Source: Oikopleura dioica (taxonomy: Eukaryota > Animalia > Chordata). Taken from it: a stretch of DNA of 64,000 nucleotides. How positions within the stretch are numbered: the first letter of the stretch is position 1; every line of letters begins with the position of its first letter. The stretch covers positions 7,130,001 to 7,194,000 of the forward strand of contig OU015566.1 in the NCBI GenBank assembly GCA_907165135.1, in the 5' to 3' direction. The notes beneath the pieces are model-generated. The model searched no databases. It had not been told where the DNA came from and saw only the letters and a program-made list of their open reading frames with translations. A program made the position numbers and the translations under genes. Below, piece by piece: positions 1-64,000 of this stretch.

Positions 1-591
1 GGGGTAAAACTTCCGACCGGCCTCTACGTTGGCTTCACAAGTGCTACTGGAGATTTGACAGACAATCACGACGTTGTTTCGTTTAAAATTTGGCAGCTGG
101 ATTCAAAGACTGATGCTGGACAGAGACACGATATGAAACCTGAAGTGCTCAATCTTGCGCCGAAAGAAGCTGTCAAAGGTCAGATTTGAGTTTATTTTAG
201 CAGTAGATTTGAAAGCAAACGGCTTCCTATGGGACTAAAAATAACTCCTGCAGATGTTTCATTTTCGAAATCATAAAAATGTAAATTTTTCCATTCGGAA
301 TTCGAATTTTAGATCAATTTCATTCTCATAATGACGAAAATCTTATTTGAGCTGATTTTATATCACAAAATCGAACCACCATTGACCTTATTCAACCCCC
401 TTGACCTAAATCTCCGAACAATCTTCAGAATAAACCAGCCCGGCTATTTATTTACCCCCTTTTCAGACAAATCATCCTCCGGTGGAGGCTGGGGCTTCAT
501 CACATTCCTCCTGATCCTGGTTATCGGTGGCGGAGTTGGCTTCTACTACTACCAAGAACGAGAAAAAGCATCTGCCAAGCGCTTTTATTAA
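1..591 (+). CDS. LMAN2: 3' end of an L-type lectin cargo receptor (VIP36/LMAN2 family); exons <1-178 and 467-591
   Basis: Frame 1 reads GVKLPTGLYVGFTSATGDLTDNHDVVSFKIWQLD, the L-type lectin sugar-binding loop. A GT-AG intron (179-466) joins it in frame to a TM helix and the C-terminal KRFY* tail typical of LMAN2/LMAN2L. Confidence 0.9.
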
Positions 592-741
592 TTTTAGACT
601 TTTGATAAAAACAATTGATTGAACACCAAAACCTTCATTTTCCTATCTTGTGAAACTGCTTCTTTCAACAACCTGTAACTAAAGCCAAACTGTATCCCAT
701 TCATGTTCCTTATTTAGAATTCTATTTTTTATCATTCTCAG

Positions 742-1182
742 AAATGCTCAAAACAAGCTAAAGCGAAAAGTTACACTTACGAATATCTACCAACATCCCC
801 AGAGGTCGACCCTTACGCCCTTAAAACATCGTTCAATCATAATGATATCCTCACAATTGCTACTCGAGTCAATAATCTTTTAGATGATTCCTTACAAATG
901 AGATATCCTAAAAATTTTCAAGAAGAACTGGTCGATTTTTCTAGGCTAGCCAAATCTATGGCGGGCAAATTCTATCGTTAGGGTTTTGGAAAAATCAGAG
1001 ATCGTGAATGCTCTCAAAAGCCAATCAAACCGACCGTTTTCTTTAATTTGGCCACCATTGACCTACTGGGTTCAGAAATTCCTCCCCTCATTGTGCAATA
1101 CCTGCCTTTTAGTACCAAAAAAAGTTCACAAACCAAAAAATTATCGATTCAAAAATTAAATATGCTCTCAAGTGTCTTTTAA
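742..1182 (+). pseudogene. Possible coding relic: 147-codon frame with one internal TAG (979-981)
   Basis: The frame starts after a TTCTCAG acceptor-like site and reads KCSKQAKAKSYTYEYLP...AGKFYR*GFGKIRDREC...NLATIDLLGSEIPPLIVQYLPF...SSVF*. No family recognised. Confidence 0.3.
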
Positions 1183-1357
1183 TTCTCTATCGATTCTAGT
1201 TAAAATTTTTATACCGACTGTGTTTATTAACAATAGCAATAGTATGTGACAGTAACATTAGCGCGTAATTCTTACTGTAGTGTGGTGAGACCTTCAACAA
1301 CCAAATAAATTCGAAAAAATGCCAATTTTCTCTTGTAAAAAAGTTTTATTTTTGAGG

Positions 1358-3241
1358 ATGACGGATGAGTCGCGACGCTCGTTCCTCAGACAGTTGCAGG
1401 AGCATCCTGATCGTATGATATTATCGGAGTTGATCCTCAAGCGAATGCCGATGGACGCGCTTGCATGGCTCGCTCCGAATGTTTTGGAGGGCGTCAACGA
1501 ACAAGGCGACTGTCGTTTCGATGATCTGGCGGGCTTTGATTTCTGTCAGACGTTTCTCAATCAGCACTACAAACGCGATTCAATTCTCGAGCTCGTCGGG
1601 AAAGAATTTGAAGCAGAGAAAAAGTCAAAGCCGGATCGGCTCTCTGATGTGATGAAGATTGTACAGAAGCGCCATGATTTGAAGTACAACAAGAAAAAGC
1701 TTGAGCCGAAGGCGACGATTGAGTTCGATTCTACTGATCCTGTCGTAAGATTTGCTGGATCATATGTAAGAGAACGCTTCTTGCCGTTTTGATTTAGTCG
1801 ATTCTTTTAGCTATTTACCGGCAAAAAATGCAAGCCGAAAGGACTTGACTTGCAAGCAGCTCGAAGCAATCTTCTCCTTTTCAATATTAACCGAGAAAAT
1901 GACGATCGTTTGCCGAAATTTCAACTTGTCGACTATTCGCCACTGGATCGGCGCCATCATCCTGACCGGCATGCGTTCCGTCCTGTTCATCAATCCGCGT
2001 TTAATCCTGCCGCTGGTGGTATTTTCCTCGACTCAGTTGTTCTTGGACAATCATTCATGGACAGAGTCTTTAGGGTCCACAGCGTTACGACAGGTGTAAA
2101 ATGTTTTCAAGATTAGTAATTTAATAAACTAATTGTTTAGATGTCCTCGAAGACAAAAAGGTTATGTTGGAGGATGAAACTTTCGAGGATATGGAATTTA
2201 ACTACTCTCGTCAACGTTGTTGGCGAGATTATGTAACGAATCCTGAAGAAAGTCTTCATCCGATGATTCAGCGTCCTCAATACGACCCCGACCTCGCAAA
2301 CTCCCCAGAAGAAGCAGAAGTAATAGAAAAGAGAGCAATGGAAAATAAAAATAATCCATTTGAGAAAGCGGTCATTGACTTCTATCGTTTCTCTGGTGAC
2401 AAGCAAGAGGTTGCCTGGAGTTTCGATTTCAGCCTCCTGAAAGATAAATACGATGATATTTATGCAAGATTTATCGATGAAGGTCAATGGTTCATTGTTG
2501 CATCTTCGGAGGATGAAAGTTTGCCGACGAAAGTGTACCACTGTGACTTACAAAAGAAAGAAGTCAATCAATTTTCCTTCCCCGAAAATGAAGATTCAAT
2601 GAACTACAACTTCTCAATGAGATTTTTCGGAATCTACAAAGGCCTCATCTACTATTCAAGAGTCGTAGAAGTCTCTGATGAGGAGTGGGGGTCGCACGAC
2701 AGATTTCTTTTTGGATACTTGAAGAAAGAAAGCAGAAAGCGCCATTTTGATGCTGATGAATGTGATGACGCTCTAAATGAAAGGATTGATATTTTATGGC
2801 TGATAACTTATCGGTTTTTGCCTAAAATAGGGTTTCTCTTAAATTTAGACTCAGAATATTTCTTTTATCCTCAAAAAGGTGAATCTCTGCTTTCTGGAAT
2901 ATCGAAGTGATACGCAGCTCCATGTTGAAGTAAAAATAGGTGCCAACGGCTTCGTTCACTTTGCTTTGGTTCCGCCGAAAGTCTACACCTTTTCCATCGA
3001 AGACATCAAAAAGAAGATTCCAAAAGCTGAAAAACGATCCAGGAAGATTGATCAGAATGACACCGAAGAAATTACCCTGCCATGCATCAACCTCCGTAAG
3101 ATGTTTTTCCTTATCTCTCTCTCTCAAGAAGTTTCAGAGGACTTTTGCATTCCAAAATACCGAGATCTGAGTGAGAATCTTCTTCCTTGGCAATCCGATG
3201 TTGGATACGTCGAAGGCAAAAAGTTCCATCTTCTTGTGTAA
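1358..3241 (+). CDS. Unknown multi-exon protein, tandem paralogue copy 1; N-terminus weakly F-box-like
   Basis: ATG at 1358 (MTDESRRSFLRQLQEHPDRMILSELILKRMPMDALAWL). GT-AG introns join ORFs 1319-1792, 1850-2116, 2164-2910 and 2879-3241, ending ...GYVEGKKFHLLV*. The junction at about 2790-2880 is unresolved. Confidence 0.7.
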
Positions 3242-3488
3242 AGCTCCCAGTTTACTACTGGTGCCCAAAGAAAGTCCATCTTCTTCAAAAGTTTGGAATC
3301 TCAAACCGACCATTTTTCTGCCTCTTTTATTGAAACCAAATGAAGTTTTTTTCTCATATTCTCCGACATAAAAATGACATTTTCTGCTCTACCCTGCCGT
3401 TCCTGACTTTTTCATTGGTCATTATATACGAATTGTCGTTGAGATAAATAAGTGGAGATCTTTCGTAAATAATGTTTAATTTTTGAGG

Positions 3489-5546
3489 ATGACGGATGAG
3501 TCGCGACGCTCGTTCCTCAGACAGTTGCAGGAGCATCCTGATCGTATGATATTATCGGAGTTGATCCTCAAGCGAATGCCGATGGATGCGCTTGCATGGC
3601 TCGCTCCAAATGTTTTGGAGGACGTCAACGAAGAAGGCGACTGTCGTTTCGATGATCTGGCGGGCTTTGATTTCTGTCAGACGTTTCTCAATCGTCACTA
3701 CAAACGCGATTCAATTCTCGAGCTCGTCGGGAAAGAATTTGAAGCAGAGAAAAAGTCAAAGCCGGATCGGCTCTCTGATGTGATGAAGATTGTACAGAAG
3801 CGCCATGACTTGAAGTACAACAAGAAAAAGCTCGAGCCAAAGGCGACGATTGAGTTCAAACGTTCGAAATTAGACGTCAGATTCTCATCATCATATGTAA
3901 GAAAGATTCAATCTTTTGTGATGATGTGTCGCTTTTAGCTTTTTACTGGCCAATATTTCAAGCCACAAGGATTGGACTTACGAGCAGCTCGAGGCAATCT
4001 TCTCCTGTTCAAAATCAATCGAAATAATGAAGAATGCTTGCCGAAGTTGGACCTTGTTGACTATCGCCCAGGAGATGAGCATCACTTTCCCAGGAGGAGA
4101 CCATTCACGCCGCTTTATCGCTCCGCTTTCAATCCTTGCACTGATGGTGTTTTCCTCGATGACGTTGTTCTTGGAAAACCACACCAAGAAAGATTGTTTA
4201 GGGTGTCTAGCGTTACGACCGGTAAATATTCAGTCATCTATTAAACTGATTCTTACTCCATTGAATTCTTTAGATGTTCTGAAAGATAGACGCGTCATGT
4301 CGGATAACATGGGAGGTCTAGATGGTAGATTCAAACGTATGGAATTTAACTTCTCTCGGCAGCGGGCTTGGAGAGATTATGTCTCAAATCCGGAAGAGAG
4401 TCTACATCCGATGATCCGGTGTAATCGAACGGGTCCAGTGCGAGCTAACTCCCCGGAAGCAATAGAAATGGAAAGACAAGCAGAAGAAGAAGAGAAAAAT
4501 CCGTTCCAAAAAACGGTCATTGATTTCTATCGGTTCTCCGGCGACAACGAAGAGGTTGCTTGGAGCTTCGATTTCACCCTACCAAAAGATAAACAATACT
4601 ACGAGTTTAATATGGAAGCAAGATTTATTGATCAATGTCATTGGTTGATTACTGCAAGATCGTCGCTGAAGAGATCGCTCGTTGAAGAGGACGACGATGA
4701 TGAAGATGAAGAAAACGACGAAGATTCACCGGATTTTTCTCAACCGCCTAATTTAGTCTATCACTGTGATTTGAAATCAAAAGAAGCCACCCTTTATTCG
4801 TTCCCTGAGGACGAAGATTTATTCAACGAAGATTTATTCAACAGAAATTTCGGAGTCTTCAAGGGTGAGGTCTACTACACAAGGGACATAGACGGCGCTA
4901 AATATTCCCGTGCGTTTGGAACCTTGAAGAAAAAAGCAGAAAAAGACGCCTCGATACAGAAGAATCTGATGATCCCCTAAATGAAAGGTTAACGAAATTC
5001 TTGTAAAGCTTTAATAAGTAAATAGAAATTATATGTTTCTTAAAGATAGATTTCATTCTTCCGAAGCAGTCCAAACATTTCCTTAACCTTTTGAAAAGAA
5101 TGATCTGTGCTTCTTTGAATATCCGAAGCTCAAAGATCTCAAGGTACGGTTTAAACTTGGCAGCAATGGGTTCGTCCATCTTGTCTTGCTTTCGGACGAC
5201 GATTCTCGTTTTTATGAGTTTTTATGTAAGTTTACACCCGAGCTCATCCGTCATGTCGGTGAGCCGTATGAAGGAACTGTCGAGATCTATACTTTCACCA
5301 TCGACAACATCAAAGAAAAGATTTTATCATCTGAAAAACGATCGAAAATCAACAAAGATGGCACTCAAGAAAAAACATTGCCAGTAGTATGCCTAGGTAT
5401 CGAGCATTTCATCACTCTTTATTAATAAAATATAAAATTTAGAGGACTTCCGCATTCCAAAATACCAAGATTCGCGCGAAAATCTACTTCCTTGGCAATC
5501 CGATATTGGATACGTCGAAGGCAAGAAGTTTCATCTTCTTGTCTGA
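3489..5546 (+). CDS. Unknown multi-exon protein, tandem paralogue copy 2, with an apparent -1 frameshift in the A-run at 4930-4935
   Basis: Same exon layout and start as copy 1, ending ...GYVEGKKFHLLV* at 5546. Against copy 1 (AAG AAA GAA AGC AGA), copy 2 lacks one base in the A6 run. Confidence 0.65.
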
Positions 5547-5789
5547 ACAATTTCACAGTTTACAATTGCAAGTTACTGCCTAAGAGCGTCCACCTCTACT
5601 TCAGAATCTACCTTGAGTGTTTTCCTGCTATTTTTATTGAAACTAGATGCACTATTTTACTCACATTCTCCGACATAAAAATGACATATTCTGCTCTACC
5701 CTGCCGTTCCTGACTTTTTTACTGGTCATTTTATTCAAATTGTCGTTGAGATAAGTAAGTGGAGATTATTGGAAATTTTCAGAGATAAA

Positions 5790-6809
5790 ATGTCGAGCTG
5801 TAAGTTTATCGCAATGACGAGCGGCAAATGTCCGGGAATTTGGAGCTTTTCGGAGTTTCAAATGCAGATTATGATGGAAGAGGATGAGGGAGACATGTAA
5901 GTTTCGCCTTTTTTGAGGAACCTTGGTTTTCTTTGGGAGTGAGAGCCTCACCTTAAAATTAAGGGGACAGTGGAAGTACTTCAAAACACGAGAGGAAGCT
6001 CGGGATCATCTTTATAAGCACAAAATCCCAGGTAAAATTCCTACCGAAGAGTCTCTCTTCAAAATCTCATTTTAGCGCTGTACGAAGATGGCGAAGCAAT
6101 CGAAGCATATCCACTCAATCGTTTCGCAGACCCAGTCAAAGGATTGCCGGTATGAAACGGCAATCGATAGCTCAAACTCATGAACCTGATTTAGACTGAC
6201 ACATTCTACGAAGGACGCGACAATCGAACTTGGATTTTGGATGACGAAGGCTCTCACGTGGTTTACTGCTCGATCATCAAGAAGGACGAAGAATATGGAC
6301 TCGGGTTGCACTGGGGAAACGACCTTGAAATAGCGCTACCGATTCATTCTATTCACGCAAACAGATCTATGGACGCACTTATTGCAGAGGTCATCGGGGT
6401 TGAGGTAAAACTACAGCTGAATTATTTTGCAAATACCGATGAAAAAATTTAGGGCGCTTTGCGAGATTCCCTACGTCTTGGCAAAAATCGCGTCACTGTT
6501 CGATGCGATTCCGAGCACGCAGTAACCAAATTGAACAAAGAACTCCAGCTGGGTGTCCAGTTCACAGGAGAATTGGGCAACTACAGAAACGGGAACTTTG
6601 GACGAAAAGTGGCGCCGGAATGGTATGAAGTTTTGAAGCTAGCGAACGCGCTGATGAGCTTGAAGATCGAACGCGTCGACAATACCGACAAGAATTATCA
6701 CCGAGCGCGCAAGCTGGCTCACGAAGGAAGGCAGATGATGAAGGTCTCGCTCGACAGAGTCCACAAGACTCAAACCAGACCAAAACGAAACAACAAAAAC
6801 AAGAACTAG
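5790..6809 (+). CDS. RNase H1-like protein (hybrid-binding domain plus RNase H fold), predicted catalytically dead; 5 exons, 271 aa
   Basis: Exons 5790-5896, 5964-6031, 6076-6149, 6195-6404 and 6453-6809 are joined by GT-AG introns of 67, 44, 45 and 48 nt into one frame. HBD-like segments: KFIAMTSGKCPGIW and WKYFKTREEARDHL. RNase H-like segments: VVYCSII..YGLGLHWG, LIAEVIG, VTVRCDSEHAV, NYHRARKLAHEG. Confidence 0.8.
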
Positions 6810-7182
6810 ACCTGTTCTCTTTCTAGCTCACATTTTTACATTCACGGCAAAGAACCTATTTTATCTAACTTTTTTATTTCACTCTTGCTTATTCCAAAAA
6901 CTGCTGAAAACAGTATCACCTCACCGCCTAGGCCTATCTTCACTGAAATTTTTATCGTAAATAAATAATTATCTAATAGATAAAATTAACAGAAAAGAAG
7001 ACAGCTTTTTTGTTTTGTTTTCAATATATTTTGGTATCTTTGGAGCAATTACTGTAGGAGGCAGGTTTTACTGTACAGTGGCCGAATTTCGAGATCATAA
7101 TACGCGTAAAAGGAAAAATAATGAGCAAGGATATTTTCATATTTCAGTTTTACAAAGAACTTAATTTGAAGAATTACAAGTA

Positions 7183-7569
7183 CAGTCGGAGTCCAAAATA
7201 AGGGACTTTTTTTGCTCCAAAATTTTCGAAAAAAGTCCCTTAAATTGGGTCATCAAAGCAAAAAATATGTCGCTGCCAAATTTTTTCTAAGTATATTTTA
7301 TGCGGCAAAATAAGCTAAAGTCATTGTTTTTGTGGTTTTCATGGCATTTTTGAAAGAGGAAACCATATACTGAAAGGCAAATCACTTCAGTTTGCGGCAA
7401 AACTGGTTAAAATCAAGGTTAATGATACCATTTATCGGCTCTCAACTAACCGAAAAGGCAAACTTATCTCAGAAAGTCCCTTAAATTGGATTTTTTTCTG
7501 CCGCTGATTTTCGGCATTTTGAGCCAAAAAGTCCCTTATCTTGGTGTCCCTTATTTTGGACTCCGACTG
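7183..7569. mobile_element. Tc1/mariner-type MITE, 387 bp
   Basis: Perfect 23-bp TIRs (CAGTCGGAGTCCAAAATAAGGGA at 7183-7205, complement at 7547-7569), flanked by TA on both sides. No ORF. Confidence 0.85.
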
Positions 7570-7618
7570 TAGTGGAAGAATTTCGATAGGATACTTTTTG
7601 GCAGGGTAGTAGATGAAA

Positions 7619-8940
7619 TTAACCGATGATGACCATTGTCGTTGGCTTGGTGGCACGGAAGTCGACGGTGAAATGATTGTCGATGATTTCAGAGAGCACT
7701 TTCTTGAATTTTCCGGGCGTCTTGTGAGTTGTGCGGCGGGAGAAATCGTATTTTAAGAAGGCATACGACTCATCGACTTCGCAAAGGGGATCAAACAGCT
7801 TCCATGCCTAGAAAAATGTTTGAAATTGGGGTTCTAGAGCTTTTAGCTTACCTTTCGTCGAGTACAGACGGTATGAACGAGGTCTTTGATGAACGGAAAC
7901 TCCTGTCGAAGCATTGCCTTTGTTGGTCCTTCTGCCATGGGTTCTATAAATTTCATCAATCTTTCGAAAGTTAGGTTTTTCATTTACCAGGAAGATGTTC
8001 GTCTAATCCAGTGATCTGATGATTTGGTAGTCCCTCGCTCAGAAGATGTTGGTAGTGGTCTTCGTGGAAGACAAGGATGACATTTCTTGCGACCTTGGTC
8101 AATGATGATTTTTAAATTCGAAGGAAAAGATGAGAATTTACCTCGCCGAATTGAGGCTCATTGACTGCCGCCGTAATATCGCGAAGGAGAAGAGCACGGG
8201 ACTGTGTGAATTCCTTGGGATCGAAATCGACGATATCATTAACATTGATGCTTTTCTCGGGCTCGGGAGAGAAAAATTGATTGATGAATGCCTAAACGAG
8301 CCCTTTCCTGTAAGGATCGGCGACAGACGACTGGAGAATGATCCTCATTTTGACCAGCTGATTTGTTTGCTCGCCTTTCTCATCATTTCGGTAGAAGAAG
8401 ATTTCGAAGAAAGGATTCCAGTAGATTTGGCCGTAGTGCTCGCGATAGAATTGCCCTTTTTTGCTTATCAATTTGATTTATGGAAAAAACAGCAAAAACT
8501 TCTATGAAAAATCATCGGAAACAAAATTACTCATCAAAATTTGTTTGATAAGCATTCCTTTGTGGACAGGACCGAAGAAGAACTGATGCCCGTTTGGAGT
8601 CACGTAGCTCGGCATTGTCATATCTCTGGTAACTTCATCCATCTTTCTTCCTTGATATTTCTTCTCTAAAAACGCAAATTTACGAATGAAACATTCTACC
8701 GAAAGAGTTGTTTTCAAACCTCCCGCGCCGCAACAGCGCCACTAGCTGACTGATAATCAGTGGAAACTCGGTGGTTCAGAAATAGAATGCGATAATCTCT
8801 TCCTTACCTTCTCAAAATGGTCAAGTTGGCGATCATCGAAATGAGAAACTTCCCACCGAAGCAGATTCTTTTATACCGACTTCGATAAATCCAGATTGAA
8901 ATATTTTGGTGTTGAGTTTTTCAACCTCGTCACGAGATAA
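7619..8940 (-). CDS. Unknown multi-exon protein; 5' end uncertain
   Basis: Minus-strand GT-AG introns join ...QFYREHYGQIYWNPFFEIFF..., AFINQFFSPEPEK..., VARNVILVFHEDHY..., EPMAEGPTKAML... and AWKLFDPLCE...TMVIIG* (TAA at 7619-7621). No family recognised. Confidence 0.6.
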
Positions 8941-10008
8941 CCTCATCAATCTCATCAGCTCGCATCTGAAATTTCAAGCAATTTTAAATGTTGTTCATAT
9001 CTGCCCTTCGAGGAAGTTCCTTTTCTCGTAGATAAAAGAATATATGATCCTGTTTTTAATTCTTTATGGGATGCGCTAATTTGAAGCGTACTTAACTCGA
9101 CATTTTTGGTGCGCCCGGCAAAATATAAAAACCGATTTCAATTTGAACTCAATTCAAACACACTTTTCAGAAACATGCAACTTTCGAAAATTTTCTTTTT
9201 CGCGGCTCAGATTATCTTCGGAACCGGTAACTTATGCGGCATAAGTTATGCCTCTTTAGGATTGACCGACCAAATTTTCAGAAGGAGCAGCTAACTTTGG
9301 GCAGTCAATGAATCCCATTGAACTTTGGCTGAGTTCAAGGTAACAGATAAATTCAGGGCAATGATAACGGGTACCATTCCGTAGGACGAAAAGAATGGTT
9401 GGCAATTTTCCTCAAATTACTGATTATCTCGCTGGTAAGCCAGCTAATATTTCCAAGAAAATTTTGAACAGTTTTAGCACGCAATCATAATAACAACTCC
9501 ATGAAAAGTTTCTACCAACGCTTCAGCATGGGATGTCTACCAGATGATGATGACTGCCAGTATTAATGTCAGCAATAACAATCTTTTGAAAAGTCTTCAT
9601 TTTTCTTTGTATCACAATGTTTAACTTTATTGTCAATTATAGACTCAATAGAAATAAACTCAATGCGATGATGAATTTGCTCTACTACTAGAAAGGTAGT
9701 AGGGGGAAATCTAAGGTTTATTTTTCGAGAACATAATTTTTTCGGTGGAAAATGCTTAATAGTTCTGCATGTAGCCTAGTTTTTATGGTTTCTGTCGAAA
9801 AAAAGTAGACACTTCGAAATATGAAAATTCTCCGGATTGACGCATACCGGGGGATACCGCACTAGATGGTTGAAACAAGTGCCGTAAACATTCTTTTTCT
9901 TGTAGTAAAACCTGCCTTGGGCATTTGGAAGGTTTCTAGGTCAACCTCTGAATTGAGGTCAAAAAGAAATTCTCTAACTTTTCGTTAACAAAAATTTGGG
10001 TGTAGGAA

Positions 10009-10249
10009 GGCTACGTTCGAAATTTTGAACGCCATTCGCCGTTCGAAAAAATTATAAAAATGCTTATTAAAATGAGCTCGTATGCGCTCCGCACCTGATT
10101 TGTTTGAAAACTCTCTCATAAATTATAATGATGACCACTTGTTTTACTTACACGATCCGAATGATTTCAGCTCATATTTCAGTGAAGATTTTTAAGAAAT
10201 TTCGAACGCCGTTCGAAAAATGGGCCAAAAACCGAATTCGAACGTAGCC
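10009..10249. repeat. Small inverted-repeat element (MITE-like)
   Basis: 13-bp inverted repeat GGCTACGTTCGAA / TTCGAACGTAGCC, with internal GAACGCC..TTCGAAAAA repeats. No clear TSD. Confidence 0.5.
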
Positions 10250-10714
10250 GCCCGCCACCCAAAAACGAACAGCCACCTAAATCAGTAGCAGAATTCTTTG
10301 TTTGAATCGCTACAAAAATCCATGTCCTTAATTATTTTCTCACGAGCGTAAATATAAATTATTTTACTTTTATTTTTGCGGATAGATTCTTTTCGTTAGG
10401 ATCTGTTCAGATCATATTCAGGAAAATAATTGTTGCCTCTAGTTTAGCCGCTAGACAGCTTTAAAAATCTCGGAAAACCAAATTTGTGATGTGTTTTCTA
10501 CCTGCAGCGAATAATGTCAAGAAGTGTCTATTTTTTAGCAACCGTACCGTAATTTAGATCGGAAGCTGTCTATTTGTCGGCAGGACGCTTGTCTTGCTTG
10601 TCCCACCACTGTGTGGCGCTCGAAAATAATTCTCCATATAATCGTAAGCGATCACGAAAAAAACCATATTCAGAGAGAATCTGATAATCCTAGCTGAAAA
10701 CGGGAAATATCAGA

Positions 10715-11908
10715 ATGAAGGTAAAGACTAAACCGTATAGTGAAAGATGAAAAACCGTCAATAATTCTCACTAAATTGTGAAAAGCTGACAGATTATTAA
10801 ATTGTTATAGGGTTTGGCCGCTTTCGTTGCTGCTGCAAGTGCTTATAGCTCCTATGACTACTACGACTACTCTAGTTCCTCCAGCATGGACGGCACATAC
10901 AATGACTGTGGCGGAGACATTACACCTGACCAGACGATCATCGCCCCCACAAAAAACGGCATCTACTACAACAACCTGTTCTGCCCCTGGTACATCGAGC
11001 TTGATGCCTCGGTCACGTCGTTTGAACTCGTCGCAAGAACCTTTGATGTCGAGTATAACAGTGACTCCTGTGCTGGCTGCAGCTGCGACAGGCTGCACGT
11101 CAAGTTCACAAACGCTGACGGAAATGACGATGAAGTGAATTTCTGCGGCCCAAACGATCTTCCTTCTCGGCGACGACGAAACGCGGTAGGCCGCGGTTAT
11201 GCTAATCCAGTCGTCACTGGATTGGACAGATTCACCGTCTACGGGAACACTGCTGACTTGACTTTCTACACGAACAACGCCACCGGATACGGAGGATTTC
11301 AAATCGATGTGAATATTTTAACAACAGGAAAAGGTTAAGATCATTTTCATCACCCATTCGCATATATTTTGAGGCAAAATTCTTAACCCAAGCAGAATCC
11401 GACGCCCTGTCCCCAGCTGACGCTTGGGCCGAGATTGAAGCAAAGGCTGCCGATATTTCCAGTTTAGTCCACGACTTCTACGCTGATCTTCATCACCTCG
11501 GCTCTGAATCAAAGCTTGCGAATAGGAAGGCTCGCCAATTCGATCATTTTTTCAAAAAGATGAAAAATCTCGAGGTAAGGGTCATACAGCCTAAATTCGC
11601 TAATATCTTATGTATTTTTCATTAAAATTCATAATTTTCACAACCCTTTTTCTTAGAAAAAATCTTCCGCTGATGCCTGCGACTATCCCGTTGGCTCGAA
11701 CGATCACTCTGCTTTCCTCTCACCCATCGATTCCGACGACGCTTGTCAAGAATTGCAAGGACTTTTTGACTCTCTCTTGTCTTACGCTGATTCCTTCGTC
11801 TGCCTAAAAGACGAAAAGGAAAAAGTTGGAAGAGTGCTCAACCCTATCTATCGACAGAGAAACGCGATTACTTCTAAGAGACTCAAGCAGATGAACTGTG
11901 ATAATTAG
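10715..11908 (+). CDS. Secreted CUB-domain protein with a C-terminal Cys-containing helical domain (oikosin-like)
   Basis: Exon 1 ATGAAG|GT (10715-10720) splices to 10811, giving signal peptide MKGLAAFVAAASA. The CUB fold reads CGG..II..Y.NN..C.W.I...F..FDVE...C..D.L...FCG...F.TN....GGF. Two more exons end ...KRLKQMNCDN* at 11908. Confidence 0.85.
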
Positions 11909-12238
11909 TTAGAAACTGACTTCTGATTTACTTTATCTGATTTCTGTTCAATGATAATTTTCGACAATATATTATCCGCAAAAGTCAACTGAATATTTGT
12001 AATTTTTCTTTCTATTTTTGAGATTTTCTGGAAAATTCGATGACTATTTTTAAATATCCGGCTGATTAGTTTCTCACGATTTTCTGACGTGTCGGAATTC
12101 TCAGCAGGCCGGACTTCCTCAAGCACATGGGAGCGGGTGTTTTGAGTGAACTTTAGGCATTGAGCAACTTCCCAAGTGCGAATTAGGCTCAGACTTTCAG
12201 AATTAGGAAGCAAGCAATTGAAATTAATCTAGCGCGAG

Positions 12239-12276
12239 TATAAATATAGCTGCTCTCAGCAGAGCAATCAATCAGT
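12239..12276 (+). promoter_or_regulatory. TATA box and TCAGT initiator-like site of the mucin gene
   Basis: TATAAATA at 12239-12246 and TCAGT at 12272-12276, about 33 nt apart and 50 nt upstream of the ATG at 12326. Confidence 0.65.
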
Positions 12277-12325
12277 CAGTCGACGGGTTAAAAGTTTTTA
12301 CTTTTTCTCAGCAAAAAGCCTCAAC

Positions 12326-15300
12326 ATGTGGCTCGCCTCTTTAGGGCAGCTACTGTTGCATCATCATGTGACTGCACAAATAAATCAGGTATTTTTCCGC
12401 TAAATTGTGATATTTTTGAGTTCTTTTCGATCGAAAGTAATTTCTTCAAAGGGATAATTTTCCAATAGAATGATTTCTAATGCTGCTTATTCTAGCGTTG
12501 CAACGTCCTCATTCCGCCTGAAAATGGTCAGACCTCGTGTCAGATCAATTCAAAAGGAAAAGAGGTCTGTACTATCTCTTGTAACTCCGGCTACCATCTT
12601 GAGGGCTCAGAAGGGGAACACTCCTGCGAGCTAGGAAAGTGGTACCCAGCAGTTGAGGAACCAAAATGCATCGACAGCAACGCTCAAGACGTCGGACATC
12701 ACGTCCAATACTCGGATCAAACTGACATGGACATTTCTGCTTGCCAGCTCTGGGGCGGCGATATTTTCAAAACCTTCGACGGGGCAATGTATAGATTTCC
12801 AGGCAAATGCAACTACAAACTCTTCGGCGACTGTGCTACCTCCGCTTTTTCGGTCAACATGGATCTTTCCAAAAACGAGATCGCGACCGTCTTCGGTGGT
12901 CAACAAGTCATCTTGCGAGCGGAAAACGGTACAGTGAATCTCTACTCTGGATCACTTCAGCTAGAGCGGACCTCTATCCCTTCTGTCATCAGCGGCCTCA
13001 TCGTTGAACGAATGGGAGACTGGACCGTATTGAAATCACCTGATTTCATCCTCAGATGGGACGGAGCTGACAACATTTTGGTCATTCCATCAAAAACGCT
13101 CGAGACTCGATCATGCGGTCTTTGCGGTAACTTCGACGGAATGAGCGACAATGACTTCACAACTATCGAGCATGGCGATTCAACCAGCCCGATCGTCTTT
13201 GGAAACAGCTGGAAAATGCCCTCCATCGAAGGTTCTTGCAAAGACGCTTCTTTCGAAAAATTCTGCGAGCATCAAACTCTCGAGGATATTGAGTACTATC
13301 GATCTGAGTGCAAAAAGCTCGCATCAAACAGCTTTTCAAAATGTCATGAAAAAATCAACGTCGAGCCATGGATCGAAATGTGCGTTGAATCTCTCTGTGC
13401 TGGTGGTGATTTTTGTGAAAGCGCCGCGGCGTACTTTAGGGAATGCTCCGCCCAGGGTGTTGCTTTGGACTGGCGATCAGAAAACATGTGCCCAAAATCC
13501 TGCCCAGTCGGTCAAGTCTACCGGGAATGCGCTTCCGGCTGCCCAGAAACTTGTAAAGCCGGAGCGATCGAGTGTAATGATGACTGCGTTAGCGGATGTG
13601 TTTGCTCCGAAGGTTTGGTTCTCCATGATGGAGAATGTATCAAAAAGACCTCCTGCCCTTGTTTTAGTCGAGGAATCGAGTACAACTCTGGGGACAGCAT
13701 CAAAGACGTTTGCAACACTTGCACTTGTGGAGAGGGCAAATGGACTTGCACCGATGACAGCTGCGATGGAATTTGCAAATCAACCGGTGTCAATCATTTT
13801 GAAACATTCGACGGAAGTTTTTATGACTTCGTCGGCGAGTGCGCTTACTCCCTTGTGGAGCCAATCCAAGCGAGCGAGGAAAACATCTGGGCAGTCTATC
13901 TCAGATATCATGACTGCGAGCAACATGTCAAAAAACTTTGTAAAAAATCCATCGAAGTCCGGGTTGGCGAAAGCCACTTCACCTTCGAAGGCGATTTCAA
14001 AACTCTCCACGACGGTCACCTCATCGAGCATTTCCCAATTCAAGCAAATGGAGTACAAGTGACAATGGCCTCTACTTACATCCAGCGAATCGATCTCACC
14101 GAAGTCGGAATAAGTGTCTTCTGGAATGGAAAAGATCGAGTCTACGTTCATGCTCAGGCAAGTTTGAGAAATTCAATTCATGGTCTGTGTGGAACCTTCA
14201 ACGACAGAAGTGACGACGATCTCAAATTGCCGGACGGAACTGTTCAAACCTGGGCGGTCGAATTCGGAAATGCTTGGAAAGCGCTTTCAATCTGCCAAGA
14301 TGAGTTTGATGATTCCAATGACCTTCATCCCTGTGATACTTACCTTCAACTCCGATCAAGTGCAACTGGAAGTTGTGAAGCGCTTATGTCTCCAGCATTT
14401 TCAGCATGTCACAATGTCGTTGCCGTCGAGTCCTACTACTATCGATGTACTTATGATTACTGCGCATGCGCAGGAGTTCAAATGTCCATGGCTGGCGTCT
14501 GTAGCGCCGTTGAAGATTACGCTCGATCTTGTGCAGAGGCTGGTGTTACTGTCAACTGGCAACAGGCAGTGGATGAACAATGCCAACCAAGCTGCCCAGG
14601 AGACATGCGATATCAGCAATGTGGACATAACAGCGCCACCTGCGAGTCACTCTCTTCCACCTCCCTTTTGCTTACCGATGATTCTTGCGCGGAGGGCTGC
14701 TATTGCCCGGAGGGACTCTTCTTGGACCGCGATCATCTTTCTTGCGTCACCGCTAGTGATTGCACCTGTGCTCATGGAGGAAAACTCTATCAAGCAGGAG
14801 CAACTCGCGTTGAAGGATGCCAAGACTGTACTTGCTCAAATGGCGCCTGGACCTGCGAAGCTGACGAAGCTCGCTGCGTAGACAAAACTTGCCCAGCTGG
14901 AATGGAATGGACAGAGTGCGTAACTGGCTGCGAAGGAACCTGTGCCAATCTTCATATTCTGGACAAGCACGCTTGCGAGTCTGTCGAGTGCAGTCCTGGA
15001 TGCCAGTGTCAAAAGACTTTGTCCGCCTTGGCGATGAATGCGTGGCGCCTAGTGAGTGTCCTTGTTTCCGAGGAGGAAAGAGCTACAGTGAGAACGAAGT
15101 GATCGAGACTAGCTGCGAAAAATGTACTTGTGGTAGTTCTGGACATTTTGAATGCGAAGCCAAGCCTTGCTGGAAACAGTGCTCGGTCTTTGGTGATCCT
15201 CATTTTACGACTTTTGACGGAAAATCATACAAGTTCCAGGGAAGCTGTAAATATGTCTTTTCCAGAAGCCAAACGAACTCGACAGATTTGTCAATCAACA

Positions 15301-18300
15301 TTGAGAATGTTCCTTGCGGATCATCTGGTGTCACCTGCACAAGAAATCTCGATGTAAACTGGCATGGAGAGACAATCTCTATCGACCGAGAAACTTATTT
15401 GGACACCTTGAAGCTCCCTGAAAATTGCACTGCATGGACTTCCGGAGCTGTTCATTTCCTTCAATGCTCTGATGTCTTCGTTCTCAAGTGGGATTATCAG
15501 ACTACAGTCAGCTTGTTGATGAATCCTCGATTGTCCGGAGCAGTCGAAGGTCTTTGCGGAAACATGAACGGCAACCAAAACGATGACTTCAAAACGCCAG
15601 GAAATGGTCTGATTGAAACGAGCGCGAGTATTTTTGGAGACTCTTGGAAAATCTTTGGATACTGCCCAGAAGCGACGGAAGTGCCAGATACCTGCGCTCA
15701 GCATCCAAATCGACAAAATTGGGCGAAAAAGAGCTGTTCTGTCATCAAATCTTCTGTTTTCAGCAGCTGCCACAACATCGTTCCTACAAAAATGTTCTAC
15801 GATGCGTGCGTTTACGACGGCTGTGGATGTGATAGCGGCGGGGATTGCGAGTGTACTTGCACGGCTATAGCAGCTTACGCAAGTGAGTGCGCTAGAAATG
15901 GCGTTGTAGTCGACTGGCGAAAGCCGAGTCTTTGTCCGATGCAATGCGGGGACTGCCCTCTTGAATACTCTGCTTGTAATGATCCTTGTCCAAAGACTTG
16001 CCAAAACAGGCACAACTTCGACGAAATCTCCCAAAACTGCCAGGCAGGCTCCTGTGCAGAGGGATGCGCTTGCCAAGATGGCAAGATATGGGACCAACAT
16101 GCTGGTGATTGCGTCTTTGAAGAAGATTGTACCTGCGGAATGTTCGACGGCGTCGTTTTCATGGAAGGAGATCTAGTTCCATCTGCTGGAAATGAGTGTG
16201 AAAACTGTTTTTGCACTGAAGGAAAACTCGAATGCATCGGATCAGGTTGTTCAACATCGTCTCCGGTGACGACTACGACTCATGCATCAACAACATTCAC
16301 GACTTCTACTAATGCTGTTTGTTGCACAAAAGACGATAATGAATACGCGCCAGGCGATGTCATTAAAACTGCCGACTGCAAAGTCTATAAATGTAGCGAA
16401 GACTGCGAAATTATTCTTGACAGCTCGGCATGTCCAGATGTCACTACCACGAAATCGACAACGACGATCGTTACGAAGTCTCCAATGTGCGTTACGGACA
16501 GCAATGAGTGGACAGAATGGATGAACTACAACATTCCAACTTTGGCTAACGATGGTGACTTTGAAAATAATCATTTTCTTCGACGACGATTCGAGTACTG
16601 CGGCGAGGAGATGATCTCCGCAGTGGAATGTCGACCAGCCGGTGCGTCTACGTATTCTGGCCAGATGGTCACTTGCAATGTTGACACTGGTCTTACGTGT
16701 TTCAATGATAATCAGGAAATTGGAATTTGTTTGGACTATGAAGTTAGGTTTTTCTGCAGATGTGGTGTTGAGACAACAACGGAATCTCCAACTGTAGCGC
16801 CTACAACTGTCCCAACAACAGAGACAAAAACGATTGTTATTGCTACAACAACATCTGTTTCAACAAAACCAACAACAACTGCCATGCCAACAAAATCTAC
16901 GGAAACGCCTATCCCAACAAAATCTACCACTACTACGATGCCAACAAAATCTACACCTCGATTGACGAAACAGACGACTTCAACCCCAACTCAAAGCTCA
17001 GCGACAAAAACTCTAACGAGCACAACTGTTCCTGTTTGCGACCCTCTCACTCCAAAATCATGCGAAATGGGCTGGTCTCAATGGCTTAAAATCGATGAAG
17101 TTCCTTTGAATTGCAAATATGAAATTTGCGAGGCTCCAACATCTGTTGAATGCCGAGTTTGGAACAAACAGGTCAACAAGATAGCTCCTTGCAGCTTGGA
17201 TGTTCAGACCTGTGAAGGATGTGAAGATATGTATGCACGATTCTACTGCCCTTGCGAGACCACTGAGGCGCCCAAGCCAACTGCATCACCTACAACAGCG
17301 CTTCCAACAACCAAAACTATGATCACTTCAACTTCTATTCCAGACGTTTGCGAAATCGATATGGAAAAGAAACTTTCAAAGCAAGTTTTCTCATCATCGA
17401 GTATCGCACTTACAGATTCCCGAATTGGTTACTCTGGCTGGATGGCCGGAAAAGCAGCATCCGGTGAATTCGTCACGCTGATCTTTCAAGAACCACAGGT
17501 CATTACCGGACTCAAGCTTCAGCGAATCATGGGAAATCTTTACCCAACGAGCATTCGTATCTACGTCAAAGGATCTGAGTCGAAATCACAGGCAGATGTC
17601 ACGATTCCAGAAGGTGAAGGGCTTGTTTTCCTTGATCAGCCTCTCATTGCTTCTGAGGTGTCATTTTTGATCATGAAATGGGTTGGTGATATGCCGTCTT
17701 TGAAAATGTCTGTTTTGACCAGGTGTGAATCTTTGACAACGCCATCGACTCAAACTACAACTACAGTCTGCACAAAAGGATGCGCGCTCACTTGTGGCGA
17801 TCTTTGCCAAAAGACATTAGTTGAATACACAAACATGGGTCTCTGCAAGTCCGCAGAAACATGTCTTCGGCCAACAAAATGCGTTGAAAATACTTTGACA
17901 TGTGATGAGTCGCAGAGATTCGACGGCCAGCGATGCGTCAATTCTAAAGAATGTGCATGTCTAGCTGGTGACGGAACTGTGATCAAACCGGGCCAGGTTC
18001 TTGAAGGAAAGGAATGCGATCAAGTTTGTGTGGACAATAAGATCGAGTTAAGTTGTGATTCGATTGTGACCGCAACAACTCCAGCTGTGACTACTTCTCA
18101 TACTCGAACAACTGAGGGTAAAACCCTCGCGTCTACTGTTTCTGTGACAGAAGGGCCAGTAACGACAACAACATCGATTCGAGATCAGACCGAAACAGTG
18201 ACCACTACAACTGTTTTGCCAACAACGAAGACAATCGAAGAAAAAACGACGGATCTTATCACGGGAAAAGTTTACACGACAAGAACAACCGTCCCAACTG

Positions 18301-21300
18301 AATCTTCAAGCGAAACAGTACCAGTTCCCATTTCCACAGACAAATTCACAAAGATACCAATCACTGATGGAACAACCGTCATTACTGATGAAACCACCAC
18401 GACTACTGTTACTGTGAAGCCGTCAGGACCTACGCAGCCACCAATTATTCTCATTGAAACAACTCGTCGAGATGGAACAACCACCACTGAGAAATTCACT
18501 CTTACGACCAAAACGCATGAAGATACCACTATCCGAACTGTCACTTTGATTGAAGATTGTATTTCTGACTGCGATATTGTCACACAAACGACCAAGGGAA
18601 CTACAAAGACAACGGAGATGCGAACAAGCGAAGGTTTGAAGACAGAAACAACCACTACCGATGTGACAGAAGATGGAACCGTTAAAACGACGACAACAAC
18701 GACAATTCCAAATGAGGATGACACAACAACAATCACCACTACTACCACAAAGACAATTGACGAACACACAACTGAAAAACTTACTTCTACAACAACGACA
18801 ACCACAGAGGGGACATTCACCACGGGACATATTGAAACAACAACAGTTATTCCTCCTAAATCATCGCTTACAACACTGAAGCCAACAACCGCCTCACCAT
18901 CCATCACGACATCGACTACAAGAACAACAGAGGGCACTCCTGTTTCTTCAACTGTGTCCGTCACTGACGGCCCAACCACGATGACAAAAACGATCAGTGA
19001 TCAAACAGAAACGGTCACTACGACTACTGTCTCTCCAGATACGACTAAGACCGAAGAGAAAACAACTAATCTCATCACTGGCTCAGTCTCAACGAAAACA
19101 ACAACTTGGCCGACTGAATCATCAACTGAAAAGGTGACAGTTCCAATTTCAACTGATAAGTTTACGACTGTACCTGTTACTGGCAAAACAGTTATTGTGA
19201 ATGAAACTACGACAATTACTGTCACTACGAAAACCACAGGTGCAACCGAGAAACCGATAATTCATGTTGAAACTGAAACGACGGAGGGCACGAAGACAAC
19301 AGAAGAGTACACTTTAACCACTGAAGTTTCTGAAGATACAACCGTTCAAACTTTGACAACTTCCACCGGCGGATTTGTCTCTCAGACGACTCAAACTGGC
19401 GCTTCTATTTCAACAGAAATTCAAACAAGCGAAGGAATCATGACTGAGACTACCACAACCGATGTGACTGAGAATTATATTACAGAAACGACAACAACTA
19501 AACTTACAAATGGAGACGATACAACAATTGTGACTAAAACCACAACAACTATTGATGGAAAAACAACAGAAAAATTCACAACAAAGACAACAACAACATC
19601 TGAGGGCACAACGACAACAAAACATGTCGAAACAACAACAAAAATTCCATCAACAACATCTTCAACACCTTTCAAGCCAACAAAATCTTCACCTTCTGTA
19701 ACAACATCTACAACTCGAGCAACCGACGGAACTTCTCTTTCATCAACTGTCTCTGTGACTGAAAGTCCGACTACGATCACAAAGACCACTGAAGGTCAAA
19801 CTGAAACTATCAAGACAACAACTTCACCATCAACAACAAGCTATCCAACTGACAGTGGTCCAACTACAGGTGCCTGTGTCGATAGAATTGTCAATAAAAT
19901 ATTCACCGTTGGCTGCGATAGATGCTACTGTAGTGATGCTGGTGGATTAATCTGTAAGAATATCTCTGATTGTGAGACAACAACCACGAAAGCAACCACA
20001 TTACCAACCAGCACTTCTTCGAGCAGTACAGAGTCGACATCGACAACCGAGTACATGTCGACTAAGCCCTTTTCAACTGGTTCTTCAACGGACGCAACAA
20101 AGTCTTTCACAACCAAAACAACAACGCTAGAAAAAACCACCATCACGACAATTCAAATTCCTGAATCTTGTCTTGTCTGGGACGAGTGGCAGAATAACAA
20201 CTTCGTCAGTACCGGAGACGATAGGGAAACTATCAAGCAGTATTTAGAAAATTCGAATATCTGCGCTGAAGTTATGGAGATCCAGTGCCGTGTTGCCGAT
20301 TTCCTGACCCCAAGTGATCAAACTTCTGATGAAACCACCTGTGATATCGAAAACGGACTAAAATGTACCCCAAGCATGTCCGATGATGACTTTTTCGGAT
20401 TTGGTGCTTGTTTGGACTATGAAATCCGACTCTACTGCATTGACGCTAGAAAAGAAGAATGCTTGAAACCAGACCCATTTATTGTTACCGAAACCACTGT
20501 TATCTCAAGTACCACCAGTTTTGATAACACTTCAACGAAGTCTCCTGAAACAACCACGAAGCCTCTGGTAGTTTCAACAAAAACTTATGAGACAACACCA
20601 GATGGAACAATGGTCACGACTTTTACTGAGCAGCCGATGACTGTATCTGAAACTTTCACAGCAACAGGAGAGCTCATTTCGAAAACAACAACGAGAATTA
20701 TTGATGATACAATGTCAACGGTCAGGACAGAAACACCAACGACAATTTCTATCAAAACAATGTCCTCAGACGGGTTTACTTCGAGATCAACGGAAGAAAT
20801 AACATCAAAGTCAACTGGTACCCTCACGACTGTTACAACTGAATCAACAACAGAAGATTCCACGCAAACAATTAAGGTTCCCATTACGGAAGACATAACT
20901 ACCGATGTTCCAAGAACGAGCAAGACAACAGTGTCCACTCCGTCGAGCACATCCTCTATTGTTACAGAGCCGATCGATACAACAACAACGAAGGTTACCA
21001 TCTTTTCTGATAACACTGAAGCGACGCTGATCTACTCAACTGAAATTGATACAACTACTGGTGCAACTATCGGAACACTTACAACAGAACATGGCGACAT
21101 TATTACTGAAACAACTGAATACTTTGATACTGAGACATCTTCTGTCACCGAGACAACCAGAACTATTAATCCAGTGACGAAGAAAGAAGGTACTGTTAGT
21201 ACAACTACCGTTCCCTCGGAATCAACAACTACGGAGGCACCAACAGAAACATCTGATCTAACAACCGTTCCAACATCCACTTCGTCAACTGTTTCAACCA

Positions 21301-24300
21301 CCACAAGCGGCGATTTGACTACCGAAGAGATAACCACAACAAAGGTTACCGAAATTCCGGGTCATACAACAACCACTGAGAGTTTTACTGATGGCACAGT
21401 CAAAACAACAAGAGTTTTTACTGATGGCACTCAGGAAACGACAACAAGTACTCCATCTGTGACAACATCAAAGGTTCAGACTACTGACGGCCATACTATT
21501 TCTTCAACTGTTACCGTTACAGAAACTCCAACCAGTACAACAACACTTGTTTACTGTCAAGACAGTACTGAGTGTCAAAAAAATACTGGAACTACCTCTA
21601 CAATCAGTAAGACAACCCTCACAGACTGTCTTGACAGTCGTGAGTGTCGAATGAAAACTGCCACTACAACTACTGTCAGTCCGACAACTACAACGATCGA
21701 GACGACGTCTACGAACCTCACCACTGGTGAAATATCAACAACTTCAACAATTGCTCCTACTGAATCAATAACTGAAACAGTATCAGTTCCCATCTCCACG
21801 GATAAGACTGTAACAGTTCCAATTTCTGGAAAAACTGTCATCACTGATTCGACAGGCACCACCGCAATCTCAACTAATCCTACTGCAAAAGTACCCACTG
21901 TTCATGTTGAGACGACCACCAGCACAGGATCAACGACGTCAAAAACCTTCACTTTGACGACAAAAGTCTCCGAAGACACAACAACGAAGACTCTAGCAAC
22001 GGTCACTGGAGAGATCGTAACAGAAACAACTCGTTCTGGAACCACTGAAACGACGAAGACTCGTACAAGCGAGGGTTTTGTAACTGAAACAACAACCACC
22101 GACGTAACTGACGATTTCACGAAGAAAACCGCAACCACAACATTGCCAAATCGTGATGACACAGTAGTGACGAGCGTCGTAACAACAACAAGTACCAGAC
22201 CAATCGATGACAAAACAACACGAGAGGTGAAAACTCAAACAACCATTACCCCAGATGGATCAACAACATCTGAATACGTAACAACCACAACAACCATTCC
22301 CTCTCGAACCTCTACCTCGACAACTAAGGGTAATATTACGACAATGAAATCGACAACTGAGAGTGAAGAGATAACCGAAACGACAACTTTCAATGAGACC
22401 ACCTCTGAAAAAACAACAACAACGATCCAAACTACCAAGGCAACAGATGGAACGATTTCTTCGACAACAACAAAGAAAACAACCAGTTCTCCAACCAGAT
22501 CATCAACTGAAATTATTACTGAGACCGTGACACCAGGTGGTCATGTTGAAACATCGACGGCCTCCTCTACTACAACGTCCTCACCTGATGGAACAATAAC
22601 AGAAATTTTGACAACAAAGATTCCAAACGATGATGACCACACTGAATCAACAACAACCACAACAACGACTCGTAAAACAACTTCTGGCAAGGAAACTGCT
22701 ACAGTTATTTATTCCGACGGTACGACTGTCGTGACTGAGAGAACAACTTCAGTTCCCGCTCCAACTGACTATTCAGAAACTACGACTGCACCAGCTTCAA
22801 TGACGACAACAATTCCAAACCATGATGACACTGAGGCGTCGACAACAAAAACTACCACCAAGATTCCATCTACAAAAATAACCCAAATTTCCGATGGTAC
22901 GACAAAGCATCCAGTTTTTACGTCTTCTACAGTGGAACCAAGCCTTCCCTCAAGCACCCAACATTCTTCAACAGAAGGACCATATTCAACTACAAAATCA
23001 ATGCCTATTGTTTCCACGTCCTCAACTGTTACAGAATCTGGATCAACCATTTCAACAGAAACCACTGTGACCGATGGTACATCCACAACAACAAAACTAA
23101 TGACAGAAACTTCAGAAGAAATCACCACAACATCAATTACAGAATCAACAATTTCAACTGAAAAGGTCACAACTGATCTTATCACAGGAAAAACAGTAAA
23201 GACGACAACTACTGCACCAATTTCGTCAACTAAGTCAATCTCGATTCCTTTCACATCATCAACGGTTCCCGATGCCACAGTTCCAACTGAAGGAATCACG
23301 GTTATTTATGACGAAGATACAACAACCATTATAACTGGTACACCAAGCTCTACTGAAGATATTCATATTACAGTGACTACTCAAAAAACAACGAAAGGAT
23401 CAACCGAGGAGCCATTGACAGAAGAATATGTTTTCACCACGTTGTCTACAGATCAGTCTACAACAGAGCTTTTAACGACTAAAACTGGCGCTCTTATAAC
23501 TAAGACGGAGAGGACGGAATCTACAGTCACATCGACTACTACATCTGAAGAAGGAACTAAGGTTACCGAAACAACAACGAAGAAAACTCCAACGGAAGAG
23601 ATCAAAACTACAACAACAACATACCCGTCCGGTCAGACCGAAACAACGACGACTTCAACGGCCGTTACTGATGAAACCACGACAACTACAATGATTACTA
23701 AAACGATTGGGGATTCAACAACTTCGACATCATATGTTACGAAGTCAACACCTCCTACAACCTTACCAACTGAGGTTACTAGAAGTGGAACATCTTCAAC
23801 CGTTACTATGAAGATGTCTTCAACAGACTTGACTCCAGAAATGACATCAATCATTGCGTCAACTATTTCAGAGCATTTCACGAAGACAACACCAGTTCCA
23901 ACATCGAAATCTTCTGAAAGCTCTTCTACAAATTATCCAGAAGAAACAACATTGACATCCAAAAACACACAGTCAACTGCAAGTCCAATTACTCACAAAG
24001 AAACTTCGACGATCCTTGTCACCGGATCATACACCGAAACAACAACCTCCGGCGGTAAGACCACATCCACCTCATCATCAACCCTTTCATCTGATGGAAC
24101 CACGGTTTCAACTACCACAGTCACTGAGGAGACGGAGTCTACGACAGAGACATCAACAACTGATGGAATCATTACTTCTACAACAGAAACAGTCAATACC
24201 ATCACTGGCGAGACAACCGTCACATCTACAATGCGACCTGAATCGACGGTCGAAACAATTACTATTCCCTACGAGAAAACAACTTTGTCTGTTCCAACTG

Positions 24301-27300
24301 AAGGTACTGTAAGCATCACGACCGATGACTACACCAAAACAACATTAGTTACAACCAAACCTATTGATAAGTCTACAATTTCAATTGTTATCACGACTGA
24401 TTCAACAGAAGGTACAACAACTACCAAGTTGACTGAAACAACAACGGTTACCGAAACAGGAGTGACCAAAGAGATTACCACACCTGAGGGAACTATTGTA
24501 TCTTCATCAACATTCACTTCAACAGCTGGATCAACAAATGAGACCACCATTGTAACAACAACTCGAGGACCAGAGAAAACGGAGTCCATCACATCTAAAA
24601 TCCCTAATGGCACTACGAAGATAACCACTACTGTATCTCCCACTGGTGAAGTTACAAAAACTGAGACTATCACAAAGTCAACGAGCCCGACTTCATCAGA
24701 GACAACAACAACAACGACGACGCCAGACAAAAAGACGGAGACAAGTACAACGAAGACAACCGCTATTCCAACACGAACATCCGTTGTAACCACTTCGCCT
24801 GATGGTACCGTAACATCCACTGTTACCGATCATACAATCGCTCCAATCACAAAGGTTGAACTAACAACAGCTCCGATAATGAAGACAACTTCGAAGATCG
24901 TTCAGACAACAACGATGGTTCCATCAACAAAGCCGACAATCACAACAACCACTGATGAGGAGCTCACAACTTTGATCCAATCCACGATTGCTACTCACAT
25001 GTCGACTAAATCTACTCAATCAACTCGATCTCCAGCGACCTCTACCACTACAACAAGCCCAGGAGGATATTGTATCACGGATGAAGGCGATATTATTCCC
25101 GAAGGAGAGCAAACAATCGACAACACTGAGTGCGTCACAAAATCTTGCGATAAATTTGGAAAATTTGTCGAAATGAAAGTTCCTGCGAAGGAGTGTTTGA
25201 TTTCGGCGACAGGATCCGTTAGCACTTTTGATGAATTTGTTTACGATTCAAAATCTTGCACTGGAGTGTCTGTCAATACTTGTGATTCTGACGACCTAAG
25301 CATTAAATTGGTTCCATCAGAGTCAATACTTTTCAAGCTCGAAAACTTGTGGATCCTTCTTGAGGATAATTACAACTCCCTCTTAGTCGATGGAGTCGAA
25401 TTCGAAATGACTGCGCTTGATGCTCTCAACGAAGTTTTATTCCAAAAAGCTGGAGTTCGCCTACTCGACCTTGATGAAGAATTTGTCATTCTTTCCCCGC
25501 TAGTTCGAATTTCAATCTCTTCTGCCGTCGTTAAGATCCGAGCAGAGCCCGATATGTTCGGAAAACTTTGCGGTGGATGTGGCAATGCTGATTGCAACTC
25601 AACTAATGACCAGATCGATGAGCCAACTTCAAATGAGGCTGACGGCAAAAACTGCGCTGGTCCAATTTGCGAGCAGCCTATGGAAGATCTCGATCAAATT
25701 TGCGAATACATTTCCGACGAGAAATTCAGCACATGTGTAACCGATTCAACTGCCCAAATTGACTTCTGCAAAAAGTCCGCTTGTGAGTGTCTCTCATCCG
25801 GCGATTCTGTCGAGTCCTGCCGATGCAAAATTATTGCCGCTGCGATGAATACTTGTCAGCTTCAAACTGACTCTTGCATCAGTTGGAGATCACAGTACGG
25901 CTGCACGATGCCTGAGTGCGCTGGAAATAAGATCTGGAGAGATTGTGGATCGACCTGTGTTCGTACTTGCGCTCATATCCTCGACGAGCAGGATTCATGC
26001 GAAGATGAAGTTTTCCAACCAGGATGTTATTGCCCACCGGGAACAGTATTCAAGGGCGGTCAGTGCGTCGACGAACGAGAATGCATGTGCACGTGTAAGG
26101 GATGGGGCGATCCTCACTATCAGACATTCGACAAGACCTACTACGCGTTCCAAGGAAATTGCTCTTACGTTCTCGCTCAGGATGAAAACAAGGATTTCAC
26201 CGTCATCGGCCACAACGAGTACTGCCTTGAATCTCCAACCAACACCTGTACGAAGGCTGTGACTCTACGATACAAGGGCCACGAAGTTACTTTAGTCCAT
26301 GGACTTTCATTCATCATCGATGAAGTGACAAAAACAGTACTCGAAGAAGACACGATTCTTGGAGGCAACATCGCTATCAAACTTGTCAGAGGAAGATTCA
26401 TCCTTATTGAAGTCGAGCGAATCAGCTTGAAAATCATGTACGACGAAATGACTCGAGGCTTTGCTATTTCCATTCCAATTCTTGTCTACCACGACAAGGT
26501 AGGCGGTCTTTGCGGCAATTGCAACCTCGATGGAAGTGATGACTTCATCGATATTACCGGCGAGGAGCACTTCGTACCAATCACATTTGCTGAAACATGG
26601 AAACTTGAAGAAATTACCTGCGATGATGAGGTCTACACAACTCGTCCGCCAACTATGAGCACTCCTCATAACCCAGGCAACTGCACAGCCGAATGCGAAA
26701 TTCTCATGGACGATGTTTTCAGCAGCTGTCGAAAGGTCGTCGATGTCTCTCCCTTTTTGTCTTCGTGCGTCTACGATGCATGCAACAATCTTCCAAATGC
26801 ATCTTGCTACGCCATTGGTGCGTACGCAGATGAGTGTAGAAAATCGGGAATTTGCGTCAACTGGCGAGAAGAAAAAACAGAATGTCCGTTTACTTGCGAG
26901 GACCATTTGGAATACAATCACTGCGCAAATACTTGCGACAAAAACGAATGCGATTCCGATATTTCTACAAATTGTGAGATCGTCGAGGAATGCACTTGTC
27001 CAGAAGGCTTCGTTCTCGAAAACTCCAAATGCATCAAGCCGGAAGACTGTCTCGTCTGTCTAGGAGAATACAAGGAGGGCGAAAAATGGCGAAATGCGAC
27101 TGATCCATGCACCGAACACATTTGCATCGATGGTATTGTCGAAGATCACAAAGAAACCTGTCATACAGAAGTACGCTGCGTCGCTGACGGAATGGTCGCA
27201 GTGGAAATTCCAGTTGATGGCGAGTGTTGCTCCGATACCGAATGCCAATGCGATCGATCAACTTGTCCAGAGAAGCCAACTTGTGCCGAGGATGAATATT

Positions 27301-27638
27301 TGGTCGTCATTCCAGGAATGACTTGCTGCGACTCGTACACTTGTCAGCCAAGATCTTGTTCCGTCGCTACTACTGTCGATTTCCTTCAAGTTGAAGAATG
27401 CGTTTCACTCGAGAAGGAAAATCTGACTACTTGTGCTGGCTACTGCGCTTCAACAACGGAGTTGATGGAGACTTTCAATGGCACTGAAAAGATGAAATCA
27501 TGCACTTGCTGCTCTGCAGTGGAATCAACAAAGAAGCAGGTCGACTTGATGTGCCCAGGCGGCGTTCGAGTCCGATATGAACACGAAGAAATCACTCTCT
27601 GCTCTTGCAACGCCTCTCAGTGTTCCAATGAGAACTAA
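12326..27638 (+). CDS. Giant secreted gel-forming mucin / hemolectin-like protein, about 5,070 aa: Sushi, VWD-C8-TIL x3, CysD (WxxW), F5/8 discoidin, Thr-rich PTS, two further VWD assemblies, VWC, cystine knot
   Basis: Exon 1 (12326-12388) splices via intron 12389-12495 in frame into ORF 12727-15102. A -1 shift at 15011-15014 continues into ORF 14889-27638. Motifs: FKTFDG, HFETFDG, FGDPHFTTFDG, WGDPHYQTFD, GLCG, CysD EWTEW...CLDYEVRFFC, terminal C..CAGYC...CTCC...C...CSC. Confidence 0.93.
18108..24400 (+). repeat. Degenerate ~270-codon internal repeats in the mucin Thr-rich region
   Basis: Units start TTEGKTLASTVSVTEGP (18108), TTEGTPVSSTVSVTDGP (18924; 816 nt later), ATDGTSLSSTVSVTESP (19719, truncated) and TTDGHTISSTVTVTETP (about 21478). 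Weaker copies lie near 23020 and 24130. Most share an ITG..(T/S)T..P...(V/I)P(I)ST motif. Confidence 0.8.
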
Positions 27639-27981
27639 ATATCTTTCTGTATCTTTATCTTGTATGACTGTCAGCGACAATTCGTCTGGCAGATACAAAA
27701 ACACGGGAAAAACAATTTCTTTATTATTTGGTGAAATAAAATATATTTATTCAAAAAAATTTGACTTTTTTTGGAGAAAAACAGTGCTTCTATTTCATTG
27801 AAGTGTGAAGCTCTTAAACTAACGCGCGAGTAAATTCTATGCAGGCGTAGATAAAGGTCGGAAAATTACGCAAACTGGCGCAGTTCCTAGAGTGTATTTG
27901 TCTTTTACTTTTGATACAATAAAACTCGAACTGCTCCATTCCAAATCAGAAGAGCTTGAAAAGAGATAATAAGATCTTCTT

Positions 27982-30428
27982 ATGGGCAAGGTAGTCAAAT
28001 GGGTCGGCATTGCCTTTGGCACAGCCGTCGCTTTAGGAATCGGAGTAACCATTGGTTGGTTTAGTAAACCTGATGGTAAGTTCTACTTTTAAATTGGTAA
28101 ATAGCTCTTTGAAGCTATTGAGGACCCAGTTAGTGACCTTCCTGATCCTGAAAATGACGGTTTCGATTTCAAATTAATCGACGAGTTCACCAATGCCGTT
28201 GATAAAAAGTTCCTTGAGCAAGAGACAGAACATCTAAGCACAAAAATTCGATGGGCAACGAGCCAGGGCGATTATGAAATGGCTGATTATATCATCAATA
28301 AATGGAAAGATCAACTCGATGATGCTTGGTCCCTCGACTATCAGATTGTCCATTCTTACCCCGAAGAAGAAAATTGCTATGCTAGGCTTGTTGGTGGAGC
28401 TAAAGAATTTACCCTTCGTAAAAAAGAAGATGCAGAAGAACTGCAAAACGATGACCAGGTCCTTATGTTTTACAATGCCTGGGCTCCTTCTACTGAAGCC
28501 CCAATTTCCACATCCAAGCTTGTCTACGGACACTACTGTAATGAAGACAATGTAAACTGGCTGTTGGACCAAGACAGCGATATTTTTGACGGAGCAGTGG
28601 TCATTTGCAAATATGGTGGCGGCGCCGGGCGGCCAGATAAGGGCAAGAATGTAAAACCACATGGAGCCGCTGCGGTTTTGATCTTCTCCGATCCTTATGA
28701 CGCCTCCGACCCGTCAGACAAAGACTTTCCCGAAGGACCTGGAATTCCAGAAGATACTGTTCAACGAGGCTCGGCAAAATACAAACGAGGCGATCCTACT
28801 TCTCCCGGATATCCATCAATCGACGGAGCTTACTTTGATGACTTGGAAGATCTACTGAATTACACTAGAACTCAAGTAGAAAGTCCACACATCTGGGCAC
28901 CCCTTCCTTCCCAGCCCATCGCCTGGGGCGACGCGAAATATCTTCTCTCTCAACTTGAAGGAGGCCCTGTAAATTCAGAATGGATTAGCGAAACTGCGCT
29001 TGATACTCTTGAGAATTTCGGAGGATCTTTGAAAGACAACCAGATGTTTGAACTTCAAATCGCTGTCAAATACGAGCGCAAGAAATCCCAAGATGTCATC
29101 GGCATCATCGAAGGATCAGAATACCCAGATGAATATGTCCTGATTGGGAATCACCGAGACACCTGGGTCAAAGGAGCAATCGATGCTGGAGCTGGAATGA
29201 CAACGATTTTTGAAATTTCGCGGCTCTTCAAAGAACTGGAAATTCGACCAAAAAGGACGGTGGTCTTCTGCTCTTGGGGAAGTGAAGAACATGGACTGAT
29301 GGGAAGCATCGAATTTACCGAGGAATTCCTGGCTGTTCTCAAAGAAAGAGCGATTCTTTACGTCAATGCCGGTAAACCATATTTTTGGCTTTTCTCACGC
29401 ATTTTTAGATGTGAGTTTCAAAGGAAATGAATATTTCTACTCATCCGCATCTCAACAAATGCACGAGCTGGTTTTCGAGCTGACCGACTACATAAAAGAC
29501 CACAACGACGAAAGCATGACTGTTACCGAAAGATGGGCAGAGAAAACTGAAGCTACAGGAAGACCTACTATCGGAAATCCAGGTTTCATAATAATGATAT
29601 TCTTGATTCTGATTTTATAGGTCTTGGTTCCGACTACGCTCCATTTCATCAATTCGCAGGCGTACCGATTGTTGATGTCGGTTTTAATCAGAAAACAAGA
29701 AAAGTTTCTCAATATTCAACCTATCATACCGGTGAAATATCTTCGCAAACAATCTCTTTTACAAAATTAAAGGATACGACAACCTCGAATATCTTCATAT
29801 GATCGACCCTGGATTTTCCGCGGCGAAGAAAGTCACTGAAATCGCTGGTGCTATTTTGATCAGAGCAGCATGCTCTGACTACTTCCCCGTTGATCCCTCT
29901 CCAATGGCTGATTACGTCGATAGTTTGGATGAAAAACTTCCGGAAGTGGGCAGCGAGGTTTCGACCGAGCAACAAAATTTGATCAAACGAGCAAGCGCGT
30001 CTTTCAAAAATCAGGAATTTGGTCTTACTCGATGTTTTATTTTGATTTCAAAAAATTAAAGAACCATGACAAGCTTCGAGCAGCGAAGCAAATCTATGAT
30101 GACAGTGATAGCATGGACAAAAAACGATCTTTCATGAGATTGTTGAATTACTCAAAATACCTAACCGACCAGAACTGCTGCCACCCGATCCAACATGATC
30201 TTCAAAATGTGGTTGTTTCAAGTCGACAAGAAGGTGGACCGGCAACATATCCCGGAATTTCAAACTACTTTGGTCTTGGAGACAAGGAAGAGATCCAACG
30301 ACAGGTTAATTAATAATTATTTCCTAGGTATAACGAGTCTTTAGGTTGGAATCTTGATCACTCGACTCAACGCTGCCGCTGATTACTTGAATCTGAAACC
30401 GTTTTCTGTTCGAGCGAACGAGCTCTGA
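27982..30428 (+). CDS. Type II membrane M28B peptidase, glutamate carboxypeptidase II / NAALADase family
   Basis: N-terminal TM segment (MGKVVKWVGIAFGTAVALGIGVTIGWF) and a PA domain. Zinc and catalytic motifs are retained: GNHRDTW, GAIDAGAG, SWGSEEHG, YVNA|D across the intron at about 29372-29408, and STYHT. Ends ...SVRANEL* at 30428. Confidence 0.92.
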
Positions 30429-30852
30429 TTGAATAGCCTTTGAATTCTTAGACTTTCAATAAACGCCCAAAAATTTCTTTTTCGTAAAGCTTGCAAGAAC
30501 CATAAAAATTTTTCAATTATTGTAAAAGAAGCTAGCGAGGGAGCTTTCTTTCCTTCCTCCAGAAAACATCTACCAGCTTGTTTTTGTTCTTTGAAAAGTG
30601 AGGCTTTATATGTTCTCGATCACGTGTATAAGTTGAATAAATGATGAGAATTTTTCAAATAAAAGCAACTTGCTGTTAGTCTCTTCGTTCAGTTGATCTT
30701 CCTTTTTTCAAGAGATGTTTTTCTAAGTTTTGATATTTTTTATAGATTTTTCGGGGTTTTACGGGGCATTATTTATTTTTTCATAACATATTTTTTCCAG
30801 AATATTTTTTGATTTTTTCAAAGAATTTTTGATTCATATTCATCCCTCAAAG

Positions 30853-33800
30853 TAATGAAAAGTACTGGTTGTCCGTTCCCATTGTTGACAGGAATTTGGA
30901 CCTTTGCATTTCTTACTGCAACAATTTACCATGCGATGGAATTGCACTGGCGACGCAAACAGCAACAACTTGTGGAATTATTAAAGCTGGAAAATTTAAC
31001 GACGCTATAGGAGAGGTTAAATTGAAAAGAGACACTACTCTGAGTGTCGAAGATACTGTGATGTTTTTATTCAACTTTCCGAGGACTGGATTTTATCTCA
31101 ATTCTGCGAGCAGTGGATCAGTCGAAGATTATTTGTTTCTAAAATGGAAACTGAAATCTGGTCATTCTTTGACACCCGCCCATGGAGATTCCGATGGTGC
31201 TTTAAAATATCAAAGCGATGATGGAAATATTAATTTTCATTCTGTACCAAGCCAGAGCGATTTTTTCGATCACTTTGAGCTTGACGAATGGGGGCAACAG
31301 TCGATTATTATTTACGAACACGATATTGACGAGTGCTCTTCAGGGACTCATAATTGCGGTACTTACATGAATTGTGAGAATACTGAAGGTTCTTTCGAGT
31401 GCTCCTGTATTAATGATCTTTACTACAAACTCGAACCAAGTGGAAATGCATGCCGAGATATCGACGAGTGCAACGAAGAAAGTCCAACGGGAAAGCAATG
31501 TGACCTCGCCACGACCAACTGCGTAAATCATATTGGCATCTACGACTGCCCTTGCAAATCTGGCTACGAGAAAAAAACAGAATGGGAATGTCAAGACATC
31601 AATGAATGCACAACGACAGATCCTTCACTCAAACATAATTGTGATTCGAGTAAAAATGAAATCTGTGAGAATCAACCAGGTGGTTTCAATTGTCTTTGCC
31701 CAAGAAAAAGTTTGATCGACAGAAGGAAAAAAATAAGTCACCATATTTGAAAAAAAAAATTAATCAAACTCAAAAAAGTGGCTCTACCAGAAATGCCACC
31801 ACCAATAATTGCGATGACATCAATGAGTGTGAGGATTCCACGACCGCGTGTGGTAACGATCACCAAATCTGTACCAATACAGTTGGAAGTTATGAATGTT
31901 CCTGTGTCACTGGCTTTCAACCACAGTCAAATGCCAACCTCAATTCGCCCAATGATTTAGTTTGCAAAGACACCAACGAGTGCCAAACTCCGGCGCTTGT
32001 GCTTCAAAACTGTGGGGTCAATGTTACTTGTGACAATACAGTGGGGAGCTTTTCATGCGACTGTCAGTACCCGGGCCATTTTTACAATGGAACAGGGAAA
32101 ATCTGCCTTGATATCAACGAGTGCCTCGACTCCGCAAGCTGTCCAACTTACTCAACTTGTGATAATTTCGACATGTCTTATTCATGTACCTGTGATGATG
32201 GCTTTTACGGAGAATGCACCGGAAGCAGCTGCGAAACGTTAACTTGCGAAGACATAGACGAGTGTGCTGAATTCATATGTGACGAAAGCATGGAGTGCGA
32301 GAATTTCATCGGCTCGTATTCATGCTTCTGCCGCCAGGGGCTTATCGAAGAAAGAGGCAAATGCGTCGACATTGATGAGTGCTTAGACGAAAACAATTGT
32401 CCGGAAAACAGCAGATGCGAAAATTTCGAGGCGTCATACAGCTGCAAATGCGACGAGGGCTTTTACGAAAATTCGTGCGAGGGAGTAGACCATTGTGCGG
32501 ATTTCCGCTGCGAAGACATAGACGAGTGCTTGGAGGAGAATCTCAACGTCTGTGAAATAAAGTGTTTGAACAATCCCGGCAACTACACTTGCGATTGCCC
32601 ACTGATGCTAGAAAAAGTTGGATTTGGAGGATGCCAAGCTCAGGAGGTCGAAATACAACTCGACTTCGATGCTCAAATGATCGTCGTGAATGCTTTTTCG
32701 ATTCTGAGCGACAAGATTTCCAATATTTCAAACGCAATCGACGCGAAAACTCTTGCCATCGCAGAAGGCATTGATGCTGCGGCGAATATGACCGAGGGTA
32801 TTTTGAATAAAATGATGGATCCAAAGAGCATTTCGGACAAGTTTTTGCACACTTTAACTTCTTCAAATCTCGATCTGGCGATTTTGCTCGAACCAAAAGC
32901 GCAGGAAGTGATTCAACAACTCGAAGATCTTCTTCAGAAAATCAGTTCGGATGACTTGTCCTCTGATAAGTTTCACATGGCTGAAGGTGGTATCATGCCA
33001 AATTTCACCATCGATAGCTTGTCTCAAACAAGATCGTCTGAAGAGCCAGTAATCTGTCAAATAGACATCAACCCTTTTATCTACACAAAGACCGATCTAA
33101 ATCTTGAGCAGCGGTTCTTGTTCATCAAAAATTACTCTGGCACTGCGACAATTACAGCAACAGACAAAACTCTCGTGCCAGACAAATTCGCGAAAACATT
33201 GAAAAGTGACAAGGCAGAAATAGTCAGATTTGATTTGGTTAGAGAAGAAGACTTTTTCATCTTTTTCGAATTGCCCGAAGATGTCAAAATTGAGGTGTGG
33301 ATCGAATTTTGGAAAGCTCCAGAGCCAGAAGTATTGAAATTCCGGCATCAGGTAAATTTGCCTATCACAAAGACGGCTTCTGAAGTTTCGTCGACTATTT
33401 GTGACCCATTCGGAAAGTGTGTTGGAAACGAAGCTGGTATTTTTCTGAATAAAGATGAAATCGCAAAATGTTTTTCAAGACCTCAGTGCTCAATCTTTCT
33501 TCAAATTTACTCATCCCAAGATGCTGAAATCACCATTCATCCCTTCTCAAAAACTTGCGTTGCTGATCAATCGAAGAAATGGAGCACCAATAATTGCAAT
33601 GTCAGCCCACACTCGACATTCCACGAGCTCAAGTGCTCCTGCCAGATCGAGGAAGAAGTTAAAGTTGCAGTTATGACCGGAAAATTTGAAACAAAGGAGG
33701 ATTATTTATCCATTAAAATCGCGAAAATCATTGAGCTAACAATCACGATCTTCCCGATCCTCCTCGCTGGAATCTGGTTTCTATCTCTCAGCAAAGCTCG

Positions 33801-36751
33801 AGCGACAGATCGAAAACTAATCCGAAGACTTCAGCCACAACAAGTGGCGGTAGTCGAAAACACTGTAGCTCCTGAGCTGACGATAATCATTCTCGATTCT
33901 TATTATTTGATCGAGGCAGCGCCCAACTTCGTCAACATCGAAATACTTTATATTGACTTGATTCAAAAGCGTAAAACTCACAAGCTTATACTAGGAAGAA
34001 AAGACTGCAATATCATTCATAATGGAGGAAAAACTGTTTTTATTTGCAACATGCCGATAATGAAGGTTCTTTCAGTCAAATTATGGATTGACTTCAATGC
34101 GAAAAAAAGCGTTTCCTTTTGGCCAAAGTCGTTGGAATTCAGAAGGCTTGGGAAGTATCCAAGGAAAGCTGGCGCTTATGACGTACGGGTTTTGAGTTCT
34201 TTCGACTCCCTGGTCTTGTTCGACGAGCGACTGTCTGTCATGACCAATGACACGACGATCACAAATGATGTCAACATCAAATCAAGACGGCAAGGGAGAT
34301 TGTTAGAGTACATGATCGAATACAACAACTGGTTTGGAATCAACTTCAAGAAAAAATACTCAAGCTTCAATTGTCAAACACGCATCATTCTCTCAGGCTT
34401 CACTCTATCACTTGCGATTCTGTTGAATTTGCTTTTCTACATTAATTTCATCCCCGGAGAAGTCCTTCAATTTGGAAACTTCCTGCTTTCCTTTTCGCTT
34501 ATTCTTTCAATCCCAGCTACACAAGGGATGAATCTTCTAGTGACTTTTGCTGTTCGGAAAATTTTCATGAATCTCCTACCAGCGGAATTGTCCGTTACGA
34601 GGACAGAGAAACGACGGAGCTTTCTCGTGATGTTTTTGGTCGGAGGAATTTGTGGATGCTTGAGCTTAACTGTACTCTATTACCCGAAGCTCAACCGGAT
34701 CAGTGAAGAAATTTGGTACTCGTCTGTTTATCTCACTTGCTTATTCGAAACTGTCATTACTCCGAGCTTGATCTCAGTTCTCCTTTATGTCTTCAACACC
34801 GAAATCGCCCAATCCAAATCCTTCAAACTCTTCTTTCCAAAAAACAAGCCCGAGTTTTACTCAGGCGAGTACGAAAGCTTACACCAAGAGAATTTTCTCA
34901 CACGGAAAGAAATCTCCAAAATCGTCAATTCTTCAAATCAACGCGAAGATTTGATTCGAACGATCTTCAAATTTGCCGCTTATCTCTTTCTTATAAGTTC
35001 TTTATACGGCCTCAGTACAGTCATTTTGCCTTCTGAAAAGTTTCATGTGGATCGAAATTTCAGAAATCATCTCGATTTCGGTAAAGAGCTCCTCACAATG
35101 GATAACATGTGGGACACAGTGAAGACGAAAGTTCCAGAAATCATGCACCGAGATGCCTTTTACAATGATAAAAAGCTGTCGTTCAGGGAGCAAAAATTTG
35201 CATCAGACTTTGTCAATTTCCGCCTCGGTCCAGCTTCATTTATTCAATATCGTTCACAGTGCGGAGTTTTCGATAAGAAATGGGTGCCTGCGCCAGAGCC
35301 AATATCAATTGGAAATCTCAAAAGAAGAAAGATCTCTCCTTCCCACCTACCCTGGCTCTCTGAAACAAGAAGTTTTCTGCCAGATGATATTTTGCTGAAA
35401 ACGAACTTGGAACTAACCGGCTGTGAGTTTTTCGCTGAGTTGGGTACTTCAAGAGAAAGCGCAGAGTTCATGATCAACGAACTGTTTGAAAATGCCTGGG
35501 CAGATGAAAAGACAGAACTGGTTATTTTCGAGCAGAGCTTTTTGAACATGAACATCAACTCTTTCATCCAACTTCGGTTGATTTTCGAGTTCCAAGAAGG
35601 CGGGGCCATCTTCCCATCACTCTCAATTCAACAGCTCAAAAACGTTGATCTCTCCGACTCAATTCTAGCGCTGAGTTTGTCGGTCTTTGCGATTTTCTTT
35701 CTTTACGAAATTTATGCTGTTGGAAAGATTTTCTACCTTCGGTGGTTTTGCTTTGTCACGATTTTTCAAATAGTCCTATGCTTGCTCGACGCTGGAATCC
35801 TCGCATTGTATATTCTTAGGACAAAGTTTCTGTCCAAAGCAATTGCACATTTTGTGATGGATCCGAAGGGCAGTCCGAAATTTGCAGATGTTTTCTTGGT
35901 GCAATATTATTTTATTTCAATGGTGGCCATTTCTTTATTTCTTCATACTCTTTTCCTCGTTCATATTTTATCGACGCTCTCTGTTGTCAGAAGTAATTCT
36001 TAATTGAGTAATGCAATTTTAAGATTTTTAGTGTACAAAATCGTCCTCAGAAAGTTGAAAATCACTCTAGCTCCTTATGTGGTTGGAATACTACCGATTC
36101 AACTTGGCATTTCTTCAGTTATTTTTCTCATTTACCAGAACTCTTCAAATTTGTTTCGCACTTTTGGCCGGACTTTCTTCACGATTGTTTGGCAAGGCTA
36201 CCTCAAGCCTTCAGGTAGGAAGAAACTAAGCTACAATAAAAACGCCTGGTCTGGGACGGTCAAAAATACGCTTGGTTTGGGACGGTCGGGCCGTTTAAAG
36301 ATCAAAGGCGCACGCCCAGGGGGTGATTTTTAACTTATTGCGAGCAAAATTGGCGCTAGAGAGGATAATGAAAAAACGCCTGGTTTGGGACGCTTTTGTT
36401 GATTAAGGCCGTCCCAGACCAGGCGTTTTTACTGTACTGTCGGTTTAAATTTGTTCAGACATGAATGCCGACCTCGAAAGTCTGCTAGACAACGACTGGC
36501 GAAGATTGGCTCAAACGATTTATTGCGTTTTGAATTTTTCGATGATGTACGTTTCGATGAACATGATAATTGCCATCATTTGCGATACAAACGTCGATGT
36601 CCGAAGAGAAGAGTTTCATCTCGACTGGCTCAACTTGGCGGCAAAATATTTCAAGAGAAAAATCGTCAGGATGAAAAGAAGAACTCAGTACATTTTCAAT
36701 TATGACAGCGTGCGTGTCAATCCGAATAGGCGAAATGCTATTTGGGAATAA
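30853..36751 (+). CDS. Polycystin-1-like protein: PAN-like start, 9 cbEGF repeats, GAIN/GPS-like region, TM, PLAT-like region, further TMs, polycystin (TOP) domain and channel-like TMs; 5' end uncertain
   Basis: D(I/T)(D/N)EC repeats at 31322-32640. GPS-like KWSTNNCNVSPHSTFHELKCSC. TOP-like RLGPASFIQYR and AWADEKTELVIFE...LRLIFEFQEGGAIFP. Final exons at about 36032-36211 and 36459-36751 end in a TM segment and ...NAIWE*. Confidence 0.85.
36234..36434. mobile_element. Tc1/mariner-type MITE, 201 bp, in the last intron of the polycystin gene
   Basis: TIR CA(A/G)TAAAAACGCCTGGTCTGGGACGG at both ends, flanked by TA at 36232-33 and 36435-36, with internal partial copies of the TIR motif. Confidence 0.85.
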
Positions 36752-36801
36752 AAAAACTTCTTTCAATAAAAGAAAATTGAGTCGGGATTGTTCTTTTTTA
36801 T

Positions 36802-39742
36802 TTAGCAAGTGATAATAGACATTGACTTGTCCATCTTCACCCACTGGCTTTTCCATTGAGTATTGCATTTCACCGCAAATTTGTTTTGAGTCAAGTGAGA
36901 ATCGTTTTCGCATTTTACAATGCACCATTTTCGTCCAACCGATCCACCACATGCGAGCTTGTGACCAGTCGGTAGAAATTTGGATGGAATCGAATCTTGA
37001 GTGCATTTTTCAGTAGGAACAGAAACACTATCTCCAGTGCAGCTTGGTAGCTAAAATAATTTCGAAAGGTGATTAATTTATATAACTGACCGTGGTCCCC
37101 TTCGCTTTTATCCAAATATTCTGCTTCTTTCGACAGATCACTCCGTATCCTCCCGCGTCATTTCCATTTTCGCAGACAAGTCTGCATTTGTTTCCCTGGC
37201 ACTGCCAAGAATGCTCTCCTTCTGGCTTGTGCTTCTCCGGAATGCAGGACGCGTCGCACTTTGATGTGAGACAATCGTCTGGCAGTTCACAGGTTGGAGC
37301 AGATCCTGAATTCGATTTTTTGACGGATCATTTTTCCTTTTACCTTTGACAACTCTCCAGCTGTTCGTTTTTCCTCTATGCATACATCTGATAAGATAAT
37401 TTCTATCAATGAAGTTTCCAGCACATTTTGCTTTGCAACTTCGAGTTCTCTTCTTCACATTAGTACAGGCCCAAGTTAATGCGCCGGTAGAGGATTCTAA
37501 TGAGCTTGGAATTGACGAGATAGGGCAGATTGCAGGAGTTTGGGTTGTTGTTATCGTTGAAGTCGTCGTCGAAGTCGTCGTTGTAGTCGTCGTGGTAGTC
37601 GACGACGTTGTTGTCTTCCAACTTTCATCGAGGCATTCGTAGTTGCCATAAAGCGACTCTGTCCGGAAGCAAAAATACGCATGTCCTGCAAAGTTGTAAG
37701 CAGTGTAATAAGTTCCACCAGTCGAATATTTATACAGTCTCCACGATCCGTACGCGTATCTGATCACATTTTCAATTCCTTCACATGTGTAGTATGCTGT
37801 TTTATCTTCTGGCCCTGTCCTGTGACAGATTCTCCATCCCAACCTAGGATTCTACTTTTTTTGTATTATTTTCTTGTAACTTACTTCAACTTCTTACAGC
37901 ACTCATTTTTTACCACGCAGTCATTTCCATTCGGATCCGCCCAAGATGCAGGCCAGCTTCTCCCAACTTCTTCGTTGTTGTTCACATATCCATCTTTGCA
38001 AGAGCACTTGAATCCGTCCCGAACGTCCGTGCAGTCAGCATTGGGACCGCAAGTATGAGTCCCAAGGGCGCATTCGTCTACTTCGGGGATAAAAGCGCAC
38101 GATTTTCCGTCACCTTTGTATCCTTCGTTACATTTGCAAGAGAAACCTTCGAATCTGCTGGTACAAGTCGCATTTTCATCACAATCATTGGAAGCACAAT
38201 TATCAGGCAAAGCAGGTCCATCTTTAGCGCAGGAAAGTCGAGTGCCTAGCCGATTCATTTTGATGTTCATTGGTGGACAGATATTAGCGCCGCCATTCAC
38301 TTTGTCCCAATAACTATAACTTCCACCTGAATTCAGTTTTGGTTAGATTCCTTTATTTTCTTTACCTGGAAAGGGGTAGTAGCTGGGAGTCATATGGTAC
38401 CACCAAGATGTCCACAAAGAGATAATGCCGCTTCCGTCGGGGCAACTCCAAGTTTCCCGGCCAGACGTTACTGAATCTGGATTGTAAACGCATGTGTAGC
38501 ATTTGCTTCGGCAAAGAAAAATTCCCCCGCAACATCCATTCGGTGTTCTTGGGTATTTTTCATTGCACGTGGCTAGACTTCCATCTTCATCTTCTCCGCC
38601 AGGGCAATCTTGAGTTCCGTCGCAAAGTCGATCCGTGAATACTTTCCGTTTTTCTCCAACTTTATCTTCAGAAGAGCAAGTCGCCGTGTCCGATAATTCG
38701 TAATCGGGAAACATCGGTGCTCCATCAGAAAAGGGTTTGGTCAACCCTTGACAGTACATTTTTTGTATTTGTAATGCATCAGTCGTTGTTATTTTATTTC
38801 TACGTGTGAGATGAGACTCGTCTTTAAACGTTGCAATGGGTTGATCACTGTTCGCGAAGGTGAAGGAACTGTACTGCATAATGGATACTGGATCGTAAGT
38901 ATCCGAAGTATCGAACCATCTTTCGGAAGAAACTTTGCTCCAAGCACCTTATAATTTCCGATTTGCAATTTCAATCTTACGTAATATTACCTGGATTTGA
39001 TGTTCTTTCGGGAAAGTAATCAATATATTCGTCTCTATCAGGCCGCTGTTGCTCATGGAGAACTCCGAGCGCATGCAGAACCTCGTGCTGGGTAACGCCT
39101 GTGCTTTGAGCGCAGCCAGTTGTCAAATTAATTTTCTGCCAGCCAGCAGGAACTCCCAATCCAGCGATTCCCCAACCTTTGCTTTTACCAACTGCAGACG
39201 AACAACCCGTATGTTTGACGAAAATGATCCCATGTCGAAACTCTTCGGTTGTTTCTACCGAAACGTTTTCAAGGAATGGCATATGAAAGCATCCCAAAGC
39301 AGTTTCTAGTGACTTCATGTACTGTATAATTTTGTCCTGCTCCGCATTCAATGACGAATGAGACCAGACCGCCTTTATGACAAGTTAGAAAATATTCGTA
39401 CAAACCATTCAAAAGTTTATTTCTAACTCATTCCTTCAATTTTAGGCAGCCATTTGTAAGAAGACTTGTACAATGCTCGAACCATAAGGTCATCATCTTC
39501 AACTAAACTACCATCCTCGTTGATTGCTTGCGACTCGTCCTCGATGATATTCCATTCAGATGTATTGACACCATAGGATTCGAATTCTTTCGCCTTTCAG
39601 AAAAAAGTTGCTATTCCCTCAATCTATTGGTACTTACAATCTCTTTGGAAATAAACATCTCGTCCTCGAAAACCTCTTCCTCAATTTCTTCAAAAATCTC
39701 TTGGGCCATTGACCCGACCAAAAGCCCGAAAAGGAGCTTCAT
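36802..39742 (-). CDS. Secreted astacin (M12A) metalloprotease with LDLa, two EGF, two Cys/Trp modules, a Thr linker and three Sushi-like repeats
   Basis: ATG at 39742 (MKLLFGLLVGSMA) and an acidic prodomain. HEVLHALGVLHEQQRPDRD zinc motif and SIMQY Met-turn. LCDGTQDCPGGEDE (LDLa) and EGF repeats at 37900-38190. Ends ...SMSIITC* (TAA at 36802-36804). Confidence 0.92.
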
Positions 39743-39949
39743 TTTCGAAAGTATTCGATTCAAAATTTTTCGAAAATGGCGCACGGTGGGTGTAAAGCAG
39801 CTTTTATATGCTGCACAAGAATGTTGGTGGTTCTATCAACCACAAGCCTTAATTCGACGAATATTTTCATGTTTCTTCTCAAGAACCAACGAGAATTTAT
39901 GTTTCAAACATCGTTCTAAAAAGCCTTCCAATCCATGTATTCAAAACGG

Positions 39950-40473
39950 CTTCACAGGAGGAAGTAATTTTCGAATACCAACTCCCTCATTTCAACCTTA
40001 TAATTTCGCGAAAAAAATCGCCCTTCGAACTTGTCTTCCTGGTTTCCTTGATCCCTCAAATTGCAAATTCCAGATGAGGCGGATAAAAAAGTAAGCGTGA
40101 GAAAGATCGGTGCTCAGCGATGCAAATCCATGAGCAGGTACTTATCCTGTTTGGAGAAAAGCGATCGCAATCTTGTTTTGCCAAAACCAAACGGTTGAGT
40201 ACTTTCAAAAATAACCGGAACCACAACAGTTGCCTGAGATTTATTTTCTCAGGCTACGATTTTATGCTTCCTCGAAGATCCTCGTCGTTGAATTTCGTGG
40301 CTTTTCGGGCAAGAAAATCGTCAATTTTTATCACATCTTTTATTTATTTGTCGATAATCTTATCGACATTAATCTTTTCTTACTGTATAGAACGCTCAAG
40401 ACGTCGCCATAAATTCCTGAGAGTTCTGAAGAAGGCGTGGGCGCCCGTTCTGAGAAGGAGCGAAGGCAAATAA
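39950..40473 (+). CDS. Possible small single-pass membrane protein; 5' exons unclear
   Basis: GT-AG introns at about 40091-40137 and 40191-40252 give ...YLSCLEKSDRNLVLPKPNGYDFMLP...IFITSFIYLSIILSTLIFSYC (TM) followed by the basic tail IERSRRRHK...SEGK*. No start identified. Confidence 0.35.
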
Positions 40474-42960
40474 AAGTAATAATTACCAGACGCCAGAGCC
40501 TTAATTGGAGCAAAGTGAAAGGAATTTCAGAAGAGAGGGTAAACACCCTATTTGTTTTGGGACGAGTGGCGACTTTGTAAAGATCTAAAGAGAATGGGAT
40601 ACAGAGAAAATTTTAGATTGAGGACCAAATAAAGTGAATTCCACATTCTTTGACGACCTTGTTATCAAGAAGAAAGCAAAGAAGCTGTAACTTTGATTTT
40701 ATTTTTTTCTCTTTAGTAAGTAAATTTATCGATTAGTTGTCCTCTCGAAAAGTGGCGCGAGCTCGCTTCGGGTGGTCCCTTAAATTAAAGTTCTAAGTTG
40801 AGATCAAACTTTTTTATCGGTTTTGAAAAGTTCCCCTGGAGGCGCTTTCGGAGAGTTATTTTGCGAAGCTTTTTCTGCGCGCCTACTCCCTTTTAAAAAT
40901 TGTTTTACTACAAAGCATACTAGCACGTCGATTTTGACCGACCGGCTTCGTCTTTTTTTAGCGTCGCCCTTCGTTCTCCACCGCCCGGTCTAGTGAAATG
41001 CCCGGTGCAGTACGCTCAGCAAGGCAAAATGCCTCGGTGCTTCCTTTAGGGTGTCTGTCCTATTTATGCAAATCTCGTTAGATAGAAGTTCGAATAGCTA
41101 CTCCATCTTTGATAATTTTTCGAACCTACCAAAGAAAGATAAGACGAAAATATTGATCAGTTTTTTTTTAATGTACCCTAAGGAGGGGGTCGACGAGAAT
41201 CGGGATTTTTTGGCCAAAAATGCGGGAAACCCTGATAAGATAGGCAAAATCTGATTTTACTTGTGGATAGAATGGTTGTTAAATCAAACGGCGAAAACTA
41301 GAAAACATTTTGGCCAGAAAAAATCGGTCAAAAATCCCGTCAAAGAAGGGCCATTTTCCCGAAAATGCACCAAAAATTGTCAATTTTCTTACATCTTCAT
41401 TTCTTACAATCTTAAGATCATCGCAATTTTATTTTTCAAAAGGAGTATTTAATTGTTTTAATAATAATGTTCGCTCTATCAATTTTTTACGCATGAAAGA
41501 TATTGTTATCTTCGAAGACTTTTCTTTGAAATCCTTGCTGTGCTTATTGCGTTCAAAATTGCCGTGGAAAATGAACTTGTTGATATCGAATTCCATGTCG
41601 CATGGAAGTGGAGCTGGAGTACCCTACTCGGTGGTGCTGGATTGGCGGTGGGCTGGGGCCGCTCGCGGGCGGAGCAGCGCCGCCACGACCAGCGTCAACT
41701 ACAACCGTCTCTACAACTGCCACACTCGCACACTCGAACCCAAAAAAATCTCCTTTTTTAAAAAAAAACCCGAGGCTCCGATTCAATCAGCGCAATCTGC
41801 GTCGGCTCCTCCGCCCCGTTATTATTTTTTTAAAGACAGGCGGAGAGAACAGAGAGAATAAAAGAGACAGAGCGTTTTCTAGCCCAGGCCCTGACCACCT
41901 TCCTTTTCTTGGAAAACTTGAGGGAATTGAGAATGATAATAAGATTTTGAAGAATTGCAGGTGGTAGGGGGCCGGGGCGATTCCCGACCAGGACATTTTT
42001 TTTTCTTTTGGAAGCGTGGGCTCTAGCCCGACCGGTTCTTGGGCCGACCAGCCTCAAGGCGATTCCTGCGACCACCACCACACCCTATCCTGGTGTCGAA
42101 TGGCACAACACCGGCACCAAGCTACACACTACGACTCTGGCTCATTCATTCAAAAAATAAAGAGATAGAGAGTGTTGAATTGGAAGAAAAACATCATTTT
42201 GAAAAATTACATTTTCTGCTTGGATTTAGGTCCACCACCTTACAGTTCTGTCAAGGGTTGAGCCATTGCTCTTGAAGAATTGCAGGTGGTAGGTTCTGTC
42301 CGGGAACGATCGACAATTATGACTCCAGAAGAAAATTACTTCAAAGCAAAAATAGACTTGCAGAGGATGAGTTTTATCCCATCTCATGACGTTTTATGAA
42401 TTATTTTCACAATAATAAGGAAAACACAGGCATGTTTTTAATTTATTAATTGCACCAATTTAATCTTGTGTGAATGATTGCATATGTATGATAAAATATA
42501 ATTTTCCGGCTGATTATATTGCTGCTTTTTATTCCCTTATATACGGACCGAAAACCGGCATATTTTCTTATTTTATTATTTTTAGCTTGAATTAATTTTG
42601 ATTGAAAATATTTAGACAGAAAAATAAATCGATATGTCCGGTAAATGTCCGACTGCAGTGTAATTACATTGGATTTCTTTAAGGTTATTCGGTATGCATA
42701 TGAAAATTGAAGAGAAAGTTTCCGTTGCATTTGAAAATATTTTCGAATTTGTGCATCATTCAAGTATAAAAGCTGGCTTTTGGCGGCTAATCCCCGCATC
42801 GACTTCCTCCATTTTGCATTTTTTGCAAAAAGAATGCGCTGCCATGCGTGAAATTCCAAATCCTGTCGAATCACCACGCGTGACCACTCAAAAACGAATT
42901 CGACAAATTCCAATCCAACCCGAACTTTTGGTGTTTTCTCAAAGAATCAAAGGTTTATTT

Positions 42961-43790
42961 TCAAGAATGAAAATGGTTTAATTTTGGTGGAGTTCGTGGA
43001 ATTTCTTTTGGAGTATCTTTTGTTGTTGGAATTCCACGGGTCGAAGAGTAAGCTCCTCTTCCTGAAACTCGAATGTTCTCATTGAACAAATCGATATTCG
43101 CAGTTTCTTGAGTCTTATACGACTTGTATTTGGTACTCTCTTTTGCCGCCTTGATTCTAGCGTTCAAGGTCTCATTCATTTTCTTCCAGTCATCCTCAGA
43201 AACCGCCAATTTGCGTACGCTTGACTTTGCTGTTGTATGTTTTTCCGCATAATTTGAGATTTTCTCCTTCGAATTTTCACCTGGGACAACGTATTCTTTT
43301 TGAAAATTGATACTTGCATCGCCGTATTTTTGCGCTACTCCGTATCTCGGTCGCTCAGTGTGTTCATATTTTCGTTGGAGACGGGTAAAGATGTCCGGGA
43401 ATTGGAAGTCTTCCTTGCTATCAAGAGAAAAAGGCCCAAGGGGAGCATGTCGGACAGGATCTTTTGTTACTTCGGGAAAAGTGAATCCACGCCCTTCCAG
43501 TTCCTTTCTTGGTTCTTACTGATTAGAATTTTGAAAAGAAAAGACGATTGAACCATGCATAAAAGAATAAGTGAGCGCCGCCTTTCCCAGTACAAAGTCC
43601 ATATCGAGGCCGATCCACGTGATCGTATTTTCTCAATAAATCAACAAAATCATGGAATTTCTCTGTCTCATCTTCAGGCACAAGTTCGTAGTCGACAAGA
43701 TAATTGTGCCTCTTTCTCGGCTTTATTTCGCCCGTCATTTTTCAAGTCGCTTTCCAAAAAATGGTTCTCCATGCCAAAACATGGATACAA
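42961..43790 (-). CDS. Unknown basic protein with a duplicated RKY.H..RPRYG motif; apparent -1 frameshift in the T-run at 43738-43742
   Basis: Spliced minus frame gives ...DLLRKYDHVDRPRYGLCTGKGGA..., ...TRLQRKYEHTERPRYGVAQKYGDA..., then ...AVSEDDWKKMNETLNARIKAAKES...HFHS*. Confidence 0.55.
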
Positions 43791-44039
43791 ATAGATCGGA
43801 CAACGCAAATATTTTTATCAATGATTTCTTTCCTAAAAGATCCTTAACCAGAACTTTGTAGGAACTTTGATCGAAGATTGGCCTTCTTGCCAGGTTACTA
43901 AAGCAAATGCATTACGAATTCAGTGCGCTTCTTTTCTTCGGATGTTTATGAACTGAAGGCTACTAATTTTGGGAAAGTAGCGTCTGCTGCCGGCTGCAAG
44001 TAATCACAATTTTTTATTTTATGTTTCAAATAACAAAAA

Positions 44040-45427
44040 ATGAAATACTCAATTTTCGCACTTTTTGTTGGCAAAATAAATGGCCAATCTTGCCCGTAAG
44101 AATTTGCCCTACCACTTTCGATATAAATTACAATTTTTCAGAGATCAAGAAATCGGCAATTTGTGCGAGTCAAATTGCAAAGAAGACCTCCTTACTTGTC
44201 TAGAGAACTGCTCAACTGCTGCTTGTCAAGAAGAATGCTATCTTGCTGACGTTCTTTGCGAGACAAAATGTCCTTGCAACATTTACTGTCCTGATGGCTG
44301 CGAAAACTGCGACCATCCGCTTTGCAATCAGCCCTCTTGTCTTGAAGAAAACGAGCTTGAATATGCTAACTGCATTCAATCGGCAAAAGACGCGCTCTTC
44401 AGTTGCTACGATGGATGCGTAAGCGACTTGGAAATCGACTGCTACAGTGACTGTAATGATGAGAGTCTTTTGAGCATCGAGAGCTGCCCCTGCATGAATG
44501 GTTGCTCACTTGGCTGTCCCTGTGACAACTACACCTGCTCGGGAACAAACACAAGAATTACTCATCTCGGCGTTTCTTGGCAATATCCAAACTTTCCCCC
44601 AGTCCTCTATATGACCGACAACATGGGTTTGACAATGGACCCTGTCGACTACGATTTTGTTGAAACCTACACAAACAGCTTGATTTACGCTGATTTCGCG
44701 ATTCTCCGCGACGTCGTTTACATCTTCGGAGGCAACGACTGGGAGAACAGTGTTCAAAAAGTAACTGACGACTGTACTGTCGAGAGACTTGACATTCGAC
44801 CTGTTTACAGGCACAAGAGTACAGGGGGCATTGAAACTTTCGAAGATAAAATCTGGCTGTGTTTCTATGAATACAAGTCGTGCCAAACCTTCGACGGAGT
44901 ACAATTCGAAGCAGCCTCGGGAAGAACTGCGGATGATCATCAATATGGCTCCCTCTGTACTTATGAAAATACACTCATTGGAATCGGAGGGAAAGGTAAA
45001 AAGGAGAGTGTTGAAATCTATCTTGGCGGGGGATGGATGAAGCCGGCAGACACTGATCATCCAATTGGGCTTTACGATGGAGAATGCGTGAATGTAGAAG
45101 AAGGGGTTCTCACGATGGCGGGAGAATATGGAAAGGAAATTTACTTGCTAAAGGAATTGAGATGGACCAATGTTGGAAGACTTTTAACGGTAGATTGGAA
45201 AGAAAATAATGATTGATAAATATGAAATTTAGGCGGTGAGTGTCCCAACCTTCGTAAAACTCGGGAACGAAATAATCCTATTCGCTGGAGCAAAAACTTC
45301 TGATGTTCAAAAAATGCTCTGGAATGGAGAATCTATTGAAGATGTTGAAGTTATTTATCAACAACCTGAAGACGGAATTTTCAACCCAATTGTCTTCGAG
45401 AGTTCTTCTAGCAAATGTAAAGCGTGA
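44040..45427 (+). CDS. Secreted Cys-rich (CPC...CP.GC repeats) protein with a C-terminal kelch-like beta-propeller
   Basis: Signal peptide MKYSIFALFVGKING, intron about 44096-44140, two C...C...C...C..CPC...CP.GC units, then GG/G-W-spaced blades (VYIFGGN, LIGIGGK, VLTMAGE, IILFAG). The last exon ends at 45427. Confidence 0.8.
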
Positions 45428-45497
45428 ATAAATTTTTTAGGAATATATTTATTTGATCCAAAATGGAAGATCAAAAACAATATTATATTGAATATTT

Positions 45498-46855
45498 TCA
45501 TCGGAGTTTCCGCACTCTTGTGACGCGAATTTTCGAAGCATTTTCATAATTGTCTTTTTGATGCTCTGCTGAATACTCATTATAATTGATAATTGATGTC
45601 TGCAGAATACCTGGATCAATTTTATAAGTCTTCAGACTTGCTTCTGAAAGAAGAAGGGCTTTTCTTTTCTCGATTCTTTCAAGATCTTTCAGAGCAAACT
45701 CGAGTCGTTTTCGAGCTCCTTCTGCGGAAGTTTTTACGATTTCAGCAACGTTCATTTCCATGCCAATAATTGACTTGATACTGTCGCTCGCTGTTCTCAT
45801 CGGACCCTTATCAAAGTTGATGCTCGTTAGTAAAAGGGCTTCTACCTGGCAAATTTCTTCTTCAAGGGCTGAATTGGCATCGATATAGTCTTGTGTATCA
45901 GTCATTATTTCGCTGAACGTATTTTTGACGCCCTCGAAATCTTTGATCGCTTTCTCCGCCACTTGATCTGCCTCGATACTCAGTTCTTTCACCTTCTGTA
46001 CAGTCTTTTTGGCCATTTGAAGATACTTTTCTGTCAATTTGATTCTGTCGCATATCCCAACATCTTGAACTCCATTAGCTGCCGCCTCGCAGCAGGCGCC
46101 AAGAATAAACTCCCTGAAAGTCAGATCATTTGCTCCACAATGTTCTCCAGAAAGCGATGCCGGGCATTTGAAAACGGATTCCGAGCAGTTTCCAAATTTG
46201 AACTTTCGACTTTCAGACGAGTCTGCTTTTTCTGCGCAAAACTCGCATAGACTTATTTGCTCATCGATAACTGCGGCTTTTGGCACTGCCCTTAATCTTT
46301 CAATAAGACTAAATAAGGCCCAAAAAGGGAGCTTACGAACCAGTTACAATAATCACATTTTATAAGTAGGCCATAAGAAGACACAAACTCTTTTTTGATT
46401 CCTCTGAACATTTTCCTTTTCTCTTCTCTATTAAAATTATTCATAACATCCTGCTTGCGAAAATAAGCTCTAGAAAGACATTTATTCACCAATCACTTTA
46501 TTGAAGCTATTGAAGATTTGGTGCGAGAACTGCGCTCAAGACTTTTCGAACCAGAATGAGAAACAGTGCTGAAATCAATTGACTTGGAAAACTGTCCTTT
46601 TCGAGCCGAATCTGGATGGAAGGGATTAAGAACTGAGTTTTTCTTACTGCTTGATTTTCGACAGCTATTTGGAGACATTGTGCTGGATTTCGTGACTTTT
46701 TTGGTTTTTTGAGCGATTTTCTTCCATGATTTCAAAAGAAAGGTACTGTTTATTAGTTTGTTATTCAGAATCTGAATTTCAGATATAAGAAATAATCCGA
46801 AGAAGCCTGAACAATATCTAGATATAAATAATGATATCTTTCTATTTTTGTACAA
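45498..46855 (-). CDS. Unknown coiled-coil protein; more 5' exons likely up to about 47300
   Basis: 262-codon open frame with heptad-like E/K/L/A composition and a Cys cluster (CEFC...C...C...HC...CCE), plus an upstream 120-codon open frame. Confidence 0.55.
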
Positions 46856-49097
46856 TTATCGTTCCAGATATACACTTTATCAGCGCAATTTATAATTTTA
46901 TTTGATATTCTTCAACAAATGTTGGATCCCTTTATCAACCGTTGCGTCATCTTGATAGAAAGTATTACTTCAAAAAAGAAAATTTCTCTTAAGAAAATTG
47001 CTCTTTTGAAGACTGTAATTGCTCAAAAAACTTCCCTGTAATGGTTGAACTTCTTTTTGACATGGCGATTCGATTTCGCGAACCGAATTTGGAGACATTT
47101 CCAATATTGTCCGGAAGCGATAAATTCTTCGTCAGCGCCTCCTGAATTCACTTGAAAACGGCTACTTGTTAAACTTTATGAACAAACGTGAGGGAGTTGT
47201 AACGAGTTGCGCTTGAGATTGAAGGGCACAGAAGTTGATGTGGACAGTGATGCTCGTCGGCTGAGATACTTCGCTTCAGAAAGTCTACGAATATAAAACT
47301 CAAATTTAAATTGCTGATGAATATATCTTTTTCTTAAGCTATTTTCAGCTCTTAAATGCTTTAATTGTCTTTAAAATAGAAATAATGGCCCAATAAATCC
47401 AAAATTAAACCCTTATAGATTTAAATGATTTTCATATAACTAATTTGAAGATTTGTTTTTTCAACCAGAAAACTTTTATACCAGTCTTTTGTCAAAAAAA
47501 CATTCAGAAAGTTATGCCGCAATAACTAATGCGGGCAAATTGTAATCCGAAAAATTTAGACTACTCTTTGCCCTGAAAATGCGAACTGAACGGAACGTTC
47601 TAGACGAAGTTATGATATTTGGCGATAAAAAGGTTGTGTTTTAATATTATGGGTAAACACAAGGTTCCCGAAGCCTAGGCGCTCGGTAAAAACAAGCGTA
47701 ACCTAAACAAAGCATAAGCGTAAAATGATGTCAGTACTTTCAATGTTCGAGGGATAGGGCTTGAGATTCTTGTTCAGTGTAATGACGAACAAGTGTTCTA
47801 AGTGTAGGAGCAATGAGGAGCATCGTCATAAATATAAAGTACACCCTTCTTTGGGCTTTTATTGAAGAAACATTTGTTGAACAAATGTTTAGGACTCGTG
47901 ACGAAGCTTTTATCCTTACTCTTTTATTATTATCGGACCAAAAATAGACACTTCGTTCTTTCATAAAATATTCTCATTTACTAGGGCCTCAATTCCCGGA
48001 GAAACTATCATCGCAGATGCCGATTTTTATCTGAAAAAAATGAATTTAACATGATGACACCCTTATTCTGGCCGCGCCTGATTTCATATGATTTTAAACT
48101 TTAATAATCGTAGTATTTAATTAAAACTGTGCACTTAAGGGTATCAACAACGATGGAATAAGGGGCTCTTTTATGAGTCGACCCCGTTATTTCGTTGTTG
48201 GGAGTCCCAACAACGAAACTTGGGACTAGGGTTGGCCAAAAAAAGGGATGGGCCTTCGATTTCCTTTAAACTTTCCTAGATTATTTATTTGGGTCCATAT
48301 AATAAATATTTTCAAAAAAATTCCAAAAAAAATTTTCGCCTACCCTTTTTTGGAGGGCTGAAAATAGCCAAAAACCTGTTTTTTCCCCATAACAAGCTTA
48401 TCTGCTGCATGCTTACTGAGAAAAAGGGTAAAACTTGAATACTAAAAATCCGCCTACGCAAAAAAATACGGTTTTGTATACCGATTTTCGAGGTCTTCCG
48501 CTCAACTTGATGATTCATATGGGGTATCAAAATGTTCGTCTCGTCGAGATCTATCAGAAACTGCAATAAAATTCGCTGAAATGAGACTTCACTTTTTTCT
48601 TGGCCTACCCTACTTGGGACCCTTAAAAGTCTTAAGGGAGTATTGACTACAAAGTCGTTACCAATAAACATTTTTCTCGTCAATTAACTTACATTCTGTA
48701 GTCTTCATCCACGTCAATATCGTTTATTTCAGAGAGTATCTTCTTGCAAGACTTGATTCTTGAAAACAATGCTCAAGATGGTCAAAACTCTACTTAAGAG
48801 TCTAGCCCTTGTTTGTTATAAAAATATCTTGATCTAGTTAATTTCGAACCGTCAATTCGATCGAAAATGGATAAACGATTCCGGAAATGCTACGTCCATG
48901 GTTTGAATGAAACAAATTCGAATTATCAAGCTGTCTGGTCGTTCGTTAGCTTTACAAATTGGCAAAACAGATCAAGATCAAACGAAAAAATAATTGTTTT
49001 TACCAGAGTTCTGATGAAAGAGCTAGTCGCTTTCAGGAATTTGTTTAACGAAGAATCGCTGTTCTAACGTTTCAGACTCAAATTGGAAGCCTCAAAC

Positions 49098-49133
49098 TTA
49101 GGGCGAGGGTTAGGGTTAGGGTTAGGGTTAGGG
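49098..49133 (+). repeat. Interstitial telomere-type repeat: (TTAGGG)4 plus 2 variant units
   Basis: TTAGGG CGAGGG (TTAGGG)4. Shorter tracts at about 58705-58720 and 59527-59537. Confidence 0.8.
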
Positions 49134-49709
49134 TTTATCATCGATTTTGAGGATCGTTTCCTTTTCGTTTTCTTCCTTTCTTTCTTCGACCAGTGGCTCA
49201 AGACACTCACAAGTCTGAACATACCATTTAGAAATTTTTTCCTCTAAGTGACAAAGTCCGTGACTCTGACTGTACAATTACCCTCTGAGAGCTTGCATCT
49301 TCCTTTTGTCATGATGAACTTTGTAGGTCAAAAAGTGGTTAGTAGGGATTGGTGGTTAGCGGCTTCTGAAATCTCTCTATTTTCTGTCTATCTTAAATTC
49401 TGGCCAGTTCTTTTTTCCTTGTTTTGCCCCGGGGCGAGAGCGACCAGAGGCGATCTTCCCTGTCGGATGAAAATCGAGGCTCAGCCTTGCGCTTGGGATT
49501 ATCTCTTCTGAGCGGTTACTCTGTCTCTTTTCATATTTCAACGGCGATTTTCTCATCTCCTCGGAAGATGACGCTTCTGATTTTACTTGTAAGCCATTAA
49601 TATTTACAGTGGAGGAATGATCCTCTCATACTAATGCACATGGTGACATGTCCAGCAGATTACTAATTCAGCACTTGTAGCACTTGATAAAGGGTGAGAT
49701 TCTTTACTT

Positions 49710-50290
49710 AGATGAAATTAAATAACTTTTGCAGCAGAAATTTTGACTTGTCGATTTTTTGAGCTCAGTAGAAAGAGCGAGAAATTCTGAGTCGAACCCA
49801 CTTTCCCATGAGGAAAATTTTCTAGAGAATGACGTCGCAAATGACGTCATAAGGTACCAAAACCGAAAACTTTGAGTCGGTTTTGAAAGCCTTTCCGATG
49901 GATATTTCAAGTGTTCAATGGGTCAAATGGAAGCTCAGAAGAAACTGAAGGTTCATTTTAGATGATTTTCGGAAAATTTCAAAAAATTGGCTCTAGAATT
50001 TTTGAAAAATTTTTGTAAAAATAAAAATATCAAAAATGAACCTTAAATTTTGATAAGCTTTCATTTGAGCTATTTCACGCCGAAAATAACCAACTGAAAG
50101 GCATCTAAAAAGTGACTCAAAGTTTGCCCAAAATGGCTATTTTTGCCATCTTCTCAGGTCCCCTGTGACGTCATCGTCTGGTATTTTTGGTCAAATTTTG
50201 ACCAATCGAGTCAGAATTTTCCGGGCTTTCTTTAGAGCCCAAAAATGAATGGGTCAATTTTTTTGCTGCAAAAAGTTTTTAATTTCATCT
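49710..50290. repeat. Degenerate long palindrome / foldback element, about 580 bp
   Basis: Nested arm matches: AGATGAAATT..AACTTTTGCAGCA (49710-), CTTTGAGTC..GAAAGCCTTTC, GAAGGTTCATTTT and their complements, centred near 49995. Confidence 0.75.
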
Positions 50291-51842
50291 TAGAAAATAA
50301 AAAAACAGAAGTAATCTTAAAACAAAAATTTTGATATTCAATTTTCATCCTTGAAAGAAAAGGGCTGAAAATGATGAAAATGATGCAATAAAAAAGTTGA
50401 TGAACTTTGCGTTATTCTTCTTTTCAAGGTAACTTGATTCTTGGAGCTATTCTGCTTCGACGCATAAAGATTCAATGATATTAGCCCACTGAATTTTGAT
50501 ATTCGCCAAAATGTCTAACGGGAATGTTCACATTTAGTGACATTTCCGAGCATTTTGTCGCTTGATATTTCATCGTTTCTTAATTTCAGAAATGAAGCAA
50601 ATTCTCTTGCTCATTATTTTCATCGAAAGTAAGACTGATCACTGCCATGTTGAACAGAAAACAAAGCGGTCATTCGACCAAGAGCCATTTTTTGATGAAA
50701 ATGACTGTTTATATTTTAAACTTTGTCTAACCCGCATCGAGCAAGATAAATTAATTGCTGTACAATTTTAATGAACTTAAAATTTGCAATTTTTTCATGA
50801 AAAAAAAGCAGAAAAACGCTTCAATTTGAGGACTTTAGTTCGTCGAAAAAGTGAGCTCAAGTTGAAAGTCAATAATTGATGCAGCGATCCAGCCAGGCGG
50901 ATAATTCCGCTATCCTTGGGATTGTTCGTGCTTATCCTCGCGAAGCAATTTACGTAGCAATAATTACGAAGAAGCCCTCTCGTTTTTTATCGATTTCAAA
51001 ACGGAAGTGAATAGAATAATGATGATTTCTTTCTCCGAAAATAGACAGATTTACTCAATATTCTTCTAGCATTGGGAAGAACAAGGGTTTCTTTGGAGAA
51101 ACATTGATATTGATATTCCTTTCTATCAGTTAAGGCCTTTGATTCAATTGAATCAAAGAAACAAGGATGTTACTAAAATTATTCAATTTTCCTTTTCATT
51201 CAACTGAATCAGTCGAACGGATTGATATGTTATTTTATGATTGATGGCTCTTTGTATTTAGTAATGTTTAAGCTGTGTCTATGGTTATAACTTATAACCT
51301 GCTCTTACTATTAACTTCCTTGTTCAATAAATGTAGCTCCATTAAACTAGTTACCAAAATAAACGTATCCGCAAATTAAATTTGACATGCGATTATTGTA
51401 ACTATAGCTGTAATTACATTTCTTTTCAGCAAAGCACTTATTGCTCTTAATTAAAAAATAAACGAAGATGTAAAGTGGAAAACTAAAACACCCAAAAGTT
51501 TAGGGCCAAAACCCCAAGAGTAAAATTTACTCAGTAAATGAACTTGGTTACTAAGAAATGCTTCATCAAGCATGATTTTCAAAAGCAGCTTTTATGACGA
51601 AAATAAAAAGAGATTACCTGGCTAATTCATCATCATTTTCGAAAAAATAAAATAATTTTCTTTTGCCCAAGTTACGGAGAATACCAGTTAAATTTCTTCG
51701 ACAAAAGCCCTCAAATGAATAAAGCCGTTATCGCATGGAGAAGTGCAGGGAAGATTTTAATCAGTTAAGTATTTGCAAAATCATTCATTAGAGCTTTATT
51801 TGCGTCAATGTTTTCTTCTGGAATCTTCTTCTGGAGAGAATT

Positions 51843-52018
51843 CAGGGTTCAAATTTTTGACGAAAAAATGTTGAGCTGAGCGAGCGGCTGAGCGGTCGGC
51901 CGCGAAAAATTCTTGAGCAGTTGAGCGGTAAGTCAAAAAGAGCCCTGAGCTGAGCAGACGCTCATCGCTCGCTCACCGCTTAGATACCGCTCGACGCTCA
52001 ACCAAAATCGGAACCCTG
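51843..52018. mobile_element. hAT-type MITE, about 176 bp
   Basis: CAGGGTTC / GAACCCTG termini, flanking duplication GAGAGAAT (51834-41 and 52019-26, one-base ambiguity on the left), and internal GAGC/GCTC repeats. Confidence 0.75.
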
Positions 52019-53132
52019 GAGAGAATATTCTCGAAATTGAAGTTTTCCTGAAGAAATCTATGCATCATTATTGATTATTATTAATAAACATAAATATGCA
52101 AATTAGGTTGGTAGATTGCAGAAAAGATTTGTGACCGATGATGATTTCTCGCTATTTTTGACGATATCAACACAGCGTTCTAACGATAAAGATATCCTTA
52201 GCATCTCCGCTTTTGAGATAATTTTAACGAAAACTTGATTAAAATCGTCCGATTTTTGTTGCGAAAAGTTGGAATCACTTTCTGGAAAACAAAAATTCTC
52301 CAAATAAGCAATTTTTATTCCGTTCCATTTTAAAAACTTTACTATGAAATTCTAGCCATATCATTTGGCCTCATGCCAGTTTGAGATAAAAAAAACCTTC
52401 TAAAATAGAAGAAAGGCTCGTTCGAAGGTTGACGTGCTGCCAAATTATGATCGTTTGCACCACCAACAGCAGCAGTGCTGGCGCACGACCAAAAACGAGC
52501 TGGCTAAGGAATCCCCTTTATACCGGGGTTCTGTATTCTGGTTGTTTAGAAATTTAACCATATTCTGCGCGAAGTAAAAGAACCTCAGAGCATTCTATGA
52601 TTTTTTGCTGTTACATAAGGGTGTGAAGTTACATTCTCTCTTTAGTAAAGAGTCTTTACCCTTGCGCATAGAGTTTACGCGTGAAAAAACGGTGATTGTT
52701 GCCTGGAGATCTGCGATAGAAAATAAGAAACTCGATAGGACAGTTGTTCCACTTTAAGTAGTGACAGTCACTAATAGTGACAGTGTCACTTTGCTGTTTC
52801 GGTTTTGCTGTTCCTTTATTTGCGAAAACACGTAAGCCTGTCTCTTTACTCAAGCTAAAGTTCATCAAGGTCCCTTTTTTATTGTACTTTTTAGGCTACT
52901 GATACCCTTGTGGCTCCTAACATATGAGTTGAATAAGGGTGTCACCGCAGAAAAGCTTATAAATCATAAATCCAGTGATTTGAAGAAAAATCTTTTGAGG
53001 ATTTAAAAATGATTGTATTTAAAATGAATGTACAAATAAATAATTGTTCAAGATAAAAATGATGATGACAGTAAATAAATAGAAACAGATTTCCTGATTT
53101 TTTGTTGATAATAATTTTTTAAATCTAAGAAT

Positions 53133-54215
53133 TTATGATTCTACGTCTATTTCTTCGTCGAAATCTTCATCGATCGTTTTCGGGGAGCTGGAAGGACTTT
53201 CGATGGAGGATTTTCGAAGTTGATTTGTAACGAAAGCGCGTGCTTGAAGAAATTTCTGGTCTGCGTGCGCGTGCATCTTCGTGCAGCCGCAGTTGCAGTC
53301 CAGATCGAAGGTTGAGGTAATGACGGAGACGTGCACCGGCTCGGGTTGATTTGGCTTGTACGGGTGGCCGGGACGCTGGCGAGGCGCAATCGCTGCCTGG
53401 TTGAAGGTAAATGGGTTCGATTCTTCCTTCGAGCGCGGGGTGATCTGGCCCGAGGGGAGGGAAGAAAAGTTGAAGGGAGATCGCGGTGATACAGGGGTGG
53501 AGTCTGCGGAGCTGAGCGGCGATGTAGGAAGAGAAGAAGTCGGCGAAGAAGGAGAAGAGGAGTTGAAGCTCGAAAGAGTCCTCCTGCAATTTTTCCAGGC
53601 ATTTCGTTGGTTCTTCAGGGCGGCCTTTTGCTCTCGCATGCGAGCTCGATCCTCTTTCAGTGCTGAAAACAGATTGTTAGAACAAAGTTCATCAATTGCC
53701 AATTGGTTTTCTGTTGCTACTTTCGAAAATGAGTCTAATTTGTAATTGCGGTTTATAGTAAAAACACGGGTCGACTCACCTCGCAGCCGCATCGGGTTCC
53801 AAGCGCAGTAGGTCTTGTGTCTGACGACCCCCTTTTGATTCTGGAAGAAGCGGTTGCACCACTCGCACTGATGACGATCCGGGTGAAGAGGAGTGGGTGA
53901 AGTGGGTTCCTGTTTGACGGCTAGAAGATTAAGCGTAAATGTCTTTTCGCACGATGGAATTTGAAAGTAAAGGGCAGCACTGACTTTTACGAGCCCTCGT
54001 GAGTTTTTTCTCGACTTACTTGGCGCTAGCTCTTCTTTTTCCCAATCGCGGAGGGAGGGGTTCCAGCTGCAGTAAGCTCTGTGCCTCAGTAAACCAGACG
54101 GTTGCTGAAGATTTCTCCTGCACCAGCGGCATTGGTAGCCGTCTTCTGTCTTCGCCTCGGCGATTATTGCTGCTGTTTCTGCGTCTCTGACTGTAAGTTC
54201 ACTGTCGACCGTCAT
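53133..54215 (-). CDS. C2HC zinc-finger protein: two C-x2-C-x12-H-x3-C-xWNP fingers, coiled coil, Ser/Pro-rich tail
   Basis: YQCRWCRRNLQQPSGLLRHRAYCSWNP and HQCEWCNRFFQNQKGVVRHKTYCAWNP. The ORF probably includes a 45-nt in-frame intron (53735-53779) and possibly a 60-nt one (53921-53980). Confidence 0.85.
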   Translation of the reverse strand: MTVDSELTVRDAETAAIIAEAKTEDGYQCRWCRRNLQQPSGLLRHRAYCSWNPSLRDWEKEELAPSKSRKNSRGLVKVSAALYFQIPSCEKTFTLNLLAVKQEPTSPTPLHPDRHQCEWCNRFFQNQKGVVRHKTYCAWNPMRLRGESTRVFTINRNYKLDSFSKVATENQLAIDELCSNNLFSALKEDRARMREQKAALKNQRNAWKNCRRTLSSFNSSSPSSPTSSLPTSPLSSADSTPVSPRSPFNFSSLPSGQITPRSKEESNPFTFNQAAIAPRQRPGHPYKPNQPEPVHVSVITSTFDLDCNCGCTKMHAHADQKFLQARAFVTNQLRKSSIESPSSSPKTIDEDFDEEIDVES

Positions 54216-54356
54216 TTTTTGCTTGAAGTTTTGTTGCTTTTATATCTCGGGCGAAAATGGGGTAACGGAGACTCTTTTTTGTTGACTCGACCTGGCTTTT
54301 CGGAAAAATAAAGCGCTGGCCAAAAAAATAAGTTGATTGAGCGATAGGCTGGCCCC

Positions 54357-54364
54357 TATTTATA
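54357..54364 (-). promoter_or_regulatory. TATA box of the zinc-finger gene
   Basis: TATAAATA on the minus strand about 140 nt upstream of the ATG, followed about 30 nt later by TCAATCA. A CpG-rich block lies further upstream at 54370-54510. Confidence 0.55.
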
Positions 54365-54708
54365 ATGTTACGAGGCGCAAGTGCGCCGCGGAAACGTGTC
54401 TTCCCAAGGTCATCCGGACGCGAATATTGTGGCGCGGTAGATGGCGCGCGTCATCTAAAAGCGCGCGCACACTCTCTCTCTTGAATCGCGGGGACTTACG
54501 GCGACTGAAAATGATCCAGGGAAGAAGAATCATCGGGTAAGATTGGAGACTCGACATGCATCAGCACTTCTGTGCATAACGAACTGGAAATAACACCTTG
54601 TTGTTACTTGCTATACTTGCAATAACCAACACTTGCTGATAGACATAAAAGAGTCCATATAACAATAGACTTTTATCTTCATCGTAGTCAACATTATATA
54701 ATATAAAG

Positions 54709-55266
54709 GAAATAAGGAGACTCTTTGGAAACTGGGAAACTGGACGGGTGAAAGTTATTAATGAACTTACTTAGTTTCTCCTCGAACCAGACAATTTCAT
54801 GTAGTTAGACCAACAACAGCGATATTTACGATACCAGCACAGGGGTCCCGGTTATTCGAAAAAGAGAACGTCAGAGAATTCATGCTATCTATGATTAATA
54901 CCAGCTATGGTTTAAAACTAGCGATATTTACCAGCTAGAATAGTATTTATGATACTATAGATAAATTATATTTAGATGATATATTATATATATTATATCA
55001 TTTAAATATCATTTATCTATATCATAAATACTATTCTAGCTGGTAAATATCGCTAGTTTTAAACCATAGCTGGTTTTAATCATAGATAGCATGAATTCTC
55101 TGACGTTTTCTTTTTACGAATTACCGGGACCCCTGTGCTGGTATCGTAAATATCGCTGTTGTTCGTCTAACTAAATAAAGTTGTCTGGTTCAAGGAGAAA
55201 CTAAGTAAGTTAATTAATAACTTTCACCCGTCCAGTTTCCCAGTTTTCAAAGAGTCTCCTTATTTC
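54709..55266. repeat. Near-perfect 558-bp palindrome with ~270-bp arms and an AT-rich centre
   Basis: GAAATAAGGAGACTCTTTG... at 54709 and ...CAAAGAGTCTCCTTATTTC at 55266. The arms pair along their whole length with scattered mismatches; centre about 54988. Confidence 0.92.
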
Positions 55267-56586
55267 GATAATTTGTTTTATGACAGCAGCAAAGAACATT
55301 TTAATCGAGGTCTATTTTTTCTGAAAACAAGTCATTATACCTTGATTATTGAAATTTAGACAGAGAGAGAAAACGATTGCTCAATAACTTCCTGCTTTTC
55401 ATTTCATTTTCATAACAAAATAGGTTTATTTTCTTTTCTTAAGAAAAATAGGGAAATGATGCTTTGAGTCTAAATTTGGCGAACACGCGAATCGAAAAAT
55501 CCATAAACGTTTTCAAAAGTGCTTATTTTAACTCAAAACAAAAAGTACAAATTATAGACAACTAAGTTGTTATGAAACAACACGATTTCGTTATTCGCTC
55601 AAAAATGAACTATTTGAGAATAGTGTTGCTACTATTTTTGCGTAAATGTTTTGAGAAATTAAGATTCTTGGGACAAGATTTCCAAAGCTAGAAATATTAG
55701 TAGTTAGTACAACATTTTATCGTAAAGTTGATTATCTATTATCATTGACCCAGATTTTCTTATTGATCTGAATTCAAGAGTTAACACAGTGACACCCTTA
55801 TTTTTTCAATGGATTATTCAAAATTGGGGTAGAACAAATTTTTGGAACAGATTTTTATAGGAAGGGTTTTGATTGGCCGGTAGGCCAAATACAGCAATCT
55901 TATTGGTTATCCAAAAATTCACTTCCAAAAATTGGGTTAGTCCCAAAATTGGGTCTGTAACTTGGAAAAATTAATTGTCAGTTTTCGCCAAGACCTTCGC
56001 TAATTTTCTGGTTTACCCACTTTTACCCCTTAATTTTTGATCAAATATTTCCAGTAACTTCCGCAGCGGACTCTGACTCATAACTAAGAATCTTCCTCAA
56101 CCTCGTGATTTTCCACCGGGCCGGGATCACTGGATCTAGATAAGTAAGTTTTTGTTTGTCTTTGTTGTTTGAAACGCTCCAAACAAGATGACGAGCGTTG
56201 GAGAAATTTTCTGGGTTGCACTGATAAAGATTTCAAAAGAGCTCGGAGCTGTTACGTTTATTTATCGTAAGAAGCTGTTTTTCTGGAAACGAGTGAAGCT
56301 TTCGTAGCGCATTAAAACCGTGAGACAAGGTCAGGTGCGTCAGGGCGGACAGACTTTACGACTCTCTCTGGGGGGCGGTTTTTTGTCTGGAATCACTCAA
56401 GGATAGCTTTAAAGCTTAGGAGTAAGATCGGCAGTATCAAAATATAGGATACTAGACTCTTATGAGTGTGTTATTGTGACACCGTTTCACCTTTTACGAC
56501 TAAAAAAATATAATAATTATACAGATATAGAGTCTATTTAAAATCTCTGACGTTATGAGTCTAGTCGTTTTCATAAGTAAGAGATA

Positions 56587-57871
56587 ACGTACCCCACCCC
56601 CTAGCTCGCCCACATTTTGTGAACATTTTTCCCTTGCTCGCTTAGTTAAATTTCATCAAAGTCCCCTTGCTCGCTCTCATTCTTTTTTCAGCGCGCTCCA
56701 TTAATCGCCATCCTTCTTTTTACCTCGCGCGCCCTTGTTCGCTCCTCCTCAGCCATTTTTCCCTTGTTCGCCGCAAGACCGCCAAAGCCTGGCTCGGCTT
56801 AGGTCGCTTTTACTTTCCACTCAAGCTTTTCATAGGGAACTATATTTTCGATTTCAATGAATATTTTTAATCAATTTTGAGCGGGTAGTTTACCCCTGCG
56901 ATTTTCAAAAATTACACAGGAGACTTCTGTAATTTCTTTGAACACTATTTTCATTTGTTTCGTCAAAAACAAATAATCTCAACCAGAGTTCCGAATTCAC
57001 CTCACCCAAGTTTCACCTAGGTGAAGGTGGGTGAAAGTGAAAAATAGGCTTCACCTATCATTCACCTAAAATTTTTCACCTCAACTCACCTCACTTGAAA
57101 TTTTGAAAAATTGGCTTTCACCCAAATTCACCTTTAGGTGAAAACTTTTCACCTCACCTTATTTTTTTGAAAATAGGCTTTCACCTTAGTTCACCCAAAG
57201 GTGAGGTTTGGTCGAAATTTTTCGCCTCACCCTTGGGTGAAGGTGAAAGGATGAATTTGGAACTCTGATCTCAACTAACTCGAAAGATATGCATTTTTCA
57301 AGGTGAAAAATAGGGGAACACTATCCGCTCAACCCACTGTAACCTAGATTTATCCGTTAATTCTTTCGAGAAATCTCAATAAATGAATTTTGAGAAAGAA
57401 GGCATGAGATTTTTAATAAAGACAGTCTCAAAGTCTCAATCCGAGTATTCCGAGTACTTATGTTTACTTAAAATTGAGCCCCAAATTTTCTCCTTATGAA
57501 GAAGATATGAAAATTTGACAAAATGGACGTGAAAGAGCATAAAAAGATAAGTTTGCTTGGAAAAAATCATGAAAATAAAGCTAAAAAGCCTTTTAAAAGT
57601 GAAAACGAAAATGAGCTACGCGTAATAAGACGTTCTCGCGGGGCTTCAAGAGCGAACAAGGGATAAATGACGGAGAAAGGCGGGCGAGCAAAGGTGCGCC
57701 GTTGAAGCCAAGGAGGGCGAACAAGGGGGCGTAGAATGCAAAAGAAGGAAAGCGACCAACGGATCTTGGTAACAAAAAGCGAGCGACCAAGGGGGGTCTT
57801 GTTGTAGTTTAACTCAGCGAGTAAGGGAAAAATGCTCACAAAATGTGGGCGAGCAAGGGGGTGGGGTACGT
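56587..57871. mobile_element. Non-autonomous DNA transposon with ~100-bp TIRs, about 1.29 kb, hosting a nested MITE
   Basis: ACGTACCCCACCCC..GCTCGCCCACATTTTGTGA.CATTTTTCCCTT.CTCGC at the left end and its complement at the right end. TA flanks both ends, with subterminal CCTTG(C/T)TCGC repeats. Confidence 0.8.
56984..57267. mobile_element. hAT-type MITE, 284 bp, nested in the larger element
   Basis: TIR CAGAGTTCC(G/A)AATTCA, exact 8-bp TSD ATCTCAAC (56976-83 and 57268-75), and an interior made of TTCACC/GGTGAA repeats. Confidence 0.9.
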
Positions 57872-59539
57872 TAGTATTTTGAGAACTACAAAAACAGATA
57901 GTATATAAATTGAAAAGATAACAATTAAAATATAGCTATATAGACAACGATTAAAAAGAAATTGTCGTGGATGATATAATCGACTACAATTGAGATATAA
58001 TTCTTATAAACACAGTTTAGCTCAATTTTCTATTCTAATAATTCAGTTCTCTTTGATTTCAACACTTGTCGAAAAATTGATGCTGGTTAATGCTTAGACT
58101 AAATCTATTCTAGCTTCATGCACAGCTATGAAGAAATGGCGACTGATTCAATCATTGCATTTCTCCAATTTAATTATCGATAGAATTTATTGAATTCAAG
58201 TGATTGCGTTAGAACTCAAGTCTAGGGGCAAAGGTAGAAAATTATTGAAAAATCAATTTAATTCGCAATCCAAGAAAAAGGCACTGGAAATTGATCAGCC
58301 AGTGCTTTTTTAGCCGAGTGCTGACGCAATTTCCTGTCGATCTCGGGTGGAAATATGGTCATTTTTTGAATTTTGCTTGATTCGTTTTTTATGCGTTTGA
58401 AAAATGAATCCAAATCAATGATGGTATTTGATTCAATCATTTCTTTATTTTATTGCACGCAGATAATTTTACAGTATGAAAGTGACCCTAAAGAATTTTT
58501 GAAGAAGCGTGACTCTTAGACTTGAAAAACAACATCGTAAATTGTTTAGCACCATATTTGACTTATTATATTTCCGAGGATAAAAGTAATAAGGGCAGCC
58601 ACGGATAACGATCAAATAAAAAGGCAGTAAGTATATTCTGCTTTCAGATAGAATCTTTCCTGTAAGGGACTCCCTATCGTGAGGGTCCCTACCCTAGGTG
58701 ACCCTAGGGTTAGGGTTAGGGTGCGACCCAAAGTTCGCTAAATTTTGGATGAGTTTCCATCGTTGGTCAAGACCGTATTCAAAGAAAGTCAAAAAGAGTC
58801 AAAAAATTGATGATATGTGAGGGCGAATATTTATGATTCGGCTCGTAAAAGTTTCCAGAGCTTGCATAACCCCAAGGTCAATTGAATTGACCCAGGAATT
58901 GCTCGAAGGCCATTTGACGAAATCTGGAATTGTCTCGACTCCCGTCACCAAAATCAACTTTGAGATTCAGAGTCAGATAGAACAATCCATGACGAATAAT
59001 TACTGTATCATAGGACAGTATGGGAGAGTAATTATAAGTTATTACTCAGGAAGATTCTTATATCCATTTCCATGAAGACTTGTTAGTCATGTTCGATCAC
59101 CATGATCATCATCTTAAGATTCTCCTGTCTTATTCAGAATATCTCCAAAATAACAATCATCAAATCACTACCAATTGAATTCCAATTCACGCATATTTTT
59201 GTGCGTGTATTTGCCGATAAAAATGACTCCTTCTTTCGCCAAATTGACAAGTTATCAATTCAAGAAGAATTGTCATGCCTTCTCATTTACGTCACTTGGA
59301 AATCAGGGGAAAAATCCGCTGGGAGACAATTTTTTTTCTCACCAGGCGTTTATCACGTGATAGCCTTTGTTTTATGGCATGTTGGAAGGGACATGCCGGC
59401 TTTGAGAAGATTCGTTTTGTCGAGGGTTGAATATACAGAAGATTCTCATGAAGGCATTTGTTCGCCTCAAGTTTATACCTAATGGCCCATTAGTAATTGG
59501 TAGCCCTTATGATTAGGGACCCTAATTTAGGGTTAGGAG

Positions 59540-59697
59540 CTGGGCTCGGCAACCTGTGTAAAAGGCCTGAGTCAGGGTCTGAAAGAGTTGAATGAAAAGC
59601 CGCGCAGCTTTTCTGCTTTGTTTTTGAAAAAGCCGCTGCGCGGCTTTTCAGTTCAGTTCCCCTGACACAGGCTTTCTACACAGGTTGCCGAGCTCAG
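59540..59697. repeat. Short foldback element, 158 bp
   Basis: CTGGGCTCGGCAACCTGTGTAAAAGGCCTGAGTCAGGG pairs with CCCCTGACACAGGCTTTCTACACAGGTTGCCGAGCTCAG. There is an inner GAAAAGCCGCGCAGC inverted pair. Confidence 0.75.
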
Positions 59698-61850
59698 ATT
59701 ATGAGTCCATAAGGGAGTCTTTAGGAATTCCCAGAAAATAAATTCCATTCAAACTTGGCGTTCGTGACTGGTCGAAATCTATTGACAGTCAATAATTGAC
59801 TTTTGAAATCAAGGAAGAGAATCGATAAAAAAATAACGCTCAACGGAAGTTGGCAAATTGCCCTCGAAAACTCATGACGTTCAGAAGCGACCTATCGCTC
59901 GGCAGTAAAAAACGATAATTACGAAAAGTAGCTAAAGAAGATCAGTGACGGCGGTTGTGACATTTTCGCATATTCGGACTCGTCGCAGACGAAATTCGTG
60001 AACTTATAAAAAAGTAAATTTCGTCACAGGGCATGAGAAGCAAATATTTGGTTGTTTGGCCGCTCGCATAATTCTTTGATACGCACTTCGATGTTTGGTG
60101 TTAACTTAGAATATTTGCCTTTCTTTCAATGAATTTCAACTTTCAACAATGCTGCTATTTGTGATGATCCCATTCGTTCAATCACGCAATTTTTCGGTAA
60201 CTCAAGAACTTCGAGAGTAACCCTGAAAGTAAATGTTTTCATGAGAATTCAATTCAAAGACCCAAGATTGAGCATCTGGTGCAGCTTTAGATTTACGTCT
60301 TTCAAGAGATAATTATCGGTTTTTTGTATAAAAATAGAGTAAATACTTTTTTAAGCTGAGGCGATTAATTTTGATAAAAATATTTTGAGGTCATATTGAA
60401 TAATGGCGACTCCCAATATACGTAAATATCAATTTACGACAGCTGCTAGAATCTTAAAGCCGGTCTCATGATTCAACTCTTTTGAAATCACTGCTGTTTT
60501 TAAAATATTGGATATGGTTCGTATTTTAGGGTTGCTGTTGAATTTATTATTGCACACACATCGTCATTAAAGAGAAGAATATTGCATGCAGTCTGATTCA
60601 TCCCGTTATATAAAATTAGCTTTTGCTATAGTCTATAGTAGTTATATTCTACAGTCGTTTTCCATCTTTAGAGCGTTTTTCGGATGACAAGGGTTGACCA
60701 AAACGCTCTTATGTTGGAAAATTTACGATCAAACTAGGATGACAGTGGGAAGAAATGATGCTAAAAATGCATAAATTGAGCTCTTTTCAAAACTCTAACA
60801 ATGTATCCGAGGTCATTTTTAGCTATTTATGATAAAATATCTACGATCTTTGATCAGTCAATGATTTCACCTAAAAAGAAGCTTAGAAAACATCTTTTTT
60901 AATGATTTTTAAGGTTGAAATAAACATTATTCTGAATATTATTTAAAAATACCCAGAAACGCTCTAAAATTGGAATTTTTGCAGATGACAAAGTATGGAA
61001 AATATTGACAAAAACGCTCTTAAGTTGGGCGCTCTTAAGATGGAAAACCACGGTATTTTTATGCAGCAACAAGAGACCATAAAATGTATGCACATAAAAC
61101 TACTTTTGATGAAAATTCATTTAAATTTCTTCAAAGCAGGATCGACTATTCATAAGTTATAAACGAGCATCAATCAAAAAGTTAGCTGAGCATAAAGCTA
61201 TCAAAAGAAACAACTTCTTTACAACTTATATACAGTAGGTACTGCTGGTATTTCTTATTTTCAAGATGGGTAGCTCGAATAGCACAAGGTTTTCAATCAT
61301 TTTGAAGAAGATCGTAATTGCATCATTGAACCAGTCATTTCGCAACGCCGTAAAAATGGACTACAAAAAAACAAAAAACAGAGATTTCTCAGCAACAAGA
61401 AGGAGATTGTTTAAAAAAGCTTTGGTATCAGCATTTTCAGCCTGCTGTTTCAAATAGATTTTTGTATAATACAGTTTATAATTTATAAGATAAGGGTGTC
61501 CATTATTTATTCTAAAAGAAAAATGATCACGAACGTCAGTTTTTTCGACGTATTTTTTGTTAACAAATCGACTATTTTTGCTGTCGGTTTCAATTGTCGG
61601 TGAAATCGTTCTGGTTAAATTAATTAGTCGGATCTTGGTCGAGTCGAAGGTTGAAATTCCAGAGCCGCGCCCGGTTGCCTTCGCCCGCGGCTTATGTTGC
61701 TTCGTAGGAACTTAAAATTATCTCCCACAAAGATTTTTTCACCAAAATGGTATTTATCCGGCTCAGAGTTTTATTCTAACCGAAGAGAAAGAAAATGATT
61801 TACGAAGATTTTCTTGAAGATTGAGAGATTTTCAGAAGAAGCGAAAGAAA

Positions 61851-64000
61851 ATGATAGGCAAGGGTTTAAAAGAAAATTTTTTATAAAAAAAATATCTTTT
61901 TAAACCCATAAAAGCTCTCTTGCGCCACAGAGCGGTGAAGATCCTCTCTTTGCTTCTTTTGGTCGCACTTGTTTCCATCCAATTACTATGGCAGCCTTCC
62001 GCAATTAATCAATCGGTGAAGCTTTCCCAAATCAAGTCCCCTAAATTGTCACACAAGAAGCCACCTGTACAAAAGAATGAAAAGAAGAAAAGTTCAAAGC
62101 CGGCGTCAAGCGAGGTGCATCATCTGAAACAGGAGAAAATTCATGTAGAATCTCCAACTCGACCTCCTCCTGAACCATCGACTTTGAAAGCGACTACTAC
62201 CAAGGAACCCGTTTTTTCATTAAAAATTTTCGACAAGAGGTCAATATTTTGGGCCAAAATGTCTAAATTTTATTTTAAAACGGTATCCAGCCAGTTGATG
62301 ACGTAAAAATCACCGATGAAGACTCCCCCATCATCGACAACAATGCCGACAGTATCATTGAGATGTCCGAGAAACCAAGTCTCCCCAGTGAAGAAGAGAC
62401 TTTATCGGTCGAAAAAGACAGCGAAATAATCGATGTCCAGTCTTATGACAGTCAGACATTTTCGGTCAGCAAGGATTTCTGGATGCACGCAAGTCCAAAT
62501 ACCAAGGCAATCTTTGCCCAGCTCCCGGTTCAATTTGAAAAGGAGTTTAAAAATCCTTGTTTTTGGCAAAAGTTTGAAGGTAAAAATGTTCAAAACTGAA
62601 AAAATATAGTTCATTTAACGTCAATTTATAATCATTGTTCAACGCTCAAGGATATTTTTGAAGAAATCATTAGCATATAAAATATTGCTGTAAATCAGCA
62701 TCCTCATCGTCAATTGATCGATTATGATTTGCATAGTTAGGTCTACCTAATTCGGAAATTCAATATATTTTCAGGAGAAATTTCCGCTGATCCGTATCTG
62801 AACTCCCCGTACGCTCCAGTTCCTGGGGAAGAAAGACAGTATGACCCGTGGGGACACAATAATTACTACCGAAAAGCGCGAGCTGATTTCATCGGACGTC
62901 TGAACAAAACAGAGACTGGCACTTATCGTTTTCGATGCCTTCCGTATTTCTATCTGATTTCGACGCCAAAAAGTGGGACGACGACGCTCTGGAATCAGAT
63001 GGTCAAGCACCCAGATGTCGATCTCAGGAAAGAGTCACGCCATTCCCACCTCTTCATTTTTTGACTAAGCTCTGTTTGACTCTTGTTCAGAATCGGAATC
63101 AAAGAAAACGCCTGGTGGAATTTCATGCGCCGCGGGCTTCGTGGCGACCACCACTGGGTCTATCACTTGGTCAATCCTCCAAAAGACTATCTCCCGAACG
63201 ATGAGCTGCTCGAAACTTTGGACCAGTTTATGGATCTCTTCGACAACGAAGGCGACAACTTCCGAAAAACTTTCAAAGAAAACGGCGGCAATTTCGTGAA
63301 TACAATAACAGCTCTTGCTCCGATCAATTTGCTGACTGCGCCAATCGACTTTTGGGAAGAGCTGCATCCAGGTAATTCAACATGAGAGTTTTGACATATG
63401 CTTTCTTGAAAATGGAGAATTCCACGACTATTTCTGAAAGATATTCAATAATAACAGCTGCTATTTCAGAGCAGACTAGATCTTCCCAGAATCGCGCACG
63501 GGTCGGGAAGTTTTTCTTTTGTTTTTGAGTCTTTCTAAAATTGCCTTAGTAGGCTACTAATAGCAGCGACAATTTCTATGCGACAATATTTGCGTCGGCG
63601 ACTATTTTCATCGCTGATTGGCCAGTTGGCGTATTATTAAGGTTGAGTTTTTCACCTAAGGTCGGCATCGACCCTGTTAACCCTGACATCATCGGTATAA
63701 ATAACTTTTACATCCATAATTATTACAAATCAAATTCAATTTTGTGGTTCTTTTCCTTTCTTTAAAAATAGAAATTAATTTGATCTAAAAATACAAAAAA
63801 GAATATTCCCGACTCAAGTCACGAGTTCTCCCGGGGTTATTGGGCCAACTCACTCAAAAAAATGCAACTTTAATTGCTTCTATATCTTTAGTTTTTACTA
63901 GACTCGCATGATCGTTAGTCATCACTTCTGATTTTAGAACTAGTCAAAGCTGGATTCAAATCTCCTCCATTATATCTACACCCAGCATACATAATCCACA
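61851..64000 (+). CDS. CHST15: Golgi type II carbohydrate sulfotransferase, GalNAc4S-6ST/CHST15-like; runs off the window
   Basis: MIGK|ALLRHRAVKILSLLLLVALVSIQLLW (TM), a stem region, KNPCFW, then FRCLPYFYLISTPKSGTTTLWNQMVKHPDV..IKENAWW. This matches the CHST15-type 5'-PAPS-binding loop (LRCLP.F.I...PKCGTT.L...L..HP...IKE..WW). Confidence 0.8.

What the first reader, a model, noticed from the sequence alone, without database searches (positions are those of the whole stretch)
5790..6809. Complete RNase H1 architecture lacking two catalytic aspartates: candidate RNA:DNA-hybrid reader
Seen: five exons with canonical 44-67-nt introns splice into an intact 271-aa frame that the ORF track only shows in pieces. 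It has an N-terminal hybrid-binding-like domain (FIAMTSGKCPGIW...WKYFKTREEARDHL, compare RNase H1 FYAVRRGRKTGVF...FKKFATEDEAWAF) and an RNase H fold. Known: RNase H1 uses a D-E-D-D tetrad (human D145, E186, D210, D274). By eye E186 (IAEV) and D210 (RCDS) are kept, but D145 reads VVYCS instead of VVYTD and D274 reads HRARKLA instead of EEADRLA. Inference: an intact pseudoenzyme that may bind R-loops or hybrids without cutting them, like engineered dead RNase H1. I do not recall such a natural paralogue being described.
Basis: partly seen in the sequence, partly recalled or inferred. Interest (0 to 1): 0.8.

Follow-up and report, generated by a model that had tools for sequence, protein, structure and literature searches.

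The report
Catalytically disarmed RNase H1-like gene
This small sea animal (Oikopleura) has an expressed, well-conserved gene shaped like RNase H1, the enzyme that cuts RNA paired with DNA, but two of its four cutting residues are gone, so it probably does not cut by the normal chemistry and may only bind.

Summary
Window 5790-6809 (+) is a five-exon gene with GT-AG introns of 67, 44, 45 and 48 nt, encoding 271 aa. Transcript contigs confirm splicing, and orthologue mRNAs carry the Oikopleura spliced leader 0-22 nt before the ATG.

Mapping onto E. coli RNase HI across nine sequences:
- D10 becomes C/S/A.
- E48 is E, D or Q.
- D70 is invariant D.
- H124 becomes T.
- D134 becomes an invariant R.

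Substrate-contact Asn and Trp residues are also absent. Purifying selection is strong (dN 0.059, dS saturated). The most conserved block is the remodelled former active site.

My verdict is a conserved RNase H1-derived pseudoenzyme. A role as a hybrid "reader" is plausible but untested. Unchecked scan notes place a canonical RNASEH1 and a different pseudo-RNase H1 elsewhere in this genome; the scan had not noted this locus on other DNA.

The parts
5776..5789 (+). Putative spliced-leader acceptor (ttttcag, AG at 5781-5782) and a 7-nt 5' UTR before the ATG
   Evidence: Inferred. Reads of the sister lineage end at 5789 with the last 20 nt of the O. dioica SL plus a 10-nt UTR. The SL sequence is confirmed in PMC6883708. 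All orthologue transcripts carry the SL 0-22 nt before the ATG.
5790..5896 (+). Exon 1 (aa 1-35 and part of codon 36): first half of the HBD-like domain (KFIAMTSGKCPGIW, helix, acidic insert)
   Evidence: The RNA reads cover it.
5897..5963 (+). Intron 1, 67 nt, GTAAGT..AG
   Evidence: In sister-lineage reads, exon-2-like sequence follows directly after 5896 (loose ends).
5964..6031 (+). Exon 2 (to aa 58): second half of the HBD-like domain (W39-K40-x-F42, helix TREEARDHLYK)
   Evidence: ESM Atlas structure match of residues 1-62 to Cauli_VI proteins, TM 0.71.
6032..6075 (+). Intron 2, 44 nt, GT..AG
   Evidence: Colinear with the Norwegian genomic locus L005.
6076..6149 (+). Exon 3 (aa 59-83): conserved connection segment (ALYxxG...EYPxNxF)
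   Evidence: 19 of 46 connection residues are invariant.
6150..6194 (+). Intron 3, 45 nt, GT..AG
   Evidence: Two metatranscriptome contigs of run X1, 95-99% identical to the window, skip it exactly.
6195..6404 (+). Exon 4 (aa 84-153): pre-beta1 hairpin, strands beta1-beta3 and the start of helix A of the RNase H fold
   Evidence: AlphaFold model of P0013:80-262 and hhalign mapping. X1 contig record 3 covers 6204-6405.
6267..6272 (+). Codons C108-S109, at the place of the first catalytic Asp (E. coli D10, human D145); S/C/A in relatives
   Evidence: hhalign, family table and the ranges of the VIA alignment to human RNase H1.
6387..6389 (+). Codon E148, at the place of the catalytic Glu (E. coli E48, human E186); E in O. 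dioica, D or Q in other lineages
   Evidence: hmmsearch and hhalign mapping and family table.
6405..6452 (+). Intron 4, 48 nt, GT..AG, in frame but ending in a TAG stop; its position just before GALRD is shared with other lineages
   Evidence: Read-through products P0001 and P0014 break at the same point.
6453..6809 (+). Exon 5 (aa 154-271 plus stop): helix A, beta4, helix B, variable loop, helix D, beta5, helix E and a basic tail
   Evidence: X1 contig record 4 covers 6572-6786.
6507..6509 (+). Codon D172, the only invariant member of the former tetrad (E. coli D70, human D210), at the end of beta4
6681..6737 (+). Most conserved block of the protein (aa 230-248, NTDKNYHRARKLAHEGRQM; 15 of 19 residues invariant). 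It covers the former His loop (T231 at the H124 site) and the start of helix E (R239 at the site of D134 / human D274, codon 6708-6710).

Best explanation
This is a real, expressed Oikopleura gene encoding a protein that descends from animal RNase H1 and keeps its layout. That layout is an N-terminal hybrid-binding-like domain, a connection segment that is unusually well conserved here, and a type-1 RNase H fold.

The two-metal active site has been taken apart:
- The first Asp, which bridges both metal ions in canonical enzymes, is Cys/Ser here and S/C/A across relatives.
- The fourth Asp is an invariant Arg.
- The loop His is Thr.
- The Glu drifts between E, D and Q.
- Only the third Asp stays invariant.

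The Asn pair before the Glu and the Trp residues of the basic protrusion, which hold the substrate in canonical enzymes, are also missing. The protein therefore most likely cannot cut RNA:DNA hybrids by RNase H chemistry. This step is inferred (about 0.8).

Because selection is strong and is strongest on the remodelled former active site (TDKNYHRARKLAHEGR), that surface still does something. My best guess (about 0.35-0.4) is non-cutting binding of a nucleic-acid duplex, either RNA:DNA hybrid or dsRNA. In this reading the HBD-like domain provides the grip, and the basic cluster H236/R237/R239/K240 takes the place of the metal ions at a backbone phosphate.

No mitochondrial presequence is possible, because the spliced leader joins 0-22 nt before the ATG. 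The protein would therefore act in the nucleus or cytosol.

The overall confidence of 0.6 combines three parts: identity as an RNase H1 derivative (about 0.9), loss of canonical catalysis (about 0.8), and a binder role (about 0.35-0.4).
For: - Gene model and expression.
- Sequence-level support is weak but consistent. RVT_3 is hit by 5 of 9 members (best E 0.002). A profile-profile alignment to 13 canonical RNase HI sequences gives P 5e-4 over the whole domain.
- Residue mapping and family conservation.
- HBD: Atlas structure TM 0.71 to Cauli_VI proteins, and the nearest feature clusters are all Cauli_VI. W39-K40-x-F42 is invariant.
- Selection: dN 0.059 against saturated dS, and 110 synonymous against 24 nonsynonymous codon changes between two O. 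dioica lineages.
- Engineered single Asp-to-Asn RNase H1 proteins bind hybrids without cutting (PMC7657459). This shows the principle only.
Against: - No binding or cleavage data exist.
- The HBD is not detected by Pfam or by a PDB profile search. It also carries an acidic insert (DEDGDEDE-type) between helix A and strand 3.
- Canonical substrate-contact residues of the catalytic domain are not kept, so hybrid binding by that domain is not implied.
- I could not read model coordinates, so the geometry of the former active site is inferred from alignment and secondary structure only.
- The structure was predicted for the 91%-identical orthologue, not for the window's own spliced protein, which has no reference.
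Confidence: 0.6

Rival explanations
1. The fold has been reused as a protein-protein adaptor or regulator, with no nucleic-acid binding at all. It might, for example, partner or compete with the canonical RNase H1 or with another protein.
For: Canonical substrate-contact residues are lost. The HBD has an acidic insert. The connection segment is conserved like a structured interface, with 19 of 46 residues invariant.
Against: The invariant W-K-x-F of the HBD and an invariant basic cluster at the former active site look more like a phosphate-binding surface than a protein interface.
Confidence: 0.2
2. It is still an enzyme. Either it is a nuclease using a non-canonical set of residues (D172, E/D148, D232), or it has a rebuilt centre made of C108, H236 and D172 (a metal site or a Cys-His-Asp-type triad).
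For: D172, D232 and H236 are invariant and C108 is nearly so; in P0005 it is Ser with Cys next to it. This block is the most conserved part of the protein. PDB holds a type-1 RNase H with a rearranged active-site motif (4ibn, listed).
Against: The residue at the D10 site varies (S/C/A), and the residue at the E48 site is Gln in three lineages. An invariant Arg sits where a metal ligand should be. No coordinates were available to check distances.
Confidence: 0.12
3. It does not descend from the animal RNASEH1 gene. Instead it is a domesticated retroelement RNase H, or a gene transferred from a bacterium or giant virus.
Against: The best structural matches are human, chordate and arthropod RNase H1, and only these extend over the pre-beta1 hairpin. 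An HBD is not a retroelement feature. The gene has spliceosomal introns, SL trans-splicing and conserved synteny between two O. dioica lineages.
Confidence: 0.05
4. It is a decaying gene copy that evolves neutrally.
For: Catalytic residues are lost.
Against: The frame is intact in nine lineages. dN is 0.059 against saturated dS, and 79 of 271 residues are invariant at 44-50% overall identity. The transcripts are spliced, SL-capped and polyadenylated.
Confidence: 0.01

Closest known systems
Eukaryotic RNase H1 (human RNASEH1; PDB 2QK9, 6VRD, 8SWC)
   Different: The first and fourth Asp and the loop His are replaced, and the Glu is not conserved. The Asn pair and the Trp residues of the basic protrusion are missing. 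The connection is conserved instead of variable. There is no presequence. Pfam RNase_H and Cauli_VI models do not detect it.
Engineered catalytically dead RNase H1 (human D210N, Drosophila D252N) used as an R-loop probe
   Same: An RNase H1 scaffold without cutting activity.
   Different: The engineered proteins change one residue and keep every substrate contact. Here the whole substrate groove has diverged, so binding must be shown rather than assumed.
Natural inactive RNase H folds: the connection/tether domain of retroviral reverse transcriptase, the Prp8 RNase H-like domain, and slicer-dead Argonautes (from my own knowledge, not tested here)
   Same: An RNase H-type fold kept for binding or scaffolding after loss of the carboxylates.
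   Different: None of these has the RNase H1 architecture with an HBD. They belong to other branches of the RNase H-like superfamily.
Pfam RVT_3 (PF13456) RNase H-like domains
   Same: It is the only Pfam model with repeated, though sub-threshold, hits: 5 of 9 members, covering helix A to helix B.
   Different: Scores of 15-17 bits are below the 21.6-bit cut-off. RVT_3 proteins are mostly derived from plant retroelements.

Membership tests
Eukaryotic RNase H1 | Type-1 RNase H fold (five-stranded sheet with helices A, B, D and E in canonical order) | tested here: met
Eukaryotic RNase H1 | N-terminal hybrid-binding domain (Pfam Cauli_VI, PF01693) | tested here: inconclusive
   No Pfam hit at E up to 10 and no PDB hit with a profile of the domain. 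However, the ESM Atlas model of residues 1-62 matches Cauli_VI proteins (TM 0.71 over 58 residues) and the nearest feature clusters are Cauli_VI. The motif and the helix positions fit. On balance the domain is probably present.
Eukaryotic RNase H1 | Catalytic Asp-Glu-Asp-Asp tetrad (human D145, E186, D210, D274) | tested here: not met
   The four sites read S109 (or C108), E148 (E/D/Q in the family), D172 and R239 (invariant).
Eukaryotic RNase H1 | Match to Pfam RNase_H (PF00075) above the gathering score | tested here: not met
   There is no PF00075 hit in any of nine members, only sub-threshold RVT_3. NCBIfam archaeal RNase HI models score only E about 0.1 in single members.
Eukaryotic RNase H1 | Substrate-contact residues (Asn pair before the Glu; Trp residues and basic residues of the protrusion) | tested here: not met
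Eukaryotic RNase H1 | Cleavage of the RNA strand of RNA:DNA hybrids | not testable with these tools
   This needs a biochemical assay.
Non-catalytic hybrid or duplex binder ('reader') | Specific affinity for RNA:DNA hybrids or dsRNA without cleavage | not testable with these tools
   Only indirect evidence exists: the invariant W39-K40-x-F42 and the basic cluster at the former active site.

The most novel reading that the evidence does not exclude
This is a natural, non-cutting reader of R-loops or RNA:DNA hybrids. An invariant Arg/Lys/His cluster has replaced the metal ions of RNase H1 and clamps the backbone phosphate. It would be one member of an Oikopleura-specific expansion of hybrid-binding-domain proteins; unchecked scan notes list HBD-OGG1, HBD-RPA-like, an HBD-only gene and a second pseudo-RNase H1. 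A bolder variant, at about 0.07, is that C108, H236 and D172 form a new metal or catalytic centre.
Probability: 0.3. Interest if true: 0.75.

Novelty: new variant of a known kind. Interest (0 to 1): 0.58.

Why it matters
RNase H1 is the standard enzyme for removing R-loops, and laboratories use engineered dead versions of it as R-loop probes. A naturally disarmed RNase H1 kept by selection across at least eight Oikopleura lineages would show that evolution has made use of the same scaffold without its cutting activity.

It would also offer a natural starting point for studying how cells sense nucleic-acid duplexes rather than destroy them. Oikopleura has a very compact, fast-evolving genome that has lost several DNA-repair pathways, so an altered set of hybrid-handling proteins there would be of interest. 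If the protein turns out to have no nucleic-acid role, it is still a clean example of a pseudoenzyme whose former active site is its most conserved part.

Tried and rejected
- Pfam and PDB sequence searches on single exons found nothing relevant. In one search the exon 3 piece was given in the wrong frame (6076-6147 instead of 6078-6149).
- BLASTP of the spliced protein against E. coli RNase HI was not significant.
- phmmer of exon 5 against 1.84 billion representative proteins found only three family members and one chance repeat protein, and no canonical RNase H.
- PDB searches with P0002, with the family profile and with the N-terminal profile gave only chance hits.
- hhalign of the first family profile against the single E. 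coli sequence aligned only 12 columns around D70.
- The first AlphaFold run, on full-length P0010 with 7 sequences, had pLDDT 45. It was replaced by the domain-only run.
- The metagenome DNA scan added only variants of known members.
- The word search with the HBD region found only the query itself.
- Paper searches for Oikopleura plus RNase H1, and for RNase H1 plus pseudoenzyme, found nothing relevant.
- The window has no second copy of the gene and no canonical RNase H.
- I did not type the 271-aa spliced protein into any tool, because it has no reference. Family scans, folds and Atlas searches therefore used P0013 (91% identical) or the exon pieces.

Full report
**Observation**

Reading window 5400-7200 and splicing five exons gives an intact 816-nt frame of 271 aa. 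The exons are 5790-5896, 5964-6031, 6076-6149, 6195-6404 and 6453-6809. The four introns are 67, 44, 45 and 48 nt, all GT..AG. The mechanical ORF list shows the frame only in pieces.

**The gene is real and expressed**

A phmmer search with exon 5 against 1.84 billion representative proteins found three relatives. Word searches with one of them then gave a family of full-length proteins of 264-279 aa. These lie on contigs of about 1 kb from marine metatranscriptomes and RNA runs, without introns.

The window protein aligns with them from end to end at 44-50% identity, so every exon junction produces conserved sequence. P0013 is the unnamed protein of the Norwegian O. dioica reference genome. 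It is 91% identical to the window protein and lies in conserved synteny with the same intron positions.

Reads laid on the window gave two kinds of evidence:
- Contigs of a marine metatranscriptome, 95-99% identical to the window, skip intron 3 exactly.
- Three poly-A RNA runs labelled with the species come from the other lineage (under 90% alike). They cover the exons only. Their loose ends show exon 1 joined to exon 2 and exon 3 joined to exon 4.

The 5' loose end consists of the last 20 nt of the O. dioica spliced leader plus a 10-nt UTR. The leader sequence is given in PMC6883708. Every orthologue transcript contig that reaches the 5' end begins with this leader 0-22 nt before the ATG. This fixes the start codon, shows that all these lineages are Oikopleura-type animals, and leaves no room for a mitochondrial presequence.

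**What the protein is**

Sequence methods barely see it:
- Pfam finds nothing on exon pieces.
- Only sub-threshold RVT_3 appears, in 5 of 9 family members.
- NCBIfam gives E of about 0.1 to archaeal RNase HI in single members.
- PDB sequence and profile searches find nothing.

Structure decides the matter. A full-length AlphaFold run with a 7-sequence alignment was poor (pLDDT 45), yet it already had the RNase H order of elements and only RNase H hits. A domain-only run of P0013:80-262 with 13 rows reached pLDDT 74 and pTM 0.71.

Its matches were as follows:
- The nine best Foldseek matches are all the human RNase H1 catalytic domain, with E as low as 4.6e-8. There are 279 matches at E <= 0.001.
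- In the ESM Atlas the best shape matches are arthropod and chordate RNase H1 clusters (TM 0.69 and 0.66). Only these extend over the hairpin that precedes beta1.
- The Atlas's own model of P0013 gives the same answer, TM 0.71 to chordate RNase H1.

This points to descent from the animal RNASEH1 gene rather than from a retroelement or a microbe.

For the N-terminus the evidence is weaker. There is no Pfam or PDB sequence hit. However, the Atlas model of residues 1-62 matches Cauli_VI proteins (TM 0.71 over 58 residues), and the nearest feature clusters are all Cauli_VI. The motif pattern also fits the hybrid-binding domain: strand, G-K/R-x-P-G, helix, W-K-x-F, helix. I rate the HBD assignment at about 0.8.

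**Active site**

I built a profile of 13 canonical RNase HI proteins, E. coli plus 12 phage enzymes fetched by tblastn. hmmsearch aligns helix A to beta4 of every family member in the same register. hhalign of the two profiles aligns window 106-253 with E. coli 7-146 (P 5e-4). Combining this with the family alignment and the ranges of the structural alignment to human RNase H1 gives the mapping below.

| Canonical site (E. coli / human) | Window residue | Across the family |
|---|---|---|
| D10 / D145 | C108-S109 | S, C or A |
| E48 / E186 | E148 | E in O. dioica, D in four lineages, Q in three |
| D70 / D210 | D172 | invariant |
| H124 / H264 | T231 | invariant T |
| D134 / D274 | R239 | invariant R |

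The Asn pair before the Glu aligns with Ala-Leu. The basic protrusion is a variable loop without Trp and with low confidence. Canonical two-metal catalysis needs the first Asp, which bridges both ions (established knowledge of RNase H). I therefore rate loss of RNase H activity at about 0.8.

**Selection**

Between the window and the Norwegian lineage the coding sequence is 80.3% identical. There are 110 codons with synonymous-only changes against 24 nonsynonymous ones, dN is 0.059, and dS is saturated. Across nine sequences, 79 of 271 residues are invariant.

Conservation is highest in residues 230-248 (15 of 19 invariant, NTDKNYHRARKLAHEGRQM). This is the former His loop and the start of helix E. 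The connection segment, which is variable in canonical RNase H1, has 19 of 46 residues invariant. This is a functional protein whose former active-site surface matters.

**Mechanism**

- Shown: an RNase H1-type fold, an altered tetrad, expression, and purifying selection.
- Inferred: no RNase H cleavage.
- Best guess (0.35-0.4): binding of a nucleic-acid duplex without cutting. The HBD-like domain would contribute through the invariant W39, K40 and F42. The basic cluster H236/R237/R239/K240 would take the place of the metals.
- Against this guess: the lost substrate contacts and an acidic insert in the HBD.

Rivals are a pure protein-protein adaptor (0.2), a re-invented enzyme centre such as C108-H236-D172 or D172/D232 (0.12), foreign or retroelement origin (0.05) and neutral decay (0.01, refuted). 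I could not read model coordinates, so the geometry of the site is untested.

**Orthologue or paralogue**

The protein searches were exhausted before I could look for a canonical O. dioica RNase H1, and the window holds none. Unchecked first-reader notes of this scan list several items on other pieces of the same genome:
- an 'HBD-only paralog directly upstream of RNASEH1' (s1-348327);
- another 'pseudo-RNase H1 with all four catalytic residues replaced and a mitochondrial-type presequence' (s1-404031);
- an HBD fused to OGG1 (s1-378114);
- an HBD fused to an RPA-like OB segment (s1-331840).

If these hold, this gene is a paralogue within a lineage-specific expansion of HBD proteins. I did not test them.

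**Novelty**

The held paper library has no paper that joins Oikopleura with RNase H1, or RNase H1 with pseudoenzyme. Public records call P0013 'unnamed' or 'uncharacterized', and one JGI orthologue is auto-named 'ribonuclease HI'. Dead RNase H folds are known in other contexts, and engineered dead RNase H1 is a standard tool (PMC7657459). A naturally disarmed, conserved RNase H1-architecture protein appears to be undescribed, so I class it as a new variant of a known kind.

**Limits**

- The window's own spliced protein has no reference, so I did not type it into tools. Folds, Atlas searches and full-length family scans used P0013 (91% identical) or other family members. Alignments with the window protein were made in scripts.
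- The family alignment is shallow (nine lineages).
- The residue mapping rests on profile alignment, secondary structure and alignment ranges, not on inspected coordinates.

Noticed in passing
window 1156-5546: This stretch of about 4.4 kb lies between the lectin-type gene (window 1-1155) and the RNase H1-like gene. It has no counterpart in the Norwegian O. dioica reference (L005). It holds two tandem copies of one unnamed multi-exon gene (ORFs 1319-3241 and 3483-5546), with no Pfam hit.
   Followed up: partly
L007-L019 (transcript contigs of the orthologues): All contigs begin with the 3' part, or in L011 the full 40 nt, of the O. dioica spliced leader, 0-22 nt before the ATG. The leader is identical in at least seven divergent lineages whose proteins are only 44-79% identical.
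   Followed up: yes
window 5790-6809 against L007 and runs X8-X10: RNA runs labelled with the same species are under 90% identical to the window. The coding sequence is 80.3% identical to the Norwegian lineage with saturated synonymous sites, which fits deeply split cryptic lineages under one species name.
   Followed up: partly
L002, L004 and the products P0001, P0011, P0014: Intron positions differ between lineages; for example, the P0002 lineage has an intron after about residue 11. The intron just before GALRD (window intron 4) is shared, so there is intron turnover within one small gene.
   Followed up: partly
window 7646-8618 (- strand): A gene conserved with the 235-aa minus-strand gene downstream of the orthologue in the Norwegian genome (L005 4428-5353). 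No family is assigned to it.
   Followed up: no
other pieces of the same genome (scan notes): Unchecked first-reader notes list an HBD-only gene next to RNASEH1, a second pseudo-RNase H1 with a presequence, an HBD-OGG1 fusion and an HBD-RPA-like protein. Together they hint at an expanded hybrid-binding-domain family in this animal.
   Followed up: no
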